A program made the position numbers and the translations under genes. A model generated the notes under the pieces. It had not been told where the DNA came from, searched no databases, and was given only the letters and a program-made list of their open reading frames with translations. This document shows, piece after piece, positions 1 through 52,888 of a stretch of DNA of 52,888 bases (position 1 is its first letter; each line of letters starts with the position of its first letter). The DNA comes from Planctomycetota bacterium (GTDB lineage: Bacteria > Planctomycetota > UBA11346), in assembly GCA_038231435.1 (NCBI GenBank), contig JBBRLJ010000037.1, forward strand, positions 1 through 52,888. Reading direction: 5' to 3'.

Positions 1-471
1 AGCGTGGACTTCTGGTTTGGAGTCGGTCGGGGAGGCCTCGGTGTCGTTGACAAGGGCCTCTGCGCTTTTCATCAGCAAGTCACCAAGCGCCATGAAGCCT
101 TCCCAGTCAGATGGCTTTTTCAGAAAACTTTCAGCCGAAACCAAGGTAGATGCGTTGATGGCGGCATACTCCTTTTCAGATGCGAACACATAGACCGCTG
201 TTTGGTTGTAGACCTCCGACCCGCGGAGAAAGGCGATCAACTGCAATCCCGAGACGATGGGCACGTGGGTATCGAGCAGGATGCAGTGCGGAGGCGGGAT
301 GTCCCGCACTTTCGCTTTGATCTCGAAATAATGCAGCGCCTTCGCGCCGTTCTCTATGACCACGAGTACTGCGTCGGGATGGCGTTCGGCAAGAGTTTCA
401 GTCAAAAGCAAAGCGTCACCGGCGCTGTCCTCGACGTAGATGATCGTTCTTTTCTGTTGTGGAGTGCTCAT
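1..471 (-). CDS. Response regulator receiver protein (Rcp1-like); 3' end runs off the window
   Basis: Absent from the ORF track because it has no stop in the window. Manual translation from ATG 471: MSTPQQKRTIIYVEDSAGDALLL...HCILLDTHVPIVSGLQLI...VYVFAS...FLKKP. Acidic pocket ED, phosphoacceptor D and KP motif are present. Confidence 0.85.
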   Translation of the reverse strand, partial: MSTPQQKRTIIYVEDSAGDALLLTETLAERHPDAVLVVIENGAKALHYFEIKAKVRDIPPPHCILLDTHVPIVSGLQLIAFLRGSEVYNQTAVYVFASEKEYAAINASTLVSAESFLKKPSDWEGFMALGDLLMKSAEALVNDTEASPTDSKPEVHA

Positions 472-774
472 GAGCGTGCTCTTCCAGCGAATGGGTTGAA
501 GGCATCTCAGTTGGTGTTCGATGGCAACGGAAGCAGACGTAGACCGCCGGTGGCGTGCACTTCTGGCTTGGCCTCAGTTGGCGTTGCGGTGGTTTCGCTC
601 GCTTTGGCTTCGACACATGCCAACACGAGATCAATCTGATCCAAGAATCCTTTCATCAACTAGCATACGAACCTCGTGGACAACCAGTGGTCCTGTAGGC
701 GCGAACCCTCTACGATGCCATCGAGGGACATGGTCAATGCACAGCAAACCCAGAAAAACGATCCGCGCCTCACA

Positions 775-921
775 CTGGAAGCGATGCCGGATTTCGAAGG
801 GTCGGTCTGGTGGTACACGAACGCTTGCCTGAGGGAGCTCGAGACGCAGGGCCGGATCGTCCGCGATCCCGGTCCCCCGGTGTCGTATGCCACAGGGCGA
901 AAGCGCTCGCGCACGACATGA
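775..921 (+). pseudogene. Probable C-terminal remnant of a small winged-helix protein (DUF6958-like)
   Basis: The segment FEGSVWWYTNACLRELETQGRIVRDPG resembles, from memory, the F(D/E)GSxxWY...LExxGxIxR C-terminus of that family. The upstream part of ORF 676..921 looks unrelated and lower in GC. Confidence 0.4.
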
Positions 922-1066
922 CGGACTGCAGCAGGGACTGATCAGACGATCCGACACATGCGAAGCGGATAGCCACATGGTTCCCACGCCGCGGCCGGGT
1001 AGGGTGACGACGATGGTCGCTGATTCGCGCACATCATACCACATCCAACGAGCAGGAGCTCATGCC

Positions 1067-2065
1067 ATGCCCACCTCGCTCCGTTCCTCGCGCCGCGTCA
1101 GGAATTTGGCGATAGCAGTGCGCTGGCTCGCCGCGGCCATGCCGCCTGCGTGCGCATGGTTGATCGCTGGAGCGCTGGCCTGCGCCGCCGAGCCCGCCCC
1201 GGTATTGGCCGCCGCCGAGTCGAACTCCACGGCGCCGATCACCGCCGGACAGCGGATCTTCTCATGCGGGCACAGCTTCCACGCTTACTGGATCGATCCG
1301 ATCCTGGACGAGATGGCCCAGGCCGCCGGCATCAGCGGTCATCAGACCGTCGGCACGTCGAAGATCGGCGGATCGCAGGTCATCCAGCACTGGGATGTGC
1401 CCGACGAGCGCAACGAAGCCAAGAAGGCGCTGCGCGCTGGACTGGTCGACGTGCTCACGCTGTCGCCGATGCATGTGGCCGACGAGGGCATCGACCGCTT
1501 CGCCGAGTTGGCGCGGCAGGGTAATCCACGCGTACGCGTCACGATCCAGGAGTTCTGGATGCCGTTCGACAAGAACGAGTGGCCGATGCACAGCGCTCCA
1601 GTGGACAAGGACGCCATGACCGAGGCCGATCTGAAGGCCCTGCACGATCCGTACTTTGCCGCCATGGACGCTTACGTCCGCGGAATCAACGCCAAGGCCG
1701 GTCGGCAGGAGCTGTTCGTGGTGCCGGTCGGGCAGGCAGTGATCGCGCTGCGCGCGCGCATCATCGCCGGCTCGGCGCCGGGCATAGCCAAGCAGTCGGA
1801 CCTGTTTTCCGACCCCACTGGGCATCCCATGCCGCCGCTGCAGGCGCTCGCCGCCTACTGCCACTTCGCGGTGATCTATCGTCGCAGCCCGGTGGGGCTG
1901 CCGATGCCGTCGGTGCTCAGCGGACCGGCACGGAACTTCGCGGGAAACTACATCGAGGTTCCGGGCAAAGCCGGTTGGGACGAGCGGCTCAATCAGCTGC
2001 TGCAGGAGTTGGCATGGGCGGCCGTCACCAGCCATCCGCTCAGCGGGGTGCCAGCGACGAAGTGA
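1067..2065 (+). CDS. Secreted SGNH-hydrolase-like hypothetical protein
   Basis: AGGAG at 1054-1058 precedes ATG 1067. Signal-peptide-like N-terminus, GHSFH block-I-like motif and DPTGHP block-V-like motif. Confidence 0.65.
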   Translation: MPTSLRSSRRVRNLAIAVRWLAAAMPPACAWLIAGALACAAEPAPVLAAAESNSTAPITAGQRIFSCGHSFHAYWIDPILDEMAQAAGISGHQTVGTSKIGGSQVIQHWDVPDERNEAKKALRAGLVDVLTLSPMHVADEGIDRFAELARQGNPRVRVTIQEFWMPFDKNEWPMHSAPVDKDAMTEADLKALHDPYFAAMDAYVRGINAKAGRQELFVVPVGQAVIALRARIIAGSAPGIAKQSDLFSDPTGHPMPPLQALAAYCHFAVIYRRSPVGLPMPSVLSGPARNFAGNYIEVPGKAGWDERLNQLLQELAWAAVTSHPLSGVPATK

Positions 2066-2240
2066 TCCCGAGCAGGCTCGTCCAGGCGCGGTGCGCGCCG
2101 ACCGGACACCATCGAAGTCCGTCAGATCAGCGCCCGTCTTGTGGTTCGTAGCCCCGGCCGTCCCAGGGTTTCCGCGCCATCCAGCTGCGTCTCGGGCAGC
2201 GGCATCTGGCGCAGCCCCCGCGCATCACACGATGGTTGCG

Positions 2241-3839
2241 ATGACGCCGCTCGTCTCGCCAGCCGTGCCGGTCTCGCGCCCCGCCCGCCTCGCCGCGCTG
2301 TTGGCTCGGATCACGCGTTCGCCGCTCGCGATCATCGCGTGCGTCTATTCCCTCGCCCATGGGGTGATGCTGCTGGACGATGGCCGCTTCTGGGACGACT
2401 GGTGCATCATCGGCGTCGACCGGGCGGAGATGGCGGCGAATCTCGGCGACATGGGGGTCCCGCTGCTGGCGCAGCTGCATCTGGCGATGACCTGGCTGCC
2501 CCATCCGGAGATCGCCTATCGCGTCCTGGCCTTCCTCTGCTTCCTCTCCGCCTCGCTGTCATTGTATGCGGTGCTACGCACCATCACTGGCATCGATGCG
2601 CGCACGCGGCTGTTCATCTGCCTGATCTTCAGCGTGCTGCCGGTCAACGCGGCGCGCATCGCCGCCTGCTGTGCCCATTATGCGGTCTGCTACGCCTTGT
2701 TCTTCGCCGGCGTGTGGCTGCTCTCGCGTCATGTGCGTGCGCGGGGAAAGGGATATCGCGTGGCCGCGCTGGTCTTGTTGGCGCTGTCGTTCAGCACCAC
2801 GTCGCTGCTGGCCTTTCAGCCATTGGTGCTCGCCTACGCGGCTTGGATGGGATCGCCGCGAGGGGTTGGCTTGCTGGCTCGCTTGCGGCGCAACGTCGAC
2901 CTGATCGTGCTGCCGATCGCCTACCTGGTGATCCGGTATGCGTTCTTCGCGCCGCAGGGCGAATTCGTCGACTACAACCGCGTCACGCGCGAGGGTCTGA
3001 TGAGCCTCGACGCATTGCGGTGGGCGTGGTCGGCGGTCACCGGTGATCTGCGCGCGGGTCCGGTGGCGCTGTGGGCGGGCATGGCCATCACGGCGATCGC
3101 CCTGTGGGCGGTCGCGCGCCTACGGCCCCGGGCAGCCGCGGCCATGCGCCAGGATCTCGCCTGGATGGCGCTCGGCTTCGTGATGCTGCTGCTGGCCGTC
3201 TACCCCTATGCCGTGGTCGACAAGCAGTTCACGGGGCGTGATTGGACGTCGCGCTTCCAACTGCTCATGCCTTTGGGCTCGGCGTTCATGCTGTGCTTCG
3301 CGGCCAAGCTGGTCGAGGATGCGATCGGTTGGAGCCGATGGATCCTGGTTGCGGGACTCGGAGCGACGACAGCGGCCATGCTCGCCTGCACCGTGAACGA
3401 CCTCCTCGAATACCAGTTCGACTGGCACAAGCAGTTGGCGACCATCGAGCGGATGCGCGGGAGCGATGAGCTCCGCGACCATGCCACCTTCGAATTCATC
3501 GATGCCGGCGAGTGGCTCAACGCCGGACACCGGGTCTACGGCTTCTATGAATACAGTGGCATGATGCACCAGGCCTTCGGGACCTCGACCCGCTACGGTT
3601 CCGCGGAGTTCCGCGTCGATTCGGGATTGCTCCCACGGGCGCATCCGGCGATCTGCCATCTCGAGGACTACGTTCCTGCCCGGAGCGAGTACCGGGTGAG
3701 GATCGAGCCCCGCACCGGTCGAGACGTCTGGGTCACCACCCTGCCGATGCTGTGGTGGCGGATCGCCGATCACGAACGGTATGCGGCGGCGGTCGCGTCG
3801 ATGGTGTCGCTGTCGTGCGAGAAGATATCGCGGCCCTGA
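2241..3839 (+). CDS. Polytopic membrane protein, probable GT-C-fold glycosyltransferase (GtrII-like)
   Basis: Many hydrophobic helices, an acidic WDDW motif just after the first helix, and a soluble C-terminal domain. Start uncertain (2232 or 2241). Confidence 0.55.
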   Translation: MTPLVSPAVPVSRPARLAALLARITRSPLAIIACVYSLAHGVMLLDDGRFWDDWCIIGVDRAEMAANLGDMGVPLLAQLHLAMTWLPHPEIAYRVLAFLCFLSASLSLYAVLRTITGIDARTRLFICLIFSVLPVNAARIAACCAHYAVCYALFFAGVWLLSRHVRARGKGYRVAALVLLALSFSTTSLLAFQPLVLAYAAWMGSPRGVGLLARLRRNVDLIVLPIAYLVIRYAFFAPQGEFVDYNRVTREGLMSLDALRWAWSAVTGDLRAGPVALWAGMAITAIALWAVARLRPRAAAAMRQDLAWMALGFVMLLLAVYPYAVVDKQFTGRDWTSRFQLLMPLGSAFMLCFAAKLVEDAIGWSRWILVAGLGATTAAMLACTVNDLLEYQFDWHKQLATIERMRGSDELRDHATFEFIDAGEWLNAGHRVYGFYEYSGMMHQAFGTSTRYGSAEFRVDSGLLPRAHPAICHLEDYVPARSEYRVRIEPRTGRDVWVTTLPMLWWRIADHERYAAAVASMVSLSCEKISRP

Positions 3840-3924
3840 GCGGATTCCCGCCCGGGCCTCGAGCCGAGATTCGAGATGAAATCCCCATGTCGCCGCCGCT
3901 GGCGCGACTATCCTGGTCACCACC

Positions 3925-4716
3925 ATGCGCATCGCCGTCCTCGGGGACATCCATCTCATCGCCGACCAGGATCCGTCCGCTGATCTCCGCCGGGTGCGCG
4001 CGCGTTTCCATGTCGGAACGGCAGCCATCAAGCGGACGGTGACGTGGCTGGATACGCTCGGTCTCGACGCGGTATTCAGCGTCGGCGACGTCATCGACTG
4101 GCACAGCGAGGAGAACGTGGCGCTCGCCACCGAGGTCATGTCCGGGCTGCGCTGCCCATGGCACATGACGCCCGGGAATCACGACCTGCAATTCCCCAAG
4201 GCGGGCATTCCCGCCGATGCCTACGATCTGCAGCACGTCGACGCGCATCGCGACGACGCGATCGCGCGCTGGCGGAGGCACGGCGTCGAGCTCGGCGAGC
4301 GTCGCATCACCATCGACGGTCACGACCTGCTGCTGGTCGACAGCGCCTCGAGCCGGATCGACGCGCGCGCCACGGCGTGGCTGCGCGGGCAAGAGTGCGA
4401 GCGACCGATCCTGCTCACGCATGTGCCGCTCGATCGGCCGGTGGTGCGGTCGTTCATCCACGCCCATGACCAGTATCGCAATCTCGAGGTCTACACCCAG
4501 TCCGGATCGCCAGGGTTCTTCGCCGAATGCGTCCTCGGGCGGATACCGGCCGTGTTCACCGGCCACCTGCATTTCCCTGGGACGCTCACCGATCACGGCA
4601 CCACCTTCCACCTGCTCGACGCCAGCTTCGCTCGCGGCGACATGCCGCCGGCGGTCAGCATCGTCGAGTCCGCTCGAGGAGGATTGCGCATCACGACGAC
4701 GAGCGCGCCGCTTTGA
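3925..4716 (+). CDS. Calcineurin-like metallophosphoesterase
   Basis: Full motif set: GDIH, GD, GNHD, THVP, GHLH. Confidence 0.9.
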   Translation: MRIAVLGDIHLIADQDPSADLRRVRARFHVGTAAIKRTVTWLDTLGLDAVFSVGDVIDWHSEENVALATEVMSGLRCPWHMTPGNHDLQFPKAGIPADAYDLQHVDAHRDDAIARWRRHGVELGERRITIDGHDLLLVDSASSRIDARATAWLRGQECERPILLTHVPLDRPVVRSFIHAHDQYRNLEVYTQSGSPGFFAECVLGRIPAVFTGHLHFPGTLTDHGTTFHLLDASFARGDMPPAVSIVESARGGLRITTTSAPL

Positions 4717-4820
4717 CCAGCGGCACCCTCCATCCCCGCGCCGGTCCTCGGCGCCTGCGAACCTCGCGATTTTTCACGATATGGGCGGATACTCTGCCAG
4801 AGGCCCGAGGACCGGACTCG

Positions 4821-6038
4821 TCACGGTTCGCTGTCGGCGGCTCGAGGCGGGGCGGGCATCCCCGCATGGGCCAGGGAGCGGTGCCGGCGCATCGCCAGGA
4901 CCAACGGCACCAGCAGCGCTGGCGCGATCGCGGACGTCGCCAGCCCCCAGCGCAGGTCCGAGTGGTCGGCCACCCAGCCCACCAGCCAGGGCATGACGAT
5001 GCCGCCGGCGTTGCCGAGCGCGGCCAATGCGCCGAACATGCTCGCCCCGCCATCCGGGTAGCGGTCGGCGGTGATCGCCAGCATCGTCGGCCACAGGAAG
5101 CTGCCGGTGAAGCCGACCGCGATCGCGCAGGTCAGCGCTGCCCATGGCTGCGGCAGGAACGAGGCGCAGATGAACAGCAGCGACGACGCGGCGCCACCCG
5201 CCGCGAGCGTGGCGAAGGGCTCGAGGCGGGAACCGTAGATGCCCAAGGCCATGCGTCCGAGCGCCATCGCCAGCGAGAACAGCAGCAAGGCCGTTCCCCC
5301 GGCCCAACCCGGAAAGCCCAGCGATGTCTGCGCATAGGCGGGCAGCCATTGCGCCATCCCCAGCTCGGTCGCGCCGCCCAGGAAGATCGCGATGAGCGCG
5401 CAGACGAACCAGCCACGGCGCAGCAGCGCGCCCATGGGGATGCGTTGGCCATCCGCGACCATGCTCGGCAGGCGTAGCGGCGCGAACGCCACGAGCAGGA
5501 ACAGCGGCAACGGGGTCAGCAGCAGGCACGATCCCTTCCAGCCGATACCGGCATGGATGGCGAGCGTACCCGCGAGCACCGTCACCACCGCGCCGACGCA
5601 GTAGAACGAATGCAGCCAGTTCATCGCCGCGGCGCGACGCTCCGGATGCAGGGCGGACACCACCGGGCTGAGCACCATGTCGAGCACGCCGGTGCCCAGG
5701 CCGAGCACGAACATCGCCGCGCCCAGCCACGCGTAGTCGGGCGCGAACGCCGCGCCGATCAAGCCGCAGGCGAGCAGCGCATTGCCGAGTTGCACGAACA
5801 GCTTCGCGCCCCAACGATCGGCGAACGGACCAGTGAGCAGGATGCCCAGGACCAGTCCTCCGAAGGCCGACGCTCCGAGTCGTCCGAGGCGCTCCTGCGA
5901 CAGGCCTTCCGCTCCGCCATAGGTCGCGCTGAGCACGGTGAGGTAGACCGGCAGCAGGTTGATGCCGATCGCGAGAGCCATCATCGAGCCGTACGAGAGC
6001 ACGGTGAGCAGGCGCGGGCGCAGCGGGACGTCTGGCAT
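4821..6038 (-). CDS. MFS transporter
   Basis: About 12 hydrophobic segments and motif A-like GPFADRWGAK. Start taken at ATG 6038. Confidence 0.9.
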   Translation of the reverse strand: MPDVPLRPRLLTVLSYGSMMALAIGINLLPVYLTVLSATYGGAEGLSQERLGRLGASAFGGLVLGILLTGPFADRWGAKLFVQLGNALLACGLIGAAFAPDYAWLGAAMFVLGLGTGVLDMVLSPVVSALHPERRAAAMNWLHSFYCVGAVVTVLAGTLAIHAGIGWKGSCLLLTPLPLFLLVAFAPLRLPSMVADGQRIPMGALLRRGWFVCALIAIFLGGATELGMAQWLPAYAQTSLGFPGWAGGTALLLFSLAMALGRMALGIYGSRLEPFATLAAGGAASSLLFICASFLPQPWAALTCAIAVGFTGSFLWPTMLAITADRYPDGGASMFGALAALGNAGGIVMPWLVGWVADHSDLRWGLATSAIAPALLVPLVLAMRRHRSLAHAGMPAPPRAADSEP

Positions 6039-6151
6039 GGCAAGAGGATGCGCGTGCAGTGGACGACGCAATTCAACGTACCTGCGACGAACGCGTCGCA
6101 GGAGCCGATTTACCACTTTGCGGAAGACGATCACCGGGTACACGCCAGTCC

Positions 6152-7750
6152 ATGCGTGCGCATGCCTTGGCCTCGATGCTGGTGCTCTCGATGTCGATGC
6201 CGGTGTTCGCGGCGGTGACCGCGCAGGCTCGCGACCTGCACTTCAGCGCCGACGGGGACGACGCCGCGGGCGACGGCAGCGAGGCGAGGCCATGGCGCAG
6301 CATCGACAAAGCCAACACGCTCAGGCTGGTTGCTGGTGATCGGGTCCTGTTCGCTGGTGGCCAGACCTTCAGCGGAAACCTATCGCTCGAGGGCGGCCCC
6401 GGCGGAACTCCGGAGTCACCGATCGAGGTCGGATCATATGGCCAAGGGCGGGCGACCATCGAATCGGGTGAGGGCCCGGGCATCAGCGTGAAGCGTCTCG
6501 GCGGTATCCGCATCGCCCGGCTGGTGGTGCGAGGAGCTGGGAGCAAGAAACGTGGCGATGCGATCTCGGTGATGAATGATCAGCCGGGAGCCGCGAGTCT
6601 TTCCTGGATCCGCATCATCGAGGTCGAGGCGGTGGATTCGCGCAACGGCATCCTGGTCGGTGGCTGGCGTGACGACGGCGCTTTGAGCGGATACCGCGAC
6701 GTGCGCATTGAGCGCTGTCTCGCCCATGGCAACCAATACGTAGGCATCACCACCATCGGCGCAGAGGATCCGCAGCGCAGGGAGTACGCCAATGCCGATG
6801 TCTCGATCGTCGAATGCGTCGCCCATGACAATCCCGGCGATCCGGATTACCGCGAGAACCACTCTGGAAACGGCATCCTGCTGGGATGCGTCTCCGGAGG
6901 CCTGATCGACCGCTGCGTCGCCTATGGCAACGGTGCCGAGTGCCATTGCGACAAGGGCGGACCCGTCGGCATCTGGGCCTACGCCAGCACGCGCGTGACC
7001 ATCCAGCACTCCGAGTCCTACGACAACCGCACCGGCTGTCCCTTCGACGGTGGCGGCTTCGATTTCGATGGCGGGGTGAGCGATTCCGTCATGCAGTACA
7101 ATTACAGCCACGGCAACGACGGCGCCGGATACTTGCTCTATGCGTATCCCGGTTCGCCCTACGTGTTCGCACGCAACGTCTGCAGGTTCAACCTCTCGCG
7201 GGATGACGGCCGGAAGAACGGCTACCCGGGGATCGAGGTCGCGGCGGATGGCGCCACGGTCAGCGACATCGATGTCTACAACAACACGGTGGTGATGTCC
7301 CCGAGCGCGCGCGACGCGCCGTCAGCCCTGATCGTGCGCAACACCGCGCGCGTGCGCTTCCTCGGCAACCTCCTGGCCTGCTCGGGAGTGGTGCCGTCGC
7401 TGCGCGTCAGCGGTCCCAATCCCGGGCTGACGTTTCTGGGAAACGACTATTGGGCTGACGGCCAACTGCCGAAGTTCGACTGGGACGGGGCTGTCAGCGA
7501 AGGTCTCGAGGCGTGGCGCGCGGCCAGCGGTCAGGAATCGGCGCATGGTGCGGATACCGGCCTGAGCATGGATCCACGGTTCGCCGCGCCCGCCGCGCCA
7601 GGAAGAGCAGGCCTGCGTCTCGCCGCGGATTCACCGCTTCGCGGACGCGCGCTTGAGGCAGCCGCGGGAATGGATGTCGGACCCACGGATGGATTCGGTG
7701 TCGAGATCCACGGTCGCGCCCGCGGGATCGGAGCCGATGCCGGTCCATGA
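6152..7750 (+). CDS. Secreted right-handed parallel beta-helix (pectin-lyase-like) protein
   Basis: Signal peptide; GDDAAGDGSEARPWRSI start motif; repeated GI/HxN turns; DGGGFDFDGG...QYNYSHGNDGAG. Confidence 0.85.
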   Translation: MRAHALASMLVLSMSMPVFAAVTAQARDLHFSADGDDAAGDGSEARPWRSIDKANTLRLVAGDRVLFAGGQTFSGNLSLEGGPGGTPESPIEVGSYGQGRATIESGEGPGISVKRLGGIRIARLVVRGAGSKKRGDAISVMNDQPGAASLSWIRIIEVEAVDSRNGILVGGWRDDGALSGYRDVRIERCLAHGNQYVGITTIGAEDPQRREYANADVSIVECVAHDNPGDPDYRENHSGNGILLGCVSGGLIDRCVAYGNGAECHCDKGGPVGIWAYASTRVTIQHSESYDNRTGCPFDGGGFDFDGGVSDSVMQYNYSHGNDGAGYLLYAYPGSPYVFARNVCRFNLSRDDGRKNGYPGIEVAADGATVSDIDVYNNTVVMSPSARDAPSALIVRNTARVRFLGNLLACSGVVPSLRVSGPNPGLTFLGNDYWADGQLPKFDWDGAVSEGLEAWRAASGQESAHGADTGLSMDPRFAAPAAPGRAGLRLAADSPLRGRALEAAAGMDVGPTDGFGVEIHGRARGIGADAGP

Positions 7751-7926
7751 TCCCTGACCGGGCCAACAGGCCTCTCGGCCCTCATCGTCGGCCACCGCGA
7801 CCGCCACCGGTGTCGGGCATCCGCCCACCATGCCACATTCCACGCCTCCCCGCCGGGGATCGCCGAGCTTCTACACCTCCCACCAAGCCCGTTGCCCGGG
7901 GCACCGCCAGCCGCTACGGTGCCTGG

Positions 7927-8928
7927 ATGCCCGTGACCGTCACCCAGATCGCCAAGGACAGCGGCGTTTCGCAAGCCACCGTCAGCCAGATCCTCAATGG
8001 CAAGGGCGCGGCGTTCCGGCCCGAGACCCGTGATCGGGTACTGGCGACCGCCACCCGGCTCGGCTACCGACCGAACACCTATGCGCGCGCCATGCGGCGC
8101 GGCAGCTTCGGCGCCATCGCGCTGCTGCTGCCCACCAACCAGGGTCGCGCGGCGCCGTTCATGAGCCTGTGGTGGTCGATCATCGCCGAGGCCCACCGCC
8201 ACGATCTGCGCCTGACCCTCGCGACGATGCCAGACGAGGAGCTCACCAGCGAAGGTCACGTCCCGAAGATCCTCAGCGAACTGTCGGCCGACGGCATGCT
8301 CATCGCATACACCCACGACATGCCCGAGCGCATGAGCACCCTGATCGATAGGTTCCACATCCCCTCGGTGTGGATGAACAACCGCCTGTCGCACGACTGC
8401 GTCTACCCTGATGACGAGAACGGCGCGCGCGGAGCGGTCCAATACCTGGTCGGCATGGGGCACCGGCGCATCGCCTTCTTCCAGAACAGCGGCGAGACGC
8501 ACTATAGCCTCGTCGCCCGCGCGAAGGGCTATACCGCCGCGATGTCCGCCGCGGGCCTGCCGCCCCGTCCGCTGATCGGGGATTGGTCCGGCGACGAAGC
8601 GCGGGAGCGGATGGTCCGCATGCTCACCGCGAAGGATCGCCCGACCGCCGTGATCACCCATGGCCCGTCCGAGGGCATGATCGTCACGGTCGCGGCCGCC
8701 AAGGCGGGGTTGAGGATCCCCGAGGATCTGTCGCTGATCGTCCACGCCCCGAACCCGATCCAAGACCCCACCTTCCGCGCCACGCGGGTGGCGATCCCCT
8801 TCGAGCGCGTCGGCGAGGAGGCCGTGCGCATGCTGATCGCGAAGATCGCGGCGCCAAAGCGCAAGCGACCTCCGCTCGCTCTGCCCATGCCGGTCGAGGA
8901 CGGCGGGACGTGCACTCCGCCGAAGTGA
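7927..8928 (+). CDS. LacI family transcriptional regulator
   Basis: VTVTQIAKDSGVSQATVSQILN HTH, LGYRPN hinge, GHRRIAF, IPEDLSL. Confidence 0.93.
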   Translation: MPVTVTQIAKDSGVSQATVSQILNGKGAAFRPETRDRVLATATRLGYRPNTYARAMRRGSFGAIALLLPTNQGRAAPFMSLWWSIIAEAHRHDLRLTLATMPDEELTSEGHVPKILSELSADGMLIAYTHDMPERMSTLIDRFHIPSVWMNNRLSHDCVYPDDENGARGAVQYLVGMGHRRIAFFQNSGETHYSLVARAKGYTAAMSAAGLPPRPLIGDWSGDEARERMVRMLTAKDRPTAVITHGPSEGMIVTVAAAKAGLRIPEDLSLIVHAPNPIQDPTFRATRVAIPFERVGEEAVRMLIAKIAAPKRKRPPLALPMPVEDGGTCTPPK

Positions 8929-9036
8929 TGCGAGCTGTGGAATTCGCGTCGACCGAGGCATTCGAGACCTGTTCACCGTGGGTACGCCACGCGGCTCCTG
9001 GATGCCCAGTCCGAGAGCGCCCCGACGAGCCCGGTG

Positions 9037-10119
9037 TCAACCGGGTGAGCCGATCGAGCCGCCTTCGACGAACGCGACCGGCAGCGCCCGCGAGGGCATC
9101 GGTGCGCTCGGCGCGGCCATGCGCTCGATCAGCATCCGCACGCCGACCGAGCCCATCTCCTGCTCAGGTACGATCAGGGTCGCGATCGGCACCTCGAAAT
9201 CCTGCTCATGGGTGTGATGGAAGGTCACCACCGAGAGATCACGTGGAATCTTCAGTCCGCAGGTCTGCGCGGCGAACAGGAGCGGGCGTGTGCTGAAGCT
9301 GCCATACACGATTACCGCGGTGGGCCGATCCACGGCGGACATCCAGGACGTCATCCAGGCGATGCGCTCGCGGCCGCTCGCCGGGAGATAGCCTTCGCCG
9401 CGCACCTCGCAGTTGAGCAGCCGCGGGGAGAGCCCCGCGGCGGTCATCGCCTGCGCGTAGCCGGCGTAGCGGTCGTGGGTGCTGAAGTGCAGGTTGGGCT
9501 GGTCGAATCCGCCGGGTATCCAGTCGACATAGGCGATGCGGCGATGGCCGAGTTCGAGCAAGCGCACGGTCGCCGAGCGTGAGGCCTCGATCTCGTCGGG
9601 ATAGACGCAGTCGGTTGGACGCTTGGTATTGATCCAGATCGCCGGGATGCGGTGCGAACTCAGCTGTTCGGCCAGCTCCGGCGGATGCCAATAGGTGTAG
9701 TTGATCAGCAGGCCGTCGGCGTTCACCTGACGCAGGATGCTGGGTATGTGGCCGGGAGTGCGCATGCGATCGTCGTCGAGCCGGGCAACGATCAGATAGA
9801 GCTGTTCGCGTTCGAGAGCGTCCTCGATGCCCCATACCAGTCCCTGCGGCAGCACGCTGGTCTGTTGGCGCGCGCCCAAGAGTAGCGCGACGCAGCCGAA
9901 CTTGCCGGTCGAGATCGCCCGCGCGGCGGCATTCGGCCGGTAGCCGAGCTGGGCAGCGATGGCGAGCACGCGCTCGCGCACCTCGTCGCCGACGCGTCCG
10001 CGCCCCGACAGCACATGCGACACCGTGACCTGGCTGACCTTGGCGCGGCGGGCGATGTCGATCTGGGTCGGCGTGCGCCCATCGTCGTGCGATCGCCTGG
10101 ACGAACGCTTGGCCGGCAT
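9037..10119 (-). CDS. LacI family transcriptional regulator
   Basis: TQIDIARRAKVSQVTVSHVL HTH, LGYRPN, GHRRIAY, IPRDLSV. Confidence 0.93.
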   Translation of the reverse strand: MPAKRSSRRSHDDGRTPTQIDIARRAKVSQVTVSHVLSGRGRVGDEVRERVLAIAAQLGYRPNAAARAISTGKFGCVALLLGARQQTSVLPQGLVWGIEDALEREQLYLIVARLDDDRMRTPGHIPSILRQVNADGLLINYTYWHPPELAEQLSSHRIPAIWINTKRPTDCVYPDEIEASRSATVRLLELGHRRIAYVDWIPGGFDQPNLHFSTHDRYAGYAQAMTAAGLSPRLLNCEVRGEGYLPASGRERIAWMTSWMSAVDRPTAVIVYGSFSTRPLLFAAQTCGLKIPRDLSVVTFHHTHEQDFEVPIATLIVPEQEMGSVGVRMLIERMAAPSAPMPSRALPVAFVEGGSIGSPG

Positions 10120-10364
10120 CGTGGGCGATGCTCACCGGCGGCTCGGCTTTGCATCGGGAAAACATGCCGTCCGTTCCGCCAAGTCCGGCCCCCGTCCACA
10201 CTCAGCGCAGACACGTCGCGGCGGTAGATGAGGCGGCCGCCGTCGTTCTCCCGGGTGAATACAGACCAGGGCCGGTGATCCTGGGCAATTTACTTCGCGG
10301 TCGCCGTGGGATATCACGCCAGCCTCCTCAGTCGCCGTCATCCCCCTCAGACGCAGGTGCGCTC

Positions 10365-12359
10365 ATGGCCAAGGCCATCGTCCCGTTCCGACAGATCCAC
10401 CTCGACTTCCATACCGGGCCGTCGATCCCGGACGTGGGCCGGGATTTCGATGCCAAAGCCTTCGCCCGGACGCTGAAAAAGGCTCATGTCGATAGCGTCA
10501 CGGTGTTCGCCAAATGCCACCATGGCCATCTCTACTACACCACCAAGCGGCCGGAACGGCATCCGGGCCTGCGCAAGGGGCTCGATCTGACTGCGAGCCA
10601 GGTCGAGGCGCTCCATCGCGAGGGCATCAGGGCCCCGATCTACATCAGCGTGCAGTGCGACGAGTATGCGGCCGATACGCATCCCGAGTGGATCGCGACC
10701 AAGCCGGACAGCTCCTACCACATGTGGCGTGGCAATGCCACATCGGGCGCGTGGTTCGGCGCTGGCTGGCAGATCCTCGACATGTCCTCACCCTATCAGG
10801 ACTACCTCGCCGAGCAGACGCGTGAAATCCTCACGCGCTTCAAGCCGGTCGACGGCATCTTCTTCGACATGTGCTGGGATCAGCAGAGCTGCAGCCAGTG
10901 GGCGATCGCGGGCATGGACAAGGCAGGTCTCAATCCCGAGAGCGAGGACGATCGCAAGACCTACGCCAACCAGGTGACGATGGCGTACATGAAGCGCTTC
11001 CACGCGTTGGTGCGCGCGGCGGCGCCCAAGGCTGGCGTCTACTTCAACGGGCGGCCGCTCGCCAACCTTCCGCGCGAGGTCCGCTACCAGGAGCAGGTCG
11101 AGATCGAGGCCCTGCCCACCGGCGGCTGGGGCTACATGTACTTCCCGAGCTACGTGCGCTTCGCGCGAAACTTCGGCAAGGATTACCTCGGCATGACCGC
11201 CCGCTTCCACAAGAGCTGGGCGGATTTCGGCGGCCTCAAGCCGTACGCCGCGCTCGAGTACGAGACCAGCCAGATGATGGCCCATGGGGCGCGCTGTTCG
11301 ATCGGCGATCAGCTGCACCCGCGCGGCATCCTCGATCGCGGTGCGTACGAGCTCATCGGCAAGGCCTACGCCCGCGTCGCCGAGCGCGAGCCGTGGCTCG
11401 ATGGCGCGCGCAGCGTGGCCCAAATCGGCCTGTTCCAGATCCCGAACACGCACAACAGCTCGATCGGTCTGAGTGGCAGCGACGAGGGCGCGGTGCGCCT
11501 GCTCACCCAGCTGAAGCACCAGTTCGACGTGGTCGACTTCGGCAGCGATCTCGAGCGCTACGAGCTGCTGGTGCTGCCCGATCGCATTCCCGTCGACAAG
11601 GCATCGGCGCGCCGGTTGCGAACCTATCTCGATCGCGGCGGCCGACTCCTGGTCAGTGGCGAGTCGGGCCTCGATGCCACGCAGACCGCTACCACTCTCG
11701 CGGCGCTGCCGATCAAACCGCTCGGCATGTCTCCCTTCAGCTCGACCTATGTGCGCTTCGGCGAGAGCGTGGCCGCCGGCGTGGCGCCCAGCGACCACAT
11801 CATGTACGACCGCAGCGTGCGCGTCGTGCCGGCGCGCGGCGGCAAGACCGTGGCTGGCGTGGTCGAGCCCTATTTCGAGCGTGGGTGGCGGCACTTCTCG
11901 TCGCATGCCCAGACCCCAGGGGACAAGCTCAGCCGCTACGCCGCCGCGGTGCTCTCGCGGCAGGTTGCCTACATCGCCTACCCGGTCTTCGCGGGCTTCG
12001 CGGCGCACGGCAACCTGCACCTGCGCCAGCTGGTGGGCAACCTCATCGACAAGCTCCTGCCGGCGCCGCTCCTGCGCCTGAGGGCGCCGTCGAGCACCGA
12101 GGCGACGGTGATGCGCCAGCGCGGCCGGACCATCGTGCACCTGCTGCAATATTGTCCTGAGCGCCGCGCCGAGAACCGCGACATCGTTGAGGACATCGTC
12201 CCCCTGCGCGATGTCGCGATGTCGCTGCGGCTCGAACGGCAGCCCCGCAAGGCCTACCTGGCCCCGGAGCTCGCCCCCCTGCAGATCACCTGGCGCCGTG
12301 GCCGCGCCGAGGTGGTGGTGCCCGAGGTCACGGGGCACGCCATGGTGGTGTTCGAATAG
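10365..12359 (+). CDS. GHL6/GH151-like glycoside hydrolase (alpha-L-fucosidase-like) with beta-galactosidase trimerisation-type domain
   Basis: FRQIHLDFHT, FAKCHHG, DGIFFD, EALPTGGWGY, GMTARFHKSWADFGG, CSIGDQLHP. No signal peptide. Confidence 0.8.
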   Translation: MAKAIVPFRQIHLDFHTGPSIPDVGRDFDAKAFARTLKKAHVDSVTVFAKCHHGHLYYTTKRPERHPGLRKGLDLTASQVEALHREGIRAPIYISVQCDEYAADTHPEWIATKPDSSYHMWRGNATSGAWFGAGWQILDMSSPYQDYLAEQTREILTRFKPVDGIFFDMCWDQQSCSQWAIAGMDKAGLNPESEDDRKTYANQVTMAYMKRFHALVRAAAPKAGVYFNGRPLANLPREVRYQEQVEIEALPTGGWGYMYFPSYVRFARNFGKDYLGMTARFHKSWADFGGLKPYAALEYETSQMMAHGARCSIGDQLHPRGILDRGAYELIGKAYARVAEREPWLDGARSVAQIGLFQIPNTHNSSIGLSGSDEGAVRLLTQLKHQFDVVDFGSDLERYELLVLPDRIPVDKASARRLRTYLDRGGRLLVSGESGLDATQTATTLAALPIKPLGMSPFSSTYVRFGESVAAGVAPSDHIMYDRSVRVVPARGGKTVAGVVEPYFERGWRHFSSHAQTPGDKLSRYAAAVLSRQVAYIAYPVFAGFAAHGNLHLRQLVGNLIDKLLPAPLLRLRAPSSTEATVMRQRGRTIVHLLQYCPERRAENRDIVEDIVPLRDVAMSLRLERQPRKAYLAPELAPLQITWRRGRAEVVVPEVTGHAMVVFE

Positions 12360-12485
12360 TCGGCTCCCCTGCGGGGCTCGACAGGGTCCCTTTCGGGAGA
12401 ACCGGACTCTGTTCCCCCTGGGCGGGGGGGAGGTCTCCCGTTCCCTCGCTCTCGCCCCCCATACGCTGGGCCTCCGGCCCGTGGC

Positions 12486-15233
12486 ATGAGCAACCTATCG
12501 ACCCTCGTCTGCTCGACCTGCCAAGGCCTGATCTCTCCAGAGGAGCTGGCGCAGGGCCTGGCGGTGCGCATCGATGGGCAGCTGGTCTGCTCGAACTGCG
12601 TGGACCTGCTCCCCGGCCGGGCGCAACTCGAGATCAACCGGTTTCGGGCGCTCAAGGGCCTGACCGCCACCACCTACAGCGTCGAGGTGCCCGGCCATCC
12701 CGACCATCATCGCTTCACCTTCACCACCTCGGGCAACGTGCTCTTCCACCGGCGCGCCGAGCGCGATGGCGGCACGTTCTCGGCTCCGCCCCTGCCCGCC
12801 CAGACCCGTGAACCCCTCGGGATAACGGCGGGAGCCGCGGCCGGATCGGCGGTCGGCTCCACTGGCGGTCCCGCCGGAGAAGGAGTGGACCCGGGGAAGC
12901 GGGGTCCCGAGCGGTCCCGCCAGCGTTCCTGGCTGCCGGTGATGGCCATCGCCGCCGGTGTCATCGTCGTGCTGGCGGTCGGCATCACGCTGCTGGCCAT
13001 GTCCGGCGCGCCGCGCAAACCGGGATCGTCGGACGTGCACGCCGTCCACCAGCCGACCCGGGCGGACTATCCCGAGGATGCCGCCGCGGCCTGGGCGGCG
13101 AGCGTCCAGGATCGCTCCTGCCCAGCGGCCGTGGCCCACGAGATCGGCCAGGAGCTGAGGCGTTCAGCGGCGCGTGTCCTCGGACAGGCGGCCGTCGATC
13201 TCGACCATGGCAAGCCCGATGCCGCGCGTGCGGGCCTGGATGCGCTGCAACTCCCCGAGGATCTCCCCGGCGAGCCGTGGGTCGCCGACATGCGTGGACG
13301 CGTCCGCACGCTCTCTTCGCGCCTCGCCCAGGCGGAGCAGCACGTCGGCAAGGATCCCAAGCCAGTCCACACGCCCGAGTCAGGTCCGGAGCCGCAACTC
13401 GCGACCCCAACGCTCGAAGCCTCGCCCGAGTCCGAGGCACCGCTACCAGACAGCGACGGAGCCGCGATCGCCGCGGGTCCCGAATGCTGGCTGATCTCCA
13501 GCGATGATCTCATGGCCGCCCATCCGGGAACCTTCTGGAAAGCTGGAGGCGAGTTGACCGGGCTGTACGGCACGCTCGAGCGGCAGCTGCCGCCGCTCAC
13601 CGGCGGACGCTACCAGGCCTGGGTCAAAGCCTCGGCGTCGCAGCCGAAGGGCGATTTCAGCGTCCTCATCGATGGCCGCGTCGTCGGCACCCTCCAGGCG
13701 AAGGACTTCATGCCGGGTGGATGGAAGCCGCTGCGCCTCGGCGTGGATCTCAGCCAGGGTCCATGCACCGTGACCATCAAGGTCCATGGCGCGTCGTGGC
13801 GCATCGCCAGCCTCTATCTGGCTGGTGGAGACCGCCCCGGGCCCGAGGGAGCGACCGCATCGGCTCCGCCGTGGCTCCCGCTCTCGGTGGCCCCCCAGCG
13901 CAAGGTCTCGGACACCGAGCACCCGGGCGACGCGGATGCGAGGCCGCAGGCTCACGCCACGATCGGGAAGGAGCAACGCATGGTGGCGACCTGGGCGCAC
14001 GCGTTCGTGTGGCCACAGGCACCCAAGGAGGAACCGCTCGACGGCTCGGCGAACCTGCCGTCGCCATGGCCGAGCGGAGCAGAGCCGTTCCATCGTTCGC
14101 AGCGGCCACCAGGGCCCAAGCACGCGCACATGCTCGAGCTCGAGCTGGCCAAGGCCGATGTCGACGCTGGCGGCGTGGTGATCCTGGTGCATCGCGTCCG
14201 CGCCGATCGCAAATCGCTGTCTGTCGCCGTCGAATCGCAGCTGCCGAGCCGCACCGAGGTGGTGCCGACGCCCAGCAAGCACGATCCGACCGCGACCACG
14301 ATCGAGGAACGCCCTGACAAGGTCACCCTGCCGCTCGAGCCATTGACGTTCTCCGAGACGGGTGATTGGCAGGTCTTCTCGGTGCCATTCCCGGATCTCG
14401 GGCCATGCGGCGAGCGCCTGTGGCTGAAGCTCGAGGACGTGTCGGATCTCGGCCCAGACCGCGGATTCCTGCTCGGCAAGGTGGTCACGGTCACCCATGG
14501 CGCGCCGTCGCCGACGGATCTCGAGCTGATGGCGCCGCCGCTGGTGGCTGGCGACGTGATCTCCAACAAGGACTATCAGCGCAAGCTGGTGAACATGCTG
14601 ACCCAGGTCGCGGCCCACCGCGCGGTGCACAAATGGAACGACGCGCGCACCTTCGATGCGCGCAAGGTCAAACTGCTGGTCACGAACCCCGACAAGACCT
14701 GGGAGACCGAGATGCGCAGGCAGCTCGCCCGCGTCCTCGGCGTCAAGGATGCGCCGCGCGGATGCATCGACAACCTCGCTCTGGCCGACAATTGGTTCGC
14801 CGACAAGCAGTTCAAGGGCCAGGAACCGCTGCTCGATCCGGACAGCGAGGTTGTCGCGGCGGTCTGCCTGAATGGCGAAGAGGCCGGTTGCTCGCTGAAG
14901 GATCCCCAGGTGCTCGACAAGTGGATGCGCACCATCGCGTCCAACCTGATGGGCGGCGACAAGAACGGCAAGCGCGGCGGCTTCATCCCGGTGATCGTGA
15001 TCGGCCGTACCGAGAAGGTCGCCGACTTCGCCCAGCAGTCGGCCATCGACACCGCCTGGCTGAAGGTCCGCGACGACTGCACGAACACCGGCCTGCCGCT
15101 CATCGACATCCGCGGCGCCCAGTCGCAGAAATCCAAGACCGATGTCCGCGTGCTCGCGGCCCAGCTGCTGGCGGACGGCCTGCGCACCCTGGCCTACCAG
15201 GTCAGCTGGGCGCAGAGCCACATCAAGCAATGA
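12486..15233 (+). CDS. 915-aa hypothetical bitopic membrane protein with an N-terminal C4 zinc finger
   Basis: CSTC...CSNC at the N-terminus, one TM segment at about aa 150-172, then beta-rich and alpha/beta domains. ATGA overlap with hemC. Confidence 0.75.
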   Translation: MSNLSTLVCSTCQGLISPEELAQGLAVRIDGQLVCSNCVDLLPGRAQLEINRFRALKGLTATTYSVEVPGHPDHHRFTFTTSGNVLFHRRAERDGGTFSAPPLPAQTREPLGITAGAAAGSAVGSTGGPAGEGVDPGKRGPERSRQRSWLPVMAIAAGVIVVLAVGITLLAMSGAPRKPGSSDVHAVHQPTRADYPEDAAAAWAASVQDRSCPAAVAHEIGQELRRSAARVLGQAAVDLDHGKPDAARAGLDALQLPEDLPGEPWVADMRGRVRTLSSRLAQAEQHVGKDPKPVHTPESGPEPQLATPTLEASPESEAPLPDSDGAAIAAGPECWLISSDDLMAAHPGTFWKAGGELTGLYGTLERQLPPLTGGRYQAWVKASASQPKGDFSVLIDGRVVGTLQAKDFMPGGWKPLRLGVDLSQGPCTVTIKVHGASWRIASLYLAGGDRPGPEGATASAPPWLPLSVAPQRKVSDTEHPGDADARPQAHATIGKEQRMVATWAHAFVWPQAPKEEPLDGSANLPSPWPSGAEPFHRSQRPPGPKHAHMLELELAKADVDAGGVVILVHRVRADRKSLSVAVESQLPSRTEVVPTPSKHDPTATTIEERPDKVTLPLEPLTFSETGDWQVFSVPFPDLGPCGERLWLKLEDVSDLGPDRGFLLGKVVTVTHGAPSPTDLELMAPPLVAGDVISNKDYQRKLVNMLTQVAAHRAVHKWNDARTFDARKVKLLVTNPDKTWETEMRRQLARVLGVKDAPRGCIDNLALADNWFADKQFKGQEPLLDPDSEVVAAVCLNGEEAGCSLKDPQVLDKWMRTIASNLMGGDKNGKRGGFIPVIVIGRTEKVADFAQQSAIDTAWLKVRDDCTNTGLPLIDIRGAQSQKSKTDVRVLAAQLLADGLRTLAYQVSWAQSHIKQ

Positions 15234-16105
15234 CGCTCGGGGAATTCCGCATCGCCACCCGTTCGAGCCCGCTCGCATTGTGGCAGGCGCGCTGGGTCGC
15301 GAGCCGGCTGCGCCGCCTCCATCCGCGCCTGCGCGTACGGTTGGTGCCGATCGTCTCGAGCGGCGACCGCGACCGCGTCACCGCGCTCTACGACTCGTCG
15401 ACCGTGGGCATGTTCGTGCGCGAGATCCAGGCAGCGGTCCTCGCCGGCGATGCGGACGCGGGCGTGCACAGCTGCAAGGATCTCCCAACCACCCTGCCAT
15501 CCGGCCTAGCGCTCGCCGCCGTCATGCCGCGCGCGGACGCGCGCGACGCGCTGGTCGGAGCCACCGGCATCGCCGGGTTGCGCCAGGGCGCGCTGGTCGG
15601 CACCTCGAGCCTGCGCCGCCAACTCCAGTTGGCGCATGCCAGGCCCGACCTGCGCTTCGTGCCCATACGCGGCAATGTCGATACCCGCGTGCGCAAGGTC
15701 CGCGAGGGCGAGGTCGACGCCACCGTCCTCGCGTCGGCCGGCCTCTCGCGATTGGGCCTCCTACGCGCGGTGGCAGCGGTGCCGCTCGATGCCATCGTCG
15801 CCTGCGTGCCTGCCCCCGCGCAGGGAGCCGTGGCGGTGGACTGCCGGGACGGCGACCGGCGCGCGCGCTGGCTGCTCGGTTCCATATCGCACCACGACAG
15901 CGCGCGCGCCGCGACGATCGAGCGCGCGGTGCTGTCCTCGTTCGCGGGCGGTTGCTCGCTGCCATTGGGCTGCTACGCGTGGCGCGACCAGGGCTCCTGG
16001 CATGCGGTGGCGCGCCTATGCATCGATGGAGGCATCCGCGAGTGCCGGCACCAGGGAAGCGCCGAGGAGCTGGCTAGACGCGTGATCGTCTCGCTGTCTC
16101 GCTGA
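15230..16105 (+). CDS. hemC: Hydroxymethylbilane synthase (porphobilinogen deaminase)
   Basis: RIATRSSPLALWQA, VHSCKDLP, GTSSLRR, IRGNVDTR, GGCSLP (cofactor Cys). This is the C-terminal part of ORF 14366..16105. Confidence 0.95.
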   Translation: MTLGEFRIATRSSPLALWQARWVASRLRRLHPRLRVRLVPIVSSGDRDRVTALYDSSTVGMFVREIQAAVLAGDADAGVHSCKDLPTTLPSGLALAAVMPRADARDALVGATGIAGLRQGALVGTSSLRRQLQLAHARPDLRFVPIRGNVDTRVRKVREGEVDATVLASAGLSRLGLLRAVAAVPLDAIVACVPAPAQGAVAVDCRDGDRRARWLLGSISHHDSARAATIERAVLSSFAGGCSLPLGCYAWRDQGSWHAVARLCIDGGIRECRHQGSAEELARRVIVSLSR

Positions 16106-16186
16106 AGGCACCGCCGTCGGCGGTGGGACACCAACGCAGCCAATCCGCTAAACGGGCAGCGTAGCTCCAAGGACGAGGGCCGGCGT

Positions 16187-17653
16187 TCAGCGTTTGTGCA
16201 TCTTCTTGAGCTTCGCCTTCTTCTTGCGCTCGGCCCGGTAGCGCTTGAGCGCGTCCTTGTCCTCGCGGTTCTGGAACAGCCGGTTCGGATTGGGCATGAA
16301 CGCGCCCGGATTGGCGAGCTGCTGCGGCGTGAGCTCGTCCTTGCCCGGCAGCTTCTCGGCCATGTCTTTGATGTCGCCGAACTTGCCCATCATCTTCTTC
16401 ATCGCGTCGAAGTGCTTGAGCAGCGCCTGCACATCGTTGGTGCTGGTGCCCGAGCCGTGGGCGACGCGGCGGCGGCGGCTCATGTCGACGAGCTCGGGCC
16501 GCATCTTCTCGGACTTGGTCATCGAGCCGATGATGGCGCTGTACTTGCGGAAGATGGACTCGTCGACGTTGAGATTCGAGAACTTGGCACCGATGCCGGG
16601 GATCAGGCCGATGATGTCCTTGATCGAGCCCATCTTCTGGATCGCCGCGAGCTGGCTCTGGAAATCGCCGAGGTCGAACTTGTTCTTGAGGATCTTGTCC
16701 TCGAGCTTCTTGGCCTCCTTCTCATCGACCGCGCCCTGGGCCTTCTCGACGAAGGACAGGATGTCGCCCATGCCGAGGATGCGCCTGGCCATGCGGTCGG
16801 GATGGAAGGGTTGCAGCGCGTCGAGCTTCTCGCCCATGCCGACGAACTTGATCGGCTTGCCGATCACTGAACGCAGCGAGACGATCGCTCCACCGCGCGC
16901 GTCGCCGTCGAGCTTGGTCACCACCACGCCGTCGAGCGGCAGGCGGTCGTTGAAGGCCTTGGCGCTGGTGACCGCGTCCTGGCCGGTCATCGCGTCGACC
17001 ACCAGGTAGGTCTGGTGCGGCTTGGTGCGGGCGTGGATCTCGGCGACCTCCTTCATCAGCTCGTCGTCGACATGCAGGCGGCCGGCGGTGTCGAGGATCA
17101 CGACGTCGCGATTGTCGACCTCGGCGAGGGCCACGGCATCGGCGCAGAGCTGCGGCGGGGTCAGCCCGGGTTTATGGAAGACCGGCACCTTGATCTGCGC
17201 GCCGAGCACCTTGAGCTGTTCGATAGCGGCCGGTCGCTGGAGATCGGCCGCGACCAGCAGCGGCCGCTTGCCGTTGGATTCGAGGAGCTTGGCGAGCTTC
17301 GCGCAGGTGGTGGTCTTGCCCGAGCCCTGCAGGCCGGCCATGAGGATGACCGTGGGCCCGGTCTTGGCGAAGGGGATGTCCGAATCCGATTCGCCCATCA
17401 GCGCGATCAGCTCGTCGTGCACCACCTGGACGACCTGCTGGCCGGGCTGCACGCCCTTGATGACCTCGTCGCCCACCGCCTTGGCGGTGACCTTGTCGAT
17501 GAAGTCGCGGACCACCTGGACGTTGACGTCGGCTTCGAGCAGCGCCCGGCGCACGTCGCGCAGGCCGTCGCGGATGTTGTCCTCGGTGAGCTTGCCGCCG
17601 TAGCGCAGCTTGTCGAAGATGGAGCCGAAGCGCTCGGCGATATGTTCGAACAT
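16187..17653 (-). CDS. ffh: Signal recognition particle protein
   Basis: ALLEADV, GLQGSGKTT, DTAGR, TKLDGDARGG, and a Met-rich M domain. Confidence 0.98.
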   Translation of the reverse strand: MFEHIAERFGSIFDKLRYGGKLTEDNIRDGLRDVRRALLEADVNVQVVRDFIDKVTAKAVGDEVIKGVQPGQQVVQVVHDELIALMGESDSDIPFAKTGPTVILMAGLQGSGKTTTCAKLAKLLESNGKRPLLVAADLQRPAAIEQLKVLGAQIKVPVFHKPGLTPPQLCADAVALAEVDNRDVVILDTAGRLHVDDELMKEVAEIHARTKPHQTYLVVDAMTGQDAVTSAKAFNDRLPLDGVVVTKLDGDARGGAIVSLRSVIGKPIKFVGMGEKLDALQPFHPDRMARRILGMGDILSFVEKAQGAVDEKEAKKLEDKILKNKFDLGDFQSQLAAIQKMGSIKDIIGLIPGIGAKFSNLNVDESIFRKYSAIIGSMTKSEKMRPELVDMSRRRRVAHGSGTSTNDVQALLKHFDAMKKMMGKFGDIKDMAEKLPGKDELTPQQLANPGAFMPNPNRLFQNREDKDALKRYRAERKKKAKLKKMHKR

Positions 17654-17728
17654 GATGACCCCTCACGGAGAGGGTCGGGCTTTGACGGGAGCCGGGCGGG
17701 AATGCTAGCGAACACGCTAGGTAGGCAA

Positions 17729-18313
17729 CTACGGAACGTCCGTCGTCCGTCGTCCGTCGTTTGTCGTCGGGGAAGGAGAGGGAGAAGGACGGCGGAGCGC
17801 CAGATCCGAGAGGGTCTGGTGCGCAAGCGGATGCGTCCAATTGCCCGCGATCTCGGCCAATGGCCCGAGCACGAACGGGCGCTCGAGCAGGCGCGGATGC
17901 GGCAGGGTCAGTACGGGTGTCGAGACCACCAAGCCATCATCGCGCAACAGCAGATCGAGGTCGATGGTGCGCGCGCCCCACCGTACCTCCCTGCTCCTGC
18001 CGAGGGCGGTTTCGATCGCTTGCAGGAGGTGCAGAAGCTGGTGCGGCCCGAGCCTGGTCTCGATGATCCAGGCGCCATTGAGGAACGGATCCTGACCGGA
18101 GGGACCGCCCACTGGCGCGGATTCGATCAATGCCGAAGCGGCGCATAGGCGAGCCTGCGCCGTGAGTCCAATCCTGCGCGCCGCCTCGGCGATCGTCGCA
18201 TGCCGATCCCCGCGATTCGCCCCGACCCCCACCGCGTATCGTTCGCCAGTTCCGGCTCCAGTTCCAACGTCAGCGCCGCACGCCGCAGGCTGCACGTCGG
18301 ACGTGCTATCCAT
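17729..18313 (-). CDS. folK: 2-amino-4-hydroxy-6-hydroxymethyldihydropteridine diphosphokinase
   Basis: GVGANRGDR, QDPFLNGA, RWGARTIDLDLL, LPHPRLLERPFVLGPL. Start uncertain. Confidence 0.92.
   Translation of the reverse strand: MDSTSDVQPAACGADVGTGAGTGERYAVGVGANRGDRHATIAEAARRIGLTAQARLCAASALIESAPVGGPSGQDPFLNGAWIIETRLGPHQLLHLLQAIETALGRSREVRWGARTIDLDLLLRDDGLVVSTPVLTLPHPRLLERPFVLGPLAEIAGNWTHPLAHQTLSDLALRRPSPSPSPTTNDGRRTTDVP
17737..17768. repeat. Heptamer tandem repeat (CGTCCGT)x3 plus degenerate copies, in the folK 3' end
   Basis: cgtccgt cgtccgt cgtccgt cgtttgt cgtc. Confidence 0.8.
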
Positions 18314-18800
18314 GGATGGCACCCGCGCCGGCGTCCAAGCGGATGCGGTTGGCCGCCTGGTGCACTTCCTTGTCGGCCACCAGCAGCTTGACCAGCTGGC
18401 TCGACGAGATGCCAAGCGCCTTCGCCGAGTCGGCCAGGCTGCCCGACGCAGTGGCCAGCGCATCGAGGCAGCACGCCACGACGAGGGGATACTCGCGCGC
18501 GCTGCCGCCGATCTCCATCTGACGGCCCTTGCGGTAGCGCTCCACCCAGGCCATGTCCGAGACGCCGCGTTCGGCGATCGCGAGGCGGACGCGCAGGCGC
18601 CGCACCGCATCCACACGGTTGCGTCCGCGCTCGCGATGATCCTCGCATTGCGACACCAGGCCGGTCGGGCGATGCCGCAACCGCACCGCCGACTCGGTCT
18701 TGTTGCGATGCTGGCCTCCTGGCCCGTGCGACGATGAACTGGTGACATCGCATTCGGCGAGGAGGGCCTCGTCGGTCTTGGCAAAACTGGCCGTACTCAA
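18306..18800 (-). CDS. Peptide chain release factor-like (GGQ-domain) protein
   Basis: GPGGQHRNKTESAVRLRHRPTG. The TTG start overlaps the upstream TGA. Confidence 0.88.
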   Translation of the reverse strand: MSTASFAKTDEALLAECDVTSSSSHGPGGQHRNKTESAVRLRHRPTGLVSQCEDHRERGRNRVDAVRRLRVRLAIAERGVSDMAWVERYRKGRQMEIGGSAREYPLVVACCLDALATASGSLADSAKALGISSSQLVKLLVADKEVHQAANRIRLDAGAGAIHG

Positions 18801-19219
18801 TCGGCCTTCAGACGCACCCAGTGCTCGTCGGTCTCGGCGAGGAGGATCTCGGTCAAACGCATGCCCTTGGCCTCGAGCGCCGGCAAGAGCGCCTGCCAGA
18901 TGCGTTGCGAGAGGCCCTCCATGGTGGTGATCGTGCCGTGGAAGAGCGGCACCTCATTGAGGTACCGGTGATCGCTCGGCTTCACCACCAACGCATCGAT
19001 GATCGCGTGCAGTTCCATCACGTTGCAGAAGAAGCCGGTCTTGGGGTCGGGTTTGCCGGAGACCGTGACCTCGAGGCGGTAGTTGTGCCCGTGGATGTTC
19101 TCGCAGATGCCGTATGAGCAGGCGTTGCCGGCGGAGTCGAGCGCATCGCTGTGCAGGCGATGGCTCGAGCTGAACGCGAAGCGGCGGGTGAGGTAGGTGG
19201 TCGGCACGGGTGTTGGCAT
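18797..19219 (-). CDS. queD: 6-pyruvoyl/6-carboxy-tetrahydropterin synthase family (COG0720), probable PTPS-I/III hybrid
   Basis: FSSSHRLH, CENIHGHNY, DHRYLNE, LAET. Start taken at ATG 19219. Confidence 0.88.
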   Translation of the reverse strand: MPTPVPTTYLTRRFAFSSSHRLHSDALDSAGNACSYGICENIHGHNYRLEVTVSGKPDPKTGFFCNVMELHAIIDALVVKPSDHRYLNEVPLFHGTITTMEGLSQRIWQALLPALEAKGMRLTEILLAETDEHWVRLKAD

Positions 19220-19233
19220 GGGTTCCCGATCAG

Positions 19234-20373
19234 TCAGGACTGGAACAGCTTGCGGTGCTCGTCGATCGCGAAGCGGTCGGTCATGCCGGCGATGTAATCG
19301 GCGACGGCGCGGAAGAGTCCGGCGCCTTCGGCCCTGGCGGAATGGAGCGGCGGTAGGCTGTCGGGATGGTCCGAGTAGAACTGGAACAGGTCGGCCAGGA
19401 TGCGGCGCGCCTTGTGGAACACCCGGTTGATCTGCCAGCTGCGGTAGAGGTTCGCGAACAGCCACGCTTCCAGAGCCTCCTTCGCGCCACGTGTCGACGG
19501 GCTGACCTCGACCAGCTTGCCCGCATGCGCGCGCACCTTGGCGACGCTGTCGATGCCGGCGGTGGTCAGGTTCTGCTGGGTGTGCTCGATCAGGCTCGAC
19601 AGCAGCCCGTCCATGAGGTTGCGCAGGGCGCGGTCGACCAGCAGTTTGTCACTGGTGGCGCGCGGACTGGCGGCGACCGCCTCGTCCCACGCCCCCTGCC
19701 ACAGCGGCACCTCGCGCAGCGCGTCGAGCGACAGGATGCCGCTGCGCAGACCATCGTCGATGTCGTGGCAATCGTAGACGATCGAGTCGACCTCATCGAC
19801 GAGCTGGGCCTCGAGCAGCGGCGCCTCGTTCGGCTGGAAGCGCGCGGGCACCAGCGTCCGATCGTAGTGCGCTGAATGCTTGACGATGCTTTCGCGCACC
19901 TCGTAGGTGAGATTCAGGCCCGGGAACTCTGGATAGCGGATCTCGAGTTCTTCGACGATGCGCAGGCCCTGGCGGTTGTGCTCGAACCCGCCGTGGTCAG
20001 CCATCAGCTCCTTGAGCAGATCCTCGCCGCGATGGCCGAACGGCGGATGGCCGACGTCGTGCACCAGCGCCACGCATTCGACCAGATCCTGGTTGAGCCC
20101 GAGGCGCTGCGCCGCGCCGCGTGCGAGATGGCTGACCTCGATGGTATGGGTCAGCCGCGTGCGGAAGTGGTCGCCCTCATCGTTGGTGAAGACCTGGGTC
20201 TTGTATTGCAGGCGGCGGAAAGCCCGGCTGTGGACGATGCGATCGCGATCGCGCTGGAACGCGCCGCGGTTGGCATCCGGCATGGCCGGGAAATCCCGAC
20301 CGCGGCTTGATGCCGAGGGCAGCGCATACGGTGCGAGCAGCAGTGCGTCGCGTGCATCCGCTTTGGGAATCAC
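19234..20373 (-). CDS. dgt: Deoxyguanosinetriphosphate triphosphohydrolase (HD family)
   Basis: FQRDRDRIVHSRAFRRLQYKTQVF, RTRLTHTIEV, HDVGHPPFGHRGE, DYIAGMTD. The GTG start overlaps the rpe stop. Confidence 0.95.
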   Translation of the reverse strand: MIPKADARDALLLAPYALPSASSRGRDFPAMPDANRGAFQRDRDRIVHSRAFRRLQYKTQVFTNDEGDHFRTRLTHTIEVSHLARGAAQRLGLNQDLVECVALVHDVGHPPFGHRGEDLLKELMADHGGFEHNRQGLRIVEELEIRYPEFPGLNLTYEVRESIVKHSAHYDRTLVPARFQPNEAPLLEAQLVDEVDSIVYDCHDIDDGLRSGILSLDALREVPLWQGAWDEAVAASPRATSDKLLVDRALRNLMDGLLSSLIEHTQQNLTTAGIDSVAKVRAHAGKLVEVSPSTRGAKEALEAWLFANLYRSWQINRVFHKARRILADLFQFYSDHPDSLPPLHSARAEGAGLFRAVADYIAGMTDRFAIDEHRKLFQS

Positions 20374-21044
20374 GCCGCTCCCCCAGCGCCGCCACGTGGC
20401 TGCGCCTCGGCCCAGCGCAGGAAGCCCGCGGGATCGGCATCCTTGAAAAAGGCATTGCCGGTGACCAGGCGGTCTACCCCGTCGGCGAGCACCAGCGGGA
20501 TGGTCTCGCGGTTGATGCCGCCATCGACCTGGATCGCGAGCGCGGGGAATGCGGCGCGAGTCGCGCGTAGGCGCGCGCGCACTTGCGGGATGAACGACTG
20601 GCCGCCGAAGCCGGGATACACGGTCATGAACATCGCCAGGTCGATGGCACGGAAATGTGGAAACCACAGCTCGGGGTCGGTATCTGGATTGAGCGCCAGT
20701 CCGACGCGCGCGCCGGTGGCGCGGATGGCGGCGATCGCGCTGGCCATGCCGCGTTGGCCGACGGCCTCGACATGGATGGTGATGGCGTCGGCGCCCGCAT
20801 CTCGGAAGGCCTGGGCGTAACGCACCGGTTCGGTCATCATCAGATGCACGTCGAGATGCAGCCTGGTCGAGCGGCGGATGGCCTCGACCACCAATGGGCC
20901 GATGGTCAGGTTGGGCACGAAGTGGGCATCCATCACGTCGACATGGAGCATGCGCGCGCCTGCGGCTTCGCAGCGCCGTACCTCATCCCGCAGGCATGCG
21001 AAGTCGGCTGACAACAGGCTGGGCAGGACGGTGATCGCCGGCAT
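20370..21044 (-). CDS. rpe: Ribulose-phosphate 3-epimerase
   Basis: PSLLSADF, HVDVMDAHFVPNLTIG, DVHLM, MTVYPGFGGQ, VDGGIN. Confidence 0.96.
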   Translation of the reverse strand: MPAITVLPSLLSADFACLRDEVRRCEAAGARMLHVDVMDAHFVPNLTIGPLVVEAIRRSTRLHLDVHLMMTEPVRYAQAFRDAGADAITIHVEAVGQRGMASAIAAIRATGARVGLALNPDTDPELWFPHFRAIDLAMFMTVYPGFGGQSFIPQVRARLRATRAAFPALAIQVDGGINRETIPLVLADGVDRLVTGNAFFKDADPAGFLRWAEAQPRGGAGGAA

Positions 21045-21267
21045 GGACGCAGCTTGGCCCGCCCCGGCACGGTGCAACCCGTTGCCCTAGCCATTCACGG
21101 CGTCGACGTCCAGGCCGCCCAGGATGCTCCAAGCATAGCAGCCCGGCAGGTTGCCAGCGCGCACGCCGCCGTTACGGTTCAGTCAGCAGCCAAGCCGGAG
21201 CGGCCGCGACCCCGATCGCTCATCGTGCTGGCCTCGCTCAGATCCCCAAGCCCGCAGAGGACATCCC

Positions 21268-21600
21268 ATGGCCCAGGAATTCACCGACGGCAACTTCGCC
21301 AAGGAAGTCCTCCAGTCCGACAAGCCGGTACTGGTGGACTTCTGGGCTCCCTGGTGCGGCCCCTGCAAGATGATCGGGCCGATCGTCGAGAAGCTCTCCA
21401 GCGAGCTCTCGCCCACGGTCAAGATCGGCAAGCTCAACGTCGACGACAATCCCGCCACCGCGCAGGAGTACGGCGTGATGAGCATCCCGACGCTGCTGCT
21501 GTTCAAGGGCGGCAAGGTCGTCGGGACCACCATGGGCTTCACTCCAGAGCCGCGTCTGCGTGAGTTCATCACCAGCCATTCGGGCACTGCGGCGAAGTGA
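21268..21600 (+). CDS. trxA: Thioredoxin
   Basis: VLVDFWAPWCGPC and SIPT; GAGG RBS before ATG 21268. Confidence 0.96.
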   Translation: MAQEFTDGNFAKEVLQSDKPVLVDFWAPWCGPCKMIGPIVEKLSSELSPTVKIGKLNVDDNPATAQEYGVMSIPTLLLFKGGKVVGTTMGFTPEPRLREFITSHSGTAAK

Positions 21601-21658
21601 TCGCCTAACGGTCCACCGCCACCCGGTGGTGTTGGATCTCGTCGAGCAACCGGTCGCG

Positions 21659-22480
21659 TCACGCGACCGGTTGGTAGAATCCCGATTTCTCGTCCTGCAT
21701 GCGCTCGAAGCGACCGTCGAGCAGCATCGCCGCATCCGCCGAGCCCAAGAACAGGTAGCCATCCGGCGCGAGCACCGTGCGCAGCCGCGCCAGTAGCGGT
21801 TTGCGGATGGCCGGACCGAAGTAGACCAGCACGTTGCGCATGAATACCGCGTCCATGGTCTCGAGATCGGGCCATTCGGCGCGCAGGTTCAGCTCGGTGA
21901 ACCGCACCATCGCCCGGATGTCGTCCTTGAGCTGCCAGTGGGTACCCTGATTGACGAAGTGCTTCACCAGCACGCTGGTCGGCAATCCGTGGACGGCCTC
22001 GACCAGGCTGTAGCTGCCCGAGACAGCTTTCTCGAGGTTCTCGGGCGAGGGATCGCTGGCGAGGATGGTCAGGTCCCAATCCGCGAGTTCCGAAAAGCGT
22101 TCGCGGATCAGCAAGGCGATGCTGTACGGCTCCTGTCCGCCTCCACAGGCAGGGCACCAGAAGCGCAGCCGGCGGCGCGCGCCGCGGCGTGAAGCGAGCT
22201 GGGGCAGGATGCGGGTCGACATGATCTCGGCGGCGCGGCCGTCGAGCAGGAACGGAGAGGCGTTGGCGGTCATCGCCTCGACCGCCTGCGCATGCAGGGC
22301 GCCGGATCCCTGCGCGCGTAGGCGCGCCACCAGCGCATCGACCGAGGCGAGGCTGCTGGCCTTCGCTACCAGCGCGAGCCGCGCCTCGACGCGGCGCGCA
22401 TCGCCTTCGACGAGCACGATCCCGGAGCGTTCGCGCGCCAGGCGCTTCAGGTAATCGAAGTCAGTCCCGCTGAGGGGCAT
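21659..22480 (-). CDS. cheR: CheR-family methyltransferase with degenerate motifs
   Basis: GQEPYSIA, ILASD, RNVLVYF and GYLFLG are present, but the canonical TNETxFFR reads ANASPFLL. Confidence 0.85.
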   Translation of the reverse strand: MPLSGTDFDYLKRLARERSGIVLVEGDARRVEARLALVAKASSLASVDALVARLRAQGSGALHAQAVEAMTANASPFLLDGRAAEIMSTRILPQLASRRGARRRLRFWCPACGGGQEPYSIALLIRERFSELADWDLTILASDPSPENLEKAVSGSYSLVEAVHGLPTSVLVKHFVNQGTHWQLKDDIRAMVRFTELNLRAEWPDLETMDAVFMRNVLVYFGPAIRKPLLARLRTVLAPDGYLFLGSADAAMLLDGRFERMQDEKSGFYQPVA

Positions 22481-22506
22481 GGCGCCATCATGGCGACCGA
22501 GCAGCG

Positions 22507-23724
22507 TCACTCCAGCAGCTTGTGTGCGTCCATCAGGGCCTTCCAGGAGGCCAGCGCACGTGCCGGGATACGCACCTGCTCGCCCTGTCGATACGACGGT
22601 ATCGTGCCCTGCTCGAGGCGCTTGGAGACGAAGGTGGCGCTGCGTCCGATCGCGGTGGCGGCCGCCGCGGTATCCAGCAAATCGCCAGGCTCACCCGCGC
22701 GCACCGCCCACACCGGCTCGCGGGTGAGATCGTGGCGGAACGACTTCTTGTCGCGCGCGAGCATCAGCGCCGCCGTCGCCAGCAGGCGATCGGTCGGAGC
22801 CTGCGCCGCCGCCTGGATGGTGAACAATGCGCGCGTGAGATCGTAGCAACGGCCGGTGGTCTCTTCGAGCGGAGCGATGCGCGCCTCGAGCCATTCCGCC
22901 GCGTCCAACGCGTCGTTCGCCCGCGCGGCGGCGGTGGCGAAGTGGCCGATCAGGTCCACCAGCTCCTCGTCCTGGAGCCCGGCGGCAACCGCGGCTTCGA
23001 TGAGCGCTCCGGCCTCGCGCCATTCGCCGGCCAGGAGGCGACAGCGCGCGACCGCGGCCAGATCGTCGACGTCGATGGTCTTGCCTTGCGCTGCGAGCAG
23101 CGCGACGGCCACGCCGATCCAATGTCCGAGATCCCCGAGCCTGTCGGCCCCGGTCGGCAAGAGCCCTTCGTCCAGGCTGGCGACGACTCCAGAGGCCAAT
23201 TCGAGCCAATAGGTGAGCACGTTGCTTCCCGCGTCCGGTCCAGCGGTGAGCGCCGGCCAGCTGGTTCCGCCTGCGGCCTTGGCCGCCAGATCGCCGAGCG
23301 CCTGCCGCAGAGCCTCTTTGCCGGGGAAATCCTTGCCGCATGCCTCGACGACGTGCGCTCGCCAGCCGTCCTCGAGATGTCCGAAGAACAGCTGCGGTAT
23401 GGTGTTCAGGCGGGAATCGCCGGACAGCACCACCACGCACATGCCTTTGGCCGCGGCGAACATCTCACGCGCGCGCATGCGCGCCGCATCCTCGGGCATC
23501 CCCTGGGCGCGGAAGGCGTCGATCGAGCGCAGCAGCGGACCGGTGCCATCCGCGAGAAACTGGGCGATGGCACCCGCCAAGGACGGCGAGAACGGCGCAA
23601 GGAACACCGAATGGAAGGACATCGTGCTGGCGAACATCGCAAAGGGGTCGAAGCCCCCCTGCGTGGCCATCTTCTGCACGTCGTCCGCGAACGCGCCCAG
23701 GTCGCCGAGGTTCGGGTCGGGCAT
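22507..23724 (-). CDS. Hypothetical helical protein with a C-terminal excisionase-like (HTH_17) DNA-binding domain
   Basis: The C-terminus LLDTAAAATAIGRSATFVSKRLEQGTIPSYRQGEQVRIPARAL fits the Xis/MerR-like HTH pattern. Confidence 0.7.
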   Translation of the reverse strand: MPDPNLGDLGAFADDVQKMATQGGFDPFAMFASTMSFHSVFLAPFSPSLAGAIAQFLADGTGPLLRSIDAFRAQGMPEDAARMRAREMFAAAKGMCVVVLSGDSRLNTIPQLFFGHLEDGWRAHVVEACGKDFPGKEALRQALGDLAAKAAGGTSWPALTAGPDAGSNVLTYWLELASGVVASLDEGLLPTGADRLGDLGHWIGVAVALLAAQGKTIDVDDLAAVARCRLLAGEWREAGALIEAAVAAGLQDEELVDLIGHFATAAARANDALDAAEWLEARIAPLEETTGRCYDLTRALFTIQAAAQAPTDRLLATAALMLARDKKSFRHDLTREPVWAVRAGEPGDLLDTAAAATAIGRSATFVSKRLEQGTIPSYRQGEQVRIPARALASWKALMDAHKLLE

Positions 23725-23727
23725 CAG

Positions 23728-23937
23728 TGGTCACTTTCTATCATCGATGGAGATGCCGTGATAGGCGTGATGAAGACCAAGCGCAAGCGGCCGGCTTTGC
23801 TGTCGCCGCAGCCTGCACGGGGCCCCATCGCCCTGCGATGGGGCGGGCGCCGACGGTTTCGCCGACTTCCGGCGAAACCGAGTCCCGACAAAGCCCGTGG
23901 GGTAGGTCCGTCAGGGCCGTAGGGGCGAAGCCCCTGG
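23728..23937. repeat. Structured dispersed repeat, copy 1 (REPIN/MITE-like)
   Basis: Shares identical 19-, 23- and 21-nt blocks with 52751-52888 and contains several hairpins. Confidence 0.8.
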
Positions 23938-23945
23938 AGCCAAAT

Positions 23946-25040
23946 TTATTTGGCGAACAAAAAGTGCATGACGTCGCCGTCCTTGACCGCGTAGTCCTTG
24001 CCCTCGGCCCGCAGCTTGCCGACCTCGCGGCAGCCCTTCTCGCCCTTGAAAGCGACGAAGTCTTCGTAGGTGGCGACCTCGGCGCGGATGAAGCCCTTCT
24101 CGAAATCGGTATGGATGACTCCGGCGGCGCGCGGCGCCTTCCAGCCCTTCTGGATCTGCCAGGCGCGTACTTCCTTGACTCCAGCGGTGAAATAGGTCGC
24201 GAGGCCGAGCAGGTCGTACCCGGCGCGCACCAGGCGATCCACTCCGGCCTCGGTCATGCCCAGACCCTCCATGAACGAAGCTCGTTCCGCCGCGTCGAGC
24301 TGGACCAGTTCGGACTCGATCTTTCCCGACAGCAAGATGGCGCGGGCCCCGACCTTCTCGGCATGGCTGAACACCGCCTTGCTGTGCGCGTTGCCTCCGG
24401 CCGCGATGTCGTTCTCGCCGATGTTGCAGACGAACAGCATGGCCTTGGCGGTGATCAACTGGCAATCGGCGATGTGCACCAGCTCCTCGGGGGTCAAGCC
24501 CTGGGCGCGCGCCGGAACCAGCTTCTTGAATCCGGCGAGGACCTTCTCGAGAGTCGGTATCGCAGCCAGCTGATCCTTGTCGTGGATGCGCTTGCGCACG
24601 CGATCGAACTTGGCCTTCAGGGTCTCTTCGTCCTTGAGCAGCAGCTCGAGATCGATGATTTCGATGTCGCGTACCGGATCGACGCTGCCATCGACATGGA
24701 TGACGTCAGGGTCCTCGAAACAGCGCACCACGTGCAGAACAGCATCGACATTTTTGATCGCCGACAGGAAGGCGTTGCCCTTGCCCTCGCCCTGCGACGC
24801 GCCCTTCACCAGCCCGGCGATGTCGACCAGCTCCATCTGCGTAGGGATGACCTTGTCGGTCTTGGCGATGTCCTTCAGCACCCACAGGCGCGCATCGGGA
24901 ACAGTGACCATGCCGGTGTTGGGATCGATGGTGCAGAACGGGTAGTTCGCCGCCTGGGCCGCCTGCGTCATCGTCAACGCATTGAAAATGGTGCTCTTGC
25001 CGACGTTGGGCAGACCGACGATTCCACAGTTGAAAGCCAT
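23946..25040 (-). CDS. ychF: Redox-regulated ATPase YchF
   Basis: GIVGLPNVGKST, ANYPFCTIDPN, DIAGLVKGAS, IHTDFEKGFIRAEV; GGAGG RBS. Confidence 0.98.
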   Translation of the reverse strand: MAFNCGIVGLPNVGKSTIFNALTMTQAAQAANYPFCTIDPNTGMVTVPDARLWVLKDIAKTDKVIPTQMELVDIAGLVKGASQGEGKGNAFLSAIKNVDAVLHVVRCFEDPDVIHVDGSVDPVRDIEIIDLELLLKDEETLKAKFDRVRKRIHDKDQLAAIPTLEKVLAGFKKLVPARAQGLTPEELVHIADCQLITAKAMLFVCNIGENDIAAGGNAHSKAVFSHAEKVGARAILLSGKIESELVQLDAAERASFMEGLGMTEAGVDRLVRAGYDLLGLATYFTAGVKEVRAWQIQKGWKAPRAAGVIHTDFEKGFIRAEVATYEDFVAFKGEKGCREVGKLRAEGKDYAVKDGDVMHFLFAK

Positions 25041-25291
25041 TCCGCCTCCGGGCGCGGCAGCATAGGTGGCCACCCCAGCGCACAAGGCATCCACGTGGCT
25101 CTTGCTGGCGGCCCTGTGGCGTGGGCGTGTGAACGGGCAGACAGGAGGCGATTCGGGGCGATTCGGGAATGCGACCCCGCACCAACATCGGAGGAGAACG
25201 CGTCCGCGGCTCGCAGGGGCAGTCCCTGTTGCATGCCACCGATGTTCGCGCCGCCATCAACGACCGAGGTCCGTTCAGAGCGGGCAGGGCA

Positions 25292-28200
25292 TCACGGATT
25301 GAAGATGCTGACCTGCCCATTCTGGTTGATGACCACCAGGCGCGGGCCGACGGCGACCGCGGGCAGGAAATCGGCGGACTGCGTGATCGCGAATCCGCGT
25401 GGTCCGAGCACGCGCATGGTCGAACCGACCGGCACGGCGACGTGGCCCTGCCAGGCGAGCGGTTGGCCGATGGAGTTTCCGTCGACGCGTCCCATGTCCT
25501 TCCACTCCGCGCCGCTATGCAGCCAGATGCGCCCGTTCACGCCGACGAGCACGTCCTTGGCGCCGCCGACGGCGACCTGGGGAAGCGGCTCGCGCGTGAT
25601 GGCGGTTCCGTCCCATGACCAGGACTCGTTGGCGGTGAGTCCCGCGAAACCCTTGCCCGGGACCACCCAAGCGGCCACGACCGGAGCGCCGATCGCATCG
25701 CCGCCGAGGGGCTTGCCGTTGTAGGCCTGGACCGCCTCGAGCGCACCGTCGGTGCGCACCGCGAGGACGCGATCATTGGCGATGACCGGCGCCGCCGCGA
25801 ACGGAGCTCCGGAGGCCGCATCCCAGCGCGACGTCGGGTGGCGTTCGTCCACCCCGTGGAGCATGCCATCGATCCCGGCGGTGATCAGGAAACGGCGGTC
25901 GATGAGCTCGGGACTCTCATAGATCGCCAAGGCGAAGTCGGTGGCGCCGTTGAGTGGCATGCGGTCGACGGCCTTGCCGACGCGCACGGCGATGCCTTCG
26001 CGAGTTGGGATGTAGATCCCGTCCTCGCTGGAAACGACCTGGGCATAGATCGGATTGTTCAGCGGCGAGGCGCCGGTGACCGCCTGGAACGAGAAGGATT
26101 CGACATTTCCGGCCGGATTGATCGCGAAAGCCTGCTGGCGGTTGCATACCCAGATGCGCGCCCCGATGGCCGTGGGGCGCGAGGTCACGATCTGGCCCAG
26201 ATCCGCGTGCGCCGCGGGCGCGCGTTCGAGTGCGGCGATCAGGCGCCAGCCCCCTTCCGCCGAAGCGCCGGCAGCCGACTTCGGCAGGTAGCCGGGCAGG
26301 CGCAGCTCGATCGCGTAGTCGACGCGATCGGCGGCGGGGATGTCGATGACCATCGGCGTCGCGCCGATCTTCTTGCCGCCCTGCCAGACTTCGGCATTGC
26401 TCGGCACGCTCTCGATCGACAGCGGCAGGTACTTGAGGCCGATCTCGCGAGCGATTGTATTGGCCTTCGAGACGTCTCCGGCGGCGATCGCGGCGGTCAG
26501 ATCCTTCTGAGCCGCCTGGCGGTGTTCGTTCTGCGAGCGTGCGTCGGCGAGATCCTTCTCGGCGGCGCGGTGCGCCGCGGTCGCCTGCCACTCGGGCTTG
26601 CGGATGAGGTCCTGGAGATGACGTTCCGCGGCATCCCAATTCCCGTCCTTGAGCAGACGGCGCGAGTTCTCGAGCTCGACATTGGCCTCGGCTTCGTTCG
26701 AGCTGAGGCGATTCATGCGCGACTTGAGCGCGGCGGTCAGCTCCTGGTCTACCTTGCGGGCCTCCATCATACCCGCGATCAGGGCTGGCTGCACGTCCGC
26801 GGGCTGGGTCACGGCGTCGACGAGGTCCTTGAGCAATGACACCAGCTCATCGGTCTCATCGTGCCTGGGCGCTCCCGGATACGACTTCAGCAGCAGTTCG
26901 CCCTTGCCCGAAAGTTCCTTGAGGCGATCGGAGCTGTCGCCCGAGGCGATCGCGCTGCGCACATCCTCGTGGAACTGGTCGAACTCGCTCTTCACCTTGT
27001 CGCATTTCGTCTGGAAGGCCTGGAAGGCTTTCTCGAGCTCGGCATTGCCCTTCACCACCGAGCCTGTGCCGAGCTTCTCGGCGCGGGTCAACGCTTCGTC
27101 GTATTTGCCGATGTCAGCCATCTCCTGGAGCTGCTTGATCTGATCGCGCAGGCGACCTTCCTGGCGACGGATGTCGTCCTCGATCATGGCTATGGTCTGC
27201 AGCTGGTCGGGAGATGGGCTCGCATCCCTGACCAGCTTGACGGCTTTCTGGCGATCCTCGATGGAGGCTCCTGCCGGGCGCGCCTCTTCCAGCTTCTTGA
27301 TGCGCCAGCGATCGAGCACCAGTGCCGCCGCCGCGCTTTCGCGGGCGGGGCGCGAGCCGATGAGCCGATTGGCGGCGGCGACGTCGCCGTTCTCGAGCTG
27401 GGCGCCGACTTCGGTGGCGAGCTTGCCCGACGCCTGGTTGAACGCTTCCTCCTCGAGCAGCAGATGACGCCGGACATCGGTCTGCATCTCGGCCGGCAGG
27501 CGGTTGAGGCGCTTGCGCGCATCCTCGAAATCACCGGCATCCACCAATTTGCGGACGGTCTCGAGCTCCTTGGTCATCTCGGCCTGCACGCTCGCCGAGA
27601 TGACGTTGATGGTTTCGAGCGCCGAGAGGTCGGACCCGGCCTGGGTCTTCAGATCCTCGATCTTCCTCAGCGCTTCATTCCAATCGCGTTTGCCGACCAG
27701 CTCGGCGACCTGGTCTTGCATCTCCTTGATGCGTTTCTGCTTCTCGTTGTATTGGATGACCACGGCGAATACGCCAAGGACCAGGAGCAGCAGCGCGACC
27801 AGGACCACCAGCATGCCGCGCCCGCGCGACGCCTCCGCGGGTTGCGGCGGAAGATTGGTGTAGGTCTGTGGCGAGGGCGCGACCGGGGCGGGCGCCGAAG
27901 CCGCGGACGGCGAGGACGAGGCTGACGGACCCGCCTGCGGCGATTGTCCGCTCTGCGACGTGGCGGGAGCGGGGCCGGTGCCGGACTTCTGCTTCGACGG
28001 CAGCTTGCGGATGACGCCCTTCTTCACCAGGTTGAAGAGCACCCGGGCGAGATTCAGGCAGCTGTCGCGGCAGGCCGAGGCGATGTCATCGACGGTGCGA
28101 TGGCCATCGACGAAGTTGAGGACGTGCTTTTCGTAGTCGGTCAACGCGCCGGCGTCCTCGGAGCCTTCGGCGAAGGCGAAGATCGAGTCCCATTCGCCGA

Positions 28201-28693
28201 CCGCCTTGCGGACCTCTTGGATCTCGGCGACCCGAGTGTCCACGGTCTTCAGCAGCATGTCGACGCCGATGCGCAGGCGCACCGCGCTGCGATCGAAGTT
28301 GAAGGACTCGATGCCTTGCGCTGGATTGAACTGGAGATGGCGGACCTTGCCACCGAAGGCGTGGCAGAGGACGTCCTCGACCATGGCGCGGGTGATCTGA
28401 GTGACCTCGTCGTCGGAGGCGAGACGGAGCTGCTTGACGATGTCGGCTACGTTGCCTTGGACGCGCTCGCGGGTGGCGAAGACCAGGGCATGTTGGGCAG
28501 CATCGAGCCGGTGGTATTCCTGGAGCTTGTCGGCGAGCAGGTGCTCCTTGTCCTCGCCCATGTCCATGGCCATCACCTCGCCTTCCTGGAACAGGAAGCG
28601 CAGGTTGAAGTCCTCGCCGGAAGCGTTCAGGGAGCCGGTCTGCTTCTGACGGTAGATGGCATGGAAGTTCTCGACGAGTTCAGCATTCAACAT
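25292..28693 (-). CDS. Large DUF4388-like / TM / helical / PEGA / PQQ-like beta-propeller protein
   Basis: N-terminal KQTGSL...LFQEGEV...FVDGHRTVDDI; one TM (MLVVLVALLLLVLGVFAVVI); PEGA-like IESVPSNAEVWQGGKKIGATP; C-terminal beta repeats. Confidence 0.75.
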   Translation of the reverse strand: MLNAELVENFHAIYRQKQTGSLNASGEDFNLRFLFQEGEVMAMDMGEDKEHLLADKLQEYHRLDAAQHALVFATRERVQGNVADIVKQLRLASDDEVTQITRAMVEDVLCHAFGGKVRHLQFNPAQGIESFNFDRSAVRLRIGVDMLLKTVDTRVAEIQEVRKAVGEWDSIFAFAEGSEDAGALTDYEKHVLNFVDGHRTVDDIASACRDSCLNLARVLFNLVKKGVIRKLPSKQKSGTGPAPATSQSGQSPQAGPSASSSPSAASAPAPVAPSPQTYTNLPPQPAEASRGRGMLVVLVALLLLVLGVFAVVIQYNEKQKRIKEMQDQVAELVGKRDWNEALRKIEDLKTQAGSDLSALETINVISASVQAEMTKELETVRKLVDAGDFEDARKRLNRLPAEMQTDVRRHLLLEEEAFNQASGKLATEVGAQLENGDVAAANRLIGSRPARESAAAALVLDRWRIKKLEEARPAGASIEDRQKAVKLVRDASPSPDQLQTIAMIEDDIRRQEGRLRDQIKQLQEMADIGKYDEALTRAEKLGTGSVVKGNAELEKAFQAFQTKCDKVKSEFDQFHEDVRSAIASGDSSDRLKELSGKGELLLKSYPGAPRHDETDELVSLLKDLVDAVTQPADVQPALIAGMMEARKVDQELTAALKSRMNRLSSNEAEANVELENSRRLLKDGNWDAAERHLQDLIRKPEWQATAAHRAAEKDLADARSQNEHRQAAQKDLTAAIAAGDVSKANTIAREIGLKYLPLSIESVPSNAEVWQGGKKIGATPMVIDIPAADRVDYAIELRLPGYLPKSAAGASAEGGWRLIAALERAPAAHADLGQIVTSRPTAIGARIWVCNRQQAFAINPAGNVESFSFQAVTGASPLNNPIYAQVVSSEDGIYIPTREGIAVRVGKAVDRMPLNGATDFALAIYESPELIDRRFLITAGIDGMLHGVDERHPTSRWDAASGAPFAAAPVIANDRVLAVRTDGALEAVQAYNGKPLGGDAIGAPVVAAWVVPGKGFAGLTANESWSWDGTAITREPLPQVAVGGAKDVLVGVNGRIWLHSGAEWKDMGRVDGNSIGQPLAWQGHVAVPVGSTMRVLGPRGFAITQSADFLPAVAVGPRLVVINQNGQVSIFNP

Positions 28694-28920
28694 GTGATCA
28701 GCCCTGGGAGTTTGCCACCCAGACCTTAGAGGCAGTTGCGAGGACCACAAGCCGGTCCATGGCCCGAATTGCGCCCCTGGCACTTGGCGTAAGTCACTCG
28801 GGGGTTCGGCTATGTGCCCTCGGCCGTCGAACGGAACCGGAGTGGCCGCGGGGATGCGGAGCGGAGATTTACAGCGTGAACGGGGGTCCGGCGAAACCGT
28901 CGGAGATCACCGTGGAGTCG

Positions 28921-31900
28921 TCACGGCGCGAACGATTGCACCGCGCCATCGGCTTGGCCGACCAGGAGCGTCTGGCCGTCGAAGCGGACCATCGTCGGCA
29001 GGCCCGAGCAGGGAGTCGTCCAGACCGGCTCGCCGCCGCGGAAGAGGTGCACGGTGCCGTCCTGGCATCCGACCGCGAGGTACTCCCCGGTGCAGGCGGC
29101 TCCGGTTCCCGCGGGACTGGACAGCGTTATCGGCGGCGCCGGAGCGCCATCGAGCGAGAAGCGGGCGATGGTGGATCCGGTGGCGATGCACGCGACCGAT
29201 CCCAGCAGCACCGGATCCCCGACGGCGGGCGAGGCGAGCGTGCGGGTCCAGCGCACCTGGGCGCCGGCGGCGGTGATGCGGTAGGCTACCAGCCGGCTCC
29301 CATCGAGCACCATCAGGACGGTGTCCTCGGCGCCCATGACCAGGTTCCCGCATTCGCTCGCCTGCAGGTCGACATCCCAGGCGGTGGCGCGGGTCGATTC
29401 CTCGACCCCGACCAGGTGCCCGCGCAGATCCGCCACCACCAGCACGCGATCGAGATCCTTGGCCACGGCGATCGGACCCGCGAGCGCCGCGGCTGGCAAC
29501 GGTATGCGCTGGAGATCTCCGCCGAGCTGGCCGGCATACAGGGCCTCGGCGGCGAAAGCGATGCGCGGCTGGGTGCCGAACACCTCGTTGGTGAACACCA
29601 GGGGACGGCCGCGCACCTCGGTGGTGGTTGCCCGGGTGGCGCTGACTCCGCCAGAACCATCGAGCAGAACGACACCGTGATCGGGCAAGGCGATCGCCGA
29701 TCCGCCACCCGGCAACGGCGTGGGTTGATGGCGGGCATGCGGCTCCTCGATGCCGAGCGGATGGCTCCACGCGGATCTTCCGTCGTGGTCCACCAGCGAG
29801 AGCACGTCTCCGGCCACCACCAGCGCATGGCCATCGCCCAACGGCTGGATCTCGGAGATCGGCTTGCCGAATTCGCACCGCCAGGCCGGGATCCGGACCA
29901 GGGCCGAGCGCTTGCGCCAGTCCTTCGCCATGTCCTGAAGTCGGAACGACACCGGCTTCCACCCATCCAACGCCAGCACCACTTCGCTGCCGTCCTTGGG
30001 CAGGTAGGTGAGCACGAACGGGGTTTTCCCGACCGGCTTGCCCCCGACCGATACCGACGCTCCCGTCGGAGAGGTCTCGATCACCAGCGGATAGACGATC
30101 TCATCGGGGCGCAGATTTCCGCCTTGGGCAGCCATCACGTCATGGGCCGCCTGCCAGGCGTCCTCGTAGTTCTTGGCCTCCATCAGCGACCGGTAACGGG
30201 TCAAGCCCTGCTCGCGCAGCGCCTGCTGTTGATGCAGCGTGGCGAGGCGCGCCCGCGCCTGCGCGCTTTCAGCCGAGCCGGGATGCGCGGCCAGGAAGGC
30301 TTCCAGATCCGCCGCTGGCGATTGCGCGGTGAGCTTGCGGTAGGCCGAGGTCGCGTCGTCGATGGCTTCGCCGAGCGCGCGCCGCCGGGCCTCGATATCC
30401 GCCTTCTTGTTCCATCCGGCCGAGCGCGGTACGAGCGCCGCGAATGCGGCATCGGCCCCCTTGAGATCCGTGGCCACCAATTCCTCGGCCTGGGCGCACG
30501 CCTGGAGGAACTTCTTCTCCTCGGGCTCGAGCCGCGCGACCCCCTCCTTCGCTTCGACCGAGATCTTGGCATCGGCGGACGAGGACAGGGAGCGGAACAG
30601 CACGAGCGCCTCGCCCGATGCCCCGGCCTGCTCCCGCTCCTTGGCGAGCACCAAGCGCTTCGGGCCTTCTTTGACCGCCAGATCCTGCTGCTGCCGATCC
30701 TGGCGCATACGCTCCAAGCGATCGGCCTGCTGCCGCAGCGGCAGCACCAGCATGTCCACGCCGTAGGCCGCGGTGAACGCGGCAATGCGCGTGCTGGCGT
30801 TGTCGAGATCCTTGCGCTCGATGGCGCCCGCGATGGCGGCGAGGTCCTTCTGAGCTGCCTGCTGCTCGGCCAGCTCGAACGCGCCCTTGAGCTCGAGCAG
30901 CAGCAGCAGCGCCTGGCGGCGTTGGGCCCCGCGCAGCGCCTCGCAGCGCGCCTCGAGAGCCTTAATGCGCGCCGCGATGATGGGCACCGAGTCGCCGCCC
31001 TGGGCCGGGACCAGCGCCACGTCGGGCCTGAGGTCATCGACGGACCTACGGAAATTGTGCAGGTCGAGATGGGGCTTGGCGATCATCGCGCCGATGACCA
31101 GGAAGATCGCGGCCGCGGCCGCGTAGACGCCGGTCAGCTTGTTCCGGCTCTTGAGCGTCGCCGCGAGTATCTGTCTGAGGGGCGCGGCGCGCGGATCGTC
31201 CTTCTGCATCGAGCGCAGCGCCTGGCGGTATGCCGCCGTGGATCGCCAGTAGCGGCGCCCCTTGCGCAGCTGGTGGCCGTATTCGATGCGTTTCTCGATG
31301 AAGACTTCGTTGGCCTTGAACTCGAGCTCGCGGATGCGCGCCTGGATGTCGGTGCTGTCCGATTGGAATTTCGCGACCTCGCGCCAGTCGCGCAAGGCCT
31401 CGTCGATGCGGCCTGCCTGCTCGTGGGCGCTTGCGGTCTCCACCAGGGTCTTGATTTTCTCGCGCCAGTGGGCGGTGCCCTGCTTGGCTTCGGCGGTGAC
31501 GCGATCGGTCTTGACGAAGGTCGAGGTGGCGGGGTTGCCCGGCGGCTGTTCCGACTTCGACCGCCCGGCATGTGGGTTCGCGCCGCAGAAGATGCAGACC
31601 TGATCGGATACGGCCACTACCCTGCCGCAAGCCAGGCAGGTCAGCTGAAGCGGCGCCGAGCACTTCGCGCACTGCGCGGCCTCGCGGTGGTTGACGTGGT
31701 TGCACTGAACGCACACCACCACGTCCTCGGCAGCCGGGTCCTTCTCACCGCGCGAAAAGATGCGCGCGAGTTCTCGCCGCGCCGGCTCGTCATTCTTGTC
31801 GATGGCGAGGATCTTCAGGCAGGTGCCGCGCGCGTCCTCGAGCTGGCCGAGGCGCAGGTAGGTGTCCAGCACCGTGCGCAGCTCCTGGACGGCCGCCTGC

Positions 31901-32946
31901 GATTGCTCGGTGAGCATCAGGCAGCGGACCAGCGTCAGCCGCTCGGTGACCTTGTCGGGGGCGAGCTCCACGGCGCGGCGGGCGTATTCGAGGGCGCGAG
32001 CACCGTCCTTCTGATCGACGTGCTGGAGCGCCAACTGCGCGTAGCTGGCCGCGGCTTCGGCGCTCTCGCCGAGATGGTCCAGGCAGCCGGCCAGGCGCGC
32101 GGCGACGTCGCCATCGGTCGGCGACTCAGCGAGCAGCCGACGGTAGATGTGCGCGGCGCGCCCGAACCCACCAGATGAGAGCAGGTGGTCGGCGTTGACC
32201 AGCTGCTGCTCGCGATCGAGCGGCATGACTAGCCGCTGGTCGAGCATCTCGACGATCGCGCCATAGATGTCCAGCCTGGTGGCGACGCTTTCGACCACCA
32301 CGTCGTCGACGCTGCGCACCCCGTCCACCAGCGACACCACGGCCGACGCCGGATACTCCTTGGCGAGCTCGGCCATGCCGTCGTCGGCCCCTTCGAGCGG
32401 GGCGAAGACGACGTTGCCGTTCGGGATGCGTTCACGCAGGCGCTGCCATTCGTCGGCGCGCCGCGCCGATTCCATCAGCACCTGGTTCATCTCGATCGCG
32501 ATGGGGCTCTTGCGATAGCGCTCGACCAGGTCGTTGGCCAGCTTCTGGTCGGGCCCCGCATCCTCGAAGACGAAATCGGCGAAGTCCCAGGTCGACAGGC
32601 TGGCGAGCTCGTCGCGAGCCTGCTGCTCGTAGGCGGCACTGACGTCGTCGGCACTGACCCAGCCGTTGGTGACGATGGCCTTCACCACTTGGCTCTCGTT
32701 GCCGGACGAGCTCAGGCTCGCGGCGGAGTGTCCGTCGAGCTTGCCGATCAGGATCAGACGCTTGAGCAGCGCCTGCTTGCGGTCGCCGGCGCGGAAGCCG
32801 ACGCCGATGATGGTACCCTGGTCGAAGACCACATCGCGTCCGCCGGCGTCGGACGCCAGCCTCAGCACCCCGGTGGCCTGGATGCGGCCCAAGGTCTGGA
32901 ACACCTCTCCGAGCGACAACGTGCGCAGATTGCCGGCGAAGCCCAT
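28921..32946 (-). CDS. Large DUF4388 / TPR / double zinc ribbon / TM / PEGA / PQQ-like beta-propeller protein
   Basis: MGFAGNLRTLSLGEVFQTL...TGVLRL...FDQGTI; four CxxC pairs; one TM; IETSPTGASVSVGGKPVGKTP; Trp-containing beta repeats. Start taken at ATG 32946. Confidence 0.82.
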   Translation of the reverse strand: MGFAGNLRTLSLGEVFQTLGRIQATGVLRLASDAGGRDVVFDQGTIIGVGFRAGDRKQALLKRLILIGKLDGHSAASLSSSGNESQVVKAIVTNGWVSADDVSAAYEQQARDELASLSTWDFADFVFEDAGPDQKLANDLVERYRKSPIAIEMNQVLMESARRADEWQRLRERIPNGNVVFAPLEGADDGMAELAKEYPASAVVSLVDGVRSVDDVVVESVATRLDIYGAIVEMLDQRLVMPLDREQQLVNADHLLSSGGFGRAAHIYRRLLAESPTDGDVAARLAGCLDHLGESAEAAASYAQLALQHVDQKDGARALEYARRAVELAPDKVTERLTLVRCLMLTEQSQAAVQELRTVLDTYLRLGQLEDARGTCLKILAIDKNDEPARRELARIFSRGEKDPAAEDVVVCVQCNHVNHREAAQCAKCSAPLQLTCLACGRVVAVSDQVCIFCGANPHAGRSKSEQPPGNPATSTFVKTDRVTAEAKQGTAHWREKIKTLVETASAHEQAGRIDEALRDWREVAKFQSDSTDIQARIRELEFKANEVFIEKRIEYGHQLRKGRRYWRSTAAYRQALRSMQKDDPRAAPLRQILAATLKSRNKLTGVYAAAAAIFLVIGAMIAKPHLDLHNFRRSVDDLRPDVALVPAQGGDSVPIIAARIKALEARCEALRGAQRRQALLLLLELKGAFELAEQQAAQKDLAAIAGAIERKDLDNASTRIAAFTAAYGVDMLVLPLRQQADRLERMRQDRQQQDLAVKEGPKRLVLAKEREQAGASGEALVLFRSLSSSADAKISVEAKEGVARLEPEEKKFLQACAQAEELVATDLKGADAAFAALVPRSAGWNKKADIEARRRALGEAIDDATSAYRKLTAQSPAADLEAFLAAHPGSAESAQARARLATLHQQQALREQGLTRYRSLMEAKNYEDAWQAAHDVMAAQGGNLRPDEIVYPLVIETSPTGASVSVGGKPVGKTPFVLTYLPKDGSEVVLALDGWKPVSFRLQDMAKDWRKRSALVRIPAWRCEFGKPISEIQPLGDGHALVVAGDVLSLVDHDGRSAWSHPLGIEEPHARHQPTPLPGGGSAIALPDHGVVLLDGSGGVSATRATTTEVRGRPLVFTNEVFGTQPRIAFAAEALYAGQLGGDLQRIPLPAAALAGPIAVAKDLDRVLVVADLRGHLVGVEESTRATAWDVDLQASECGNLVMGAEDTVLMVLDGSRLVAYRITAAGAQVRWTRTLASPAVGDPVLLGSVACIATGSTIARFSLDGAPAPPITLSSPAGTGAACTGEYLAVGCQDGTVHLFRGGEPVWTTPCSGLPTMVRFDGQTLLVGQADGAVQSFAP

Positions 32947-33023
32947 TGAACAGACAGTAGGCCGCGCGGGTGATGGGTCAACGCAACCGCTGGATGGATC
33001 CATCGAATCGGGTCGAGTGTGGC

Positions 33024-33059
33024 GCGCGGGGTGCGCGGAATGCGCGGAATGCAGGGAAC
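33024..33059. repeat. Imperfect 9-bp tandem repeat (GCGCGGAAT-like, x4) in a divergent intergenic region
   Basis: gcgcggggt gcgcggaat gcgcggaat gcagggaac. Confidence 0.65.
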
Positions 33060-33099
33060 GCCTGTCTTGAATACCCGCTCCGCCGAGGTCGACTCGGCC

Positions 33100-34002
33100 A
33101 TGCCCAGCGCGCCGGACCGACCCACCGCGTATCTCTGGTGCCCCGCCTATGCGCTCGCCGATCAGGCCCAGGTCGAGCGCACCCGCGCCTCTGCCCAGCG
33201 CTTCGCCGCCGCCATCGGTCATTCCCTGATCGAATCGCCGTCCTTGCCTCGCTGCGGCGTGATCGGCTCATGGCCGGCGCCGACCGAGCGGCTGGCCGAA
33301 CTCGAGCAGGCCCTGACCCACGACCTGATCCTGGCGGCGCGCGGCGGTTACGGATGCGTCGATCTGGTCGGGGCGCTGCTCGACCCGGCCCGACGGCTCC
33401 CCCGTCTGGTCGGCTATTCCGATCTCACCGTGCTGCACGCCTGCTGGAGTGTGCGTGGCGGTCCGGAAACCTACTACGGCTTCATGCCGGCGGCGCCATG
33501 CGGCGAGCGCGCGCTGTCGACGGCGGCGGCGCTGGTTCGCGGCGAAGGCCTGGGCCTGTCGGCCGCGGGATATCCCGAAGCCACCCCAGTGCGCGCGGGC
33601 GAGGCGACGGGGCCGCTGGTGCCCGCCTGCCTGCGCGTGCTCGCTTCCGTGTGCGGCACGCCTGCGATGCCCGCCCTGGCCGGGACCATCCTGGCGCTCG
33701 AGGACATCGACGAACGGCCTTACCGCGTCGATCGCGATCTGGCTCAGCTGCAGCTCGCGGGCGCGCTGGACGGCGTGCGCGCGCTGGTGTTCGGCACGCT
33801 GCGCTTCCAGGCTCCGGCGGGATACGCTGGACCGTCGGCGCTTGAGATCTGCCGGCGCTGGGGCGACCGCCTCGGAGTGCCGACGCTCTATGGCCTGCCG
33901 TTCGGCCACGAGCCGGATCCCGTGACCCTGCCGTGGGGACGGCCGGCGACGATCGGTATCGGAGGAGCGGATTGGCGCCTCGATATAGCAGCGGCGCGCT
34001 GA
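33100..34002 (+). CDS. LD-carboxypeptidase (peptidase S66)
   Basis: ARGGYG, GYSD (Ser), LEDIDE (Glu) and FGH (His) triad motifs. Confidence 0.92.
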   Translation: MPSAPDRPTAYLWCPAYALADQAQVERTRASAQRFAAAIGHSLIESPSLPRCGVIGSWPAPTERLAELEQALTHDLILAARGGYGCVDLVGALLDPARRLPRLVGYSDLTVLHACWSVRGGPETYYGFMPAAPCGERALSTAAALVRGEGLGLSAAGYPEATPVRAGEATGPLVPACLRVLASVCGTPAMPALAGTILALEDIDERPYRVDRDLAQLQLAGALDGVRALVFGTLRFQAPAGYAGPSALEICRRWGDRLGVPTLYGLPFGHEPDPVTLPWGRPATIGIGGADWRLDIAAAR

Positions 34003-34075
34003 GCTGTCCCGTACCCCATGTCGGCCTCGGTGGCGGCGCCGGTCAACAGCCGGAAGCCTGGGAGGTAACACCTGG

Positions 34076-34813
34076 ATGATGCGCAAAGCCTTCACGCTCA
34101 TGGAGCTGCTGATCGTCGTCACCATCATCATGGTGCTCGCGGGGTTGCTGTTCCCGGCCTTCAACATGATCCGGACCCAGGCCAACACCGTGAAGTGCAT
34201 GAACAATCTCAGGCAGATCGCTTTGGCGATGGAGGTGTATCGCCAGAACCACGACGAGACCTTCCCCGGATATCTGAACGAACTGGTGGCAGAGGGCTTC
34301 ACTGCGAAATCCTTCCTCTGCCCCTTGGACAAGACCCACGGTGCCGATCCGCACATGGGTCGGCAGCCCCCAGGTGGCCCGGGCGGCTGGGGTGACTACA
34401 CCCGCCTGCACGAGAACGGTTCGAGCTACTGCTATGAAGCGAGCGGGAAGAAGGATGCGACCCTCTTCACCGCCAACGACCGCGATTACTTCTATCGCGA
34501 TCAGCTGGCGGCCGATCGCCCGGCGATCGGGACCGTGGGTTGGGCCGACGGGAAGTCCCATCAGCAGAAGTTCGGCAACCTCAAGGACCCGTCGAAAGGG
34601 ACGCCCGGGTCTCCCGACCCAGCGCGTTATGGGAATCCGTTCTCGGCATCCAACGTGCCGATCGTGCGTTGCTACTGGCATGCTCCCTGGGCCAACGTCA
34701 CCAATGCGGCTGGCCGGACGATGAAGAAGGTCAACAACATCAGCTTCGACTTCAACACGTTCTGGAGCACCCCTTACTGGGAGCTGGACGTGACGCCGAA
34801 TCTCGATCCCTGA
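34076..34813 (+). CDS. Prepilin-type N-terminal cleavage/methylation domain protein (PVC-type pilin-like)
   Basis: RKA|FTLMELLIVVTII...CMNNLRQI; GGAGG RBS. Confidence 0.9.
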   Translation: MMRKAFTLMELLIVVTIIMVLAGLLFPAFNMIRTQANTVKCMNNLRQIALAMEVYRQNHDETFPGYLNELVAEGFTAKSFLCPLDKTHGADPHMGRQPPGGPGGWGDYTRLHENGSSYCYEASGKKDATLFTANDRDYFYRDQLAADRPAIGTVGWADGKSHQQKFGNLKDPSKGTPGSPDPARYGNPFSASNVPIVRCYWHAPWANVTNAAGRTMKKVNNISFDFNTFWSTPYWELDVTPNLDP

Positions 34814-34832
34814 ACCAGTCCACGGCTCGGGA

Positions 34833-35588
34833 TCACTTCTTCAACCAGCACACCTGCCGCCCATCGGTCGCCCGCGGCCCGAGCAGCCCCGGCCAGGTCT
34901 CCACCAATGACAGGCCGCATGCGCTCGCCATGTCGGAAATCTCGGCCACGGCATACAGCCGCACGCTCTCGCGATAGCTCGCGTGGGGCGAAGCCGCGCC
35001 GCGGTATTCCACGTCCTTGATGACGCGCCGCCCCGAGATGCGCCGCCGTTCGACCAGCTCCACTCCCGCCGCGGTCATGCGCCGGCTCTCGGGCACCAAG
35101 GTCGACTGCAACCGCGCCGGATCGGGCAGGTCCAGGAGCAGCCATCCGCCCGGAGCCAGGAGTCCGCCCAGAGCGCGCAGGCAGGCGGCATTCTGGTCGT
35201 CGTCGAAATAGCCGAACGCGGTGAAGAGCAGCAGCACCGCTCCCCAGCCCTGAGCGAACGGTGGCGCGCGCATGTCGCAGCGCGCGAGCGCGCCTCGGCA
35301 GCGTTCGCGACCAGCGGCGGCGGCCAGCAGGTGCGGGCTGAGATCGAATCCGAACGCGGTGAGACCGGCCTCGCGCAGCTGGGCCAGGTGCCGTGCGTTG
35401 CCGCAGCACGCGTCGAGGATCGGCCCCGGCGCGTTGCGCAGGCGCGGCAGCAGCGACTCGACCTCGGCGCGCGCAAGCACGTCGCTGCGGTGGGCATAGA
35501 CCTCGAGATATTCCGCCCCGAAGGCGCGTTCCCACCAACGCTCGGCGGCATCCGCATCGCTGGGCTGCGGCGGCGGTGTCGTGGCCAC
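34833..35588 (-). CDS. Class I SAM-dependent methyltransferase
   Basis: ILDACCGNARH, GFDLS, CDMR, LFTAFGYF, LAPGG. GTG start inferred. Confidence 0.88.
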   Translation of the reverse strand: MATTPPPQPSDADAAERWWERAFGAEYLEVYAHRSDVLARAEVESLLPRLRNAPGPILDACCGNARHLAQLREAGLTAFGFDLSPHLLAAAAGRERCRGALARCDMRAPPFAQGWGAVLLLFTAFGYFDDDQNAACLRALGGLLAPGGWLLLDLPDPARLQSTLVPESRRMTAAGVELVERRRISGRRVIKDVEYRGAASPHASYRESVRLYAVAEISDMASACGLSLVETWPGLLGPRATDGRQVCWLKK

Positions 35589-35590
35589 GG

Positions 35591-36271
35591 TCAGCCGCCG
35601 GCCGTGCGCAGACGGGTCGACGAAGACGGCATGCCGTCCAGGGCCTCGGCCAGCGAGGCGACGCAGCGATCCGCGCCAGCGGCCAGCAGCTCGGCGGCCG
35701 ACACCAGGCCAGGAGAGGCGAATACCGTGCAGCCGGCGGCCTTGCCCGAGCGCACCCCGCTCACGCTGTCCTCGATCACCAGGCAACGCTGCGGCGGCAC
35801 GCTCAGGCGCCGACAGGCGAGCAGATACGGAGCTGGATGTGGCTTGTGCTCGACGGTGTCCTCATGGCAGATGCGGCTCGCCAGGCGTTTGGCCAATCCC
35901 GCAACGTCCAGGCTGAGCGCGCACAGGCGCCGCTCGGCCGAGGTCACCACCGTGCAGGCGATGCCTTCTGCCAGGGCGCGAGCGAGCAGCTCGTGTACCC
36001 CTGGGCGCAGCGCGAGCCCCTCGATGCGGTAGGACTCCATCAGCAGGGCGGTCTTGCGCTCGACCCACGCGGCCGCATCGGCGCTGATGCCGTGGGTCTT
36101 CATGAGGTGTTGGTAGAAGGAGTGGTCGCCCTTGCCGATGTTGCCGACCACCATCTCGTCGGTCGCCGTGATGCCTTGGGTGGCGAGGAAGGTGCGATGG
36201 GCGTGGAAATGCCGTGGCTCCGAATCGACCAGCGTGCCATCGAGATCGAGCAGGAGCGCGGCATACGTCAT
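35591..36271 (-). CDS. HAD family phosphatase (beta-PGM-like)
   Basis: DLDGTLVDSE, VVTS, KPHPAPY, VIEDS. Confidence 0.93.
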   Translation of the reverse strand: MTYAALLLDLDGTLVDSEPRHFHAHRTFLATQGITATDEMVVGNIGKGDHSFYQHLMKTHGISADAAAWVERKTALLMESYRIEGLALRPGVHELLARALAEGIACTVVTSAERRLCALSLDVAGLAKRLASRICHEDTVEHKPHPAPYLLACRRLSVPPQRCLVIEDSVSGVRSGKAAGCTVFASPGLVSAAELLAAGADRCVASLAEALDGMPSSSTRLRTAGG

Positions 36272-36420
36272 GCACGGAGACTAATGGTCTGGACCGTCCA
36301 CGGTAGGGTCCCTCGTCCGCGGCGACTGATCGCGTCCGGAAACGACCGGACCCCGGGCTTCCGCCCGAGGTCCTGCGTGCACTACGACTCACTCTCCGGA
36401 GGCGCGGCTTCGAAGACTTG

Positions 36421-36738
36421 TCAGCGCATGACGGGTTGTCGATGTGACTGGACTTCCTTCTCATGGATCTTGCGCAACTGCGCGGCGCACTTGTCGGACA
36501 CCATGTCGATGGCGGAATACACCGTCTCCTCGTTGTCATGGGCGACCACGTGCTTGCCGTGCGGCAGATGCATATCGACATCCACGCGGTAGCCGAACTT
36601 CTCGGCTTCATGGATGGTGACGTGGAGTTTCTTCAATCCAGTATGGAAGCGGCCGAGCTGCCCGAGCTTGTCCGTGATGTGGGCCTTGATCCGATCCGAG
36701 ACCTGGAAGTGGACTCCGGAGATGTGGATATCGACCAT
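36421..36738 (-). CDS. hpf: Ribosome hibernation factor, short HPF/RaiA family
   Basis: MVDIHISGVHFQVSDRIKAHITDKL...VYSAIDMVSDKCAAQLRKIHEK; GAGGG RBS. Confidence 0.9.
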   Translation of the reverse strand: MVDIHISGVHFQVSDRIKAHITDKLGQLGRFHTGLKKLHVTIHEAEKFGYRVDVDMHLPHGKHVVAHDNEETVYSAIDMVSDKCAAQLRKIHEKEVQSHRQPVMR

Positions 36739-36860
36739 GACGGTATTCCCTCGACGTCTCGGGCTGCCTGCCCCTGGCGGCAGCCGTGTGGTTTGGGAGG
36801 CGCGTCGCGACGCCCGGGGGTACCGGGTCGAAGCGGGCGCCTCAGGGGGCCCCACGTTTC

Positions 36861-36890
36861 ATTGTACCGCCAATGTGCCGACCCCGTCAA
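36861..36890 (-). promoter_or_regulatory. Sigma70-type promoter for hpf
   Basis: On the minus strand, TTGACG-N18-TACAAT: near-consensus in a high-GC background. Confidence 0.7.
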
Positions 36891-37038
36891 CCGCAAAGGC
36901 TGTAGACAGGCGAAGCATCCCCTTAGCGGTTGACCCTTGGCGGTGCATGCATCCCCGGCGGAATGGGGATTTGGGGTTGACTAACGCCATCGGCGCGGAC
37001 CCCCTGGCAACCAGCGCGCCCCCCATAGCATCTGGTCC

Positions 37039-37965
37039 GTGGAATTTCGCGGCCGGCATGTGATCTCGATCGCTGATTTCTCGCGCGACGACATCCTCCA
37101 TATCCTCGACAAGGCCCGCGAGGTCGAGAACAACCCACGTCCGGATATGCTGCACGGACGCCTGATGGCGACCCTCTTCTTCGAGCCCAGCACGCGCACC
37201 CGCCTGAGCTTCGAGGCGGCGATGCAGAAGCTGGGCGGCCGGGTGATCGGATTCTCTGACGCTGGTTCGACCAGCACCAAGAAGGGCGAGAGCCTGGCCG
37301 ACACCATGCGCATGGTCGAGCAGTACGCCGACACCATCGTCATGCGCCATCCGCGCGACGGCGCCGCGCGCCTGGCCAGCCAGCTCTCACGCGTGCCGAT
37401 CATCAACGGTGGCGACGGAGCCAACCAGCACCCGAGCCAGACCTTCCTCGACCTCTATACCATCGCCAAGCTCTTCCCCGAGCTCACCGACGGGTCGCGC
37501 GTGCTGACCATCGCCTTCGCCGGCGACCTGCGCTATGGCCGTACCGTCCACAGCCTGCTCAGCGCGCTCTGCCATTTCCGCGTGCGCCTGCTGACTGTCG
37601 CCCCGCGCGGACTGGAGATGCCGCAGCAGTACCTCGACGAAGCCGCGGCGGCGAAGGTGCCGATCGAGAACGCCGCCAACCTGCAGGAGGCGATCAACCA
37701 CTGCGACGTGCTGTACATGACCCGCCTGCAGGAGGAGCGCTTCCCCGATCCGCTCGAGTTCGATCACATCAAGGCCAGCTATCGCATCACCGCCTCGATG
37801 CTGCGCGACGCGCCGCCGCGCATGCGCATCCTGCATCCGCTGCCGCGCATCAACGAGATCGCCCGCGATGTCGACCAGACCCTGCACGCGCACTATTTCC
37901 CACAGGCCGGCAACGGCATCCCGGTGCGGCAAGCGCTCCTGGGCCTGGTCATGGGGGCTCTGTGA
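37039..37965 (+). CDS. pyrB: Aspartate carbamoyltransferase catalytic subunit
   Basis: FFEPSTRTRLSF, KKGESLADT, HPSQ, RLQEER, HPLPR. Confidence 0.97.
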   Translation: MEFRGRHVISIADFSRDDILHILDKAREVENNPRPDMLHGRLMATLFFEPSTRTRLSFEAAMQKLGGRVIGFSDAGSTSTKKGESLADTMRMVEQYADTIVMRHPRDGAARLASQLSRVPIINGGDGANQHPSQTFLDLYTIAKLFPELTDGSRVLTIAFAGDLRYGRTVHSLLSALCHFRVRLLTVAPRGLEMPQQYLDEAAAAKVPIENAANLQEAINHCDVLYMTRLQEERFPDPLEFDHIKASYRITASMLRDAPPRMRILHPLPRINEIARDVDQTLHAHYFPQAGNGIPVRQALLGLVMGAL

Positions 37966-38429
37966 GCGAAACCCCCTCTGGAGCCTCGAAGATCCGCCAG
38001 GTCGAGGCCATCGCCAATGGCACGGTGATCGACCACATCCCCAGCGCCATGACGCTCAAGGTGGCGATGCTGCTCTCTGGCCACGACGACCAGGTGTTCA
38101 TGGGCATGAACCTGCGTTCCTCGCGCATCGGCAAGAAGGGCGTGGTCAAGATTTCGGGCCGCGAGCTCACCGAGCGCAGCGTATCCTCGCTCGCGCTGAT
38201 CGCCCCCACCGCCACCATCTGCATCATCCGCGACTATGCCGTGGTCTCGAAGAAGCCGGTGCCGGTGCCGAGCCGCTTCGAGGACATCGCGCGCTGCGCC
38301 AACCCCAACTGCGTCACCAATCACGAGAAATGGTCGACACGCCTGGACGTGGTCGGCCACGCCCCGCTGCGCGTGCGCTGTGTCTACTGCGAGCGCAGCT
38401 TCGACGCGTCGGATCTGACGTTGATATAG
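37962..38429 (+). CDS. pyrI: Aspartate carbamoyltransferase regulatory subunit
   Basis: VEAIANGTVIDHIP; CANPNC...CVYC Zn site; GTGA overlap with pyrB. Confidence 0.95.
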   Translation: MSETPSGASKIRQVEAIANGTVIDHIPSAMTLKVAMLLSGHDDQVFMGMNLRSSRIGKKGVVKISGRELTERSVSSLALIAPTATICIIRDYAVVSKKPVPVPSRFEDIARCANPNCVTNHEKWSTRLDVVGHAPLRVRCVYCERSFDASDLTLI

Positions 38430-38511
38430 GAGTGTCTGGTGCGTGGTCGAACGGACGATCACAGAGCAGGTCACATCACCGATACCATCTTACCGGACAC
38501 CACACACCGCC

Positions 38512-38973
38512 ATGGCCCACACCTACAACGCCCGCATCGATTGGACCGGCGCCGCACGCGGACCGGCCAAGGACTACAAGACCTACTCGCGCGAGTTCGT
38601 CGCGGCGATCGCTGGCAAGCCCGCGTTGACAGGCAGCTCTGATCCGGCCTTCGTGGGCGACGCGGCGCTGCACAATCCAGAGGACCTGCTGGTCGTGTCG
38701 CTGTCGTCCTGCCACATGCTCAGCTACCTGGCGCTGTGCGCCAATTCAGGCGTGGTGGTCACGGCCTACAGCGACGACGCTGTTGGCACCTTGGATCAGG
38801 TCGACAAGCAGTTCAAGATGACCGATGTGCTGCTGCGCCCGCGGGTGACCATCGCCCCAGGGTCCGATCCGGCCAAGGCCGAGCGTCTGCACCAACGGGC
38901 CCACGACATCTGTTTCATCGCCCGGTCGGTGAACTTCCCGGTCCGGCACGAGGCGGTGGTCGTCGTCGGCTGA
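38512..38973 (+). CDS. OsmC/Ohr family protein
   Basis: GSSDPAF, NPEDLL...SSCHMLSYL, AHDICFIARSV (both Cys present). Confidence 0.93.
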   Translation: MAHTYNARIDWTGAARGPAKDYKTYSREFVAAIAGKPALTGSSDPAFVGDAALHNPEDLLVVSLSSCHMLSYLALCANSGVVVTAYSDDAVGTLDQVDKQFKMTDVLLRPRVTIAPGSDPAKAERLHQRAHDICFIARSVNFPVRHEAVVVVG

Positions 38974-39082
38974 AGCGTAGAAGGCTCGTCGTGCGCAGAC
39001 CAGCGCGGCATCGGGCTTGTCGCACGCGAGGCAGGCCTATCCTGCGCCGGTCTTCCCCTCCGTCCGCCCGCTGGAGCCGACC

Positions 39083-39361
39083 ATGGCCGTCAATATCCGC
39101 ATCCCCTCGGTGCTGCGCAACCTGACCGCCGGCAAGGAGACCATCGAGGTCCAGGCCGCATCGGTCGACGACGCGCTGAACGCGCTCGAGAAGGCCCATC
39201 CTGGCATCAAGAGCCGCCTGTGCGACGATGGCGGCAAGCTCCGCCGCTTCGTCAACGTGTTCGTCGGCGAGGAGGACATCCGCTTCCTCGAGGGCCAGAC
39301 TACCGCGCTGAAGGATGGGGATCTCATCGACATCGTTCCGGCCATCGCCGGCGGCCGCTGA
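39083..39361 (+). CDS. MoaD/ThiS family ubiquitin-like sulfur carrier
   Basis: RRFVNVFVGEEDIRFL...IVPAIAGGR*; GGAG RBS. Confidence 0.95.
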   Translation: MAVNIRIPSVLRNLTAGKETIEVQAASVDDALNALEKAHPGIKSRLCDDGGKLRRFVNVFVGEEDIRFLEGQTTALKDGDLIDIVPAIAGGR

Positions 39362-39381
39362 CCGGGCCTGGCGTGACCGCC

Positions 39382-40575
39382 ATGTCTCCACCGGCGGAGC
39401 CGCGCTCGTCTGACATCTCCAGTCTGCGGCTCGACCTCGCCAACCAGGGCGTGAAAGTCGGCGACGATCTGATCAGCGCCGGATTCGGCCTGGCACTCGC
39501 CTCCGATGGTGGTCTCGGCGGTGCGCCTGGCGAATCGGCCGAGGGCATCGACATCATCCTGCCCGGCGGGTGGTGGACGAACGTGTGCGTGGCACCCAAT
39601 TACGCCCGCACCTCGCCGTACACGCTCTCCTTCGCCAGTCCGGGCAGCGAGACGCTGGTGCTGCGCCACCGCGCGCGCGGCGACATCCCCATATCGGTGC
39701 CCGACACCTCGCGTTTCCGCCACTGCCGCACGCATACCGGCGTCTCGTGCGGCGACATCGGCGCCATCCACGGCCCCTGGCTGGTCACCTCTCCGTTCAC
39801 GGCGCGCGCGGGTGTCGGGCTGGACCGACCGCGCCGCTTCCTCGGCCTGCCGCCCCAGCGCCCCCTCACCAAGGGCCAGTGGTCGATAGATGATGTGGTC
39901 GCCTGCGCCGAGGCGGCGTGGCGGTCGGGCGCCCGCCTGGTGCACATCGAGGCCGGCCACGTGCTCAAAGAAGATGGCGGCCTGGCGGATATCGGACCCT
40001 ACATCCAGGCGATCAAACGCGCGCTGCCGACCCTGGTGTCCCTGAGCGTGCTGCCGCCCGAGGATCCGGCGCAGGTCCTGCACCTGTACGCCGCCGGTTG
40101 CGATGCGATCAGCTATCCGCTGCTCGCCTGGGACGAGGCAGCCGCCGCCCAGGTGGCTCCCGTTCGCGCGCGCTTCGTCTCGCACGCTCGCATCCTGGCC
40201 GCGCTCGAGGCCGCCGCGCGCTGGTTCCCTCGCGGCGCCGTCTCCACCGATCTGCTGCTCGGCCTGGAGCCCTTGAAGAACGTCGGCGAAGCCTGCGCAG
40301 CGCTCGCCGCCAAAGGCATCGTCCCCAACCTCACGGTGTTCCGCCCCCTGCCCGGTGCCGAGGACGAGGCGCCCAGCGGCGAGATGGTGCCCACCGATCC
40401 GATCTTGCAGCTGATGGAGAAGCGCACCCGGCTGCTGCACACCTACCGGCTCGCCAGCAGCCGCGTGCGTGGATTCCCGCGCGTCCATTCAGGGATGGAT
40501 CGCTACCGGCCGAGCGTGGCTAAGCGGTGGTATTCGGACTGGAGACGGCGCATCCGCGTGGTCGAGGTCACATGA
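39382..40575 (+). CDS. Radical-SAM-fold protein (MSMEG_0568/BioB-like) lacking the Fe-S cysteine motif
   Basis: SPYTL, RTHTG, AGCDAISY, STDLLLGLEP and GIVPNLTVFRPLPG fit this subfamily, but no CxxC occurs anywhere in the protein. Confidence 0.7.
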   Translation: MSPPAEPRSSDISSLRLDLANQGVKVGDDLISAGFGLALASDGGLGGAPGESAEGIDIILPGGWWTNVCVAPNYARTSPYTLSFASPGSETLVLRHRARGDIPISVPDTSRFRHCRTHTGVSCGDIGAIHGPWLVTSPFTARAGVGLDRPRRFLGLPPQRPLTKGQWSIDDVVACAEAAWRSGARLVHIEAGHVLKEDGGLADIGPYIQAIKRALPTLVSLSVLPPEDPAQVLHLYAAGCDAISYPLLAWDEAAAAQVAPVRARFVSHARILAALEAAARWFPRGAVSTDLLLGLEPLKNVGEACAALAAKGIVPNLTVFRPLPGAEDEAPSGEMVPTDPILQLMEKRTRLLHTYRLASSRVRGFPRVHSGMDRYRPSVAKRWYSDWRRRIRVVEVT

Positions 40576-42092
40576 CGGACGTCTCCCAGCAGCCGGCCGA
40601 GCCATCCGGCCCCAAGCCAGCGCAGTTCCAGGCGCGCGTGCGCTTCGACGACCGTCCGTTGCCGCTGCTCATGTTGGCGCGCGGCTGGCGGGGAATTGTG
40701 TTGGTTGTGGTCCTTGCTGGATTGGGTTGGGCGCTGTGGCAGAGCACCCGCCTGCCGGTGGTGGCGCAGAATGGGCTGCCGTCAGCCGCCTCGTTGCGCG
40801 CCTTCGCCATCTTCGCCGCCGCTGTCGTGCTGTGGGTGACCGCCGCGGTGCCGCTGGTGGTCACCGGCCTCGGCGTGTTCATCGCGTTGAGCGTCGCCAA
40901 CGTGGATACCGCGCATGCCCCAGGCATCGAGCAGACCCGGACCGTCGCCACCTGGTTCGCCGATCCGATCGTGTTCTTCCTGCTCGGGGCGTTTCTGATC
41001 GCGGGCAGCCTGTCGTCGGCACACGTCATCGATCATGCCGCCTTGCGCCTGCTCGATCTGCTGGGCACCAGCGCGCGCAAGCTGCGCCTGGTGTTGTTCG
41101 GATGCGCCTTCGGCGCGTCGTTCCTGCTCTCCGAGCACGCCGTCACCGCGATGCTCTTCCCCCTGGCGGTGCGCATCCGCGACGCGCTGAAACTCGAGCG
41201 CGGCCGCTCGACCTACCTGAAGGGGTTGTTCCTGGGCCTGGCCTGGGGAGCGACCATCGGCGGCATCGTCACCTACCTCGGCGGCTCGCGCAATCCTCTG
41301 GCTATGGGCTTTCTGCAGAAGAAGGACATCGTCATCCCCGGGTTCTTCGAGTTGATGGCCTACAGCCTGCCGGTCGCGCTGCCGCTCGCGCTGATCGCCA
41401 TCGTAGTCATGGAGATCGCCTTCCCGATCGACGTCGGTTCCATCGCCGCCGCGCGCGATTCATTGGCCGAGCGCCAGCGCGAGCTCGGACGCTTTGGCGC
41501 GCGTCAGCGCCTGGTCAGCCTGATCATGGTAAGCGCGGTGGTGGCTTGGGGTCTCGCCGGCTACGAGCACATCGCGGTGGTCGCGCTGTCGGCCTCAGCC
41601 GTCCTGCTCGGCACCGGCCTGGTGCGCTGGCGCGAGCTGCAGCGCGAAGTGCCCTGGGATCTGCTGCTGCTCTACGCAGCGGCCCTAGCGCTGGCGAAGG
41701 CCCTCAAGCTCACTGGCGCGCCCGAGCTGATCGGCGCGCACCTGCTGCCGTACCTGGGACACAATCCGGTGGTGGCCGTCGGCGTGATCGCGACCGTGGC
41801 GATGCTGCTGACCGAGGCCATGAGCCATGGCGCCGTGGTGAGCATGATGGTGCCGCTGCTCTTGACCGCGGCGCCGGATCTCGGCCTGACCCCGGTCGAG
41901 GTAGCCCTCGCGGTGGCGCTGCCCGCGGGACTCGCATTCATGCTACCGATGGGCTCGCCGCCGCTGGCGATCGCCTTCGTCAGCGGCGAATTCCGCATCT
42001 CGACCATGACCATCAAGGGCTCGATCCTCAACCTGCTCGCGGTCCCGGTGGTGATGCTCGCGTACTGGCTGGTGTGGTCGCGCTGGCACTAA
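40572..42092 (+). CDS. SLC13/DASS family anion transporter
   Basis: FADPIVFFLLGAF, LSEHAVTAM, IGGIVTYLGGSRN, TEAMSH, FMLPMGSPP; ATGA overlap with the preceding gene. Confidence 0.9.
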   Translation: MTDVSQQPAEPSGPKPAQFQARVRFDDRPLPLLMLARGWRGIVLVVVLAGLGWALWQSTRLPVVAQNGLPSAASLRAFAIFAAAVVLWVTAAVPLVVTGLGVFIALSVANVDTAHAPGIEQTRTVATWFADPIVFFLLGAFLIAGSLSSAHVIDHAALRLLDLLGTSARKLRLVLFGCAFGASFLLSEHAVTAMLFPLAVRIRDALKLERGRSTYLKGLFLGLAWGATIGGIVTYLGGSRNPLAMGFLQKKDIVIPGFFELMAYSLPVALPLALIAIVVMEIAFPIDVGSIAAARDSLAERQRELGRFGARQRLVSLIMVSAVVAWGLAGYEHIAVVALSASAVLLGTGLVRWRELQREVPWDLLLLYAAALALAKALKLTGAPELIGAHLLPYLGHNPVVAVGVIATVAMLLTEAMSHGAVVSMMVPLLLTAAPDLGLTPVEVALAVALPAGLAFMLPMGSPPLAIAFVSGEFRISTMTIKGSILNLLAVPVVMLAYWLVWSRWH

Positions 42093-42098
42093 GACCGG

Positions 42099-42887
42099 TC
42101 ACCGTCCGGCGCCATCTCCGGCCGGCTGGGGAAAGCCGCGCAGCGCGTCGGAGATGATGCGGTAACGGTCGGCCAGCCATGCAGGTGAACCCGAGGATGC
42201 CTGAGTCAGCGCCAGCGGAGCGATACGAGCGTCCGACGGAGCGATCACCACCGTGACATGCTCGATTCCCGCGAGCGCCGCGAGCACGAACAAGTCCTCG
42301 GCGGCCTGGTCGCCCATCGCCAAACACCCGACCGAGGCGTTCGAGCCGTGGATCATGATGTCGCCGCCAAGACGCTCGCGACCGTCGGCGCGCGCGCGCG
42401 CGCGATCGTCGGCGTTTGGATACGAGACCCGCAGCGCCAAGTGGTAGCGGCTGTTGGGATTCAGGCTCTCGATGCCGTACAGGCCTTCAGGTACCTGGCC
42501 ATCGCCTTCGGCGAGTTTCGGACCCGGGCCACCGCTCGCGGCCAGGACCGGATAGGCGCGGATGAAGCGCCATGCGGGCGCCGCCTCATCGGATGACTCC
42601 GGGCCAGGAACCGGCGCACCGTAGAGCTCCAAGCGCTTGGCGTCCTTGAACGCGAGCAGCGCCAGCCTCGGCGGCGGATAGGCGAGACCGGCGCGTTCGA
42701 CCTCCATCCGCAGGCGGACCTCGACCGTGGGAACATACTCGGTCAGCCGCTCGTCGATCGTCTTCCTAGCCACGAGCTTCCGCACCTCGGACACGGCGTA
42801 GCGCCGCGATGCCGGGATCGCCGCGATCACGAGCGTGATCACCACCACGGCGGCGCACGCCTTCACGGACCAGCTGCGCGCGTTCAC
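42099..42887 (-). CDS. L,D-transpeptidase (YkuD) family protein, YafK/DpaA-like
   Basis: GPKLAEGDGQVPEGLY, NPNSRYHL...YPN, IMIHGSNASVGC; N-terminal signal or TM. Confidence 0.9.
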   Translation of the reverse strand: MNARSWSVKACAAVVVITLVIAAIPASRRYAVSEVRKLVARKTIDERLTEYVPTVEVRLRMEVERAGLAYPPPRLALLAFKDAKRLELYGAPVPGPESSDEAAPAWRFIRAYPVLAASGGPGPKLAEGDGQVPEGLYGIESLNPNSRYHLALRVSYPNADDRARARADGRERLGGDIMIHGSNASVGCLAMGDQAAEDLFVLAALAGIEHVTVVIAPSDARIAPLALTQASSGSPAWLADRYRIISDALRGFPQPAGDGAGR

Positions 42888-42893
42888 GCGCAG

Positions 42894-43598
42894 TCACAGC
42901 GGGCCGCTGGGAGGGGCGATCACGATGCGGTCGATGCTCGCGCTGAGCGGCGCCTCGAGCGCGAAGCGGATCGCCGCCGCGACATCCTCGGGACGGCACA
43001 TGCGCTTGGCGGACTCGGCGCGCGCCCCGTCTGGCCAGGCCGCGGTGTCGGTGGCCCCAGGCGCGACCACGCCGACGCGCACGTTGGATGAACGCAACTC
43101 CTCGCGCAGTACCCGGCTGAAACCCTCGAGTCCGGCCTTGCTGGCGGTATACGCTCCGCAACCAGCGAACGACGCGTCGGCGGCCATGCTCGAGACATTC
43201 ACGATCCATCCGCCCTTGCGCTTCACCAGTTCGGGGATCACCGCGCGCGCCAGCAGCATCGGCGCCCCGAGATTCAGCGCGAGCATGCGCTGGACATGCT
43301 CGGGCGTGAGCGCCGACACCGCCGCGGTCTCGAACGCGCCGGCGTTGTTCACCAGGGCGTCGATGCCGCCGAAATGCGCGACCGACGCCGCGACGATGCG
43401 CTCGGACGCGCCCGGTGAGATCACGTCCTCGGTGACCGCCAGGGCTTCACCGCCCAGGCCGCGGATCTTCAAGACCAGCTCGACCAAGCGTTCTTTCCGC
43501 CTCGCCACCAGCACCATGCGGAAGCGTTCGGCGAGCGCGAGGGCGGTGGCCTCGCCGATGCCGGACGAGGCTCCGGTAATGATGACGACGCGATTCAT
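42894..43598 (-). CDS. Short-chain dehydrogenase/reductase
   Basis: TGASSGIG, NNAG, NVSS, YTASK. Confidence 0.95.
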   Translation of the reverse strand: MNRVVIITGASSGIGEATALALAERFRMVLVARRKERLVELVLKIRGLGGEALAVTEDVISPGASERIVAASVAHFGGIDALVNNAGAFETAAVSALTPEHVQRMLALNLGAPMLLARAVIPELVKRKGGWIVNVSSMAADASFAGCGAYTASKAGLEGFSRVLREELRSSNVRVGVVAPGATDTAAWPDGARAESAKRMCRPEDVAAAIRFALEAPLSASIDRIVIAPPSGPL

Positions 43599-43758
43599 GG
43601 GCAGGGCCTGTGAGCGTTGATCATGCCCGAGGGTGACGCGGCCCACATGGCGGCAACGGGCAATTCTCGACGGATGACGGACGGCCCTGCACGTCCATGG
43701 CCTTGCTCCGGGGCCGTGCCGGCGTGTAATGCGGTCACGGACCCCGCAGGACCCAGCC

Positions 43759-44805
43759 ATGAGCCAGATCCCCGTCGCCATCCTCGGAGCCACCGGTTAC
43801 GCCGGCGAGGTCGCGACGCGTATCCTGCTCGGCCATCCCGGATTCGCGATCGTCCATGCCGGCTCCGATCGCAGCCATGGCGTCGCGCTCGCCGAGGCGG
43901 TGCCCTCGTTCACCGGCGAGACCGCCCTGGTACTGGCGCCGGACACCGTCGCGGCGATCCGCGCGAGCGGAGCCAAGGCGGTGGTGCTGGCGAAGAAGAG
44001 CCCCGACGTGACCAAGGTGGTGCCCGAGCTGCTCGCTGCCGGCATGCGCCTGGTCGACATCGGCGCCGAGTTCCGGCTGCGTGACCACGCCGCCTACCGC
44101 ACCTGGCACGGAGAGGCCCACGCCTGCCCCGAGCTGCTGCCGAGTTCGGTCTACGGTCTGAGCGAGATCCACGGCGACGCGGTCCGCTCGGCGAAGGTGG
44201 TCGGCAATCCCGGCTGCTACGCCACCAGCGTGCTGATGCCGTTGATCCCGCTGCTGCAGGCGCGCCTGATCGATATCGCGGCGCCGCTGGTCTCGATCAG
44301 CTACTCCGGTGTCTCCGGGGCAGGCAAGAAGCACAGCGAGTCGAACAACAACCTGTTCTGGGCGCTCAACGAGAACCTGCATTCGTACAAGGCGATCGGC
44401 CACCAGCATACCGGCGAGATCGACCAGGAGCTCGCTGCCGCCGCGGCGACACCCCTGCACTGCACGTTCGTCCCTCACCTGGCCCCGATCACCCGCGGCA
44501 TCCATTCGACGATCACCGCCCGGTTGCGCGACGGCGCGACGCTCGAGCAGGTGCTGGCGTGCTGGCGCGAGCGCTATCGCGGCCGGGTGTTCGTGCGCAT
44601 CCGCGCGACGCCGAAAGAAGTCGAGACCGCAAACACCACCGGCACGAACTTCATCGATATCGCCGCGGTCGCCGACGGTCGGACGCTGATCATCGCCTCC
44701 GCCCTGGACAACCTGGTGAAGGGCGCGAGCGGCCAGGCGGTGCAGAACCTGAACCTGATGTTCGGGCTGCCCGAGGAGACTGGGCTGCTGCGCCGCGGCA
44801 TGTGA
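43759..44805 (+). CDS. argC: N-acetyl-gamma-glutamyl-phosphate reductase
   Basis: GATGYAG, NPGCYAT, SGVSGAG, DNLVKGASGQAVQNLN. Confidence 0.97.
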   Translation: MSQIPVAILGATGYAGEVATRILLGHPGFAIVHAGSDRSHGVALAEAVPSFTGETALVLAPDTVAAIRASGAKAVVLAKKSPDVTKVVPELLAAGMRLVDIGAEFRLRDHAAYRTWHGEAHACPELLPSSVYGLSEIHGDAVRSAKVVGNPGCYATSVLMPLIPLLQARLIDIAAPLVSISYSGVSGAGKKHSESNNNLFWALNENLHSYKAIGHQHTGEIDQELAAAAATPLHCTFVPHLAPITRGIHSTITARLRDGATLEQVLACWRERYRGRVFVRIRATPKEVETANTTGTNFIDIAAVADGRTLIIASALDNLVKGASGQAVQNLNLMFGLPEETGLLRRGM

Positions 44806-44903
44806 TGGCCGCTGGGCCTTCCGCGTCCCTATCCTAGAGAGTCCGTAGCGATGTTCGCGCCGGGCGCTGTACCTCGCTCGCCCTCGCTGCTAGGATGCGG
44901 CCC

Positions 44904-45860
44904 ATGCAGCGCTTCTTCTCGATCATCCCGCTCATCGCCGCGATCTGCCTCGTGTTCGTCTCCTGCGGCCAGACTCGCCGCTACGGCGACGACCAGGGCG
45001 TGGCGGTCGCGTTCACCGTCGATCTCGACCGCGCCTTCGTCAAGGCCATGCACAACAGCCAATGGCGGCCGAGCGTGGGCGCGGGCGCGAGCTTCGGCAG
45101 CAATGGCTCGAGCAGCTATGGGACCGGCGTCGGCTTCTCGTTCTCGGCGACCGAGGTGTACCTGCTCGGTGGAGACGGTCCCGCAGAGGCGCAGATCTTC
45201 CGCCGCGAACTGAAGTGGGGCGGCAACGCCTTCGAGGTCCCGCTCACTCCGGGTCGTACGCTGCATCTGACGGTGAAAGCCGAAGGCGGACGCGAGGGCT
45301 GGGAATCGATCGGCTCGTTCGTCGTGCCGAAGGGTGCCGAACCTCGCCTCACGATCATCCTCGGTCGCGGCGGCGCCAAGGTGACGGTGACCCCGGTCGA
45401 GGTGCCGGCCGTGCTCCCCGCATCCCCCGCATCCCCCGCATCCCCCGCATCCTCTGCACAGGACGCCGACGCCCCGTCCACGGATTCCAAAGCCCCGGAC
45501 ACGGCGAAACCCGTGACCGATGCGGGTCCAGCGGTCGAACGAGCCACGCCCCCGTCCGTCGTGCCAGCCGCGCCCTCCCCTGCCGGTGAACCTGCCGCGC
45601 TCCCTGCCACGCTCCCTGCAGCGCCCCCAACCACGGATGCTCCCGCCACGCCCGCTTCCGCTGAACCCGTGCCGATTCCCGCCAACGAAGAAGCCGCGGC
45701 GGATCCCGGCGCGGTCGTCCCGCCGCGCGGAGAAACGTCAACGGCTGGCGACAAGCCGCCCGGCAGCGACGGCAAAGACAAGCCTCGGGTGCGCCTCGAG
45801 CCTGCGCCCCCCGCGGTGACTCCGGCCGCGCCGTATCCCGATCACGCGCTGGACCACTGA
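44904..45860 (+). CDS. Putative lipoprotein with a Pro/Ala-rich disordered C-terminal tail
   Basis: Signal peptide with lipobox-like FVSC, a beta-rich domain, then low-complexity sequence. Confidence 0.65.
   Translation: MQRFFSIIPLIAAICLVFVSCGQTRRYGDDQGVAVAFTVDLDRAFVKAMHNSQWRPSVGAGASFGSNGSSSYGTGVGFSFSATEVYLLGGDGPAEAQIFRRELKWGGNAFEVPLTPGRTLHLTVKAEGGREGWESIGSFVVPKGAEPRLTIILGRGGAKVTVTPVEVPAVLPASPASPASPASSAQDADAPSTDSKAPDTAKPVTDAGPAVERATPPSVVPAAPSPAGEPAALPATLPAAPPTTDAPATPASAEPVPIPANEEAAADPGAVVPPRGETSTAGDKPPGSDGKDKPRVRLEPAPPAVTPAAPYPDHALDH
45416..45451. repeat. Perfect in-frame 9-bp tandem repeat (CCCCGCATC)x4
   Basis: Four exact copies; they encode the PAS repeats of the lipoprotein. Confidence 0.9.
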
Positions 45861-45864
45861 TCCC

Positions 45865-46626
45865 ATGGTCTCACCAGGGATGCGCAGGTACCGGGTGCGG
45901 ACCGAGCGCCAGGCGTCTCTGGTCGGCGAGCGCGGCGATCGTGGTGATCGTGGCGAGAGTAGCGAAGCCGGGATCGATCTCGATGCGGCATTCCCGGATC
46001 TGGTCGGCGCTCCCACGCGGCTCGAGATCGGTTTCGGGCACGGCGAATTCATCAGCGAGATGGCGAACGCGCATCCGCACGAGCGTTTCATCGGCGTCGA
46101 GCACGAGGACCTGCGCGTCACCAAGACCGCCCACAAATGCCTCAAGCTCGGCGCGACCAACGTCCGGCTCTATGGTGACGATGCGCACCGCTTCGTGCGT
46201 TTCCGCCTGCCCGCTGCGAGCATCCATCGGGCCTACGTGCTGTTCCCCGATCCATGGCCCAAGCCCGGACATCGCCGGCGCCGGCTGCTCACGCGCAGCT
46301 TCCTGCTCGATCTCAGCCACGCCGCCGCGCCGGGCTGCCGGCTGGCGGTGGCCTCCGACACTCACGACTACGCCTTCCAATGCCTGTCGAACCTGACCAC
46401 CCTCCCTGGATTGTGGCGGAACCTCTATCAGCCTGCCGGCTACCGCTTCGACATCCCCACGCGCTTCCCGACCCTGTTCGAACGCCACAAGAAAGCCGAG
46501 GGATGCACGATCTGCTACCTGCTGGTCGAACGCACCTCGTCGCCAGCCACCGATCGCGCTCCCTGGCCAGGACGACACGTCGACCCGGAGCAGGAACCAT
46601 CTTCACCGCTTGAGCGAACGCCTTAG
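45865..46626 (+). CDS. trmB: tRNA (guanine-N7)-methyltransferase
   Basis: LEIGFGHGEF, FIGVE, FPDPWPKPGHRRRRL, ASD, TLFE. Confidence 0.92.
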   Translation: MVSPGMRRYRVRTERQASLVGERGDRGDRGESSEAGIDLDAAFPDLVGAPTRLEIGFGHGEFISEMANAHPHERFIGVEHEDLRVTKTAHKCLKLGATNVRLYGDDAHRFVRFRLPAASIHRAYVLFPDPWPKPGHRRRRLLTRSFLLDLSHAAAPGCRLAVASDTHDYAFQCLSNLTTLPGLWRNLYQPAGYRFDIPTRFPTLFERHKKAEGCTICYLLVERTSSPATDRAPWPGRHVDPEQEPSSPLERTP

Positions 46627-46712
46627 CCGTAGGCAGGCGTATTCGAAAGCGCCGTCGAACCTTTCGCTGGATCGGGCACTTGCGGGCCGCGTGTGTGAAC
46701 TAGCATGACCAC

Positions 46713-47783
46713 ATGCGTCACGCCTCAGCGCGCCGGATCATCGCCCGCCTCCTCGAGGGGCAGGGGTTCGGCGAGCAGGCGATCTCCCAGGCGCTGATGG
46801 CGACGCTGCAGGACCGTGAGGACTGCCCCGACACCCTCAAGCAACTGCTCGATCACGTCGACGATCTCGGCACCGATATGGCGCGGCCGTACATCGGCAG
46901 ACTCAACCAGGAACCCATCCCCCGCGACCAGCGCGACCTGTGCGCGCAGCTCGCACCGACGCTGATCGACCACCCCGACGACACCGGCCTGAATCTCGCC
47001 AGCCTGCTAGCGCTGGTCCAGCTGTGGCCGCACGTCTCGAGCGACGAGCGCCCGCTGGTGCGCCTGCGCTTCCTCAACGGCCTCACCAGCCGTACCGCAC
47101 CCGCGGGCAGCTTCGCGACGCGCGAGCACCTCTGCGCGTGGCAACGCGGATTGCCGACGGCGCACGGCGCCGAGGAGCCGAACCTCGCCAGCCTCCAGGC
47201 CCTGCTCGTCGAGGAGACGCCCGAACGCGCCTACCGCTGTCTCGCCGAGCACCTCGATCCGCGCATCGATCTGCCGCGCATCGGCCACGTCATCGGTGCC
47301 CTCGCGCTGACCCTGCTGCGCCAGTTCCACGATCGCGAGGGACTGGCGCTGCACGTCCTGCTCGGATCGGTCGCGATCGAGCGTCTCGCCGAATGGGCGG
47401 AGCCCGAGCACCTCGCCACCCTGGTGGCGCAGCTCGCACACCAGCTGTGGTGGTCGCGCCAAAAGGCCCAGCTGCCTCCGGTCCTGATGTGCCTCGACAG
47501 CACGCCCTTGCCACTGGTCGACGCGGTGCGCAGCGGCGATGTCACCCTGGCCCAACGCGCCGCGCGCTCCGCCAGTCAGAACGCCGCGGGGTTCTGGGAG
47601 GACGCCTGGCAACTGCTCGCCGACAGCATCTCGCGCCGCGACGAGCACTGGCCCCGCGCGCTCGGCATGGCCAGCGCCATCGCCTGGCGCGGCGGAGCGA
47701 ACACAGTGTCGCCCGACGACGCAGCGGCGCTGGCATCGGTGTTCGCGGACATGGCGCACCAACGCGACCGGATCTGCCTGTAG
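46713..47783 (+). CDS. Hypothetical alpha-helical protein
   Basis: A 356-aa ORF with natural composition that fills the gap between trmB and the ArsR gene. No family recognised. Confidence 0.7.
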   Translation: MRHASARRIIARLLEGQGFGEQAISQALMATLQDREDCPDTLKQLLDHVDDLGTDMARPYIGRLNQEPIPRDQRDLCAQLAPTLIDHPDDTGLNLASLLALVQLWPHVSSDERPLVRLRFLNGLTSRTAPAGSFATREHLCAWQRGLPTAHGAEEPNLASLQALLVEETPERAYRCLAEHLDPRIDLPRIGHVIGALALTLLRQFHDREGLALHVLLGSVAIERLAEWAEPEHLATLVAQLAHQLWWSRQKAQLPPVLMCLDSTPLPLVDAVRSGDVTLAQRAARSASQNAAGFWEDAWQLLADSISRRDEHWPRALGMASAIAWRGGANTVSPDDAAALASVFADMAHQRDRICL

Positions 47784-47813
47784 TCTGGGGGTCGTAGCCC
47801 CCAACTGAGAGTT

Positions 47814-47842
47814 GCATCGTTCCATCGCGATGCGACGATGGA
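47814..47842. promoter_or_regulatory. Two overlapping palindromes, candidate SahR-like operator
   Basis: GCATCG-N8-CGATGC (47814-47833) and TCCATCG-N8-CGATGGA (47821-47842), ending 3 bp before the ATG. Confidence 0.6.
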
Positions 47843-47845
47843 TCC

Positions 47846-48832
47846 ATGTCAGTCGGCGATTATCTCAGGCTGCTCGGCGATGAGACCAGGCTCCGGGTGC
47901 TGCACCTGCTCGAGGCTGAGGCGTTGACGGTCGCCGAGCTGCAGGACGTTCTCGATCTGGGGCAGAGCTCGATCAGCGGGCACCTCGCGAAGCTCAAGCA
48001 GGCGGGGCTGATCCACGATCTGCCAGAGGGCAGTGCGCGGCGCTACCGCATCCGCGAGGACGCCGATGTGCGCCTGCGCTCGACCTGGGCCTCCGTGCGC
48101 GACCTCTCCAAACAGGAGGCGCAGTTCGCCGCCGATCTCCGCCGGCTCGAAGAGAGCCTCAAGGATCGCGGCGAGACCTGGGTTGATCGCGTCGCCGGCA
48201 GCCTGCACCGTGAGTACGCTCCGGGGCGGACGTGGGAGAGTCTGTGCCATGGGTTGCTGCTGTTCGCGCGCTTCGGGCGCTGTGTCGACGTTGGGGCGGG
48301 CGACGGCGCGATGGTCGAATTGGTCGCGCCCCAGGCGGATACCCTGACCTGCGTGGACCCATCGCCGGCGATGGTCTCGGCGGGACTCGAGCGGGTGAAG
48401 GCGCTGAAGCTCGCGAACGTGCGTTACCTCCAGGCCGAGGGCGAGGAGCTGCCGCTGGACGATGGCTCGTGCGATTCGGTGCTGTTTCTGCAGAGTCTGC
48501 AGTACGTGCGCGATCCCGCCAAGGCGCTCGCCGAGGCGGCGCGCGTGCTCGCTCCGGGCGGACGGCTGCTGGTGGTGACACTCGCCCGACATGATTTCGA
48601 AGAGGGCGACCGCTACGGCCATCGCCATCGCGGATTCGGGCTCGACGAGCTCAAGCGCTGGAGCCGCGGGCTGATCGAGCCACGCATCTACACCCTGCCG
48701 CCCGAGGTCCGTGCCCCGCGCTTCCAGACGGTGGTGTTGTCGGCGGTGAAGGAGGTCACGCGCACAGCGGTGCGCCCCGGCCGCACGTCCGCGACACGGG
48801 CCAACCACGCCGAGCGCGGAGACAGGCCATGA
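47846..48832 (+). CDS. ArsR-HTH plus SAM-methyltransferase-domain regulator (SahR-like)
   Basis: LGDETRLRVL...QSSISGHLAKLKQAGLI; PGRTW; VDVGAGDG; coupled to metH. Confidence 0.9.
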   Translation: MSVGDYLRLLGDETRLRVLHLLEAEALTVAELQDVLDLGQSSISGHLAKLKQAGLIHDLPEGSARRYRIREDADVRLRSTWASVRDLSKQEAQFAADLRRLEESLKDRGETWVDRVAGSLHREYAPGRTWESLCHGLLLFARFGRCVDVGAGDGAMVELVAPQADTLTCVDPSPAMVSAGLERVKALKLANVRYLQAEGEELPLDDGSCDSVLFLQSLQYVRDPAKALAEAARVLAPGGRLLVVTLARHDFEEGDRYGHRHRGFGLDELKRWSRGLIEPRIYTLPPEVRAPRFQTVVLSAVKEVTRTAVRPGRTSATRANHAERGDRP

Positions 48833-51800
48833 CCGGCGCCACGCCGGGCGGCACGGATCACGGCGAGAGCGGCCACGACTGCGGCATCGGCTGCCCGCAT
48901 CACGGCCGTCCCCAAGGCACCGGCTGGACCGCGGACGAGCCGGCCGATCACCTCGGGTACCGCCGCGATGCGCGCGCCGACCGCTTCGCCTATCTCGGCG
49001 CGATGCGCGAGCGGGTGCTGATCTACGACGGCGGATTCGGCACCGAGCTCTTCAAGTTCGACCTGCGTCCTGGCGATCTCGGCAGCGGCGAGCAGGACGG
49101 CTGCGTCGAGCTCATCCACCGCACCCGCCCCGAGATCGCGCCGAGCATCCACCGCCGCTATTTCGAGGCTGGCGCGGACGTGGTGGAAACCCATTCGTTC
49201 AACGCCATCCCCCACGCCCTGGGCGAGTTCGGCATCGCCGACCAGGCCGAGGAACTGGCCGAACTCGCCGCGCGCGCCGCGCGCGGCGCCGCCGACGAGT
49301 TCTCGACCCGCGAGCGCCCTCGCTTCGTCGCCGGGGCGTTGGGATCCGGCACCAAGCTGCCGTCGCTCGGGCTGATCGCCTGGGATGCCTTGTTCGCGTC
49401 GTACCGGGTCGGAGCGCGCGGTCTCCTGCGCGGCGGCGCCGACCTGATCCTCATCGAGACCGCCCAGGACATCCTGCAGGTGAAGTGCGCCGTGCTGGCG
49501 GCGCGCGAGGCAATGCGCGATCTCGGCCGCGAGGTCCCCATCCAGGCCCAGGTGACGATCGAGACCACCGGCCAGATGCTCGCCGGCACCGACGTAGCCG
49601 GCGCGCTGACCGCGCTCGAATCCCTGCCCATCGATGTCATCGGCCTGAACTGCGCCACCGGCCCCGATCTGATGGACAGCCACATCCGCTACATCGGCGA
49701 GCACGCCACGCGCTGGGTCAGTTGCCTGCCCAACGCCGGCCTGCCGCGCAATGTCGGCGGCAAGGCGGTCTACGACCTGACGCCCGAGGAGCTGACCAGG
49801 TGGCACGCCAAGTTCGTCAAGGACTACGGCGTCAACGCCATCGGCGGCTGCTGCGGCACCACGCCCGACCACATCCGCGCGGTGGCGCGCCAGCTGCATG
49901 GCGCCACCGCCGGGCGTAAGCGCGCGGACAGTTCAGTACCCTCGCTGTCGTCGCTCTACACCAGCGTGCCGCTCAAGCAGGACGCCGGCATACTCATCGT
50001 CGGCGAGCGCACCAACGCCACCGGCTCGAAGGCCTTCCGCGAGCTGCTCTTCAAGGATGACTGGGACGGCATGGTCGCGCTGGCCCAGGAGCAGGTCGCC
50101 GAAGGCGCCCACGTGCTCGACGTGTCGGTGGCCTGGACGGGCCGCGACGAGCGCCGCGACATGCGCGAGGTGATGAAGCGATTCGCCACCGCGGTGAACC
50201 TGCCGATCATGGTCGACTCGACCCAGATCGACGTGATGGAGGAGGCGCTCAAGCACCTGGGCGGCCGGGCGATCATCAACTCGGTGAATCTCGAGGACGG
50301 CATCGACAAGTTCGACCGCGTCTGCGAGCTGGCCAAGCGCTACGGCGCCGCCCTGGTCGCGCTCACCATCGACGAGGACAAAGAGGCCTCGATGGCCAAG
50401 AGCGTCGAGCGAAAGCTCGAGATCGCGTCGCGCATGTACGAGCTGATCACGAAGAAGCACGGCCTGCCGGGCTCCGGGATCCTCTTCGACCTGCTCACCT
50501 TCCCGATCACCCAAGGCGACGAGGACACGCGCAAGCTCGGATTGTGGACGCTCGAGGGCATCGAGGCGGTGAAGGCGAAGTTTCCCGACGCGGGTTTCAT
50601 CCTCGGCCTGTCCAATGTCTCGTTTGGCATCAAGCCGCACGCGCGCCAGGTGCTGAATTCGGTCTATCTCGACGAGGCGATCAGGCGCGGGCTGACTGCG
50701 GCGATCCTCAACGCCGCCAAGATCAAACCGGTCAACCAGATCCCCGAGCAGGAGGTCGAGATGAGCCGCGACCTCATCTACGACCGCCGCGTGATCTCCG
50801 AAGCCGGGGAGACGACCCACGATCCTTTGTTCGTGTTCGTCGACCACTTCACCAAGAACGTGGCCAGCGCAGCACAGACCGCGGACGCCGAACTGGCGCT
50901 GTCGATCGAGGATCGCCTCAAGCGCCGCATCATCGATGGCAAGAAGATCGGCGTCGAGAAGCACCTCGACGAAGCGCGCGGAAAATACACGCCCATCCAG
51001 ATCATCAACGACATCCTGCTCGATGGCATGAAGGTGGTCGGCGAACTGTTCGGCTCGGGCAAGATGCAGCTGCCGTTCGTGCTGCAGTCGGCCGAGTGCA
51101 TGAAGGCGTGCGTGCGCCATCTCGAGCAGTTCATGGACAAGGCCGGCGGCAACCAGAAGGGCACCATGGTGCTGGCGACGGTGAAGGGCGATGTCCACGA
51201 CATCGGCAAGAATCTCGTCGACATCATCCTGACCAACAACGGCTACAAGGTGCATAACCTCGGCATCAAGCAGCCGATCGATGCCATCCTCGCCGCCGCC
51301 GAGCAGTTCAAGCCAGACGCCATCGGCATGTCCGGCCTTTTGGTCAAGTCGACGGTGGTGATGAAGGAGAACCTCGAGCACATGGCGGCGCGCGGCATCA
51401 ACGCCACCGTCATCCTCGGCGGCGCTGCGCTCAATCGCGCGTATGTCGAGGTCGACCTGCGCGCCAGCTACCAGGCCGGTTCGCGCAGCCACGAGCAGGC
51501 GCCGGTCTACTACGCTCCCGACGCTTTCGATGGTCTCACCTTGATGGAGGAGATCTGCAAGCAGGTGCCGGCGGAGAAATTCCGCCTCACCACCAAGAAG
51601 GCGGCTACGCGTTCAGCGAAGACCGCGAACCAGATCCTCGAGGAGAAGCTCGAACTCGGGAAGGCCTACGTGCCGTCCCAGGTCGCGCCGGCGCCGCGCA
51701 TCCCCAGGCCGCCGTTCTGGGGCCGGCAGCTGGCCACCGGCACGGATCTCGACCTGCCGACGATCTCCAGATACATCAACTCCAACGCGCTGTTCCGCGG

Positions 51801-52557
51801 CCAGTGGGGCTTCCGCCAGGGCCAGGAGCTGAGCGCTGCCGAGTGGAAGGACCTCGTCGAACGCGAGGCCGAGCCGGTGCTCAAGCGCCTGGTCGAGCAG
51901 GCCACGCGCGAGCGCATGCTCGATCCGGCGGTGGTGTACGGCTATTGGCCATGCGCCTCGGATAAGAACGACCTCATCGTCTTCGATCCGGAGACCGGCG
52001 CCGAGCGCTGCCGCTTCAATCTGCCGCGACAGATGGCCGAGGGTTCACGCCACCTGTGCGTCGCAGACTTCTTTCGCGCGCGCGGTTCAGAAGCCCTCGC
52101 GGACGAGCGTTCGATCATCCCGGCCAAGGCCTGGGACAATGGCGCGCGCGACGTCTTCGCGGCGCACTGCGTGACCATGGGCAAGGTCGCGAGCGAGCAC
52201 TGCCAGCGCCTGTTCAAGGCCGACAACTACCAGGAATACCTCTATTTCTACGGACTCTCGGTCGAATCCGCCGAGGCCCTGGCCGAGTATTGGCATAAGC
52301 GCATCCGCCAGCAGCTCGGCATCGCCCAGGACGACGCCCTGGAGCTGAAGGAGCTGTTCACCCAGCACTATCAGGGCAGCCGCTACTCGTTCGGCTACCC
52401 AGCATGTCCGCGACTCGAAGACCAGCGCCAGCTCGATCAGCTGCTGCACTGGAAGGACATCGGCATCGAGCTGTCGGAGGAGTTCCAGCTCCATCCCGAA
52501 CAATCGACCAGCGCGCTGATCGTTCACCATCCGGCAGCCAAGTACTTCAATCTCTAA
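48829..52557 (+). CDS. metH: Cobalamin-dependent methionine synthase
   Basis: GLNC, GGCCGT, GERTN, DVHDIGKN, SGLL, RYSFGYPACP, PEQSTSA. Confidence 0.98.
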   Translation: MTGATPGGTDHGESGHDCGIGCPHHGRPQGTGWTADEPADHLGYRRDARADRFAYLGAMRERVLIYDGGFGTELFKFDLRPGDLGSGEQDGCVELIHRTRPEIAPSIHRRYFEAGADVVETHSFNAIPHALGEFGIADQAEELAELAARAARGAADEFSTRERPRFVAGALGSGTKLPSLGLIAWDALFASYRVGARGLLRGGADLILIETAQDILQVKCAVLAAREAMRDLGREVPIQAQVTIETTGQMLAGTDVAGALTALESLPIDVIGLNCATGPDLMDSHIRYIGEHATRWVSCLPNAGLPRNVGGKAVYDLTPEELTRWHAKFVKDYGVNAIGGCCGTTPDHIRAVARQLHGATAGRKRADSSVPSLSSLYTSVPLKQDAGILIVGERTNATGSKAFRELLFKDDWDGMVALAQEQVAEGAHVLDVSVAWTGRDERRDMREVMKRFATAVNLPIMVDSTQIDVMEEALKHLGGRAIINSVNLEDGIDKFDRVCELAKRYGAALVALTIDEDKEASMAKSVERKLEIASRMYELITKKHGLPGSGILFDLLTFPITQGDEDTRKLGLWTLEGIEAVKAKFPDAGFILGLSNVSFGIKPHARQVLNSVYLDEAIRRGLTAAILNAAKIKPVNQIPEQEVEMSRDLIYDRRVISEAGETTHDPLFVFVDHFTKNVASAAQTADAELALSIEDRLKRRIIDGKKIGVEKHLDEARGKYTPIQIINDILLDGMKVVGELFGSGKMQLPFVLQSAECMKACVRHLEQFMDKAGGNQKGTMVLATVKGDVHDIGKNLVDIILTNNGYKVHNLGIKQPIDAILAAAEQFKPDAIGMSGLLVKSTVVMKENLEHMAARGINATVILGGAALNRAYVEVDLRASYQAGSRSHEQAPVYYAPDAFDGLTLMEEICKQVPAEKFRLTTKKAATRSAKTANQILEEKLELGKAYVPSQVAPAPRIPRPPFWGRQLATGTDLDLPTISRYINSNALFRGQWGFRQGQELSAAEWKDLVEREAEPVLKRLVEQATRERMLDPAVVYGYWPCASDKNDLIVFDPETGAERCRFNLPRQMAEGSRHLCVADFFRARGSEALADERSIIPAKAWDNGARDVFAAHCVTMGKVASEHCQRLFKADNYQEYLYFYGLSVESAEALAEYWHKRIRQQLGIAQDDALELKELFTQHYQGSRYSFGYPACPRLEDQRQLDQLLHWKDIGIELSEEFQLHPEQSTSALIVHHPAAKYFNL

Positions 52558-52569
52558 GGCTTTTTGTGC

Positions 52570-52888
52570 GGGGGCTGTGCCCCCGGGCCCCCACGGCCTT
52601 TGTCGTCCTTCTTTTTGTCCCTGCGGGCCAAAAAGTTTGCGTGATGGGCTTCGCCCATTGTTCACGCAAACCAGGACTCGGCGGCCGGTCGCTTTGCTCC
52701 GGCTTGATCTGGGCTGCGCCCAAAAACGGGGGCCCCGTCGCTCCGCGATCGCGATGGGGCGGGCGCCGAGGGGCGGTCGGCGGATATAATCGGCGCAGCC
52801 GATCCGCCGACGATGTCGCAGCGCAGCGGAGACATTGAGCCCCGACAAAGCCCGTGGGGTAGGCCCGCAGGGCCGTAGGGGCGAAGCC
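52570..52888. repeat. Structured dispersed repeat, copy 2 (REPIN/MITE-like), cut by the window end
   Basis: 17-bp inverted arms with one mismatch (52589-52605 / 52843-52859), internal hairpins, and blocks identical to 23835-23932. Confidence 0.8.

Follow-up and report, generated by a model that had tools for sequence, protein, structure and literature searches.

The described family closest to the protein treated here is NF045502 (variant_rSAM). Homology extends over the full length, N-terminal extension and barrel included, whereas our protein, which we call rSAM-like, scores below the family cut-off and has neither the Cys triad nor the N-x-E motif. Its NF045502-type family is probably the one gathered in RadicalSAM.org Megaclusters 4-6, which have CX8CX2C/CX9CX2C motifs (PMC9477430); the part of that article available to us describes no function for it. 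The MSMEG_0568 family of radical SAM proteins (TIGR04043, Nit1C nitrilase cluster) is distantly homologous, has a Cys motif with wide spacing and forms a separate clade; plasmid matches share about 25% identity with a relative, and no nitrilase-cluster neighbours were seen in the loci that we read. The best structural match is lipoyl synthase (LipA/LIAS, PDB 8TRW and 4U0P, Z about 17), whose HNVET ribose motif aligns with the YNLE of the variant family. The identity is, however, 13%, the rSAM-like protein lacks the cluster ligands, and a fold held in common with lipoyl synthase shows no function.

The neighbouring permease resembles the DASS/SLC13 transporters (VcINDY, NaS1) in exceeding the TIGR00785 cut-off and in aligning along VcINDY, and differs from them by EHA at SNT1 and an invariant Arg in the GSPPN loop. 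To our knowledge the characterised DASS transporters operate without a soluble partner, and we know of none that accompanies, or is fused to, a protein with a radical-SAM fold.

A third point of comparison is provided by the protein-thiocarboxylate pathways, that is CysO-Mec-MoeZR-CysM in Mycobacterium (PMC3227635), MetO-Mec-MoeZ-MetM in Streptomyces (GapMind 2026 preprint) and the operon types 4c and 4e (PMC1779556). The likeness lies in a carrier with GG plus extension and in JAMM, MoeZ-like and CysM genes in the source genome; the portions of these three sources accessible to us mention neither a radical-SAM protein nor a DASS. A published account of an rSAM-like/DASS pair was not found in a search of article listings drawn largely from outside the subscription journals.

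Gene content of the locus

The window is the whole stretch of 52,888 nucleotides that was analysed. The four ORFs that the first-pass annotation had listed (OsmC, ThiS/MoaD, rSAM-like, DASS) were found as described (Table 1), including the 20 bp between carrier and rSAM-like gene and the ATGA junction, in which the DASS start overlaps the rSAM-like stop.

Table 1. Features of the locus in window coordinates
Feature	Position	Strand	Remarks
OsmC-family protein	38512..38973	+	PF02566; local neighbour outside the module
CysO/MetO-like sulfur carrier, 92 aa	39083..39361	+	PF02597; TIGR01687 over cut-off; C-terminus AGGR
rSAM-like protein, 397 aa, radical-SAM fold without Cys motif	39382..40575	+	Core of the finding
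Degenerate cluster loop of rSAM-like protein, residues 137-156	39790..39849	+	
Basic C-terminal helix and RRxLxV-type motif of rSAM-like protein	40516..40575	+	
DASS/SLC13 permease, 506 aa	40572..42092	+	TIGR00785 210.2 bits (cut-off 198.6)

The carrier-rSAM-DASS order is conserved across related loci, as had been expected. The proposed four-gene module could not be upheld: OsmC adjoins the carrier in just 3/35 related loci, and two genomes from the genus of the source genome (G001 and G002) keep OsmC, the carrier and the downstream synteny while both the rSAM-like and the DASS gene are absent. The module consists of two genes, rSAM-like and DASS, and OsmC is a bystander.

Fold, descent and loss of the cluster motif

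The radical-SAM fold, a partial TIM barrel, proposed for the rSAM-like protein is supported by an AF2 model (pLDDT 87.5, pTM 0.88) and by structural matches. With the predicted model as query, the closest structure is lipoyl synthase (Z 17.2, rmsd 3.8, 253 aligned; Foldseek E 2e-6 to LipA), and the best 41 rows of a wide structural search (VIA) are all radical-SAM-family entries. From the Atlas came radical-SAM clusters at 0.98 together with one cluster lacking a common family. Pfam gives the protein no match whatever. Its NF045502 score is 74.7 bits (cut-off 125; intact relatives 153-211) and its TIGR04043 score 65 bits (cut-off 303.7). Despite the sub-cut-off score it is nested among NF045502 members; HHalign pairs it with a family of rSAM-DASS fusions from Zetaproteobacteria at 99.7% over 364 columns, and in the tree the Cys-less clade lies, on a long stem branch, inside the clade containing these fusions.

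Radical SAM proteins normally hold their [4Fe-4S] cluster with three cysteines, spaced as CX3CX2C or in a wider variant of it. No CxxC is present here, in agreement with the first reading. The six cysteines stand at 69, 115, 123, 175, 240 and 305, and TSPFTARAGVGLDRPRRFLG indeed falls opposite the loop that in intact relatives holds CX8-9CX2C, with R142, R151 and L154 occupying the three Cys columns (CX8CX2C in those relatives). The triad is missing from 73/73 aligned close homologues, so that its loss is clade-wide and not due to chance. The rSAM-like protein descends from the variant radical-SAM family with CX8-9CX2C and has, on this evidence, become cluster-free. A cluster assembled from scattered cysteines was considered and rejected on conservation, since no Cys but one is invariant and a homologue exists with two in total.

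The N-x-E/D motif on strand 4, which we take to bind the SAM ribose, is missing as well, the YNLE of relatives being replaced by YPLL or YHLL (L248 in 73/73). What we presume to be the adenine-side elements, an aromatic residue before the third Cys and a GxIxGxxE-type motif on strand 5, are retained as F/Y153 (73/73) and as LLLGLE with invariant G294 and E296, as is FRP.

Among DASS-linked relatives generally, the triad is incomplete in 17/51 rows (two of them truncated proteins) against 3/70 elsewhere, which suggests that the cluster was repeatedly dispensable in this clade. The wider profile is matched in 81/301 Planctomycetota genomes, and viral contigs gave one weak match of 35 residues. 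The intact Planctomycetota homologues (CX8-14CX2C) belong to a separate clade, and in 24 of their loci we found no carrier or DASS genes in common with the Cys-less loci.

Association with the DASS permease

We surveyed 48 genomes of the order, counting a DASS as orthologous at E<1e-100. The rSAM-like gene occurs in 15/48 and the orthologous DASS in 11/48, all of them among those 15 and with the DASS directly behind the rSAM-like gene (related genomes are not independent here); none of the 33 genomes without the rSAM-like gene has it. The two reading frames overlap in 20/20 loci examined, some of which are near-duplicates. The rSAM-like protein is usually retained or lost jointly with the neighbouring transporter. 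The exception is genus g3, four genomes of which (72-88% complete) keep the rSAM-like gene without any PF00939 DASS; since dN/dS is still 0.10 in one such pair, the protein must have some value without this transporter.

Only this one DASS was found in the source genome (G000), and a sulfate ABC binding protein, present in G001 and G002, was not found there. Any tendency of the sulfate ABC system to complement the pair is slight and falls short of significance (5/11 vs 16/22, p 0.15), and the distribution of SulP followed no clear pattern.

The permease does not carry two SNT-type Na+/substrate motifs. The second motif reads SHG here (SNP, SNA or SNT in orthologues), and the invariant residue is Arg240 in GG[A/S/G]R. 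Since there is no sulfate-activation gene at the locus, and no Rfam riboswitch at gathering scores in the window or in 8 loci, we infer the substrate; judging by indirect context, the permease is a probable sulfate or thiosulfate importer.

The context of intact DASS-linked relatives outside Planctomycetota was read from the natural fusions. Among the matches listed, the Cys triad is intact in 120/120; nearly all of these matches are rSAM-DASS fusions of about 880 aa, and those with names come from Zetaproteobacteria. The fused DASS carries EHA and GGAR and belongs to the same subfamily as that of the window. An AF2 model of the M. ferrooxydans fusion folds both domains (pLDDT 87.6, pTM 0.62) and shows no confident fixed packing between them within one chain, which may count against a partnership; DASS proteins are dimers. 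The RRxLxV-type C-terminal motif occurs in 48/51 rows of the DASS-linked clade vs 2/70 in other clades, and the C-terminal element is shortened in the DASS-less g3, so that the basic C-terminal helix is a candidate membrane or DASS docking element.

Our preferred reading, which we put forward with about even confidence, is that the rSAM-like protein serves the adjacent DASS, probably a sulfate importer, as a non-catalytic subunit on the cytoplasmic side, either as an accessory or as a sensor of a ligand.

The sulfur carrier as a possible alternative partner

The carrier, a ThiS/MoaD-family protein with C-terminal GG, ends in GGR. Fold and GG agree with a CysO/MetO-type carrier, and a JAMM protein, an E1-rhodanese and a PLP synthase are available; on sequence grounds it is a CysO-like carrier that would need trimming by JAMM. 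The expected JAMM and MoeZ-like genes were both located in the source genome, which further encodes CysD, CysN/C, a PAPS/APS reductase, a sulfite-reductase-like gene and CysM. In another genome (G055) the carrier adjoins, and is divergent from, JAMM-PLP enzyme-CysM.

The rSAM-like protein could therefore be imagined on the carrier side, as a non-radical scaffold or sulfur relay that binds the CysO-like carrier (perhaps via C123) and passes sulfur on, with the DASS as a mere supplier of the pathway. The carrier lies directly upstream in 33/33 loci with upstream sequence, a count that speaks against the DASS as partner, and in the DASS-less g3 loci carrier and rSAM-like gene remain together under selection. 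An intact relative fused to a JAMM domain (P0105) points the same way, as do the invariance of C123 (73/73) and the closeness to lipoyl synthase, an enzyme that acts on a carrier protein. We nevertheless consider this role rather unlikely. The carrier is more widespread than the pair and occurs without the rSAM-like gene in 19/33 genomes, while the orthologous DASS was never seen without it; hence the carrier is not supported as the tightest partner, and it is with the DASS, not with the carrier, that the rSAM-like gene is lost. Moreover, intact relatives have Met at C123, which thus is not an ancestral relay residue, and the fusion with JAMM was seen in just one sequence.

New invariant residues and selection

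H130, H188, E190, S220, D290, N316 and R321 are invariant in 73/73 homologues and mostly differ in intact relatives; in the model, H188, E190, S220, D290 and N316 are placed on barrel strands. Such residues could mean a neofunctionalised metalloprotein, with a mononuclear metal or an atypical cluster held by His, Glu, Asp and Cys123 and a barrel that converts an imported sulfur compound without radical chemistry, and the alternation of H188 and E190 along one predicted strand would suit it. We think this improbable: with C123 as the sole invariant Cys and a homologue that has only two, a three-Cys site cannot be conserved, and position 246, His in 71/73, is Pro in the window's own protein, which weighs against the preferred reading too.

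A slowly decaying relic in an operon would account for the patchy distribution (15/48 genomes), the long stem branch and the lost catalytic motifs. It is very improbable in view of the newly invariant residues and of full-length open frames at 55-73% identity in 7 genera plus the window's own; the anticipated purifying selection was borne out by dN/dS of 0.00-0.20 in the 9 closest pairs, values that resemble those of the DASS and largely exclude decay.

Equally remote is an inactive subunit paired with an active radical-SAM paralogue, as pseudo-enzymes often are, or part of a four-gene module with OsmC, which has the same orientation at this locus and at 3 others: no intact paralogue turned up in the source genome (87.6% complete), each of the 15 gene-bearing genomes has a single family match (the genomes being incomplete and the profile built from the Cys-less clade), and OsmC is still there in genomes without the pair.

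Proposed role of the rSAM-like protein

In the reading that we prefer, a DASS-associated subunit, the permease would import sulfate (or thiosulfate), from which cysteine is made with the help of the carrier. Co-translation would favour a 1:1 rSAM-like/DASS complex, docked via the basic C-terminal helix. The barrel would be unable to cleave SAM, yet may bind a small adenine-containing or anionic ligand, as we infer from the retained F153, GLE294-296 and FRP and from the new invariant strand residues; candidates are SAM, SAH or APS. Binding of the ligand would stabilise or gate uptake according to sulfur status, and the imported sulfur, handled in turn by CysDN, CysH, sulfite reductase and MoeZ, would reach the carrier and CysM, all encoded elsewhere in the genome apart from the carrier itself. 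The first-pass idea of a retained pseudo-enzyme that connects anion uptake with sulfur metabolism fits this picture, without the OsmC and the active paralogue that came with it and without an especially tight carrier link.

More tentatively, and with some doubt on our part, the radical-SAM barrel may have become a regulatory subunit throughout the clade, the pair forming a two-component sulfate-uptake system. The barrel would sense sulfur status and gate the permease, intact members by means of a labile Fe-S/SAM site, the protein studied here by a rebuilt, cluster-free pocket.

Radical-SAM proteins are usually assumed to be enzymes. A conserved, selected and cluster-free branch, coupled to a DASS gene by gene, suggests that an uncharacterised subfamily of these proteins has a job other than catalysis, and the Cys-less protein offers an oxygen-stable means of testing that job. 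Given the blind spot of Pfam, genes of this kind are annotated as hypothetical. The rSAM-like protein is a candidate for an unrecognised component of bacterial sulfate uptake, and if the clade-wide reading is true, the Cys-less planctomycete branch would be a natural experiment, indicating that radical chemistry is not the purpose of this subfamily.

Gene order and gene content

The first-pass annotation had described a module of four co-oriented genes, and reading of the ORFs bears out their orientation, the 20-bp gap between the carrier and the rSAM-like gene, and the ATGA overlap of the latter with DASS. OsmC, ThiS/MoaD and DASS were assigned by Pfam and NCBIfam. The comparison took in 35 related loci, of which 14 come from genomes and 21 from metagenomes, with some redundancy. 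In 33 of them the carrier lies immediately upstream of the rSAM-like gene, the other two contigs beginning inside that gene. DASS follows in 24; it is absent in four loci of genus g3, and seven contigs end too early. The order carrier, rSAM-like gene, DASS thus stands as proposed, whereas OsmC (3/35 loci) drops out of the module.

Among 48 genomes of the order, 33 have a carrier orthologue, 15 the rSAM-like gene and 11 an orthologous DASS, all within those 15. In G001 and G002, which share the genus of the window's genome, ORF translations show OsmC and the carrier still in place, together with the genes that follow, and the rSAM-like gene and DASS both missing. Furthermore, in each of the 20 loci checked, the rSAM-like gene and DASS overlap at their stop and start. 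Given this joint distribution, the paired loss and the overlap, the unit is a two-gene pair, genetically coupled, behind a more widespread carrier. It is real, conserved and made of known parts, and apparently undescribed: a literature search, with subscription journals thinly covered, gave nothing relevant on the pair or on such a radical-SAM pseudo-enzyme.

In one genome (G055) and two metagenome loci a JAMM gene and a Cys/Met PLP enzyme are divergent from the carrier, followed in G055 by CysM; we therefore regard the carrier as CysO-like. The JAMM/ThiF-type genes suggested earlier do occur in the window's genome, as a JAMM and a MoeZ-like E1-rhodanese on other contigs, where we also see a Cys/Met PLP enzyme, CysM, CysD, CysN/C, PAPS/APS reductase and a sulfite-reductase-like gene. 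Known operons of carrier, JAMM, E1 and cysteine synthase have no radical-SAM or DASS component as described in the accessible parts of PMC1779556, PMC3227635 and a GapMind 2026 preprint.

Some further arrangements were seen (see table). The CysD of the window's genome, a divergent type common to many family genomes, falls short of the TIGR02039 cut-off and precedes a CysN with a degenerate-looking APS-kinase domain. In genus g7, at L034 and related loci, a RadC-like JAB gene and an unannotated membrane protein are divergent from the carrier, and persist where the pair is missing. By sequence reading, the window has a TrmB-like gene, an ArsR-methyltransferase and methionine synthase MetH 4-10 kb downstream; their adjoining the pair is not conserved in the other loci read.

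Positions of the genes and gene groups discussed
Feature	Position	Strand
OsmC, window	38512..38973	+
Carrier (ThiS/MoaD, CysO-like), window	39083..39361	+
rSAM-like gene (397 aa), window	39382..40575	+
DASS permease, window	40572..42092	+
TrmB-like, ArsR-methyltransferase, MetH, window	45865-52557	
CysD, CysN, window's genome	G000:C3:15347-18111 (L188:7348-10112)	
RadC-like JAB, 210-aa membrane protein, genus g7	L034:6849-8418	
Cys-less gene, no DASS, genus g3	L021:9461-10624	
Cys-less gene, no DASS, genus g3	L039:9344-10501	
Cys-less gene, no DASS, genus g3	L040:600-1757	
Intact homologue with nearby membrane protein	L024:9179-12099	
Intact homologue with nearby membrane protein	L025:9259-11565	
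Intact homologue with nearby membrane protein	L107:2502-7165	

Fold, sequence and selection

A Pfam scan of the 397-aa protein gave no match, and its NCBIfam hits (NF045502 variant_rSAM, 74.7 bits; TIGR04043, 65 bits) are both sub-threshold. The supposed radical-SAM fold was recovered in a confident AF2 model (pLDDT 87.5, pTM 0.88), closest to lipoyl synthase, HydG, ThiH, HydE and BioB. A search gave 77 hits; the alignment comprises the query and 72 full-length sequences sharing 55-73% identity with it, four partial or weak matches being omitted. The loss of the cluster cysteines proved clade-wide, the triad being present in none of these sequences; C123 is the only invariant Cys, and one homologue has a total of two. 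At the corresponding position, distant relatives have CX8-14CX2C. Compared with intact relatives, the Cys-less clade no longer has C142, C151, C154 or the N-x-E motif, has retained F153, GLE and FRP, and has H188, E190, S220, D290 and N316 newly invariant. The functions of N-x-E, F153, GLE and FRP we take to be those of BioB and LipA. Judged by sequence membership, the protein is not a radical-SAM enzyme, because the triad is absent; it lies below the NF045502 membership score, yet descends from that family. Spaced Cys motifs are catalogued without function in the accessible part of PMC9477430.

Purifying selection on the gene, also anticipated, is evident from a dN/dS of 0.00-0.20 in the nine closest pairs, similar to DASS; these pairs are among homologues, the window's own gene having no available close relative to be paired with. 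Distant pairs give 0.35-0.6, which we attribute to saturated GC-rich third positions. We were not able to find an intact paralogue as active partner in the window's genome (87.6% complete).

The wider family

Among the distant matches, P0161 joins an intact CX9CX2C domain to a DASS in a single protein. A search with it gave 165 matches; among those listed, the triad is kept in 120/120, nearly all are rSAM-DASS fusions of ~880 aa, and the named organisms are Mariprofundus, Ghiorsea and other Zetaproteobacteria. The fusion DASS is 32-34% identical to that of the window, with the unusual EHA and GGAR motifs in common. A single sequence of the DASS-linked clade, P0105, is a fusion with a JAMM/Prok-JAB peptidase N-terminal to its intact CX8CX2C radical-SAM domain. 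In trees with open deeper forks and several long branches, the Cys-less clade falls, with an SH-aLRT of 99 against the outgroup, within the clade holding both fusions. A C-terminal RRxLxV motif marks 48 of 51 rows of the DASS-linked clade versus 2 of 70 elsewhere, and the full triad is missing in 17/51 versus 3/70, two of the 17 being truncated and some possibly frameshifted. Intact Planctomycetota homologues form a separate clade with different neighbours.

Elsewhere in the family, P0167 and P0171 (related: P0187, P0222) fuse ATP-grasp to a CX8-9CX2C radical-SAM domain (~780 aa, separate clade). P0129 and P0184 combine an intact variant rSAM with an extra ~110-130-aa domain, C-terminal in one and N-terminal in the other, without Pfam match and with a common stretch 'FFYK...SRDR.SYGA'. 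Another well-supported group (P0166, P0173, P0188, P0225) has the entire cluster loop deleted. In the separate Planctomycetota clade of intact homologues, a shared membrane protein, UbiA-prenyltransferase-like by eye, lies near members with CX8-10CX2C in 3/24 loci.

Possible role of the pair

Most likely, the 397-aa protein would be a non-catalytic cytoplasmic partner of the DASS permease. Several observations count against this. Four g3 genomes keep the rSAM-like gene with a shortened C-terminus and no DASS (dN/dS 0.10 in one pair), and these genes appear to be under purifying selection. The predicted rSAM-DASS fusion model reaches a pTM of 0.62, a 97% His column reads Pro in the window's own protein, neither a riboswitch nor a sulfate gene was found at the locus, and an anticorrelation of the pair with the sulfate ABC system is not significant. 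The main rival is a role of the rSAM-like protein on the carrier side. As for genus g3, the C-terminal motif of its Cys-less genes is trimmed in its last strand, and 4/4 DASS-less genomes encode a sulfate ABC binding protein.

For the permease partner we infer DASS binding, the ligand and the transported substrate. The protein would be co-translated with DASS and may dock on it via its basic C-terminal helix; a small ligand bound in the rebuilt pocket of the barrel would stabilise or gate the uptake of a sulfur oxyanion, probably sulfate, which may then feed the carrier pathway. That a radical-SAM barrel serves here as the regulatory subunit of a transporter is a tentative proposal, somewhat less probable than its contrary.
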